DNA from: Promethearchaeota archaeon
Lineage (GTDB): Archaea > Asgardarchaeota > Lokiarchaeia > Sigyniarchaeales > SOKP01
Length of the DNA stretch: 29,171 nucleotides
NCBI GenBank assembly: GCA_048941015.1
Contig: JBHLNZ010000040.1
Location: 1 to 29,171 of the forward strand
Direction: 5' to 3'
How positions within the stretch are numbered: the stretch's first letter is position 1; each line of letters opens with the position of its first letter. This document shows positions 1 to 29,171 of the stretch, piece after piece. The translations under genes and the position numbers were made by a program. The notes below the pieces were generated by a model. It saw nothing but the letters and a program-made list of their open reading frames with translations, made no database searches and had not been told where the DNA came from.

Positions 1-216
1 AAATTTAAATTGATAATATGAATAAAATCTTTTTCTCTTTCTATAAGGTTTTTCTGGTCTATTTAAAAAACATTCGACGCAATATATTTTGATCAAAGGA
101 TTTTCCCATAAATCTGATGCTGCTTCTTTCGAGAGTAGAGGATTATTTATACGAAACTCAGTAAAGCTTATTATTCTACTACAGTCGCAACATTGCTTTG
201 TAATTAGTTTCTCCAT
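1..216 (-). CDS. Small CxxC...CxxC zinc-binding protein, 3' end runs off the window (not in ORF track)
   Basis: Manual translation from ATG at 216: MEKLITKQCCDCSRIISFTEFRINNPLLSKEAASDLWENPLIKIYCVECFLNRPEKPYRKRKRFYSYYQFKF, open to position 1. Two Cys pairs (CCDC, CVEC) and a basic tail. Confidence 0.8.
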   Translation of the reverse strand, partial: MEKLITKQCCDCSRIISFTEFRINNPLLSKEAASDLWENPLIKIYCVECFLNRPEKPYRKRKRFYSYYQFKF

Positions 217-274
217 TACAATCGTATTTCTCTGATATATTTTTAAAGTGAAGAGACTTACCTAATTTTTTTAA

Positions 275-295
275 TTAGTCGAAATTTTCGACTAA
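275..295. promoter_or_regulatory. Perfect palindrome, putative transcription-factor operator between divergent genes
   Basis: TTAGTCGAAA-T-TTTCGACTAA: exact 10-bp inverted arms with a 1-nt centre, in the 217-396 divergent intergenic region. Confidence 0.6.
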
Positions 296-396
296 CAAAA
301 ATAGAATTTGTTAAAGTTGTTTTTTTTCTTTTTAATCAATTTTTTTAATAATAAAATCAATTTAAGTAATTATAGAAAGATCATAATTAGATAATT

Positions 397-2193
397 ATGG
401 TAGATATACGGATCAAATTCTATATTTTTATAATAATTTTAGGTGTCTTTAATACAACTTTTTTTAGTTTGTATGTGAACGCTAATTCCTCTGAAAGTAT
501 GATAAATGTTCGACCTGGTTGGGATGTTTTGCCTATTTATGAAATTCAGCATCCTCCTGGGCCAAAATGTATTGGTGAAAACGATGATCTTTATTATGTT
601 GATAATCTTAATTATGTAGTAATGAAAATGGATGAGTTTGGGGTTCACACAGAATATATTTCTACGCCTACGTCTTTAAATGATATTATTTATCAACCTA
701 ACCACAATCGCCTATTAGGGATTAATGATTTTGGATTTTATGTTATAACATCAAGTGGGGTGGCTTTTTTGAAAAATTATTCCTATGGAGTGCCTTTAAC
801 AACAATGACGGTTGATCCTACTGATGATTCGTTTTATTGTGGCTCAATTTATAATAATAGTGCCATTTTAAAATTTGATGCTAACGGTAATTTAATAACA
901 ACAACCCTTTCAAGTGTAGAAGGTTGTAGTCAGATTATTTTAAATAATAATCAAAGTATCCTTTATTATACTGAAACTTATTTAGGATCGTTTTCTATGA
1001 TGAATTTAACTAGTTCAGAGATAACATTATTAAAAACAGGAATTGGACTTCCAGGAACACAAGAAGTTATCGGTATTGGAGTTGATGATAATGATACGTT
1101 ATATTATATGACAGCAGATGGCAATAACAGAGGTTTCTATAAGTATGAAAATAACTCTTTTGTATCATTGATGGCTTCAAAAGGAGGTATGAGTACATTA
1201 ACTTGGTCAACTAAATTACAAATGTTCATCGCAGCGGGGAGTTTTGGAGGATGTCTAATAGGCTATGATATAGAAAAAACGGAAGCAGAATTTCTTACTC
1301 CATTAGTGAATTCTCAAACTGTAATAGAAACATTAGAAGGAAACATCCTTTATGTTATAGAAGACATGATATACAAAATAAATTCTTCAGGACCGACTTA
1401 TTTTACTAAGAATCCATATAATTATCCTATTTCTAAACTCATATTAGATGTGGATGACAATATTTATGCTTTATTATCAAATGATTCCGTAACTATCGTT
1501 AGAGTTAATCATAATGGTTCTTTCGAAGATTGGTTTGATAATGAAATTCATGAATGGGCTAAATCAATTCATTTTGATATCAAAAACAATGAAATTATCC
1601 TTTTTGCAGAAAATTCTCCTCAAAATGAAACAAATATTTATCGAATGCCAATAACTGATCCGATGAGCTATTATAAAGTAGCTACAATTGAAAATTCCAC
1701 CAAAGTAGTTGGCGTAACGGATGTATATGGGAATATTTATGCCTTTGAGGCTTATAATAACACTCTTTTTAAAATATCCGATGGATCGATTGATATAGAA
1801 ATTATTACAACGGACTTTATTGATTTTTCTGATATTTATGGGGGACAGGTTATTGTTGAGCCCCCTTTAGGGTATTCTACAATTGAGAATGGTATTTTAA
1901 TTGGTAGAAATGATGATTTACAGATATGGTTGCTTGATGAAAATATAAGAATAACTTTCGCAATTAATAACCGTGGTATTGATAATTCAGCGATTTATCA
2001 GAATTTCAAACAAGAAATTATTTGTACCCAATCTACCTTGATACTTAAATTTTTTTACCGCGAACCCAAAAATCCTACAATACCATTATTAATTTACTAT
2101 TATATTCTTGCTATATTTGTTGGTGTGATCATTGTTATGCATATGCAGAAGAGAAAGTCAATTAAATCAAAATTTATAGCTCCAAAATATTAA
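397..2193 (+). CDS. Secreted, C-terminally membrane-anchored beta-propeller protein (NHL/SMP-30-like blades, probably two propellers)
   Basis: Hydrophobic N-terminal signal. ~40-45 aa repeats such as MTVDPTDDSFY, IGVDDNDTLYY, LILDVDDNIY and VTDVYGNIY. C-terminal TM helix (IPLLIYYYILAIFVGVIIV) followed by basic KRKSIKSK. Confidence 0.7.
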   Translation: MVDIRIKFYIFIIILGVFNTTFFSLYVNANSSESMINVRPGWDVLPIYEIQHPPGPKCIGENDDLYYVDNLNYVVMKMDEFGVHTEYISTPTSLNDIIYQPNHNRLLGINDFGFYVITSSGVAFLKNYSYGVPLTTMTVDPTDDSFYCGSIYNNSAILKFDANGNLITTTLSSVEGCSQIILNNNQSILYYTETYLGSFSMMNLTSSEITLLKTGIGLPGTQEVIGIGVDDNDTLYYMTADGNNRGFYKYENNSFVSLMASKGGMSTLTWSTKLQMFIAAGSFGGCLIGYDIEKTEAEFLTPLVNSQTVIETLEGNILYVIEDMIYKINSSGPTYFTKNPYNYPISKLILDVDDNIYALLSNDSVTIVRVNHNGSFEDWFDNEIHEWAKSIHFDIKNNEIILFAENSPQNETNIYRMPITDPMSYYKVATIENSTKVVGVTDVYGNIYAFEAYNNTLFKISDGSIDIEIITTDFIDFSDIYGGQVIVEPPLGYSTIENGILIGRNDDLQIWLLDENIRITFAINNRGIDNSAIYQNFKQEIICTQSTLILKFFYREPKNPTIPLLIYYYILAIFVGVIIVMHMQKRKSIKSKFIAPKY

Positions 2194-2241
2194 ATTAGTT
2201 CATAAGAAAAACCTTTTTCCAACAAAGTGTGTTATAAAAAT

Positions 2242-3162
2242 CTACATTATTTCTCTGCTAAAAAAATTAATAGGATCATCTATTACAGGGCTATCTACTT
2301 TTATAATCATTTTTTTAACTCCTAAATTTTCAACTTTATTTATTTTTTCTTGAATAGTCTTAACATCACCCATGAATTGGTATTTTAAATTGGATTTAAA
2401 GATACCTTTCTCTTTTCTTATACTTTCAAGCGTTTCTTGACTGTCTACTATTGTTATATTTGTATAAATAGAAATTTCAAACTCGGTAGGATCACGATTA
2501 TATCTTTTCACTTTTTCATCGATAAGGGAAATACTCTCTCGAAACCTTTTTTGATCTGATGGAATAACATAAGCGAGGTTTACTCCATCTGCTTCTCTAC
2601 AAGCAATATCGATCATTCTTTTCCCATTATTTGTTCCAACAACGATCTGCGGATAAGGTTTCTGAATTGATTTAGGAAAATTAAGATGCTTCTCTAGTTT
2701 CCAAAATTTCCCTTCAAAATTTGTCTCATCTTCCGTAAATATTCTTTTATAAATAATAAGAGATTCTTCTAACTCATCGACTCTTCTTTTTGGTGAAGGA
2801 AATGGATAACCAAATGCTTTATATTCATCCTTAAACCAACCTGCTCCTAACCACAATAAAGCTCGACCATTCGAAATGTGATCCAATGTCAATATTACTT
2901 TCGCTAAGTAAGCCGGATTTCTAAAGGAATTACACATAACAATATGACCTAACTTTATTCGATGTGTTTCCGTCGCTAATGCGGCCAAAATAGTATTAGA
3001 TTCTAAAAATGGTTCTTTTTTCTTTTGTGTGTCTCCCAAGCTAAAAAAATGATCTGTAACATGAACAGATTCAAATCCTAATCTTTCGACTTTTACTGTT
3101 AAGTCTCTAATTTCTGAATATTTATGATTTGATGGATCTCTTACTACATACCCAAATCTCAT
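2242..3162 (-). CDS. LLM-class (luciferase-like) flavin/F420-dependent oxidoreductase
   Basis: GFESVHVTDHF, ALATETHRIKLG, RNPAYLAK..TLDHISNGR..LGAGW..EY.AFG motifs. Confidence 0.92.
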   Translation of the reverse strand: MRFGYVVRDPSNHKYSEIRDLTVKVERLGFESVHVTDHFFSLGDTQKKKEPFLESNTILAALATETHRIKLGHIVMCNSFRNPAYLAKVILTLDHISNGRALLWLGAGWFKDEYKAFGYPFPSPKRRVDELEESLIIYKRIFTEDETNFEGKFWKLEKHLNFPKSIQKPYPQIVVGTNNGKRMIDIACREADGVNLAYVIPSDQKRFRESISLIDEKVKRYNRDPTEFEISIYTNITIVDSQETLESIRKEKGIFKSNLKYQFMGDVKTIQEKINKVENLGVKKMIIKVDSPVIDDPINFFSREIM

Positions 3163-3320
3163 AGTCTTTAAAAAATACTTGGAAAAAATAAAGATTATCG
3201 TTTTTGTCGAAAATTATGAAACAAATCTTACTTGTGCTAAACACTTATTTTTTTAATGATTTCCATTTTTTTCATTTTTCTTTCTTATTTGAAAATCTTC
3301 TTTTTTACATTTTTTTAATC

Positions 3321-3416
3321 TTCAACTTGATACTTCCACAAGTATCCCCACCAGCTCAATCAGCGCTGTACGAAGTAGATAGATTTTTAGCTTTTATGAC
3401 AAGTAAAGATTTCTAA
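3321..3416 (+). pseudogene. Possible orphan C-terminal remnant of an alpha/beta hydrolase
   Basis: GC-richer island reading FNLILPQVSPPAQSALYEVDRFLAFMTSKDF*, resembling the post-catalytic-His terminal helix of esterases. The upstream part of the 70-aa track ORF is low-complexity T-rich sequence. Confidence 0.3.
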
Positions 3417-3442
3417 CAAGCTAAAACCAAACTATCTTCCTA

Positions 3443-3483
3443 GAAAGGTAAATTCAGGGTCTGATTTCGATGAAAATCCATTT
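3443..3483. repeat. 41-bp intergenic direct repeat, copy 1
   Basis: GAAAGGTAAATTCAGGGTCTGATTTCGATGAAAATCCATTT; 38/41 identical to 4432-4472. Confidence 0.9.
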
Positions 3484-3490
3484 AAATATT

Positions 3491-4306
3491 TTAATTAATT
3501 TTTAAAAAGTTTACAATTAGTTGGTTTACTATTTTAGATTGTTCCATGAGAACTAAATGTGTCCCACCTCGGATGATTTCGAGTCGTGCATCAGGTATTG
3601 CTTCAGTCATTTCTTGCATAACTTTTAATGGATAGAGACGTTCATTTTCTCCATCGATAATAAGTGAGGGGCATTTAATGTTTTTCAATTGGTCTAGCGT
3701 GAAATTTGGTTCTCGCTTGGCCAGATCCATTTCTTTTTCGATTAAAATTGGCCAATTATCGGGATTTGAGGCTACCTTTTCATACGCTCTTTTAATAAAT
3801 TTAAAATCTTTAGGTATATTATTAGGATCTACATTACTAAAACTTTCAAAGATTTCTGGATAAAAATTAGATATGTTATATGGGGTACCAATTAGTATTA
3901 ACTTGTTTACTAATTCGGGATATTTTAGAGCTAGAACCAAGGAAGTACAACCCCCATCACTCCAACCAATGAAACTTGCTTTTTTTATACCTAATTTTTC
4001 CATTAATTGAGTAATATCTGAAGCAAAGAGCTGATAGCTTAGAGGTTTATCTGAATCTGTTGTCCTTCCATGTGCGCGAGTATCTGGGGTGATTATTCGA
4101 AAATGTTTAGCTAATTCTTTGATTTGAAAAAACCAACTTGAGTGATCTGTCATACCGCCGTGTAGTAAAATAACTGGCTCTCCAGTGCCAAACGTGGCAT
4201 AGTATATTTTTATATCTCCAATATCAATATAATCTTCAATAATGTGTTTTTTTTTCCAAGTGTTAAATTTAACTTTACCCAGTAAAATTTTGATAACTCC
4301 CATCAT
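3491..4306 (-). CDS. Alpha/beta fold hydrolase
   Basis: LLHGG oxyanion motif, PDTRAHGRT, nucleophile GWSDGG, C-terminal His (GGTHL). Confidence 0.93.
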   Translation of the reverse strand: MMGVIKILLGKVKFNTWKKKHIIEDYIDIGDIKIYYATFGTGEPVILLHGGMTDHSSWFFQIKELAKHFRIITPDTRAHGRTTDSDKPLSYQLFASDITQLMEKLGIKKASFIGWSDGGCTSLVLALKYPELVNKLILIGTPYNISNFYPEIFESFSNVDPNNIPKDFKFIKRAYEKVASNPDNWPILIEKEMDLAKREPNFTLDQLKNIKCPSLIIDGENERLYPLKVMQEMTEAIPDARLEIIRGGTHLVLMEQSKIVNQLIVNFLKIN

Positions 4307-4431
4307 TATATAATTCCTTTTTTTATAACTTATTATTGAATTAAGATTAATAATAAAGTTTATTGTAATAGCTTCTCTAAAAAGGTTTAACTATTTTAAA
4401 GGCAATCCCAATTTTATATGAAAATTGGTTG

Positions 4432-4472
4432 GAAAGGTAAATTCAGTGTCTGATTTCAATGAAAATTCATTT
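4432..4472. repeat. 41-bp intergenic direct repeat, copy 2
   Basis: GAAAGGTAAATTCAGTGTCTGATTTCAATGAAAATTCATTT; 3 mismatches against copy 1. Preceded by hairpin CCAATTTT-ATATG-AAAATTGG (4408-4428). Confidence 0.9.
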
Positions 4473-4510
4473 GAAATTTCTAAATATATAAATACATTTT
4501 TGTAAGGATA

Positions 4511-4687
4511 TTATGTGTCATAATCTGATTCGTGGAATTTGTCTCCATTTTCTCCCATTTCCTCATCTTCATCATTTTTCTCATTCCAGTCCCTGTCTTC
4601 TTCTTTTGTTTTGGCTTCCTCGCGATTTCTACTTATCTCATTCCATTTATCAGCTTTAAACTGCTTTTTACTTTTATTTTTTCTCAT
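4511..4687 (-). CDS. 58-aa highly charged, probably disordered small protein (not in ORF track)
   Basis: MRKNKSKKQFKADKWNEISRNREEAKTKEEDRDWNEKNDEDEEMGENGDKFHESDYDT*. Purine-rich coding strand, AAGAGAGA just upstream of the ATG. Confidence 0.6.
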   Translation of the reverse strand: MRKNKSKKQFKADKWNEISRNREEAKTKEEDRDWNEKNDEDEEMGENGDKFHESDYDT

Positions 4688-5121
4688 AATTATCTCTCTT
4701 AAGTATTTATTCTAATATGCATTTCAAATTTCAATTTATAATTTTAAGTATGAGCGGTTTAAATTATAAGATGTCTAAAAATGTTAATTACTCTGATCCA
4801 AGAATAATTTTAATAGATTACACTTTATAATTATCTTAATATATTATAAATGTAATTGAAATATATCTTTTTCCACTTTCTTTCCTATATTTAGTATAAC
4901 GAAAGAACCGATGATTTGCCGTTTTTTTAATTTCATATCTGGAGTTAGCAAAGCAAGAAATTTCATCTTTAGAATATAATAAAAATACAAGAAAGATAAA
5001 AACAAGAGTTAAAAAGCAATTAAAGCGAATAAATACACTGATACAAAAACCATCACTTAAATTTATATAAGGATTGGACAGCTCTCATTGATAAAATCCG
5101 TGTTAAATTGTGATTTTAAAA

Positions 5122-5922
5122 TTAATCATTTAAAAATTGAATTAAAGTCTTTATTACTATATCAGAATCCTGTGAAAAAATGTCATGAGCAAGATCTTTA
5201 AATATAGCTAGTTTTGCTCCTTTTATGTTATTAGCCAATAATTCGGCATTTTCTACTGAAGTGAGAAGGTCCTGTTTACCTTGCATTATTAAAGTGGGTC
5301 TATTAATGTTTTTTAGGCGTTTATAAGTGTTAAATTTCACAATAGCATCAACCTGTCTTTTATACATCTTAGGAGGAGTGGGATTTCTACATTCTCTTTG
5401 AATGTATTCTTCGATTACTTCTGGATTTTCTTTAATAAATTTTTCAGTTAATCTAACTGACATAGATTTCCTCGAAATTTCCTCCGGAGTTGTTTCTTCT
5501 CTTGGTTGCATCATAATCTTTAAAGCTTCTGGTGATGGTAAGGATGATTTAGAGAATCCACAATTTGTAGAACAGAGTATAAGCTTATTTACTCTTTCAG
5601 GATAGTTTAAAACTAATTCTTGTGCTATAGAACCTCCCATTGAAAGTCCAAGAATATGAGCATAGTCAATCTTTAAAGCATCCATCAAATTTATTGTGTC
5701 ATCGGCAAAGATTTTCATAGAGTACTCAATATCCGGTTTATCTGATCGGCCAGAACCTCGATTATCAAAAATAATAACTTTAAAATTTTCTGAAAGTTTA
5801 TCAATAAAACGAGAAGGCCAATAATCCGTATTTCCTCCGATACCCATTATCATTAATAGTGGTGGACCTTGTCCATAAATCTCATAATACATCTTAATGT
5901 CATTAATCTTTATTTTTGGCAT
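5122..5922 (-). CDS. Alpha/beta fold hydrolase (3-oxoadipate enol-lactonase-like family)
   Basis: FDNRGSGRSDKP, nucleophile GLSMGG, GKQDLL acid, LAHD catalytic His. Confidence 0.93.
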   Translation of the reverse strand: MPKIKINDIKMYYEIYGQGPPLLMIMGIGGNTDYWPSRFIDKLSENFKVIIFDNRGSGRSDKPDIEYSMKIFADDTINLMDALKIDYAHILGLSMGGSIAQELVLNYPERVNKLILCSTNCGFSKSSLPSPEALKIMMQPREETTPEEISRKSMSVRLTEKFIKENPEVIEEYIQRECRNPTPPKMYKRQVDAIVKFNTYKRLKNINRPTLIMQGKQDLLTSVENAELLANNIKGAKLAIFKDLAHDIFSQDSDIVIKTLIQFLND

Positions 5923-6100
5923 TGTTAAACCTTGAAAGTGTGTTTAAAAATATCTAAAATCAATTTTAACATTGAACTCGGGAAAATATGTTTTTGGTTT
6001 CTTTTAAAATTTGCTACTCACAAAAGAATAAAAACTAGATAAAATTCCATTGAAAATATTTATAAACAGAAAAAGTTAAAAAAAGAATTTAAGTTAGATT

Positions 6101-6236
6101 TTAGGGTTTCTTTAAATTTTTGCGTATAAAGACTACTACAACTGCTATAATCCCAATTAGAAAAAATAGGTAAAAAAACGAAGAGGATTCCTGAAGTGAT
6201 TAAAACTATTATCTTTGATTTTCGATATGATTTCAT
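6101..6236 (-). pseudogene. Internally deleted surface-protein remnant: signal peptide joined out of frame to a Loki-CTERM-like anchor
   Basis: From ATG 6236 the frame gives MKSYRKSKIIVLITSGILFVFLPI (signal peptide). A shifted frame continues YLFFLIGIIAVVVVFIRKNLKKP* (TAA at 6103-6101). Confidence 0.6.
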
Positions 6237-6264
6237 TCTAATTTTATCCATATTTTGATTTATA

Positions 6265-6720
6265 TCATTGAGCCAATTTTATTCCGAATTCTTTGCATTT
6301 TGGAAGATCCTCATTTACTATAGGACCTTTTGAAACTCCTGTACCCTCAACTTTTATAGACAATCCTGGACTGGCTTTTGTTAAATCCGGCATCACTTCA
6401 CTAACCTGTTCCTCCATCTTTTTAACAGCTTTTTCAAAATCAGCTGTTACGTAGGTATCAAATACAGCATATGAATTGACCTTTAATTGAGATTTCGGTA
6501 GCTTATTTATAAATTTCTTTACCGAACCTACATGGCGTCCAAAATGATTCGGGGATCCTATTAAAAGTAAGTCATAGGAATCATCTTTTTTAAGATTTAC
6601 ATCTTTTACATTTTTAACTACTACTTCATTAGCCTCAATAGATTTTATTCCTTCTGCAATTAAGTTGGCTACTTTTTCAGTATTTCCATATTTTGTATAA
6701 AAAACTATTAAAACTTTCAC
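6265..6720 (-). CDS. Flavodoxin family protein
   Basis: FMN loop FYTKYGNTEKVA, IGSPNH, AVFDT. GTG start with AGGTG RBS upstream. Confidence 0.9.
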   Translation of the reverse strand: MKVLIVFYTKYGNTEKVANLIAEGIKSIEANEVVVKNVKDVNLKKDDSYDLLLIGSPNHFGRHVGSVKKFINKLPKSQLKVNSYAVFDTYVTADFEKAVKKMEEQVSEVMPDLTKASPGLSIKVEGTGVSKGPIVNEDLPKCKEFGIKLAQ

Positions 6721-6885
6721 TTTTAATCACCTTTATAATAATACTACTTTAATTTAATATTCCTAATGAAACTTTATAATTAACTTTTTTAGTAGAATAT
6801 ATAATATGCATTTTTATTACTTAAATATTATTTTAACTTTTAATATTTATACAAAAAAATGGAAAAAATCTGCAGTTTGCATATA

Positions 6886-6920
6886 AAAATTTATAAATTT
6901 ATGATCCTATTCTAGATCAT
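6886..6920 (+). promoter_or_regulatory. Putative TATA box followed by an inverted-repeat operator
   Basis: A-rich BRE-like run plus TTTATAAA (~6890-6897), then ATGATC-N8-GATCAT (6901-6920), upstream of the Zn-ribbon ORF and glnA. Confidence 0.4.
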
Positions 6921-6965
6921 TAAAAAGTAGATTTGAAAATTTAATCTAAGAAAGGGATTTAAAAT

Positions 6966-7355
6966 ATGTTAAAATGTCCTATTTGTGGAAAGGAGTATTC
7001 ATATGAGGGAAAAATATGTCTAGAGTGTGAAAATCGTTCACTTTATAGTGGATTGGCAAAACCTGAAGACTTGAAAGATTATACTTGGAATTGTGCCATC
7101 TTTTTGGATGATTATAAATCAATTTTTGGAGTTCAAAAATCTTTAAGGCATTATTTGAAACTAACTGCCGAACCAAGCAAATTAAAAGTAAGGGGACAAA
7201 AGCGTTATGAATGGAATACAAATACTGCGGTAAGGTTTAAATCCTGTATTGAACAATCCCTTATATCTTCAGGAATAAAGTATGATTCAGAATTAGTTAG
7301 AGATATTTTAAAGGTAATGGAAAAAGCAGCTGGTTCATCCCTAATTTATGAATAA
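6966..7355 (+). CDS. Hypothetical protein with N-terminal zinc ribbon
   Basis: CPICG-x8-CLEC at the N-terminus; two Y-x-W-N motifs (DYTWN, RYEWN). Confidence 0.75.
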   Translation: MLKCPICGKEYSYEGKICLECENRSLYSGLAKPEDLKDYTWNCAIFLDDYKSIFGVQKSLRHYLKLTAEPSKLKVRGQKRYEWNTNTAVRFKSCIEQSLISSGIKYDSELVRDILKVMEKAAGSSLIYE

Positions 7356-7424
7356 AATTTTCAAAATATATAATTATACTATTTTTGAGTTAAAAAGAAA
7401 AATTAAAAAGAAATTGGTATAGAT

Positions 7425-8777
7425 ATGATTGAAAAGCATGATCCTAAAAGGAAAGAGATGTGTGATGCGGTAATTGAAAGGATAAAAGAAGAAGATATTA
7501 GGTTTATATATCTTCAATTTACCGATATTCATGGAATCATTAAATCCTTTGAAATAAATTCGAGAAGGATTGAAGAAATTTTTGAAGATGGAGAGAATTT
7601 CGATGGAAGTTCTATCACGGGTTATGGGGCTATAGAAGAATCAGATAAGGTTGCGCTTCCTGATCCAAGCACATTTTATCTTCTTCCATGGAGGAAAGAG
7701 AATAAAGTTGCTCGAGTTATTTGTGATATTTACAAGCCTGATGGAGAACGTTATGAAGGAGATCCACGTGCAATTTTACAGCGAGCAGTTAAAAAAGCGA
7801 AGGATCTGGGATATACTTATTTTTGTGCTCCTGAGATGGAATTTTTTATAATAACTCCGGATACAGAACAAGCTTTTAAACCATCAGATATGAGAGGTTA
7901 TTTTGATTATGATCCTTATGATATCAATGAGATGATAAGGTATAGGATAGCAGAATACAGCGATGCAATGGGAATATCTGTAGAATGTGAGCATCATGAA
8001 GTTGCGTATGGGCAACATGAGATAGATTTCAGATATGACGAAGCAGTTAATACTGCAGATAATACAATTACGATTAAAGCAATTGTAAAAACTGTTTCAG
8101 CACAGCACAATTTAATAGGGACGTTTATGCCTAAACCCTTTGAAGGAATTAATGGATCGGGGATGCATGTACACCAATCCCTTTGGAAGAATGGAAATAA
8201 CGTATTTTATGATGAAAATGATAAGGATAGCATTTCCCTTTTAATGAAGAAGTGGATAGCTGGTCAACTTAAACATGCGATACCAATGTGTGCTGTATTA
8301 AGCAGTTGGCCTAACTCATATAAAAGATTAGTTCCCGGTTATGAGGCACCAGTTTACCTTGCTTGGGGATTCCGAAATAGATCACCATTACTTAGAGTCC
8401 CAGATTTTCATGGTAAATCTAGTGCTGCCCGATGTGAAATAAGATGTCCTGATCCAGCAGGGAATCCATATTTGCAATTTGCAGTATTACTTTCTGCAGG
8501 CATGGATGGAATCATGTCAGATAATATAGATATTCCTGATGCGACAGATAGAAACGTGTATCATTTATCATCAAAGGAAATGGAAAAAGAAGGAATAATT
8601 TCTTTACCGGGGAGCTTACATGAAGCCTTAAAATATTTTAGGAATTCAGAGTTTATGAAAGAAATTTTTGGCGAATTAGCATTTAAGAATTATTATTATG
8701 CTAAATTAGAAGAATATGATGCATATCGAATGGTAGTGAGTGAATGGGAGAGGAATAGGTATATAACTCGCTTATAA
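7425..8777 (+). CDS. glnA: Glutamine synthetase type I
   Basis: FDGSSI, APEMEFF, HHEVAYGQHEI, TFMPKPF.G.NGSGMHVHQSL, NSYKRLVPGYEAP, NRS, EIRCPDP motifs. Confidence 0.97.
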   Translation: MIEKHDPKRKEMCDAVIERIKEEDIRFIYLQFTDIHGIIKSFEINSRRIEEIFEDGENFDGSSITGYGAIEESDKVALPDPSTFYLLPWRKENKVARVICDIYKPDGERYEGDPRAILQRAVKKAKDLGYTYFCAPEMEFFIITPDTEQAFKPSDMRGYFDYDPYDINEMIRYRIAEYSDAMGISVECEHHEVAYGQHEIDFRYDEAVNTADNTITIKAIVKTVSAQHNLIGTFMPKPFEGINGSGMHVHQSLWKNGNNVFYDENDKDSISLLMKKWIAGQLKHAIPMCAVLSSWPNSYKRLVPGYEAPVYLAWGFRNRSPLLRVPDFHGKSSAARCEIRCPDPAGNPYLQFAVLLSAGMDGIMSDNIDIPDATDRNVYHLSSKEMEKEGIISLPGSLHEALKYFRNSEFMKEIFGELAFKNYYYAKLEEYDAYRMVVSEWERNRYITRL

Positions 8778-8802
8778 TCTTCTTTATTTTAATTAAAAAG
8801 TT

Positions 8803-10842
8803 TTAAAGAGTTATTGAAATTTTTAATAACTCTTCATTTTTAGATGAAGGTCCAGCAAAAATGGTATAGGGAATATTTTCAACTTCCCACGATTTTGTTT
8901 CCGGATTATACCATGCTAAATCTTTTTTTTTGATCTTAATTAACGCAGTTTTTGTTTCTTGTGGATTCAATGCCAGTTTTGTGAAGCCTTTAAGTAACTT
9001 ATTGGGTCTATCAATTTTAGATTGTTTAAAACCAACGTAAACTTGTACTGCTTCTTCTCCAGCTCTAGATCCTATGTTTGATACGTCAATGCGTACTATA
9101 ATTTCATCATTTAAAACTTCTACTTTAAGATTTTCATATTTATAACCAGTATAACTTAATCCAAATCCAAAAGGAAATGCAGGTTCAATATTTTCTTTTT
9201 CCATTAAAGTATAACCATGATAATAACCGTACTCAACCTCATCTGCCTCTGTATCGAATAATGGCAGATCGGAGGGATCTCTCGGAATTGTAAAAGGCAA
9301 TTTACCACTCGGATTTACTTTTCCAAAGATAATGCTCGCTAATGCATTACCGCCTTCCATTCCAGAATACCAGGCCATTAATATAGCAGGAACACAATCT
9401 TTCCATTCTTCCATTATGATTGCGCTTCCTCCTATTAAAACCACAATACATTTTGGATTAACCTTTGAAATCTCCTGAATTAATTGTATATCATGAGGGC
9501 GTAATCCTAAATTTGTCCGATCTCCCCCAACTTTAAATTCTTTTATGTATTCACCCTCATCTTTATAAGTATAACCTACGATTAATACTACTGCATCTGA
9601 TGATAATGCAATATTTTTTGCGGTATCTAAATCCTTTCCCGAGTTATAAACAATATTAACGCCATCACCAAGAAAATTAGTAAATCCTTGTAAAGGAGTA
9701 ACTACTTTTTCTTGGCGAACTCTACTACTTCCATGATCTCCTGTATTTTTCAAATCTGCCAAGCGACCAATCAAAGCTAAGGTTTTAATATTTTGTAAAT
9801 TAAGTGGTAATGTAGCACGTTCGTTTTTGAGCAAAACCATACTTTTTTCTGCAACTTCACGTGATATTTTAATATGATCTTCACATGCTATAATATCTTT
9901 ACTATATGCTTGAGGATCTTTTTTAGTTGTAAATCGTAAAATAGTTTTTATAACTCTTCGAGCAGCATCATTAATTAACTCCATAGATACTTCTCCTTTT
10001 TGAATCGCTCTTTTTAACTTAATTTTTCTATAATGCTTTACTCTAGGCATTTCTACATCTAAACCCCCAGTTATTCCAGCAATAGTATTTCTTAGACCAT
10101 ACATCCAATCTGAATGAATAAAACCTTCAAATCCCCAATCTCCCTTGACAATATTTCTCAACAAATAGGAATTATGTCCACAATATTCACCGCGGAATTT
10201 ATTGTAAGCAGACATAACTGTAGCAGAGCCTTCTTCTATACATCGCTTAAAGTGAGGTAGATAGACTTCTCTTAAAGTGCGTTCATCCATTTCAACATTC
10301 ACTTTAAATCGAGTGAATTCAATGCTATTCGCTGCAAAATGCTTGATGGTTGCCATTACATTATGTTTTTGAACACCTCGTACTAAAGCAGCACCAAATT
10401 CACCTAAAAGAAATGTATCTTCTCCATAGGTTTCTTGAGCACGACCCCATCCAGGATGACGTAGCAGATTTATACATACGCCACCAAAAAGATTTCCTCC
10501 ATGAGCACGAACTTCTTTTCCGATAACCTCGCCTACTCTCTCTTCCAAATTAGTATCCCAAGAAGCAGCACGAGCCATAGAGACTGGAAAACACGTGGAT
10601 CCAGGAATAATGACTCCACGAGGACCATCAGTAAATCGAAATGGAGGTATTCCTAATCGTTTTACTCCTCCAGCTGGATATGCTCGTGCTCCAAACTTTC
10701 TATCCATTACTATATACTTAAAAAAGCCATTACCCGACATCTGATATACTTTTTCTTCAAATGTCATTTGGTTTAGTAGCTTTTCTACTAATTGTTCAAT
10801 TTCTTCTTTATTTAATCCTTTTTTAATTTCTAAATTTTCCAT
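8803..10842 (-). CDS. Glycoside hydrolase family 3 beta-glucosidase, cytoplasmic, with C-terminal Fn3-like domain
   Basis: TDGPRG, GRAQETYGED, KHFAAN, VMSAYN, nucleophile SDW, NPSGKLPFT, FPFGFGLSYT. No signal peptide. Confidence 0.95.
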   Translation of the reverse strand: MENLEIKKGLNKEEIEQLVEKLLNQMTFEEKVYQMSGNGFFKYIVMDRKFGARAYPAGGVKRLGIPPFRFTDGPRGVIIPGSTCFPVSMARAASWDTNLEERVGEVIGKEVRAHGGNLFGGVCINLLRHPGWGRAQETYGEDTFLLGEFGAALVRGVQKHNVMATIKHFAANSIEFTRFKVNVEMDERTLREVYLPHFKRCIEEGSATVMSAYNKFRGEYCGHNSYLLRNIVKGDWGFEGFIHSDWMYGLRNTIAGITGGLDVEMPRVKHYRKIKLKRAIQKGEVSMELINDAARRVIKTILRFTTKKDPQAYSKDIIACEDHIKISREVAEKSMVLLKNERATLPLNLQNIKTLALIGRLADLKNTGDHGSSRVRQEKVVTPLQGFTNFLGDGVNIVYNSGKDLDTAKNIALSSDAVVLIVGYTYKDEGEYIKEFKVGGDRTNLGLRPHDIQLIQEISKVNPKCIVVLIGGSAIIMEEWKDCVPAILMAWYSGMEGGNALASIIFGKVNPSGKLPFTIPRDPSDLPLFDTEADEVEYGYYHGYTLMEKENIEPAFPFGFGLSYTGYKYENLKVEVLNDEIIVRIDVSNIGSRAGEEAVQVYVGFKQSKIDRPNKLLKGFTKLALNPQETKTALIKIKKKDLAWYNPETKSWEVENIPYTIFAGPSSKNEELLKISITL

Positions 10843-10936
10843 TTTTACTCAAAATCAGAATATCATTACTTAATAATAAAATCCCCTAATGTTATGAACA
10901 AATGTAAAATAATTTATTTAATTTTTGACTTTAAAA

Positions 10937-12754
10937 TTATGTTTTCATCTTACCGATTTCTTCAATATATTTAAGAGACTGATGTCTAAAGTAGGTATTG
11001 TAAAGTTGGGCATAATAACCTCCACGTTGCATTAATTCTGAGTGGTTTCCTTCTTCTATAATTTTACCATTTTCTATAACAATGATTCGATTTACTTTTC
11101 TTACTGTCCATAATCGATGAGCAATAATAATAGAAGTTCTACCTTCCATTGTTTTTTCTAATGCTTCTTGAATACGTGTTTCTGTAAAAGGATCAACGGA
11201 GGCAGTTGCTTCGTCAAGAATTAGAATTGAAGGATTTTCTAATAATACCCTTGCAAAAGCAACCAATTGTCGTTGTCCCATTGAGAGAAGATTACCTCTT
11301 TCACCTACATTTGTGTCTAATCCATTTGAAAGACTATTTATCCAATCTGAACCACCAGCTCTATCTAATGCAACCATTACATCATCACAATTGACAGAAC
11401 TACAACCATAGCTGATATTTTTTTCAACTGTATCTGCCCATAAAAAGGGTGTCTGTGGAATGATTCCAATTTGTTCGCGGTATTTTTTTAAATTGTAATT
11501 ACGAATACTTATTCCATCTACTAAAATATCGCCTCCCTGGAATTCATAAAATCTAGCTATTAATTTTGCAATACTAGATTTTCCTGCTCCAGTGTGGCCC
11601 ACAAGAGCTATAGATTCTCCAGGATTTATCTTAAGAGAAAAATTGTCGAAAATTTTTTTGTTTTCCTCGTATTGAAAAATCAGATTTTTAAATTCAACCT
11701 CTCCACGCAACTTTGAAGGATCGATATTATCTTTTTGAACAACAACAGGAGGTGAATCTATTATTGCAAAAATTCTTTCTGAAGCAGATAAACCAGATTG
11801 GAATTGGGGCCAAAAGGAAGCAATGGTGAGTAAAGGAAAAAAGAGAAATGACAAACTCTGGAAAAAAAAGTTGAATTCTCCAGCATTAAATACTCCTAAA
11901 ATTAAAAAATTACCTCCATAATAAACTAAAATTGTTAAGACAACACCTTGAATGATCGAAAGGGTAGGGAAAATCGCATTCAATATAAGTGCTCTCCTTA
12001 GATTAACTTTATAAGATTGTACATTAACTTGATTGAATTGTTCATATAATTTAGGTTCTTGTCTGAATGTTTTTGCTATTTGTATGCCTGAGAAACTCTC
12101 TTTTACAAAAGCATTTACGGAAGCTAAAGCCCTTTGTCCTAAAAGGGTCATTTTCCTTGCAAATTTGCGATAAGATAAAGCAATAAGAAAAAATAGAGGG
12201 ATCATAATTAACATTGCTAAGGTTAGTGTTACATTGATTATCAACAAAAGTATAATTAAAATGATCATAACAATAGCATTTGAAGCCACCTCGATTGTTA
12301 AATCAACGGTCTGAGCAAAGTCACGACTATCAGTATTAATTCGACTGACAATCTTCCCTACTGGATTTTTATCGAAAAACGAGAGATCATGATCTAAAAC
12401 TGATTGAGTTGCATCTTTTCTTAAATCTAACTCTACATTCCCTATTGCTTTTGCTGCATATATGTATCTAAAGTAATTGAAAACGTAGGTCAAGATATTA
12501 AGGATTAATATCAAACCAATTAACAATATAAAACTAAAAATAGTAGGATCAGCTGCTAAATTGTTAATGGCTATTGATGTGATTAACGGAACAAATGAGT
12601 TTGAAAGAGAAGATAAAATTAGGAGAAAAATTACGATACTTATGTATTTCTTATAAGGGTTGAAATATTGGAAGATTCTTTTTAATAAAGCCCTATCTTT
12701 GATTTCTCTATCATACTCCTCGGCTTCTAAACCTACCCATACCATTTTATACAA
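10937..12754 (-). CDS. ABC exporter (TMD-NBD half transporter), subunit B of a heterodimer
   Basis: TM region plus Walker A GHTGAGKS, signature LSMGQRQ, Walker B ILDEAT, IAHRL. True start may be ATG at 12745. Confidence 0.95.
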   Translation of the reverse strand: MYKMVWVGLEAEEYDREIKDRALLKRIFQYFNPYKKYISIVIFLLILSSLSNSFVPLITSIAINNLAADPTIFSFILLIGLILILNILTYVFNYFRYIYAAKAIGNVELDLRKDATQSVLDHDLSFFDKNPVGKIVSRINTDSRDFAQTVDLTIEVASNAIVMIILIILLLIINVTLTLAMLIMIPLFFLIALSYRKFARKMTLLGQRALASVNAFVKESFSGIQIAKTFRQEPKLYEQFNQVNVQSYKVNLRRALILNAIFPTLSIIQGVVLTILVYYGGNFLILGVFNAGEFNFFFQSLSFLFFPLLTIASFWPQFQSGLSASERIFAIIDSPPVVVQKDNIDPSKLRGEVEFKNLIFQYEENKKIFDNFSLKINPGESIALVGHTGAGKSSIAKLIARFYEFQGGDILVDGISIRNYNLKKYREQIGIIPQTPFLWADTVEKNISYGCSSVNCDDVMVALDRAGGSDWINSLSNGLDTNVGERGNLLSMGQRQLVAFARVLLENPSILILDEATASVDPFTETRIQEALEKTMEGRTSIIIAHRLWTVRKVNRIIVIENGKIIEEGNHSELMQRGGYYAQLYNTYFRHQSLKYIEEIGKMKT

Positions 12755-14588
12755 CCCCTTTTATTAATTCTTGCTCATCAAGGTCAAACTTCTTAACGAA
12801 TATTTTTCTATATTCTTCTGAAGTCCTTAGAAGTTCTTGATGATCTCCTTTAGCTTCGATTTTACCATCCTTTAAGACAATTATTAGGTCTGCCCATCTA
12901 ATTTGGCTTAACCTATGAGTAATTAAAAAGGTAGTTCTATTTCGTAAAATATTCTTAATAGCATATTGTATTTTATCTTCAGTATTCGAATCAATTGCTG
13001 ATGTTGAGTCATCTAATATAAGTATTTTTGGATCAGCAAGGAATGCTCTGGCAATTGCTATACGTTGTCTTTCACCTCCACTTAATAGGACGCCTCTCTC
13101 TCCAATTTTTGATTCATATTCTTCAGGTAATTCATTAATGAATTCATGGGCTTGAGCTTGTTTTGCCGCTTCTATTACTTTTTCTTTAGAGCCAATTCGA
13201 CCAAAGGAAATATTTTCAAAAACTGAAAAGGAAAATAAGAACACATCTTGTTCAATATAAGATATTTGAGCTCTAAGTGATTTTAATGCAAAATCCCTAA
13301 TATCTTCACCATCAATAAGTATTTTCCCTTCAGATACATCATATAATCTTGAAATTAATTTGGTTAATGTAGTTTTCCCTGACCCTGTTGTTCCAACAAT
13401 TGCTACGGTTTGACCTGGTTTAACCTCAAATGTAATGTCTCTTAAAACTAAATTGGTAGTTCCTGGATAACTGAAAGATACACCTTCAAAATTTATTGCC
13501 CCTTGTATTTCTTTCTGTATTCCATTAGGGTTTTCATCAATTTCTGTTTCTTGGTTCATCAACTCAAGTAATCTTTTTGCACTACTTCCAGCTATTTTTA
13601 TTATTGCAAACACAAAAATCGAGATAAATGTGGAGAAATATAACAAATTCAATAAACCAATATAAGAAATAATTTGACCGATATTCATTAATCCTAAATT
13701 GAATAATATTAGTGAATGTGCTAAACCTATGGCAATAACTATGCCCAAAAATAAAATAGGCATATATTTAGCTTGAATTTTTCCCTGTTGTAAATATGCA
13801 TCTCTATATTTTTTTGCAAACATAAGATACCTATCTAACTCATAGGTTTCTTGGGTTGAACCTTTCACTATTTCAATACCAGAAAGAGCTTCATTTAAGG
13901 TTGCATTAATCATACCGAAATTCATTCTTAAATCTCCTGTAACAGGGGATAATTTTTTGTTATATCTTCTTAATGATATAATAAATAGAATGGTAAAAGT
14001 AATAGGTTCAAATATTAATTGAATGGGATAAAAGAGTAAAATAAAAATTATTGGAATTACTAAAGTTGTAAAAGATTCGAAAATAAGAGAAACAGCAGGA
14101 CTTATTAAAAAATTTAGCATTCTAACATCGTCTGTTACTCTTGCCATAAGATCTCCAACTCTTTGCTTATCATGAAAAGATTGGGATTTGCCTAATAGAA
14201 TTCCATAAAATTCTTTCCTTGTATCACGTTCAAGTCTTTGAGCTAAAATTTCTCTTAAACCATAATTTAAAAGCCTTAATATCGGAGTCATTAATCCAAG
14301 AAATAATATCGTTATTGTATAGAATAGAAGACTACCAATATTTGCATTTAAAAATTGTTCAACAGCATTACCTATCGAAATAGATATATTTGAAGCTAAA
14401 ATTGAGGCAAGGATAGTCGTAAAAAAAACTATAAATATCAATATTTTATTTGTCCCATAAAAAATGTGCGATAAAATCCATCTAAGTACTCCCTTTTTTC
14501 GAGCCTTTTGAAAATGATCTTTACCAGGAGAAAATTCTAAGATTTGGTTTTGATTTTTAATACCAGTACTTTTAGGCAAACAGAACAC
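12747..14588 (-). CDS. ABC exporter (TMD-NBD half transporter), subunit A with degenerate Walker B
   Basis: GTTGSGKT, LSGGERQR, ILDDST (catalytic E replaced by D, as in TM287/288-type heterodimers). True start may be TTG at 14579 after AGGTG. Confidence 0.95.
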   Translation of the reverse strand: MFCLPKSTGIKNQNQILEFSPGKDHFQKARKKGVLRWILSHIFYGTNKILIFIVFFTTILASILASNISISIGNAVEQFLNANIGSLLFYTITILFLGLMTPILRLLNYGLREILAQRLERDTRKEFYGILLGKSQSFHDKQRVGDLMARVTDDVRMLNFLISPAVSLIFESFTTLVIPIIFILLFYPIQLIFEPITFTILFIISLRRYNKKLSPVTGDLRMNFGMINATLNEALSGIEIVKGSTQETYELDRYLMFAKKYRDAYLQQGKIQAKYMPILFLGIVIAIGLAHSLILFNLGLMNIGQIISYIGLLNLLYFSTFISIFVFAIIKIAGSSAKRLLELMNQETEIDENPNGIQKEIQGAINFEGVSFSYPGTTNLVLRDITFEVKPGQTVAIVGTTGSGKTTLTKLISRLYDVSEGKILIDGEDIRDFALKSLRAQISYIEQDVFLFSFSVFENISFGRIGSKEKVIEAAKQAQAHEFINELPEEYESKIGERGVLLSGGERQRIAIARAFLADPKILILDDSTSAIDSNTEDKIQYAIKNILRNRTTFLITHRLSQIRWADLIIVLKDGKIEAKGDHQELLRTSEEYRKIFVKKFDLDEQELIKGVV

Positions 14589-14747
14589 CTTATTTATACA
14601 ATTACAAAATATACTCTTTAATCTTTTAATTAATGAGATAAAAAAAAGAATAATTAATAGACTTTATAGCTTTAAATTATAAATGCGCATCTATTTAGAA
14701 AATAATGTATTTATAATACCTATTATAGAGTGAAATGATATCGAAAA

Positions 14748-16397
14748 ATGATGCGTAAAAATCTAAAATTAGTAATTGGCCAAATTAACCCTATTGTAGG
14801 GGATATAGAATATAATAAGAGTAAAATGGTCGAAATTATAGAAAAATATAGCGACATGGATCTAATAATTTTTCCTGAGATGGCCTTAGTTGGTTATCCA
14901 ATTATGGATCATATTTACGATCCGATAATTAGAGAGAGAAATCTACAAGCAATAGAGGAAATTAAGAATATTGATTCAGATGCAGCCATTATACTAGGTA
15001 CGTTTACAGAATCAGATGAAATAAAGGAAAAAGTACATCCTTTTTATAACTCAGCTCTAATTATTGAAAATAATAAAATTAGAGAAGTAATTAACAAAAG
15101 ATTACTCCCAAATTACGATGTTTTTGATGAGCGCAGATATTTCACTTTCGAAAAAGACTTTAATCCAATCGAAATTAAGGGAGTTAAAGTTGGTATATTG
15201 GTATGTGAAGATTTATGGGATGATTTTTATGAACTAAAGGTTTCTAAGAACCTTGTAAATAATGGAGCAGAATTATTAATTGTTATAAATGCTTCTCCTT
15301 ATCATATTGGAAAATTTAAACTGAGAAGTGATTTAGTCTGTGAAAAGGCTAAAGATTTAGGGATCTCTATTGTATATGTGAACATGGTTGGTGGTCTTGA
15401 TGAAATTGTTTACGATGGTCAAAGCTTTATTTCTAATAAGCAGGGGCAAATTATCTTCAAAGCTAAAGGATTCGAAGAGGAGGTCTCTGCTTTTAATTTA
15501 ACTATTGAAAATGTAAAATTAAAAGAAGAAATAAGTTATGAAATTGATTGGCGTGAAGAAGTCCTTAAAGCTTTAAAATTAAATTTATATGATTATTATT
15601 ACAAGAGCAATATTTTTAGTGGTGTGGTATTAGGTCTAAGTGGAGGTATAGATTCTGCCTTTACAGCGTATATATGTGCTGAAGCTTTGGGTCCGGATAA
15701 AGTGAATGCTATAATGATGCCAACTAAATTTACATCTCAAGAAAGTTTAAATTTGGCTAAACAATTTTGTAAAAATTTGAAAATTAACTACATTATTCAT
15801 TCTATAGATGATTTATTTGAAGCTTATGAAAAATCATTAAAGCAAAACATGGGAGATTTGCCATTTGATATAGCAGACGAGAATCTTCAAGCCCGTATTA
15901 GAGCAACAATTTTAATGTATTACTCTAATAAGTTTAATTGGCTGTTAGTATCTACGGGCAACAAATCTGAAATAGCTGTAGGGTATTGTACACTTTATGG
16001 TGATACTAATGGAGGTAAAAATGTACCTGGAGATCTTTTAAAGGTTCAAATTTATGATATATGCAATTATATAAATAAAGATAAAAAAATTATACCAAAT
16101 GGAATTATTACACGACCTCCAACAGCAGAGTTGAGAGAAAATCAAAAAGATAGTGATTCAATTCCTCCCTATGAAATTCTTGACCGTATATTGGAAGAAA
16201 TCATAGAGCATGGTGTTGGAGATGAATTAAAACATTTAGAAAGTGAAGATATTGATATCCAAACAATTCTAAAAGTGAGACGACTTTATTTGAATTCTGA
16301 ATATAAAAGAAGACAATTGGTTCAAACTATAAAAGTAAGCCAGAGTGCTTTTGGTATAGGACGTCGATATCCTGTATTAAAAAGAATAAAATTTTAG
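14748..16397 (+). CDS. nadE: Glutamine-dependent NAD+ synthetase
   Basis: Nitrilase domain with FPE / KRLLPNYDVFDERRYF / VCEDLW triad; synthetase GLSGGIDS, ENLQARIR, TGNKSE, GYCTLYGD. Confidence 0.97.
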   Translation: MMRKNLKLVIGQINPIVGDIEYNKSKMVEIIEKYSDMDLIIFPEMALVGYPIMDHIYDPIIRERNLQAIEEIKNIDSDAAIILGTFTESDEIKEKVHPFYNSALIIENNKIREVINKRLLPNYDVFDERRYFTFEKDFNPIEIKGVKVGILVCEDLWDDFYELKVSKNLVNNGAELLIVINASPYHIGKFKLRSDLVCEKAKDLGISIVYVNMVGGLDEIVYDGQSFISNKQGQIIFKAKGFEEEVSAFNLTIENVKLKEEISYEIDWREEVLKALKLNLYDYYYKSNIFSGVVLGLSGGIDSAFTAYICAEALGPDKVNAIMMPTKFTSQESLNLAKQFCKNLKINYIIHSIDDLFEAYEKSLKQNMGDLPFDIADENLQARIRATILMYYSNKFNWLLVSTGNKSEIAVGYCTLYGDTNGGKNVPGDLLKVQIYDICNYINKDKKIIPNGIITRPPTAELRENQKDSDSIPPYEILDRILEEIIEHGVGDELKHLESEDIDIQTILKVRRLYLNSEYKRRQLVQTIKVSQSAFGIGRRYPVLKRIKF

Positions 16398-16426
16398 AAT
16401 GAAAAATTCAAACCTAACATTTAGGA

Positions 16427-16963
16427 TTAAAGCAGACCAGAATTGCTCATCATTACTTTAGTAATATTTTCAAAAATATTATCAACATTCTCACCAGTTT
16501 TAGCAGAACATTCAAAATATCCCTGTAAATTACGTGATTTTGCTATTTCCATTGCCTCTTGAGTATCAACAGAAACATTTTCTTCAAGATCTAGTTTTCC
16601 TCCGACCATGATTATTGGAATATTTGTTTTTGAATTCTTCATCTCTTCAATAAAAATAGAAAGCCAATTATCAATATTTTTTAAGCTATTATATCGTGTA
16701 AGATCAAACATAAAGACTCCACCTTGAGCTCCTTTTACAAAACTTGGAAATAAAATCTTATATCTCTCTTCTCCCGCGAAATCCCAAATTTGAAGTCTAA
16801 CTAATTGATCTTCAATTTCAATATCTTTTATGCTAAGATCTGTCCCGATTGTCATTTTAAGGTCTTCATTAAAGACTCTTGTGAGATATCTGTGAGTTAA
16901 AGAGGTTTTACCAACCCCACCATCTCCAAAAATACATAGCTTGAATTTAATGTTATCATTCAA
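16427..16963 (-). CDS. Rab-like small GTPase (Ras superfamily, Asgard type)
   Basis: G1 GDGGVGKT, G2 TIG, G3 WDFAG, G4 variant GGKLD, G5 CSAK. TTG start with AGGTG RBS. No prenylation Cys. Confidence 0.93.
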   Translation of the reverse strand: MNDNIKFKLCIFGDGGVGKTSLTHRYLTRVFNEDLKMTIGTDLSIKDIEIEDQLVRLQIWDFAGEERYKILFPSFVKGAQGGVFMFDLTRYNSLKNIDNWLSIFIEEMKNSKTNIPIIMVGGKLDLEENVSVDTQEAMEIAKSRNLQGYFECSAKTGENVDNIFENITKVMMSNSGLL

Positions 16964-17177
16964 GTAAAAACACCTGCGAGTTTAGATATTTAATTGTTAT
17001 GAAAATTAATATTAAAATAATATATTTAACTCATTTAAACTTAGTTAAATACAAAATATGAATTGATTGATAAAAACGAAATGTGAACAATTTAAAACAA
17101 ATTTTAATTTAGAGGAGCTTCATTAAATCTTCCTCTAACCATTTTCGGATTTGATAGGTACAATATAAGAAAATTTG

Positions 17178-17223
17178 ATATATTCTATGGATTAATCTAT
17201 ATAATATATGATCTATATATTCT
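17178..17223. promoter_or_regulatory. Putative phosphate-responsive AT-rich boxes upstream of alkaline phosphatase
   Basis: ATATATTCTAT (17178-17188), TCTATAT (17196), CTATATATTCT (17213-17223). The same words recur upstream of phoU. Confidence 0.4.
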
Positions 17224-17320
17224 TGAAATTGTTAACATATTAGAAAAGAAGAAATAATTAGTAGTAATTTATAAAAACCATAAATAGCTTATAAATTTCA
17301 ATATATATGAAATTATAGCC

Positions 17321-18667
17321 ATGAAAATAAGAAAATTTATAATTTTATGGGTAGTGATTTCTTCTACTCTATTACCTATTGGTATAAGCAATAAAATCTC
17401 TAGTAATGAGAGATTATTATTCGAAAGTCCATCTTCTAAGCCACAAATTACCTATAATAAGGACAATAAAACTATAATCCTGATGATTGGAGATGGAATG
17501 GACCATGAGCATCTAAAGTTAGCTAAATGGGTTGAGATTGGTAAAAATAATTGTTTTTCTTTTGAGCTAGTCCCAATCATAGATAATGTGACGACATATA
17601 GTGCTGATAATTCTGTCACTGATTCTGCTGCTGCTGCTACTGCTATAGCTACAGGTTATAAGACTAATAATGGCTATTTATCAATATTACCGAGTTTGAT
17701 ATCTGTTCAGACTATACTTGAAATGGCACAAGAAAAGGGAAAATCATCTGGAATAGTCTCAACAACAGAAGTTACTCATGCAACTCCTGCAGCTTTTATG
17801 ACGCATGTGACATCAAGATCCCAAACATCAGAAATTGCAAGACAAATTGTTGAAGAATCTGGAGTTGATATTATAATGGGAGGGGGAAAAGTCTATTTTA
17901 ATTCACAACAAATTAATCAAATGCAGATGAATGGATATCAAATAGTAGAAAATAAAACCGGACTTCAAAGTATTTCCTCAGGAAAACTTTTTGGATTGTT
18001 CGCAGACAGTCATTTACCTTATGAAATAGATCGCGATTATAGTCTAACTCCATCATTAGCAGATATGACTGATAAAGCAATTGAGCTTTTATCTCAAGAT
18101 CCTGATGGATTCTTTTTAATGGTCGAAGGGGGTAAGATAGATCATGCAGGACATGCAAATAATAAAGTAAATGTTGCTTTAGAGACAATTGAATTCTATT
18201 ATGCTATTGAGAGAGCAATAACGTTTGTTAAAAATACAAAAAATTGCCTTTTAATTATAACTGCCGATCATGAAACTGGCGGTTTATTAATTTTAGGTGA
18301 TAATTTAAATAGCACATTACCTTCTCAAAGCAATACTCCTGAAGAAAATGAATTTTTAAGAATAAAACGATCTGAAAACATTTCAGTAAGTTGGTCAACT
18401 ACTTCTCATACCAATGCAGATGTTCCTTTTTATGCTTATGGGTTAGATGATGAAAGTATTAAGAATTTCACTGTAATTGATAATACTGATATTATTAAGA
18501 TCATGAAATCATTTTTACAAATAGAAAACCAAGAACCATTAAATATTGGATGGATAATAACTCTCGGAGCTGTTATCGCAATTACGGTCTCTTTTTTAAG
18601 TCTGTTTTCTTATAAAAAATTCAAGAGACTAAAAAATGAATCAAATATAAATAAAAATCTTTTCTAA
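17321..18667 (+). CDS. phoA: Alkaline phosphatase, secreted and C-terminally membrane anchored
   Basis: IGDGM, catalytic TDSAAAAT, THATPA, FFLMVEGGKIDHAGH, TADHETGG, HTNADVP. N-terminal signal and C-terminal TM plus basic tail. Confidence 0.93.
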   Translation: MKIRKFIILWVVISSTLLPIGISNKISSNERLLFESPSSKPQITYNKDNKTIILMIGDGMDHEHLKLAKWVEIGKNNCFSFELVPIIDNVTTYSADNSVTDSAAAATAIATGYKTNNGYLSILPSLISVQTILEMAQEKGKSSGIVSTTEVTHATPAAFMTHVTSRSQTSEIARQIVEESGVDIIMGGGKVYFNSQQINQMQMNGYQIVENKTGLQSISSGKLFGLFADSHLPYEIDRDYSLTPSLADMTDKAIELLSQDPDGFFLMVEGGKIDHAGHANNKVNVALETIEFYYAIERAITFVKNTKNCLLIITADHETGGLLILGDNLNSTLPSQSNTPEENEFLRIKRSENISVSWSTTSHTNADVPFYAYGLDDESIKNFTVIDNTDIIKIMKSFLQIENQEPLNIGWIITLGAVIAITVSFLSLFSYKKFKRLKNESNINKNLF

Positions 18668-18808
18668 TAGTATTTCTTAAATAATTTTAGCGTCTTATTT
18701 TCAAAATTTTATAAAGCTAAAGTTTTTACTCTATATTGACCAGGAATTTTATATATAAAATTCTATTCATTTCTCTTTTAGAAAATTATACAATCTTTGT
18801 GTTTTTTC

Positions 18809-18871
18809 TCTATATATATTCTATATAGTATATAGTACAACTTTATAATATATCCTTACTATATTCTATAT
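18809..18871 (+). promoter_or_regulatory. phoU promoter: TATA box flanked by ATATTCTATAT-type boxes
   Basis: ATATATTCTAT at 18814-18824, TTTATAAT at 18842-18849, TATATTCTATAT at 18860-18871, ATG at 18876 (near-leaderless spacing). Confidence 0.45.
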
Positions 18872-18875
18872 AATT

Positions 18876-19883
18876 ATGACATTTAATATTGAGACTAGAA
18901 GAGTACAGCAAACTGGAGGCTCTTCCTTTATAGTGAGCTTACCAAAGGAATGGATTGAAAAACATGGCATCGAACCGAAAGATACAATCGGGATTCTTTC
19001 TCAACCTGATGGTAACCTTCTAATTACTCCTTATATAAGTTCACAAGACTATATAAAAGAGAAAGTCTTTGATGTTGATGAGATTAAAAATTCTGATTTC
19101 TTATTTAGGCTCTTAATTGGAGCTTATATAATGGGCTATACAATAATTAAGATTAAAACAAGTCGGGAGAAATTCGAATCATTTATTAGGGAAACTGTTG
19201 AAGGTTTTATAAATATAGCAATAGGACCAGAAATTATTGAAGAAACAAACCAATTTATCATGATAAAAGATTTATTGAATCCAAAGGAGATGCCTTTTGA
19301 AAAAACGATAAAAAGGATGTATATATTAGTCCAAGGAATGCATGAAGATGCAGTAAAAGCGTTAGAAGAAGGTAATAAAAAACTTGCAGAAAAGGTAATT
19401 AATCGGGATGATCAGGTTGATAAACTAAATTGGTTGGTTGAGCGACAATCGCATATCGTATTAAGAGATATTATTTTATGTCAAAAAATGGGTATTACAT
19501 TAGAAGATGCGAGCAATTTTCAATTTATCAGTAAATTTTTAGAAAGAATTGGAGATCACGCAGTTAAGATTGCTAGAAGTGTTCTTAAAATAGATTACCA
19601 GAAAATAAATAAAAAACTCTTCGAAAGTATTACTAAAGCAAGTAAAATGTCATTACAATTACTGAATATAAGCCTAGATGCATGGCTTCAAAAAGATTTA
19701 ATCCTAGCGAATGAAAATATTGAATCTATATCAAAATTAATTGAAGTTTGTGAGCAGATACAATTTCATACAGAAAATAGTGCAGAATCTGCTGTTGAAA
19801 TTGGTTATATCATTGAAAGTATTAGACGAGCTGGTGAATATTCATCCGATATTTCAGAAATAATAATAAATAACCTCATTTAA
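18876..19883 (+). CDS. phoU: Archaeal phosphate uptake regulator (AbrB-type N-domain plus PhoU domains)
   Basis: ETRRVQQTGGSSFIVSLPKEW AbrB motif, RDDQVD, LERIGDHA, SIRRAGEYSSDISE. Confidence 0.93.
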   Translation: MTFNIETRRVQQTGGSSFIVSLPKEWIEKHGIEPKDTIGILSQPDGNLLITPYISSQDYIKEKVFDVDEIKNSDFLFRLLIGAYIMGYTIIKIKTSREKFESFIRETVEGFINIAIGPEIIEETNQFIMIKDLLNPKEMPFEKTIKRMYILVQGMHEDAVKALEEGNKKLAEKVINRDDQVDKLNWLVERQSHIVLRDIILCQKMGITLEDASNFQFISKFLERIGDHAVKIARSVLKIDYQKINKKLFESITKASKMSLQLLNISLDAWLQKDLILANENIESISKLIEVCEQIQFHTENSAESAVEIGYIIESIRRAGEYSSDISEIIINNLI

Positions 19884-20164
19884 AGCATAAAACTCTTCTT
19901 AATACTTATTAAAGTCGTCGTGGCTTCAATCCATTGACTTAAATCTTTATCGGTGCGACAAAAAGAGATTATTTTTTCTAAATCTTCTAAATTAGTAAAA
20001 ATACACTCAATAATCAAATCCCAAGCTCCATAAACAGGAGTACTATATGTAATTTTCCACATTTCATTAGAATTACTAAGATTAAACTCTTTTAGTTTTT
20101 CAATTATGCTCCATTGAGATCCTATAATTTTAAGTCTAATTAGAATATATCCACGATAATAAAT
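19880..20164 (-). CDS. Stand-alone Lrp/AsnC ligand-binding (RAM) domain protein, ~94 aa, probable ATT start
   Basis: The frame of the 60-aa track ORF stays open upstream to a TAG at 20170-20168, adding (I)YYRGYILIRLKIIGSQWSIIEKLKEFNLSNSNE. VYGAWDLII hairpin and IEATTTLI terminal strand. GGTG lies 7 nt before ATT 20164. Confidence 0.7.
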   Translation of the reverse strand: MYYRGYILIRLKIIGSQWSIIEKLKEFNLSNSNEMWKITYSTPVYGAWDLIIECIFTNLEDLEKIISFCRTDKDLSQWIEATTTLISIKKSFML

Positions 20165-20293
20165 TAACTAACACCAAAAATCTCGTTTTATACCATTCTT
20201 TTTTATAAGTGATTTAAAGTTTTTCAAACTTTCTATTTATGAATGGTTATATTCAAGCTAACTTAATTTATGGTAGCATTTATTAAAGAACTG

Positions 20294-20317
20294 CTAGTAC
20301 TTTATTAGAAGTACTAG
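20294..20317. promoter_or_regulatory. Inverted repeat in divergent intergenic region
   Basis: CTAGTACTT-TATTAG-AAGTACTAG, just upstream of a TTATAAATA TATA-like element for the PAP2 gene. Confidence 0.45.
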
Positions 20318-20399
20318 TAAAAGTTCAAGCAAAGTTATAAATAGAATACGATCGATAATTGAATATACAACTAGAAAGTTGTAACTGTTTAATAAAATT

Positions 20400-21371
20400 G
20401 TGAGGAAAATGAGTGAAGAAACTCAAGTAGATAAAAAGCTGATATTTAAGATCTTAATTCTTGCGGGGATAACATTTGTTATCGGACTCATATTCTATCT
20501 TGTAGAATTTGTCTTAACTGAACCGTTTAATGCCTTATTATATGATAATACAACTGCTGTTACCATTTTTACATTCATAAGTGAATTAGGAGATACACTT
20601 GTATACATTTTACTTATAGTAGTAGTTTGGTATGTTTATGATAAGAGAGTTGGTAAAAATCTAGCATTTACATTATTCGGATCTTATTTAGTTAATTCTG
20701 TATTAAAGGATGTTTTTCAAGATCCAAGACCACCGACTAATACCACTGCAGAGGGATACGGTCTTCCTTCAGGACACTCTCAACAAGCGGTAGCAACTTG
20801 GGGCTATTTATCTTACAAGGCTTATCTTAAGAAAAATAAAATCTTATTCTGGATTTTTACCATATTAGTCTACATTATCGCAATTTCAAGAGTTATAATC
20901 GGGGTTCATGATGTACAAGATGTTTGGATAGGATTAACAATTGGATTCTTATGGTTAGTTCTCTTTATTGTATTAGAGCCTAAAGTTTCCGCGAAAATAA
21001 GTAGCCTTTCTGTAGTAATTAAAATTATTTTATCTATTGTAGTTCCTATTGTTTTATTTATTATTTTGAGTTATTTAGTATTTCCAAGTTCAGTAATTGA
21101 CTATGGAATGATAAATGGAGCAATGATGGGATTATCATTAGGATACGTGTTTGAAACTAAAAAGATAAAATATGAACCTATAGACCTAAATTATAAACAA
21201 AGAATCTTAAATGTTGTCATTGGGATTGTAATCGCTTTAGTTCTTTATTTAGGTTTAAGTCTTTTATTTCCGGAATCTCAAATAATGGATTTTGTACAAT
21301 ATGCTATTTTATCTTTTATCCTTGTTGGGTTAGTTCCTTGGATTTTTGTAAAAATTAATCGAAAAAGCTAA
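20400..21371 (+). CDS. PAP2-family membrane phosphatase
   Basis: K-x6-RP (KDVFQDPRP), PSGH, SR-x5-H-x3-D (SRVIIGVHDVQD), multiple TM helices. Start may be ATG 20409. Confidence 0.93.
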   Translation: MRKMSEETQVDKKLIFKILILAGITFVIGLIFYLVEFVLTEPFNALLYDNTTAVTIFTFISELGDTLVYILLIVVVWYVYDKRVGKNLAFTLFGSYLVNSVLKDVFQDPRPPTNTTAEGYGLPSGHSQQAVATWGYLSYKAYLKKNKILFWIFTILVYIIAISRVIIGVHDVQDVWIGLTIGFLWLVLFIVLEPKVSAKISSLSVVIKIILSIVVPIVLFIILSYLVFPSSVIDYGMINGAMMGLSLGYVFETKKIKYEPIDLNYKQRILNVVIGIVIALVLYLGLSLLFPESQIMDFVQYAILSFILVGLVPWIFVKINRKS

Positions 21372-21375
21372 ATTC

Positions 21376-21390
21376 TTTTTTTTTTTTTTT
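21376..21390 (+). terminator. Oligo-T (T15) archaeal-type terminator between convergent genes
   Basis: 15 consecutive T directly after the PAP2 stop codon. Confidence 0.55.
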
Positions 21391-21391
21391 G

Positions 21392-24300
21392 TTACCAGTA
21401 GGTTCCTTCTAAAGTCGTGTGATATTCATTTAAAGCCTTAACTGAAGGTTTTTTATGTTGCATACACTCTATTGCATTAACTATTGTTTCTGCTAACTGT
21501 AAGTTAGTAATTACGGGAATATTATAATCTACCGCCATTCGTCTAATTTGATATTCATCTTCCATGATGGTTTTGAATTTTTCCTCAATTGTCGTTGGTA
21601 ATGGGATATTAATTACCATATCAATATTTCCATTCTGCAAACAGCTCATTATATTGGGTTCCATCCCTGATTCATGTACTTTATATAATCGAACCGCTTC
21701 AATTCCATTTTCATTAAGCGCTTTTTTGGTATCTTCAGTTGCAAAAATTGTAAAACCCAATTTTACCAATTTTTTTGATAGAGGGATCATTTGTTGTTTT
21801 AATTCTGTTCCACCTACTGAAATTAATATATTTCCATTTTCAAGTGGAATTTCCTGTTCTGTTGCCTCTAATGCTTTTATAAGAGCTTCAGGAAAGTCTT
21901 CTCCTATGCATGCTACCTCTCCAGTAGAAGCCATTTCAACACCTAAAATGGGATCTGCTTTATCTAATCTCATAAAAGAAAACATAGGAGCTTTAACTGA
22001 AACATAATTCCCATAAGAAAGATTTTTTAACTTATTCGGTATTTTATTTCCCATAATAGTTTCTGCTGCTAATCTCATAAGATTAATTCCTCGAGTTTTT
22101 GAAACATAAGGCATACTTCGACTTGATCTTAAGTTGCATTCAATAACAAATACTTCTTCGTTCTTAACTAAATATTGGATGTTAAAAGGTCCATGAATTT
22201 TAAGTGCAAGAGCAATTTTTGTAGTATAATCTTCAATTATTTGTATTACTTTAGTAGAAATCGTTTGAGGAGGAATAGCCATACTTGCATCTCCAGAATG
22301 GACTCCAGCATTCTCTATATGTTCAACTATAGCGCCAATTAAAACACTTTCACCATCACAAACACCATCACATTCAACTTCACGAGCGCCGGTAAAAAAT
22401 TTAGTAATTACTACAGGATATTCTTTTGAAACAGCAGCAGCTAAATCTAAAGTGTCTTGTAAAGTTTTTTCATCATATGAAACTCGCATAGCAGCTCCAC
22501 TAAGAACATATGAAGGTCTGACAAGAACTGGATAATGAACTTGTTTTGCAAACGAAAGAGCTTCTTTACTATTAGTTAACGTTTTCCATTGTGGTTGCTT
22601 TATAGTAAGTTGATCTAAAAGGGCACTAAATTTTGCTCGATCTTCCGCAAGGTCAATTCTAGTTCCATGGGTACCTAAAATATTTATCCCAGTTTTACGA
22701 AAAAATTCAGAATATTTTGAAAATTTGGTTGCTAAATTTTGAGCAATTTGACCTCCTGCAGAAACTACGATTCCATAAGCTTTTTCAAGTTCACAGATAT
22801 CTAAAACTCTCTCCCCAGATAGTTCTTCAAAGTATAATTTATCTGAGATGTCATAATCAGTAGAAACGGTTTCTGGATTATAATTAATCATAATAGCCTG
22901 ATCGATGCCTAATTCCTTTAATCCCCATAAGCAGTTAACTGATCCCCAGTCAAATTCTACAGAAGCACCTATTCTATAAGTTCCACTTCCTAATACTATT
23001 ACTTTTTTCAAACCATTTTGATTTTCCTTTTCAAAATCAATATCATGCTCTGATGCACTATAAGTAAGATAAAGATAATTAGTAATAGCAGGCCATTCTG
23101 CTGCCAATGTATCGATTCTTTTTACATATGGAATTATGCCTAATTTCCTTCTCATTTGGCGAATAAAAATCGTATTAAGTTTCATTATTTTTGCTATCTG
23201 CCCATCAGAAAATCCAAATCTTTTAGCTCTTTCTAACCAATATTTCTTTTCTATATCATCTGATTCTAATAAGGCAATATCTTGAAGTTGTCGTTCAAGA
23301 TCAACAATATTTTTTAATTTATAAAGAAACCATTTATCTATTCTTGATAAACGATAAATTTCATCTACGGAAATCCCTTTTTTAATCGCTTCAGCTAATC
23401 TAAAAATTCTTAAATCAGTAGGATTCCTTAATTCATACTTTAATTCATTAAGATCTTTAATAGGATATAAATCATTTGCTACTAATCCTTTCATGCCAAT
23501 ATCTAGCATCCTGATTGCCTTCTGTAGAACTTCTTCAAAAGTTCTACCTATTGCCATTACCTCACCAACACTTTTCATTTGAGAGCCAATTTTACGATCT
23601 ACTTTCTGGAATTTTGTAAGATCCCACCTTGGTATTTTCAATACTAAATAATCCAAGGCTGGCTCAAAACAAGCAGTTGTAATACCAGTAATTTTATTTT
23701 TAAGTTCAGGCAAAGTATATCCTATTGCCAATTTAGCTGCGATATAGGCTAAAGGATACCCAGTAGCTTTGGAAGCTAATGCTGAAGATCGAGAGAGACG
23801 TGCATTTACTTCAATTACTCTGAACTCTTTAGAGAAGGGATGTAAAGCGTATTGAATATTGCATTCTCCAATAATACCAAGACTTCTTATTACTCTAATA
23901 GATGCTGATCGTAGCATGTGATATTCTTCATTTGTTAAGGTTTGACTAGGAGCAACAACAATACTTTCACCAGTATGAATCCCCACAGGATCAAAATTTT
24001 CCATATTACAATTGATAAAACAATTATCCATTGAGTCTCGAACTACTTCATATTCTACTTCCTTCCATCCCCAGACACTTTCCTCAATAAGTATTTGATT
24101 AATTCTTGATTGGGCTAACCCTTTTTTTGCCATTTTCTCAAAATCTTTTATGTTATCTACAATTCCAGAACCCCTTCCTCCTAAAGTATAGGCGACTCGT
24201 ATCATTAAAGGAAAACCGAATTCTTCTGCTACATTAATAGCTGCTTTATAAGAGGTTACAGCTTTACTTCTACAAACTTTCGCATTAGCTTGATCCATTG

Positions 24301-24703
24301 CCTGAACAAAAAGATCTCTATCTTCTGTAGCTTCTATAGCCTTGATTGGAGTTCCAAGTACTCTAATATTATATTTTTCTAAGATTCCAAGTTCATTTAG
24401 CTCTACTCCGACATTTAAGGCTGTTTGACCACCAAAAGCTAATAAAATTCCATCGGGTTTTTCCTTTTTGATGACTTCTTCTACATAATAAACATTTATA
24501 GGTAATAAGTATACTCTATCCGATAATTGAGGATCAGTTTGAATTGTTGCTATATTTGGATTAATTAAAATTGTTTCTATACCTTCTTCCTTCAATGCCT
24601 TTAAAACTTGGCTTCCAGAATAATCAAATTCACCTGCTTGTCCTATACGAATTCCACCGGAACCTAAAACCAATGCTTTTTTAATTGATTTGTTTAAAGG
24701 CAT
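21392..24703 (-). CDS. carB: Carbamoyl-phosphate synthase large subunit
   Basis: IGQAGEFDYSG, GIHTGES, IEVNARLSRSSALASKATGYP, NPETVSTDYD, RPSYVLSG, GVHSGD; C-terminal MGS domain. Confidence 0.98.
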   Translation of the reverse strand: MPLNKSIKKALVLGSGGIRIGQAGEFDYSGSQVLKALKEEGIETILINPNIATIQTDPQLSDRVYLLPINVYYVEEVIKKEKPDGILLAFGGQTALNVGVELNELGILEKYNIRVLGTPIKAIEATEDRDLFVQAMDQANAKVCRSKAVTSYKAAINVAEEFGFPLMIRVAYTLGGRGSGIVDNIKDFEKMAKKGLAQSRINQILIEESVWGWKEVEYEVVRDSMDNCFINCNMENFDPVGIHTGESIVVAPSQTLTNEEYHMLRSASIRVIRSLGIIGECNIQYALHPFSKEFRVIEVNARLSRSSALASKATGYPLAYIAAKLAIGYTLPELKNKITGITTACFEPALDYLVLKIPRWDLTKFQKVDRKIGSQMKSVGEVMAIGRTFEEVLQKAIRMLDIGMKGLVANDLYPIKDLNELKYELRNPTDLRIFRLAEAIKKGISVDEIYRLSRIDKWFLYKLKNIVDLERQLQDIALLESDDIEKKYWLERAKRFGFSDGQIAKIMKLNTIFIRQMRRKLGIIPYVKRIDTLAAEWPAITNYLYLTYSASEHDIDFEKENQNGLKKVIVLGSGTYRIGASVEFDWGSVNCLWGLKELGIDQAIMINYNPETVSTDYDISDKLYFEELSGERVLDICELEKAYGIVVSAGGQIAQNLATKFSKYSEFFRKTGINILGTHGTRIDLAEDRAKFSALLDQLTIKQPQWKTLTNSKEALSFAKQVHYPVLVRPSYVLSGAAMRVSYDEKTLQDTLDLAAAVSKEYPVVITKFFTGAREVECDGVCDGESVLIGAIVEHIENAGVHSGDASMAIPPQTISTKVIQIIEDYTTKIALALKIHGPFNIQYLVKNEEVFVIECNLRSSRSMPYVSKTRGINLMRLAAETIMGNKIPNKLKNLSYGNYVSVKAPMFSFMRLDKADPILGVEMASTGEVACIGEDFPEALIKALEATEQEIPLENGNILISVGGTELKQQMIPLSKKLVKLGFTIFATEDTKKALNENGIEAVRLYKVHESGMEPNIMSCLQNGNIDMVINIPLPTTIEEKFKTIMEDEYQIRRMAVDYNIPVITNLQLAETIVNAIECMQHKKPSVKALNEYHTTLEGTYW

Positions 24704-24707
24704 AAAA

Positions 24708-25841
24708 TCATAATTCCATTAATTGAATAAACTTATCAAATAAATAAAGAGAATCTAAGGGACCTGGAGATGCTTCGGGATGAAATTGAACAGCAAATAT
24801 AGATTTTTTTTCATGAATTAATCCTTCATTTGAATTATCGTCTATATTTCTTAAAAATTCTTTAAACCCATTTTCCTCAAATCCCTTAACACAAAATCCA
24901 TGATTTTGAGAAGTAATATAACATTGTTGGGTTTCAGGGTTTATTACAGTTTTATTTCCCCCTCTATGACCATACTTTAGTTTATAAGAAGATCCACCTG
25001 CAGCTAATCCAATAATTTGATTACCCAAACAAATTCCCATGGTTGGAATATTATTTTCAATTAAAGTTCTTGCTGTATTAATAGCATTTTTGTAGATAGC
25101 AGGATCACCGGGTCCATTTGAAATAAACACCCCGTTAGGTTTATATTCCATTATTTTCTTATAAGAAAAACTATAGGGTACAATTACGACTTCGAGTCCT
25201 CTTTTTACAAAATTTCTAATAATATTAAACTTAACTCCCATATCTAAAACTACTAATTTCCCAATTGGATTTGGTGGTTTATAAATTATAACTTCATTTG
25301 TTGATACTTCACTTGCTAGCTGTCTTAGATTAGGATCTATTATATTCTTAACTTTTTCCTTTAATTCTTCAATATTAGGTTTATCTCCAGGATTTAATAC
25401 GGCTAGTAGTCCTAATTGAACGCCTTCTTCTCTTAAGATTTTAGTAATGGCTCTAGTATCAATCCATTCTATTCCAGGAATATCTTCTTCGAGAAGGAAT
25501 TCATTTAGAGTTTTTGAACTTTCATAATGACTTGGGTTTTTACAACATTCATTTACAACAAAACCGCTTACTTTAATAGAATCCGATTCAAAATATTTAA
25601 TAATTCCAAATTCATCCTTTTCCCAAGCTGGAACTCCATAATTTCCTACAAGCGGGTGAGTCATAACCACTATTTGCCCTTTATAGGATGGATCTGTTAA
25701 GGTTTCATTATATCCAGCACCAGTAATAGTAGTAAAAACTATTTCACCATCAACTATTTTTGTCGCTCCGAAACCAATTCCTTGAAAATAACGCCCGTCT
25801 TGAAGCATTAAAACTGCAGGTCTTTCTTTCTTATAAAGCAT
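24708..25841 (-). CDS. carA: Carbamoyl-phosphate synthase small subunit
   Basis: LTDPSYKGQI, SNGPGDP, GICLG, TSQNHGF, VQFHPEASPGP. Confidence 0.98.
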   Translation of the reverse strand: MLYKKERPAVLMLQDGRYFQGIGFGATKIVDGEIVFTTITGAGYNETLTDPSYKGQIVVMTHPLVGNYGVPAWEKDEFGIIKYFESDSIKVSGFVVNECCKNPSHYESSKTLNEFLLEEDIPGIEWIDTRAITKILREEGVQLGLLAVLNPGDKPNIEELKEKVKNIIDPNLRQLASEVSTNEVIIYKPPNPIGKLVVLDMGVKFNIIRNFVKRGLEVVIVPYSFSYKKIMEYKPNGVFISNGPGDPAIYKNAINTARTLIENNIPTMGICLGNQIIGLAAGGSSYKLKYGHRGGNKTVINPETQQCYITSQNHGFCVKGFEENGFKEFLRNIDDNSNEGLIHEKKSIFAVQFHPEASPGPLDSLYLFDKFIQLMEL

Positions 25842-25985
25842 TTATTAAGCGTAAATATATTCTTTTAATTTCTTAAAATAAAGATTACTAATAATTTTTT
25901 ATAAGATTATTTATTAATGAGTTAAAAGACAGCAAAGGATTTTATATAATACAGTCGAAATAAAAATAGAAGGTGGTCATTAAAA

Positions 25986-26813
25986 ATGGCTGAAAAAAAA
26001 GAATATGAACATATTAATATTAAAAAAATCGCTGATAATAACTATGCAGTAATTTCAATAAGTCGTCCTGATAAACTAAATGCATTAGCAAATCAAACTT
26101 TGAGAGAAATTGCTGAAGCGTTAGAGCCGATGGAAACTGATCAAAATATCAGATGTGTTATTCTACGAGGAACTAAAGAATTTACTAAGAAGCCAGCTTT
26201 CTCTGCAGGGGCTGATTTGGCTTCAAGAGGAGAATCAAAACTCGACCCTGACAATTTAAGGCATCAAAGTCACGCTATGTATATAAGGCAAAAATATTAC
26301 AATTTAATTGAAGAATTTCCTAAACCGCTTATAGCTGCTATTGATGGATATGCTTTAGGTGGAGGATTTGAACTAGTTCTGGTTTGTGATATCTCTATTG
26401 CATCTAAACGATCAGTTTTTGGTTTTCCCGAAATTCAACGAGGAATATTTCCTGCTAATGGTGGAACTCAGAGATTAATAAGAAATCTTGGGAAGATGAG
26501 AGTAAAAAGAATGATGTTTTTCGGTGAACATTATACTGCTGAAGAAATGTTTGAGTGGGGAGTTATTTCTTATTTAGTTGATGATGAAAAATTCGAAGGA
26601 TTTGTGCATGAAAAAGCATCGTGGTTAGGGAATGCTCCTACAAATAGCTTATTTCTAATTAAAAAAAGCATTGACTATGGAACCCAAGTACCACTAAATG
26701 TAGGATTACAATTTGAGCAAATGGGTTATGCTATTAACTCCCGCAGTAAAGATGTTGCTGAAGGTGTTAATTCTTTTTTGGAGAAGAGAACACCTAAATT
26801 TCAAGGTAAATAA
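25986..26813 (+). CDS. Enoyl-CoA hydratase/isomerase (crotonase) family protein
   Basis: AFSAGADL, GYALGGGFEL, FGFPE..GIFP..GGTQRL; both catalytic Glu present. Confidence 0.93.
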   Translation: MAEKKEYEHINIKKIADNNYAVISISRPDKLNALANQTLREIAEALEPMETDQNIRCVILRGTKEFTKKPAFSAGADLASRGESKLDPDNLRHQSHAMYIRQKYYNLIEEFPKPLIAAIDGYALGGGFELVLVCDISIASKRSVFGFPEIQRGIFPANGGTQRLIRNLGKMRVKRMMFFGEHYTAEEMFEWGVISYLVDDEKFEGFVHEKASWLGNAPTNSLFLIKKSIDYGTQVPLNVGLQFEQMGYAINSRSKDVAEGVNSFLEKRTPKFQGK

Positions 26814-26825
26814 AAAGAACTAATC

Positions 26826-26834
26826 TTTTTTTTT
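26826..26834 (+). terminator. Oligo-T terminator
   Basis: T9 run shortly after the crotonase stop, between convergent genes. Confidence 0.4.
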
Positions 26835-28278
26835 ATTTAATATCAAGAATATTTTTTATTAAAGCTTTCTTTTCTTCTAAGTTTGCTTGACGTGATATCA
26901 TAATTCTCTGAGCTTGCGGTGAACCTGCACCATGCATCGATTCAGTTCTATAACTTACTGATGCAACTCCCATAGTTAAATTTTCTATAAATCTTAAGAC
27001 TTTATATCGATCTTCAGCACAAAAATCTTCACCAGTAGTCAAATATTTTTCAATTAATGGCCCTATTTCTTCTGATCTCATATCTGCTTCAGAAGGCATA
27101 GTACAAATTATACCTCCAGCAATATCTTCTGCTAATCTACCTATCTCATAAGGAAATCGCGTAACATTTTGTTTGCAAACATTAGCTAATAGCATATCCA
27201 TTTCATAATTTCCTGCTTCTCTTCGAAATCCTAATGAGCTACAGGCAATACCACAACTATATAATGTTTCATTTAGATGGGTCATTTCAACAAGCTTATC
27301 TTTAATATGTGAAGCATTTTCAGTACCATTATATTCTGAAATTAAAGCAGATGCTCCTATAAGTACATCCCCAACACCTACTTTACATCCTCCATAAGAT
27401 TGACGATGAAATCCAGCAAATCGGTTTACTAATTCTCCAGAATATTCAATCTCTCCTTTCATGAAAACATTTTCCTTTGGAACAAATACATTATCGAAAA
27501 CAACAAATATTTCTTGACCTCCATACCGAAAATTTCCGATATCCAACTTTCCTTCTTCTAATTTTCTGGTATCGCAAGATTGCCTGCCATATATCATGGT
27601 GATTCCTTTGGCATTGGTATCGATCCCAAAACTTACCGCATAAGACTCTTCCCCTTCCCGTAACCTAAGTGTGGGCATAATAATCGCTCGATGTGAATTT
27701 AGAAAACCTGTTTGATGAACCTTAGCACCACTTACGATAATCCCTTTATCATTCTCCTCAATTACATGAAGATATGCATCAGGATCTGGTTGATCCTTAG
27801 GTCGTTTACTTCTATCACCCTTTGTATCCGTCATTGCACCATCTACCATGAGATCCTGATTTTGAACTTCAATCCAATATTTTTTAAAACGCTCATGATA
27901 ATTTGTTTTGTATTTTTTATCCATCTCGTAGGTTACACTATATAACGCATTTGCAGTATCAAAACCTACGCACCTCTGGAAGCAACACGATGTTTTTTGC
28001 CCCAAAAGACGCTGCATCTTAACTTTTTTGATTAAATCGTCCGTAGATTGATGGATATGAGTAAATCGATTTATAGTCTCACCTGTAAGATGTGATGTTG
28101 TGGTCATAATATCCTTATATTCTTCTAATTGAGCTAATTCATAAATTTTCATGACGGTATTTAGTGAAGGTCTAATAATTGGATGATTCCAGAACTCTTT
28201 AACCTTTTTTCCGAATAGATATAGATTTACAGGGCGTTTTATACTTTCCAAATATTCTTCTGGCGTTTTTAGAGTCAT
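26833..28278 (-). CDS. abfD: 4-hydroxybutyryl-CoA dehydratase/vinylacetyl-CoA isomerase
   Basis: [4Fe-4S] ligands CFQRC and FHRQSYGGCK, AMTD.KGDRS, TESMHGAGSPQAQR. Confidence 0.9.
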   Translation of the reverse strand: MTLKTPEEYLESIKRPVNLYLFGKKVKEFWNHPIIRPSLNTVMKIYELAQLEEYKDIMTTTSHLTGETINRFTHIHQSTDDLIKKVKMQRLLGQKTSCCFQRCVGFDTANALYSVTYEMDKKYKTNYHERFKKYWIEVQNQDLMVDGAMTDTKGDRSKRPKDQPDPDAYLHVIEENDKGIIVSGAKVHQTGFLNSHRAIIMPTLRLREGEESYAVSFGIDTNAKGITMIYGRQSCDTRKLEEGKLDIGNFRYGGQEIFVVFDNVFVPKENVFMKGEIEYSGELVNRFAGFHRQSYGGCKVGVGDVLIGASALISEYNGTENASHIKDKLVEMTHLNETLYSCGIACSSLGFRREAGNYEMDMLLANVCKQNVTRFPYEIGRLAEDIAGGIICTMPSEADMRSEEIGPLIEKYLTTGEDFCAEDRYKVLRFIENLTMGVASVSYRTESMHGAGSPQAQRIMISRQANLEEKKALIKNILDIK

Positions 28279-28442
28279 AATTCATTATTATATTTTTTAA
28301 TTTATTAATATAAAGAAAGTCGAGTCTTTATTAAAAATGATTCAATTAATTCATAATCATATCTTTATTTATAGCTATAATTAGATAGAAGAAGAATAGA
28401 AGAATAAATTTTCAAAAGATTAGAAAGCTATAATTGATTTAA

Positions 28443-28568
28443 TTAGAGTGAAAGTTTTTCAAAACATTTTTGGCAATAATATTTCTCATCTACTCTCCAA
28501 GATTCGGCAAGATTCATCTCTGCACCACACTCTTCACAATTTCCTATTTCTTCGATAGCTTCACTCAT
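28443..28568 (-). CDS. 41-aa treble-clef/half-LIM-like zinc-finger microprotein (not in ORF track)
   Basis: MSEAIEEIGNCEECGAEMNLAESWRVDEKYYCQKCFEKLSL*; C-x2-C-x17-C-x2-C. Confidence 0.8.
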   Translation of the reverse strand: MSEAIEEIGNCEECGAEMNLAESWRVDEKYYCQKCFEKLSL

Positions 28569-28646
28569 AATTATTAAATAGTATTAGTCTTTTAATGTGT
28601 TTTTATTATTATTTTTTTAAAATTATATTTGTTTATTAATTCTATT

Positions 28647-29171
28647 TTATAAACTTCTATCTTTCTGAGCATATTCTATACATGCTTTTAAGAAAGCCAT
28701 ATAAATCGGAGAGGGCTTATACGGTCGGGATTTAAACTCTGGGTGAAATTGGGTACCAACCATCCAATGATCTTTTCTATTTAATTCAATACTATTTATA
28801 ATTTTGCCAGTTTCATCTCTACTAGATACTAACATACCTTTTTGTTTTGCTTCGTCAGTTAAAAATCGTTCTTGAATATGATAACGATGTCTAAATCGTT
28901 CTTTTATTTTCTTTTGTTTGTAAGCTTCATATAGTTTAGTATTTTCTTCTATTATGATGGTTTGTGCTCCTAATCGCATCGTTCCTCCTTTTTCTGTCAC
29001 CACTTTTTGAGCTTCTAACAAATCAACTACAGGATAAGGTGTTTTAGGATCAATTTCGGCCGAATTTGCTCCTTTCAAACCTAAATACTTTCTGCAAAAT
29101 GCAGCAAAAAATAACTGAGCACCAAAACAAATTCCTAGAAAGGGAATTTTATTTTCCATAGCATATTCAGC
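28647..29171 (-). CDS. pyrG: CTP synthase, C-terminal glutaminase domain (5' part outside the window)
   Basis: FLGICFG, KGGTMRLG, ERFRHRY, GTQFHPEFKSRP. Frame open to the window edge. Confidence 0.96.
   Translation of the reverse strand, partial: AEYAMENKIPFLGICFGAQLFFAAFCRKYLGLKGANSAEIDPKTPYPVVDLLEAQKVVTEKGGTMRLGAQTIIIEENTKLYEAYKQKKIKERFRHRYHIQERFLTDEAKQKGMLVSSRDETGKIINSIELNRKDHWMVGTQFHPEFKSRPYKPSPIYMAFLKACIEYAQKDRSL

Follow-up and report, generated by a model that had tools for sequence, protein, structure and literature searches.

The repeat and its surroundings in the window

The window (the whole stretch analyzed, 29,171 nucleotides of a Loki-type Asgard archaeon) carries, between positions 2242 and 6720, open reading frames (ORFs) that all lie on the minus strand. 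Two strong copies of a 41-bp element, copy A (3443-3483) and copy B (4432-4472), bracket a single alpha/beta hydrolase gene, hydrolase 1, in this region (Table 1). In the following, G000 is the genome of the window, and other G and L labels are the genomes and loci compared with it. The identity between both copies of 38/41, the bracketing of one hydrolase gene and the common orientation of the ORFs were all part of the original prediction and were reproduced. The match extends to 55 nt at 85% (3443-3497 and 4432-4486), and the pattern GGTAAATTCAG-N3-CTGATTTC occurs twice in the window, with 0 matches in 100 shuffles. Copy B reaches further left, to about 4391, and includes a palindrome and a TATA-like box that had been missed.

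Table 1. Coordinates of the repeat copies, their parts and the neighboring genes in the window.
Feature	Position	Strand	Description
Luciferase-like monooxygenase gene	2242..3162	-	Flank downstream of copy A; Pfam PF00296, 4.1e-45
Copy A, O segment	3444..3469	-	No homology beyond the core on the downstream side
Copy A, P arm	3470..3487	-	Abuts the hydrolase 1 stop codon
Cassette	3444..4458	-	989-bp period between the O segments of copies A and B; comprises P' and promoter remnant, hydrolase 1, P
Hydrolase 1	3491..4306	-	Alpha/beta hydrolase, 271 aa, cargo gene; Pfam Abhydrolase_1, 1.9e-29
Copy B, P' arm	4391..4432	-	Palindrome and TATA-like box; integrase-operon promoter remnant, upstream of hydrolase 1
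TATA-like box of copy B P'	about 4391-4402	-	
P' palindrome of copy B	4408-4428	-	CCAATTTT-N5-AAAATTGG
Copy B, O segment	4433..4458	-	TGAAATCAGAC-N-CTGAATTTACCTTT on the minus strand; putative crossover zone
Copy B, P arm	4459..4476	-	ATGAAAATTCATTTGAAA on the plus strand; half travelling with the upstream module (58-aa ORF)
58-aa ORF	4511..4687	-	Highly charged; module upstream of copy B

Degenerate copies had also been proposed at 5090-5108 and 6038-6061. Neither gave a genome-wide nhmmer match at E<=10, a search in which the true copies reach 4e-12 or better, and both have more than 3 mismatches from the 19-nt right half of the element. The homology with hydrolase 2 orthologues stops at 5120 and 6016, indicating that these sites are non-conserved AT-rich sequence. 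Both weak copies are regarded as noise. The strong copies do lie just 3' of minus-strand stop codons, as had been noted (copy A abuts 3491 and copy B is 25 nt from 4511), but this location is not general for the family, as the orientation of cargo genes described below makes clear. With regard to the dyads, TCAG-N3-CTGA was confirmed and is family-wide, GATTT-N6-AAATC is present in copy A only, and the dyad of the whole family is TTTCAA(T)-N-(A)TTGAAA.

The neighboring genes are also known from other genomes. At least 12 genomes of the genus have the DNA of the 58-aa ORF with 72-90% conservation, in most cases with no copy adjoining it, and the junction of this ORF with the P arm of copy B is 93% conserved in G018:C11. 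A 77% homologue of the luciferase-like monooxygenase is found in G014:C194 between two copies, in the opposite orientation.

Anatomy of the site

Read on the minus strand of the window, the site has the structure P-O-P'. The left arm, P, is TTTCAAAGGAATTTTCAT, with TTTTCACTAAATTTTCAT as a second allele, and O is a 26-nt segment that every copy has and that is nearly invariant in 250 copies. The full form of P' consists of a palindrome, a BRE/TATA promoter, a ribosome-binding site and the start of a 172-aa ribbon-helix-helix (RHH) gene, and the ORF that starts at the end of the long form begins with MSEKSKP. P' is the promoter region of an operon encoding this RHH protein and a tyrosine recombinase, and the extent to which P' and the operon are kept is graded: among the 250 copies, 77 have the core only, 109 have the palindrome, 26 extend as far as the TATA box, 19 as far as the ribosome-binding site and 15 into the ORF. 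Covariation in the P' palindrome is uninformative, because there is plain conservation of the arms and a spacer of variable length. No 11-6-11 dif-like architecture is present in O; the best dyads of the consensus are 9-3-9, 8-7-8 and 7-7-7.

O is linked to neither flank. P goes with the upstream module and P' with the downstream module, and where two copies have only the upstream flank in common, the linked sequence continues through the P arm. O is the likely crossover zone of the site. In copy A, O is not followed by the P' palindrome, so that its downstream side is unique flank (B' type). The P arm of copy A is kept to a varying extent in orthologous loci, with GATGAAAATTCCTTT in L051 and only AATTCCTTT in L052 and L050. 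The P' arm of copy B can be aligned with the long form, which more than 60 copies show, as well as with the RHH-integrase operon promoter of L175 and G008:C32.

Distribution and array layout

The genome of the window contains 11 copies, not two, and 7 of these are co-oriented within a 12-kb stretch of another contig, C48. Copies are present in 23 of the 24 sampled genomes of the genus (1-16 each), and over 200 additional contigs from marine sediment also have them. The core pattern was matched exactly in over 120 metagenome stretches and over 107 stretches of the genome collection, and a viral contig collection yielded no core match and no relative of the integrase. The tandem arrays that had been anticipated are the rule: in 54 of the 57 loci with at least two copies, all copies point in the same direction. 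The spacing of copies in multi-copy loci has a median of 1286 bp, and 48 of 71 units contain one ORF. The orientation of cargo ORFs relative to the site is near random (59 co-oriented vs 47 opposite). This cargo comprises accessory enzymes, such as alpha/beta hydrolases, GNAT acetyltransferases, beta-lactamase-family hydrolases and methyltransferases.

Exchange of flanking sequence at the copies

Synteny breaks at the copies. When pairs of copies are compared by their common flanks, 28 share the left flank only, 32 the right flank only and 1 both, with both-flank matches limited to duplicate or 98-100% identical records. Left-linked sequence stops near offset -13 and right-linked sequence starts near +26, and what lies in between is shared by every copy. 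Offsets -14 to -10, 0, +11 and +22 to +27 are polymorphic. Six units are found again elsewhere between copies, with a different neighbor on either side. The 989-bp hydrolase unit of the window is one of them: it is bounded by copies on both sides in three genomes, each time with different left and right neighbors. A comparison of orthologous loci had been suggested as a check, and orthologues of hydrolase 1 with 84-87% identity indeed lie between copies in two other species (G022:C94 and G018:C28), next to unrelated neighbors.

A precise gain or loss was also observed, in the one clean occupied-versus-empty pair that was found. L173 corresponds to L040 with a single 798-bp unit and a single further copy added, and the outer flanks match at 91% and 96%; the two sites and 798-bp unit of L173 correspond to one site at position 19290 of G015:C177. 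In addition, L040 and L112 differ as expected for an inversion between two inverted copies. No naive target site without the repeat could be defined. The 3' flank of ribonucleotide reductase was considered as a conserved target and rejected, because in G000 this position is without a copy and the flank, simply a different sequence, could not be aligned.

Metagenome contigs at copy B turn into unrelated sequence at 4430-4434 and 4467/4476, and in contigs from public runs the depth peaks sharply at the core, where loose ends also occur. The public-run contigs contained no circular or deletion junction of the 989-bp unit, a weak test because it covers assembled contigs only.

The linked RHH and tyrosine-recombinase operon

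Intact forms of the ORF behind the long site are present in G008:C32 and L175, where an RHH/NikA-like protein gene overlaps a PF00589 tyrosine-recombinase gene. The recombinase is a Xer-like protein of 306 aa encoded downstream of the 172-aa RHH gene. In the metagenome contig L175, two co-oriented copies 5.1 kb apart (2108-2181 and 7211-7280) enclose the operon together with three other genes, and the RHH gene (2205-2753) and the integrase gene (2750-3670) follow from 25 nt past the first site. L175 is the only contig that combines an intact integrase with both a full site and another site; outside the intact case, the operon is truncated to varying degrees. A nearby tyrosine recombinase had been named as something to look for, and the continuity of the site with the promoter of this operon provides the connection.

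The L175 integrase matches PF00589 with 80.4 bits, and its catalytic set R, K, HxxR, H, Y is complete and aligned throughout with XerA. Against the integron-integrase model TIGR02249 it reaches 52.6 bits (cut-off 265), over positions 34-184 of 315 only. The best family is archaeal XerA-like (94.5 bits, also under the cut-off), and among solved structures XerA (5hxy) is the best relative. Of 42 genomes of the genus, 4-5 carry an intact integrase of this lineage, none adjoining a canonical copy. For the intact integrase elements of G008, G017, G005 and G051, no direct repeats were detected within the flanking DNA examined, and no platform integrase adjoins any of the arrays examined. No integrase of the RHH-operon type was found in G000. 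The sole PF00589 match of this genome is on another contig, so that the window is without a recombinase, as originally stated.

Interpretation and alternative explanations

In one genus of Loki-type (Promethearchaeia) Asgard archaea, the repeat is probably a double-stranded site-specific recombination (att) site at the boundaries of small cassettes of accessory genes. Insertion, loss and reshuffling of these packets are most likely carried out by the Xer-like integrase that is present on a few of them. The original idea, by which modules of about one gene recombine or insert at the element in an integron-like way but without attC ends, is supported and held up in the checks that had been proposed with it.

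It has also to be considered that the repeat is a dispersed regulatory module, consisting of a terminator and the operator/promoter of the next gene, with the shuffling caused by ordinary homologous recombination and the link to the integrase being historical and irrelevant. The long form would fit this, as it has a plausible BRE/TATA box, a ribosome-binding site and operator-type palindromes, and T-runs lie ahead of the core. Copies that retain the TATA box face a co-oriented ORF in 19 vs 12 cases (core-only copies, 24 vs 27), and the integrase is absent from most genomes. However, at least 7 copies are antisense to both neighbors and several lie between convergent genes, and the near-random cargo orientation given above does not suit such a module. 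A regulatory rationale for co-orientation in 54 of 57 loci is also lacking. Furthermore, the strongly conserved part is O, located 30-80 nt upstream of the TATA box, and pairs of long-form copies lose identity at the O edge although the P' homology goes on. Such a module is therefore considered improbable, with pure 3'-UTR and pure promoter readings ruled out by the orientation of neighbors in 23 large loci and 250 copies. Homologous recombination between the 45-100-bp repeats could account for some of the shuffling at the att sites proposed here.

A structured RNA, either a 3'-UTR/terminator motif or a small RNA gene, is very unlikely. Both window copies come after stop codons, the short dyads have variable loops, and one A-T to C-G double change was found in the TTTCAAT/ATTGAAA dyad, all of which would favor an RNA. 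Neither copy has an Rfam match (window 2000-7500, E<=10), though, and folding energies are unremarkable, copy B giving z = -2.1 and -2.6 and copy A z = +0.4 and +0.3, with local hairpins only. The conservation is in primary sequence rather than in pairing, the orientation is independent of neighboring genes, and the one-sided sharing of flanks would be left unexplained. C/D-box, tRNA-fragment and ORB-like readings did not fit when inspected by eye.

Hardly credible is a transposon end, MITE or REP-like element moved by a transposase: although the repeat is short, intergenic, many-copy, has dyads and breaks assemblies, its aligned flanks show no terminal inverted repeats, target-site duplications or paired ends, copies are in co-oriented arrays and not scattered, no pair of loci was found that differs by the element alone, and the linked enzyme is a tyrosine recombinase. 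The Y1 transposase (PF01797) is absent from G000, and IS200/IS605 and REP-RAYT readings were rejected on this ground. The 3'-UTR RNA motif and the MITE, which had been named as alternatives at the outset, are thus both rejected.

Proposed mechanism of cassette exchange

For the att site favored here, the enzyme of the RHH operon is a predicted recombinase that would act on O, presumably through a circular intermediate and also in trans. A circular unit with one P-O-P' would recombine within O at a resident site, by which the unit is inserted and the site duplicated. Recombination of two direct sites would remove a unit, and that of two inverted sites would flip the segment between them. Repeated insertion may have produced the co-oriented arrays. 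Deletions entering from the P' side would have removed the RHH-integrase operon from most units, and such operon-less units would move only with integrase supplied in trans, by a rare autonomous unit or conceivably by the host XerA (contig C129 of G000). In some units, such as that of hydrolase 1, the leftover P' promoter would then face the cargo gene.

There is about an even chance that these parts form a self-contained gene-capture system with the logic of integrons and an independent origin. A rare autonomous cassette with RHH protein and Xer-like integrase would insert, excise and invert hundreds of one-gene P-O-P' cassettes in several arrays per chromosome, and the outward promoter of the site would sometimes drive the captured gene.

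Comparison with known systems

Clusters of attC sites without an integrase (CALINs) have been reported in Archaea and are enriched in Asgard archaea (Ghaly et al. 2022, PMC9668308). The motif did not turn up in the available supplementary files of that paper. The arrays share with integrons, especially sedentary chromosomal ones, and with CALINs their co-orientation and their mostly one-gene accessory cassettes, with a conserved recombination site at the boundary of each. As in integrons, similarity between sites is higher within a lineage, an integrase is missing from most arrays, cassettes recur in different contexts and the enzyme is a tyrosine recombinase. Unlike in integrons, neither strand of the consensus has GTTRRRY or RYYYAAC, and there is no attC-type folded hairpin, the single-strand folds being short and local (z from -2.6 to +0.4). 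An identity as attC was rejected, as its consensus ends and long hairpin are both absent. The recombinase is Xer-like, scores far under the integron-integrase model and does not qualify as IntI by the specific domain. The integrase also lies inside the cassette, co-oriented with the site and with the RHH gene ahead of it; there is no fixed attI/Pc platform, and cargo orientation is near random.

Streptococcal integrative elements in tandem accretion and cis-mobilizable elements (CIMEs; PMC5704250), as well as the tycheposons arrayed in Prochlorococcus islands (bioRxiv 10.1101/2020.12.28.424599), are also tyrosine-recombinase elements with direct att repeats. In these systems, too, successive integration at one kind of site results in tandem arrays, integration genes decay and leave cargo between att sites, and integrase fragments are scattered in islands. 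The features of integrative elements found here are the complete catalytic set, direct att repeats with the integrase at one end (single contig), and occupied and empty sites that differ by one element and one att copy (one case). In contrast to CIMEs and tycheposons, the host is archaeal, the att site is not in a tRNA or other host gene, and the units, with a median of 1.3 kb and usually one gene, are much smaller. A genome has several arrays, and internal junctions stay attP-like, P-O-P'. Aloposons (PMC8813620) are unrelated, being giant-gene elements at tRNA genes.

The dif (pdif) modules of Acinetobacter plasmids and Xer-exploiting elements (PMC6449649) are similar in being small adaptive modules with short recombination sites that are shared between replicons, in having no recombinase of their own and in the Xer-like family of the enzyme. 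The Asgard site differs from pdif in that it does not have two 11-bp arms and a 6-bp spacer (11-6-11), as judged on layout. In addition, the copies are direct repeats instead of alternating inverted ones, and a dedicated RHH and integrase operon is attached to the site.

Significance for Asgard archaea

Asgard archaea have large genomes with many accessory genes, many of which were apparently acquired from elsewhere. The site described here gives a concrete and testable route by which such genes may arrive, with a defined 26-nt exchange segment and a named candidate enzyme pair. One-gene packets encoding hydrolases, acetyltransferases and beta-lactamase-family enzymes turn over faster than the flanking genes diverge between species. 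The site also accounts for contig breaks at these places in these genomes. As it is not attC by sequence or by fold, attC-based searches would probably miss it. If the proposed system is true, the problem that integrons solve would have been solved a second time in a non-homologous way, with unrelated parts. We know of no genetics for the Loki-type group so far, and the site and its integrase could become a recombination tool for these archaea.

Copies of the repeat and their occurrence

Copies A and B of the repeat match at 38 of 41 positions in the core, as originally predicted, and their similarity extends to 55 nt at 85% identity. The window has two occurrences of the motif GGTAAATTCAG-N3-CTGATTTC; 100 shuffles gave none. 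The copies bracket exactly one alpha/beta-hydrolase gene (hydrolase 1), and every ORF between 2242 and 6720 is on the minus strand, and both of these points of the original prediction hold. Two weak partial copies that had also been proposed, at 5090-5108 and 6038-6061, are not members of the family. In a genome-wide search with a profile from the true copies, which reach 4e-12 or better, neither is matched at E<=10, and both differ from the right half of the repeat at more than three positions. They are also located in non-conserved sequence, since similarity to orthologues of hydrolase 2, the second hydrolase gene, ends at 5120 and 6016.

Two other segments of the window recur in the genus. 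The DNA of a highly charged 58-aa ORF, rich in K, E and D, is 72-90% conserved in at least 12 genomes, mostly without an adjoining repeat, and is probably a real small gene. A segment of ~94 nt at the start of a 63-aa ORF recurs at 77-87% in several genomes and may be an N-terminal or signal segment shared by a surface-protein family; one counterpart is found ~120 nt from a repeat copy.

The repeat is not restricted to the pair in the window. The genome (3.59 Mb, 144 contigs, 29% GC) holds 11 clear copies, of which two are in the window and seven on contig C48; C58 and C88 have one copy each. The copies on C48 share one orientation inside 12 kb and separate genes for a metallo-beta-lactamase-fold protein, a carboxylesterase, an ABM monooxygenase, an FMN reductase, a beta-lactamase-family hydrolase, an Lrp-type regulator and a CAAX protease. 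At a distance of ~225 nt from a full copy, the first part of the beta-lactamase-family gene contains a weak inverted partial site (nhmmer E=0.011) that may be due to chance. In the same genus, copies are present in 23 of 24 sampled genomes (1-16 each), and 16 genomes from other genera of the order gave weak AT-rich matches only. An exact-pattern scan found the motif in more than 120 marine-sediment metagenome stretches and in more than 107 stretches of species-representative genomes, the latter mostly labeled Promethearchaeota or Promethearchaeia, with a few other Asgard submitter labels. In public runs, copy B reaches a word depth 15-70 times that in most bins of the stretch, and at 4430-4434 and 4467/4476 many contigs continue into DNA that is unrelated.

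Positions and elements of the repeat system and associated features
Feature	Position	Strand	Sequence or remark
Copy A	3443-3497		
Copy B	4432-4486		
Hydrolase 1	3491-4306	minus	single gene bracketed by copies A and B
58-aa ORF	4511-4687	minus	
~94-nt segment	6162-6255		
Counterpart of ~94-nt segment	G015:C177, 26640-26733		
Weak partial site	L001 (G000:C48), 12434-12481		
Palindrome of long form	past core		CCAATTTTC-ACA-GAAAATTGG
BRE/TATA-like box of long form	after palindrome		GGGACAAAATTTAAAAAGG
Ribosome-binding site of long form	after BRE/TATA-like box		GGAGG
ORF start of long form	after GGAGG		MSEKSKP..YTYKYIQFT
RHH-integrase operon	L061 (G008:C32), 14009-16869		right half of O missing
505-aa gene	L175, 3965-5482	minus	
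GC-rich stretch	L010 (G020:C95), ~1240-1380		

Array layout and cargo

The layout was analyzed for 250 non-identical copies. The tandem arrays that had been anticipated are present, with a single orientation in 54 of the 57 loci with at least two copies. The median spacing between copies is 1286 bp (n=82; interquartile range 909-1776), and 48 of 71 units contain one ORF of at least 80 aa. The cargo consists of accessory enzymes, including alpha/beta hydrolases (8 of 101), GNAT acetyltransferases (5) and beta-lactamase-family hydrolases (4), as well as NosD-like proteins and methyltransferases. Cargo ORFs have the same orientation as the site in 59 cases and the opposite one in 47, at least seven copies are antisense to both neighbors, and several are located between convergent genes, so the repeat is not a 3'-UTR motif and not just a promoter.

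Copies as exchange points

Among copy pairs with at least 70% identity in a shared flank, the upstream flank alone is shared by 28, the downstream flank alone by 32 and both flanks by one; with shorter flanks, both-flank matches are restricted to overlapping records or assemblies that are 98-100% identical. Per-position linkage shows that upstream-linked identity stops near offset -13 and downstream-linked identity starts near +26, and that all copies share the stretch between these offsets, which has no linkage to either side. In single pairs the switch is sharp, even where homology in the downstream arm runs on. The site can thus be divided into an upstream-linked arm (P), a common segment of 26 nt (O) and a downstream-linked arm (P'). 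The central base of O (offset +11) is freely variable and linked to neither flank, which would be compatible with a location in the strand-exchange region.

Six units are found again between two sites but next to different outer neighbors on both sides. The stretch L173 carries two sites and a 798-bp unit (191-aa ORF) exactly where contig G015:C177 has one site, with outer flanks at 91% and 96% identity. Its junctions read P1-O-P' ... P2-O-B', in which B' is a unique flank without the P' palindrome, the form that insertion of a circle with P2-O-P' should leave. A further difference, between G015:C177 and L112, is as expected from inversion between two inverted sites. The one-unit difference at L173, the recurrent units and the one-sided flank sharing support the proposed recombination or insertion site. 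Precise gain or loss was seen for the 798-bp unit; the 989-bp hydrolase unit of the window, one of the six recurrent units, is found with new neighbors in G018:C28 (980 bp) and G022:C94 (1043 bp).

The long form and its integrase

In the reading direction of the window's minus strand, many copies reach beyond the core into a palindrome, a BRE/TATA-like box, a ribosome-binding site and an ORF start. Where intact (G008:C32), this ORF encodes a 172-aa ribbon-helix-helix (RHH) protein (NikA-like match, weak) and at its end shares ATGA with an overlapping gene for a 307-aa tyrosine recombinase. The metagenome contig L175 has the complete order. Here the last part of a ribonucleotide reductase gene is followed by a full site, including palindrome and promoter, and then by the genes for the RHH protein and the integrase (PF00589, 80 bits); after three more genes comes a second site in the same orientation, at a distance of 5.1 kb from the first. 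On this contig, the tyrosine recombinase sought near the copies lies between two sites. It is Xer-like, with XerA (5hxy) as best solved relative, retains R, K, HxxR, H and Y, and scores far below the integron-integrase model.

Retention of P' and the operon is graded: of the 250 copies, 77 have the core only, 109 include the palindrome, 26 reach the TATA box, 19 the ribosome-binding site and 15 the ORF. In copy B, the palindrome and TATA-like box are kept and a deletion follows. The orthologous copies in G022 (L048, C94) and G055 (L050, C88) keep the ribosome-binding site, GGAGG, and an 11-codon mini-ORF (MSEKSKFLFDF or MGKKSKLLFDF) upstream of hydrolase 1, a fused stub of the RHH gene start that likely lies within the 5' leader of the cargo gene. 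In the genus, no more than 4-5 of 42 genomes have an intact integrase of this lineage, and fragments are located near copies in G016:C51 and G008:C30. The genome of the window has none of this lineage, but only a XerA-like gene on C129.

The site of the intact L061 operon, which lacks part of O, may be disabled; the operon adjoins genes for a truncated UvrD-like helicase and an Mrr-type restriction endonuclease, with a ParB-like gene and several unknown genes further out. Sister integrase lineages (49-53% identity) in L062 (G017:C82), L063 (G005:C89) and L068 (G051:C219) each have their own RHH partner and a different upstream motif, ATGAAAGGTCGTGAAATC ... CATAACATTTATATG, and may be used at other att sites of this genus. 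For the 505-aa protein of the autonomous L175 unit, Pfam and PHROG gave no match; a protein language model puts it near viral and bacterial SF2-helicase-like clusters (ResIII/DEAD, score 0.93-0.97), a lead to a possible SF2-helicase-like function. In L010, a truncated long-form site is immediately followed by a stretch that is GC-rich, in a genome of 29% GC, and that looks like part of a structured RNA gene.

Relation to known systems and proposed mechanism

A published study reports integrase-less attC clusters (CALINs) in Archaea, with an enrichment in Asgard (PMC9668308). The repeat system has the same logic as integrons and CALINs, as predicted, but is without IntI, attC ends or fold, and platform. 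Further similarities are with tandem accretion involving cis-mobilizable elements (PMC5704250) and with tycheposon arrays, although its units are of one-gene size and its att site is not a tRNA gene, and with the Acinetobacter dif modules (PMC6449649), although the repeat is not dif-like and occurs as direct repeats. Tandem integration and integrase loss, but not cassette arrays, are mentioned in a review of archaeal tyrosine recombinases (PMC8371274), and none of the papers searched describes the site or system.

The main rival explanation is that units are exchanged by homologous recombination between repeats. Against it speak the abrupt switch at the boundary of O, the shared orientation of copies and the linkage to an integrase. 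From the sequences, the repeat is best read as a classical double-stranded att site. The Xer-like integrase, as candidate enzyme, would insert, excise and invert units by exchange inside O, probably with the RHH protein as helper or regulator. Repeated insertion would build arrays; their internal junctions are attP-like (P-O-P'), as expected for tandem integrations. Deletions from the P' side would remove the integrase operon and leave cassettes without an integrase.

Follow-up and report, generated by a model that had tools for sequence, protein, structure and literature searches.

The window, by which we mean the whole 29,171-nucleotide stretch of Lokiarchaeial DNA that was analysed, carries on its minus strand a small gene for a RAM-domain protein, flanked on either side by a plus-strand gene. 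The features that bear on this gene and its start are as follows.

18876..19883, plus strand: gene for an AbrB/MazE-type DNA-binding domain fused to PhoU, convergent with the RAM gene (Pfam PhoU 6.2e-22, MazE_antitoxin 6.6e-13)
19880..20164, minus strand: RAM gene coding sequence, 94 aa by translation; it opens with ATT 20164-20162, its final sense codon is at 19883 and its stop is TAA 19882-19880
20060..20062, minus strand: ATG, the earliest canonical in-frame start (residue 35), use of which would delete strand 1 and helix 1
20162..20164, minus strand: proposed start codon ATT, from orthologue comparison
20168..20170, minus strand: in-frame TAG in the sequence that closes the frame, two codons 5' of the ATT
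20172..20175, minus strand: GGTG, candidate Shine-Dalgarno core 7 nt 5' of the ATT, predicted to pair with the 16S rRNA 3' end
20200..20207, minus strand: TTATAAAA, TATA-box-like by sequence only, about 35 nt 5' of the ATT
20400..21371, plus strand: gene for a PAP2-family membrane phosphatase, the divergent upstream neighbour (Pfam PAP2 1.4e-18)

The minus-strand frame reads TAG (20170-20168), TTA (20167-20165) and ATT (20164-20162), followed by TAT TAT CGT GGA TAT ATT CTA ATT AGA CTT AAA, which encode Y-Y-R-G-Y-I-L-I-R-L-K. The open frame has 95 codons, and a frame scan of the window found no ATG, GTG or TTG among all 34 codons from the ATT to the ATG at 20062. Because no canonical codon lies between the two, the ORF listing of the window gives a 60-aa ORF (19880-20062) alone for the RAM gene. 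The initial annotation had described the frame in this way, with no canonical start before the in-frame TAG and with GGTG 7 nt before the ATT, and the sequence bears out both points. An Rfam scan of positions 19500-20800 returned a sole match, to snoU2-30, which was sub-threshold (E 0.3, 21.7 bits vs a gathering score of 60), and RNA folding of 20120-20185 gave z = 0.43; we do not propose a structured RNA element here.

The end of the AbrB/PhoU gene at 19883 and the RAM stop overlap by 4 nt (TTAA). This overlap, which had been pointed out in the initial annotation, is present in the window but is not conserved, as the RAM and phoU-like matches lie 9-117 nt apart in those other group-A loci that have a phoU-like gene, and overlap in the window only. 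The arrangement of genes is more widely kept: an AbrB/PhoU-like gene is convergent beside the orthologue in 33 of the 38 group-A loci, and a PAP2 match is present on the opposite strand, 190-440 nt off, in most of them. An alkaline phosphatase gene is also found near the RAM gene in the window. The PhoU-type, PAP2 and alkaline phosphatase neighbours hint at a putative role in phosphate-related signalling. As a duplicate of a stand-alone RAM sensor, the RAM gene is conserved and specific to the genus. A second RAM gene in tandem was seen at one distant locus (L029) and is absent at the window locus.

The protein and its fold

The AlphaFold2 model of the 94-aa product (pLDDT 90.9, pTM 0.80) has the elements E2-11, H17-30, E37-44, E49-56, H59-71/73-78 and E79-86, a beta-alpha-beta-beta-alpha-beta order. 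Strand E2-11 and helix H17-30 of this model are encoded 5' of the ATG at 20062, in keeping with the earlier description of a first strand and helix in frame upstream of the only ATG. A profile of 36 homologues matched PDB entries 2e1a/2cvi (E 4.7e-5) and 2zbc (E 0.0019), and its alignment with 2e1a/2cvi begins at profile residue 5, which is residue 4 of the 75-aa chain. The best Foldseek matches were 2cvi_A, 2e1a_A, 2cyy, (3bn7) and 2cg4_A (TMq 0.61-0.69; TM 0.61-0.74 for the solved stand-alone RAM proteins), with modest E-values (4e-4) and many other ferredoxin-like folds close behind. The single sequence fell under the Pfam cut-off of 25 for PF01037 AsnC_trans_reg (E 0.027, 14.8 bits) and NCBIfam models gave no match to the RAM protein, so it is the profile and the model that carry the fold assignment.

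No N-terminal helix-turn-helix is present, the 95-codon frame leaving no such domain, and homologue open frames span 93-116 codons in 41 of 42 genus genomes. The family signature comprises an N-terminal YYRGY, a TTT motif in the last strand and conserved Trp residues. These data support the assignment of the predicted product as a stand-alone Lrp/AsnC RAM domain without a helix-turn-helix (a "demi-FFRP"), which is how the initial annotation had classed it and which agrees with the profile and fold matches to solved archaeal RAM proteins of 75-83 aa. The solved stand-alone RAM proteins of Pyrococcus horikoshii and Sulfolobus tokodaii (2e1a/2z4p "FFRP-DM1", 2cvi PHS023 and 2zbc) are likewise small, lack a helix-turn-helix and have the same beta-alpha order. 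Their Y-G-x-x-D-L-I-V strand-turn motif aligns with that of the Lokiarchaeial protein (VYGGWDLIV vs VYGEYDLIV), the G-x-x-D turn matching 2e1a. The differences are an identity of only about 25% and 8-10 residues inserted after helix 1 and before strand 2 of the Lokiarchaeial protein. Stand-alone RAM proteins are the ligand-binding half of Lrp/AsnC (FFRP) regulators, and proteins of the DM1 type bind amino acids and form assemblies with full-length FFRPs. By analogy, the RAM protein is most likely an oligomeric sensor of a small ligand such as an amino acid.

The start codon and ribosome-binding site among relatives

Among the 38 orthologues of the genus, the codon homologous to ATT 20164 is ATT in 36, ATC in one and ATG in one (L010). 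Outside the orthologue clade, ATG stands at the homologous codon in 14 of 42 genus copies. The initial annotation had suggested determining whether Met maps to the ATT codon in homologues, and it does so in L010 and these 14 paralogue-group copies; in addition, some public homologue proteins start MYYRGY, the public proteins having at least six different start places overall. The internal Ile codons 13, 14 and 20 are divided among ATT/ATC/ATA as 20/13/5, 14/15/9 and 5/17/15, respectively; unlike these ordinary Ile codons, the ATT-homologous codon appears to act as a start. In 26 of the 38 orthologues the interval from the upstream stop to the ATT-homologous codon contains no canonical codon, and a stop codon is immediately 5' of the ATT in nine. 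An in-frame GTG, ATG or TTG is present upstream in 11 of 38, at -11, -8, -6 or -2 codons, which gives these 11 a possible alternative start.

The stretch that follows the ATT has the pattern expected of coding sequence. Codons 2-12 specify Y Y R G Y I/V L I/V R L K/R in all 38 orthologues with many synonymous codons (R4, for example, is CGT in 21, CGA in 12, CGG in four and CGC in one), residues 2-6 (Y Y R G Y) being invariant despite synonymous changes. Variable sites across codons 2-25 number 12, 5 and 23 at codon positions 1, 2 and 3, and the whole length of the RAM protein is kept in 38/38. As judged from this protein-level conservation in 38/38 orthologues, the stretch 5' of the first canonical codon is coding, beyond chance, and the RAM gene is intact and under purifying selection.

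These patterns make it very improbable that translation starts at the ATG at 20062, giving a 60-residue protein with the conserved upstream stretch as an untranslated leader, even though this is the sole ORF listed by a standard caller. The 34 codons 5' of that ATG evolve as protein, and the residues before Met35 make up the first strand and first helix of a confident model and align from residue 4 of the 75-aa homologues. The first canonical codon downstream of the ATT is anywhere from 6 to 49 codons away, varying widely between orthologues. Certain public homologue calls are similarly shortened, to 84-88 aa, albeit at other internal TTG codons, and none of the fetched public homologues starts at the Met35 equivalent.

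A second possibility is that ATG is the true or ancestral codon, the ATT having arisen by faulty assembly or sequencing or by recent mutation in a gene that is decaying. The two codons are one base apart, and ATG is what L010 and many of the paralogues have here. However, the ATT at 20162-20164 was unchanged in contigs (not raw reads) of runs X1, X6 and X7 from three studies, so that the sequencing error for which the initial annotation had advised a check is unlikely, and the ATT recurs in 36 of 38 independently assembled orthologues. Of 22 runs listed as containing the stretch, none was an RNA run. With the gene intact, under purifying selection and sharing its start pattern with dozens of genes of the genome (see below), we consider this possibility as a whole to be the least probable of those raised here.

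The 3' end of the 16S rRNA, which was located on contig C101, reads ...GGATCACCTCCT and is complementary to GGTG. A GGTG 7-8 nt upstream was identified in 37 of the 38 orthologues and is missing just in the ATG orthologue. Across the 80 genus copies, a Shine-Dalgarno 4-mer at the proper distance accompanies 59 of 61 ATT/ATC versions vs 2 of 19 ATG versions. The start codon and the ribosome-binding site therefore appear to switch jointly, a weak codon going with a Shine-Dalgarno and ATG going without one. Changes of start type number at least 11 on the family tree, the paralogue group alternates freely among ATT, ATC and ATG, and a paralogue in the same genome has an ATC start behind a poor GGCG. 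Only GGTGT and ATTTA formed conserved blocks (≥80%) near the start in the upstream alignment, and the ATG and TTG starts of the genome favour the same Shine-Dalgarno spacing. Together, these comparisons lend strong support to the non-canonical ATT initiation proposed in the initial annotation.

Further upstream, a TTTAAAT-like box precedes the ATT by 37-43 nt in many orthologues, and the TATA-like element in the window would imply a short leader of roughly 12-18 nt. The tRNA-Met was not found by aragorn and an RF00005 listing gave 23 tRNAs; the initiator tRNA, located by a short anticodon-arm motif, has a normal CAU loop, and its T-arm region is interrupted by an intervening sequence.

Three less usual modes of initiation were also considered, namely use of the out-of-frame GTG at 20174 within the GGTG together with a frameshift, a start at TTA 20167, and read-through of TAG 20170. 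The GTG of the GGTG is in frame (spacing 6) in 10 paralogue-group copies, where it is a possible start, and open frames reach further upstream in some orthologues. In the orthologue group, by contrast, the spacing between GGTG and ATT is 7 or 8 nt, which puts the GTG out of frame in two different registers, and it was rejected as the start for that group. The codon preceding the ATT varies (TTA, AGA, TAG, CTA, AAG and others, with a stop in nine loci), and there is no conserved upstream ORF. Read-through was likewise rejected because the genomes differ in the identity of the upstream stop (TAA, TAG or TGA) and in its distance, and read-through of one particular stop is no explanation for such variation. 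Taken together, we regard these modes as highly improbable.

ATT, ATA and ATC starts across the genome

The start scan covered the 3.6-Mb genome (G000; 29.4% G+C) whole and 400-kb samples of G008, G032, G038 and G033, of which the G033 sample (53.5% G+C) was uninformative for a Shine-Dalgarno-anchored count, since chance alone gives many long ORFs at such a G+C. Genome-wide, GGTG with the first codon of a long ORF 7-8 nt after it was found for ATT 29 times, for ATA 17 times and for ATC five times. The same GGTG-anchored count gave 3, 1, 5, 4 and 8 for the control codons AAT, TAT, TTT, TTA and AAA, respectively, and 51, 27 and 11 for the canonical ATG, TTG and GTG. A Pfam family was assigned to 31 of 52 ATT/ATA/ATC candidates, and the domain begins 5' of the first canonical start in 16 of those 31; examples include NifU_N (2-126), Response_reg (4-116), GCHY-1 (6-302) and Rpb7-N (10-62). 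At the start position, IscU orthologues have ATT in 16, ATC in four, ATA in four and TTG in two, and orthologues of RNA polymerase subunit E' (RpoE') have ATT in 16, ATG in six and ATC in four. On the strength of these counts and alignments, we conclude that GGTG with ATT, ATA or ATC starts dozens of genes in this genome, among them those for IscU and RNA polymerase subunit E'. The aIF1 gene of the genome probably also has a GGTG-led ATT/ATA/ATC start.

Base composition alone does not explain these starts, since two genomes of a sister family at 31% G+C, equal in composition, have few or none of them: the counts per 400 kb were 1 and 2 for AUH codons vs 14 and 13 for canonical codons.

We also weighed whether the ATT of the RAM gene is a gene-specific regulatory device, similar to the AUU of bacterial infC and selected to keep the sensor low and tunable. 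Retention of ATT in 36 of 38 orthologues, when one change yields ATG, would be consistent with such a device, and other ATT-class genes (RpoE', IscU) switch start codon more often; however, 36/38 overstates the independence of this retention because related species share ancestry. Dozens of unrelated genes also start with a codon of this class, the paralogue group exchanges its start codons freely, and nothing ties the RAM protein to translation. Autoregulation of the infC type involves a product that controls weak-start discrimination, and the product here is a RAM-domain protein, not an initiation factor. Based on these points a gene-specific device seems rather unlikely, although less so than the alternatives above. 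That the ATT possibly limits expression, as the initial annotation had put it, is still conceivable, but this idea gained no specific support because ATT/ATA/ATC starts are lineage-wide and not a peculiarity of the RAM gene. As a separate observation, the description of a product that controls weak-start discrimination fits the aIF1 gene of the same genome.

Very probably, then, the RAM gene at 19880-20164 is real, encodes a stand-alone RAM fold and is translated from the AUU at 20164-20162, with this AUU reflecting a relaxed start rule that is lineage-wide. In the mechanism we envisage, the GGUG on a short leader would base-pair with the 16S rRNA 3' end and this pairing would set the AUU, 7 nt on, in the P site. 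There, despite the third-position mismatch, the AUU would accept the normal initiator Met-tRNA (anticodon CAU), and the 94-residue product would begin Met-Tyr-Tyr-Arg-Gly-Tyr. Initiation at AUU, AUA or AUC behind a strong Shine-Dalgarno would be a general habit of this Lokiarchaeial family and the RAM ATT one instance of it. We speculate, with some doubt, that such starts behind a strong GGUG are regular and evolutionarily stable for dozens of genes (RNA polymerase subunit E', IscU, small GTPases and the RAM sensor) and that the threshold of this relaxed regime is set by aIF1, the start-codon proofreading factor.

Implications and known systems

If ATT-class starts are a habit of this Asgard family, standard gene callers limited to ATG, GTG and TTG would get such proteins wrong, cutting, over-extending or missing the N-termini of dozens of genes per genome. 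Asgard proteins are expressed and solved as eukaryotic-origin models, work that is ruined if the first strand is missing.

Passages of archaeal reviews name AUG, GUG and UUG alone as start codons (PMC7531240). For ATT starts of the present kind in Lokiarchaeia, we found only one case in the literature (Sci Adv 2026, PMC13394414), in which a Lokiarchaeia MAG has a tubulin gene, AtubA, with a proposed "rare ATT start codon"; the authors of that paper, in the relevant passages, ran into the N-terminus problem in one gene. The two cases are alike in organism class, in the missing first beta-strand, in the upstream ATT and in a ribosome-binding site at a plausible distance. They differ in that AtubA is presented in those passages as a single gene with a rare start, without the genome-wide and cross-species analysis made for the RAM gene.

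A lineage with eukaryote-type initiation factors that accepts AUU, AUA and AUC at a strong Shine-Dalgarno would be a natural system in which to set aIF1-type proofreading against Shine-Dalgarno positioning. The repeated swaps within one family between a weak codon plus Shine-Dalgarno and ATG without one would offer a clean comparative signal of that trade-off.

In bacteria, Shine-Dalgarno-led initiation of the AUU class occurs in E. coli infC and pcnB and reportedly in E. faecalis ebpA, and NCBI table 11 includes ATT, ATC and ATA as possible starts; bacterial AUU-class starts amount to a handful of genes per genome. The RAM gene resembles the bacterial cases in having a near-cognate AUU at the normal distance behind a Shine-Dalgarno, in the pairing of a strong Shine-Dalgarno with a weak codon and, presumably, in its use of a normal initiator tRNA. 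Unlike them, it is accompanied by about 50 Shine-Dalgarno-led candidates in one 3.6-Mb archaeal genome, essential genes among them, and the machinery is archaeal/eukaryote-like (aIF1, aIF2) and not IF3. AT-rich systems such as mitochondria and Mycoplasma/Spiroplasma (table 4) routinely use AUA, AUU and AUC starts. The Lokiarchaeial genome is similar to these in its low G+C and in its use of all three AUH codons, but it has no change in the genetic code and its sister family, although equal in G+C, has few such starts.

Start codon of the RAM gene

The gene for the 94-residue RAM protein (Lrp/AsnC-type) very probably starts at the ATT at 20164. The features of the window that bear on this gene, with the phosphate-flavoured surroundings between 17321 and 21371, are as follows.

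19880-20062, minus strand: the only listed open reading frame, 60 aa with an ATG start
20164-20162, minus strand: ATT, the proposed start, from the sequence and homologue comparison
20170-20168, minus strand: in-frame stop TAG (codon order TAG, TTA, ATT)
20175-20172, minus strand: GGTG, 7 nt ahead of ATT
20207-20200, minus strand: TATA-like box TTATAAAA
17321-18667, plus strand: alkaline phosphatase (Pfam)
18876-19883, plus strand: convergent gene with an AbrB/MazE-type domain and PhoU (Pfam)
20400-21371, plus strand: PAP2 phosphatase, divergent from the RAM gene

On the minus strand the frame remains open 5' of the ATG at 20062. The codons after ATT are TAT TAT CGT GGA TAT ATT CTA ATT AGA CTT AAA, the translation from TTA onward reads L-I-Y-Y-R-G-Y-I-L-I-R-L-K, and no ATG, GTG or TTG occurs among the 34 codons that run from ATT to just before the ATG. 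The initial annotation had described an upstream coding stretch with no canonical start after the TAG, a GGTG 7 nt before the ATT and a 4-nt overlap of the RAM gene stop with that of phoU; all three were correct as read in the sequence.

A sequencing error at the start codon, a possibility raised in the initial annotation, was addressed by comparing 19700-20400 with contigs from the runs of four studies. One contig (X1) covers the entire stretch and may be the source. A second (X6) covers 20147-20167, and a third (X7), from a diverged strain, covers up to 20164; ATT is unchanged in both at 20162-20164. The leader of the diverged strain differs beyond 20164, yet again has GGTG about 8 nt before ATT.

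The window corresponds to contig C93 in a genome of 3.59 Mb (G000; 144 contigs, 29.4% G+C). A protein search across 42 genomes of the genus found RAM homologues in all but one (41), usually two each, and all near-full-length places were retrieved and tabulated. They comprised an orthologue group of 38 loci with at least 63% identity to the window gene and a paralogue group of 42. In the gene tree, from which two partial orthologue rows were excluded, the 36 full-length orthologues formed one clade (support 100/99). The codon preceding Y-Y-R-G-Y is ATT in 36 of the 38 orthologues, ATC in one and ATG in one. The next 11 codons always encode Y Y R G Y I/V L I/V R L K/R with synonymous changes free, and over codons 2-25 there are 12, 5 and 23 variable sites at codon positions 1, 2 and 3, respectively. 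The internal Ile codons 13, 14 and 20 mix ATT, ATC and ATA while codon 1 is nearly always ATT, a third-base constraint expected of a start codon and not of an ordinary Ile codon.

The frame upstream of ATT was compared in the same orthologues. In 26 of the 38 there is no canonical codon from the upstream stop to ATT, and in nine a stop lies immediately 5' of ATT. The other 11, leaving aside the one with ATG, have a GTG, ATG or TTG at -11, -8, -6 or -2 codons, a position that is not conserved. RAM homologues in other families of the order have an ATG 2-5 codons upstream (e.g., M-T-E-K-Y-Y-R-G-Y). Public gene calls for the protein family begin at many different positions, including MYYRGY, MIYYRGY, an extension from an upstream GTG and truncations at an internal TTG (84-88 aa); none starts at the equivalent of Met35.

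The 16S rRNA of the window genome ends in ...GGATCACCTCCT, which is complementary to GGTG. In 37 of the 38 orthologues this motif precedes the start-position codon by 7-8 nt; it is missing only in the one with ATG. Across 80 copies in the genus, a Shine-Dalgarno 4-mer is in register in 59 of the 61 ATT/ATC copies versus 2 of the 19 ATG copies; these counts overstate independence, as the copies share ancestry, but the start type switched at least 11 times on the gene tree. When the 90 nt upstream of each orthologue were aligned, GGTGT and ATTTA were the sole blocks near the start to reach 80% conservation. The same alignment has a TTTAAAT-like box about 37-43 nt upstream of the start, which would point to a leader of about 12-18 nt. 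RNA folding predicted no structure in the start region (z = 0.43), and no Rfam family reached threshold there. Together, the codon counts, the GGTG and the protein-like upstream codons support the non-canonical initiation at ATT proposed in the initial annotation; limited expression through this start is possible.

The paralogue in the window genome (L002, C116:18263-18535, minus strand) has 58% identity to the RAM gene, ATC at the start position and a weak GGCG, and is divergent from a glutamyl-tRNA-synthetase-like gene. In another family of the order, locus L029 (genome G031, 1489-2068) is a tandem pair of RAM-domain genes, the second with 26% identity to the window protein and an ATG start.

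Protein fold and gene neighbourhood

The single RAM sequence scored below threshold against Pfam AsnC_trans_reg. A profile of 36 homologues matched the 75-83-residue stand-alone RAM structures 2e1a/2z4p and 2cvi (E 4.7e-5), and also 2zbc (E 0.0019). The AlphaFold2 model (pLDDT 90.9) places a strand (2-11) and a helix (17-30) upstream of Met35, and its best Foldseek matches were 2cvi_A, 2e1a_A and 2cyy, a full-length Lrp-family protein, with other ferredoxin-like folds close behind. These results support the earlier assignment of the product as a stand-alone Lrp/AsnC-type RAM domain. In the alignment to the solved proteins, residue 5 of the profile and residue 4 of the chain come first; these proteins thus have only 3-4 residues ahead of strand 1, as the window protein would if started at ATT. 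Known stand-alone RAM proteins bind amino acids and assemble into oligomers.

A PhoU-type gene is convergent to the orthologue in 33 of the 38 loci and a PAP2 phosphatase divergent from it in most, an adjacency kept across the genus. A phosphate-related role, based on this context, is only a guess.

ATT, ATA and ATC starts in the host family

Starts were counted in G000 as codons 7-8 nt after GGTG that open a frame of at least 80 codons and lack an in-frame canonical start both upstream and over the following 6 codons. ATG was a minority (51 of 140), with TTG at 27, GTG at 11, ATT at 29, ATA at 17 and ATC at 5; composition-matched control codons gave AAT 3, TAT 1, TTT 5, TTA 4 and AAA 8. The spacing profile of ATT after GGTG is that of ATG and TTG. 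Besides the RAM gene there were 52 ATT/ATA/ATC candidates, of which 31 matched a Pfam family (E <= 1e-5) and 21 matched none. For 16 of these 31 the domain begins ahead of any canonical start codon (e.g., NifU_N 2-126, Response_reg 4-116, GCHY-1 6-302, ECH_1 14-263, Ras 9-167, CbiA 7-230, HxlR 28-114 and Rpb7-N 10-62); in the remaining 15 it lies further in and is uninformative either way. About 50 genes of this genome appear to start at ATT, ATA or ATC, 7-8 nt past GGTG, among them IscU (C55:8272), RpoE' (C30:10147), a small GTPase (C47), a FolE2-type GTP cyclohydrolase (C29) and a CooC/ParA-like protein (C20).

Across the genus, with four IscU paralogue rows set aside and rows without an N-terminus removed, the IscU start position is ATT in 16, ATC in 4, ATA in 4 and TTG in 2, and that of RNA polymerase subunit E' is ATT in 16, ATG in 6 and ATC in 4. 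The family's second genus has ATT 10, ATA 6, ATG 2 and GTA 1 for IscU, and ATG 18, GTG 2, TTG 1, ATA 2 and ATC 1 for E'. The GTA (L372, genome G069) follows GGTG after 6 nt; it reflects either an assembly error or a near-cognate start even more unusual than the others.

In 400 kb sampled from a further species in the genus, GGTG-led starts were ATT 6 and ATA 3 versus ATG 5 and GTG 1. Two sister-family genomes of the same G+C (31%) had one and two ATT/ATA/ATC starts versus 14 and 13 canonical ones; a 53.5%-G+C genome was also sampled and was uninformative for this count. On these counts, the habit is a trait of the host family that A+T richness alone does not explain. Single genes apparently ATA-started behind GGTG also occur in the sister family: an FtsX-type permease (I-I-K-Y-A-L-R-N) and a TFS/RpoM-like zinc-ribbon protein (I-E-F-C-E-D-C-G), the candidates being at 198101 (L141-L160, G032) and 296380 (L201-L220, G038).

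A 2020 review gives archaeal start codons as AUG, GUG and UUG, with Shine-Dalgarno sequences seemingly not prevalent in the sole Lokiarchaeal genome then available (PMC7531240). Our literature search, with subscription journals and supplements outside it, found no genome-wide description of AUU/AUA/AUC starts, and its sole archaeal ATT case was AtubA, a tubulin gene from a Lokiarchaeia MAG, described as having a “likely rare ATT start codon” (PMC13394414). With its 38 genomes, the RAM gene illustrates very cleanly a family-wide habit of AUU/AUA/AUC starts tied to strong Shine-Dalgarno sites.

Initiation machinery

In the initiator tRNA gene of G000 (L226, C10, about 11609-11735, plus strand; encoded CCA), the anticodon loop is of the usual CAU type, the stem that bears it contains three G-C pairs, and there is an A1:U72 pair. 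A sister-family genome has exactly the same anticodon arm, which rules out an altered arm as the cause of the habit. An intervening sequence of about 35-40 nt interrupts the T-arm region of the gene. The gene escaped aragorn, which reported no tRNA-Met.

The aIF1 (SUI1) gene (L222/L228) lies outside the window at C101:18501-18839, minus strand. In all 31 genus genomes examined there is no in-frame ATG, GTG or TTG from the upstream TGA to the zinc-ribbon motif; the gene has an invariant AAAGGTTGTGA, with a conserved ATT 9 nt further on. An in-frame TTG directly before the TGA forms a minimal TTG-TGA “start-stop” just upstream. The start position is ATC in 3 of 3 cases in a second genus of the family and GTG in 4 of 4 in a third; in sister-family genera the Met position is TTG, GTG or ATG, and ATA in one genus. 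One study describes aIF1 as destabilising initiation complexes on non-AUG codons (PMC6237735). We infer that aIF1, if its gene has a weak start, would be under negative feedback. Weak starts give such feedback in bacterial infC and in eukaryotic eIF1.
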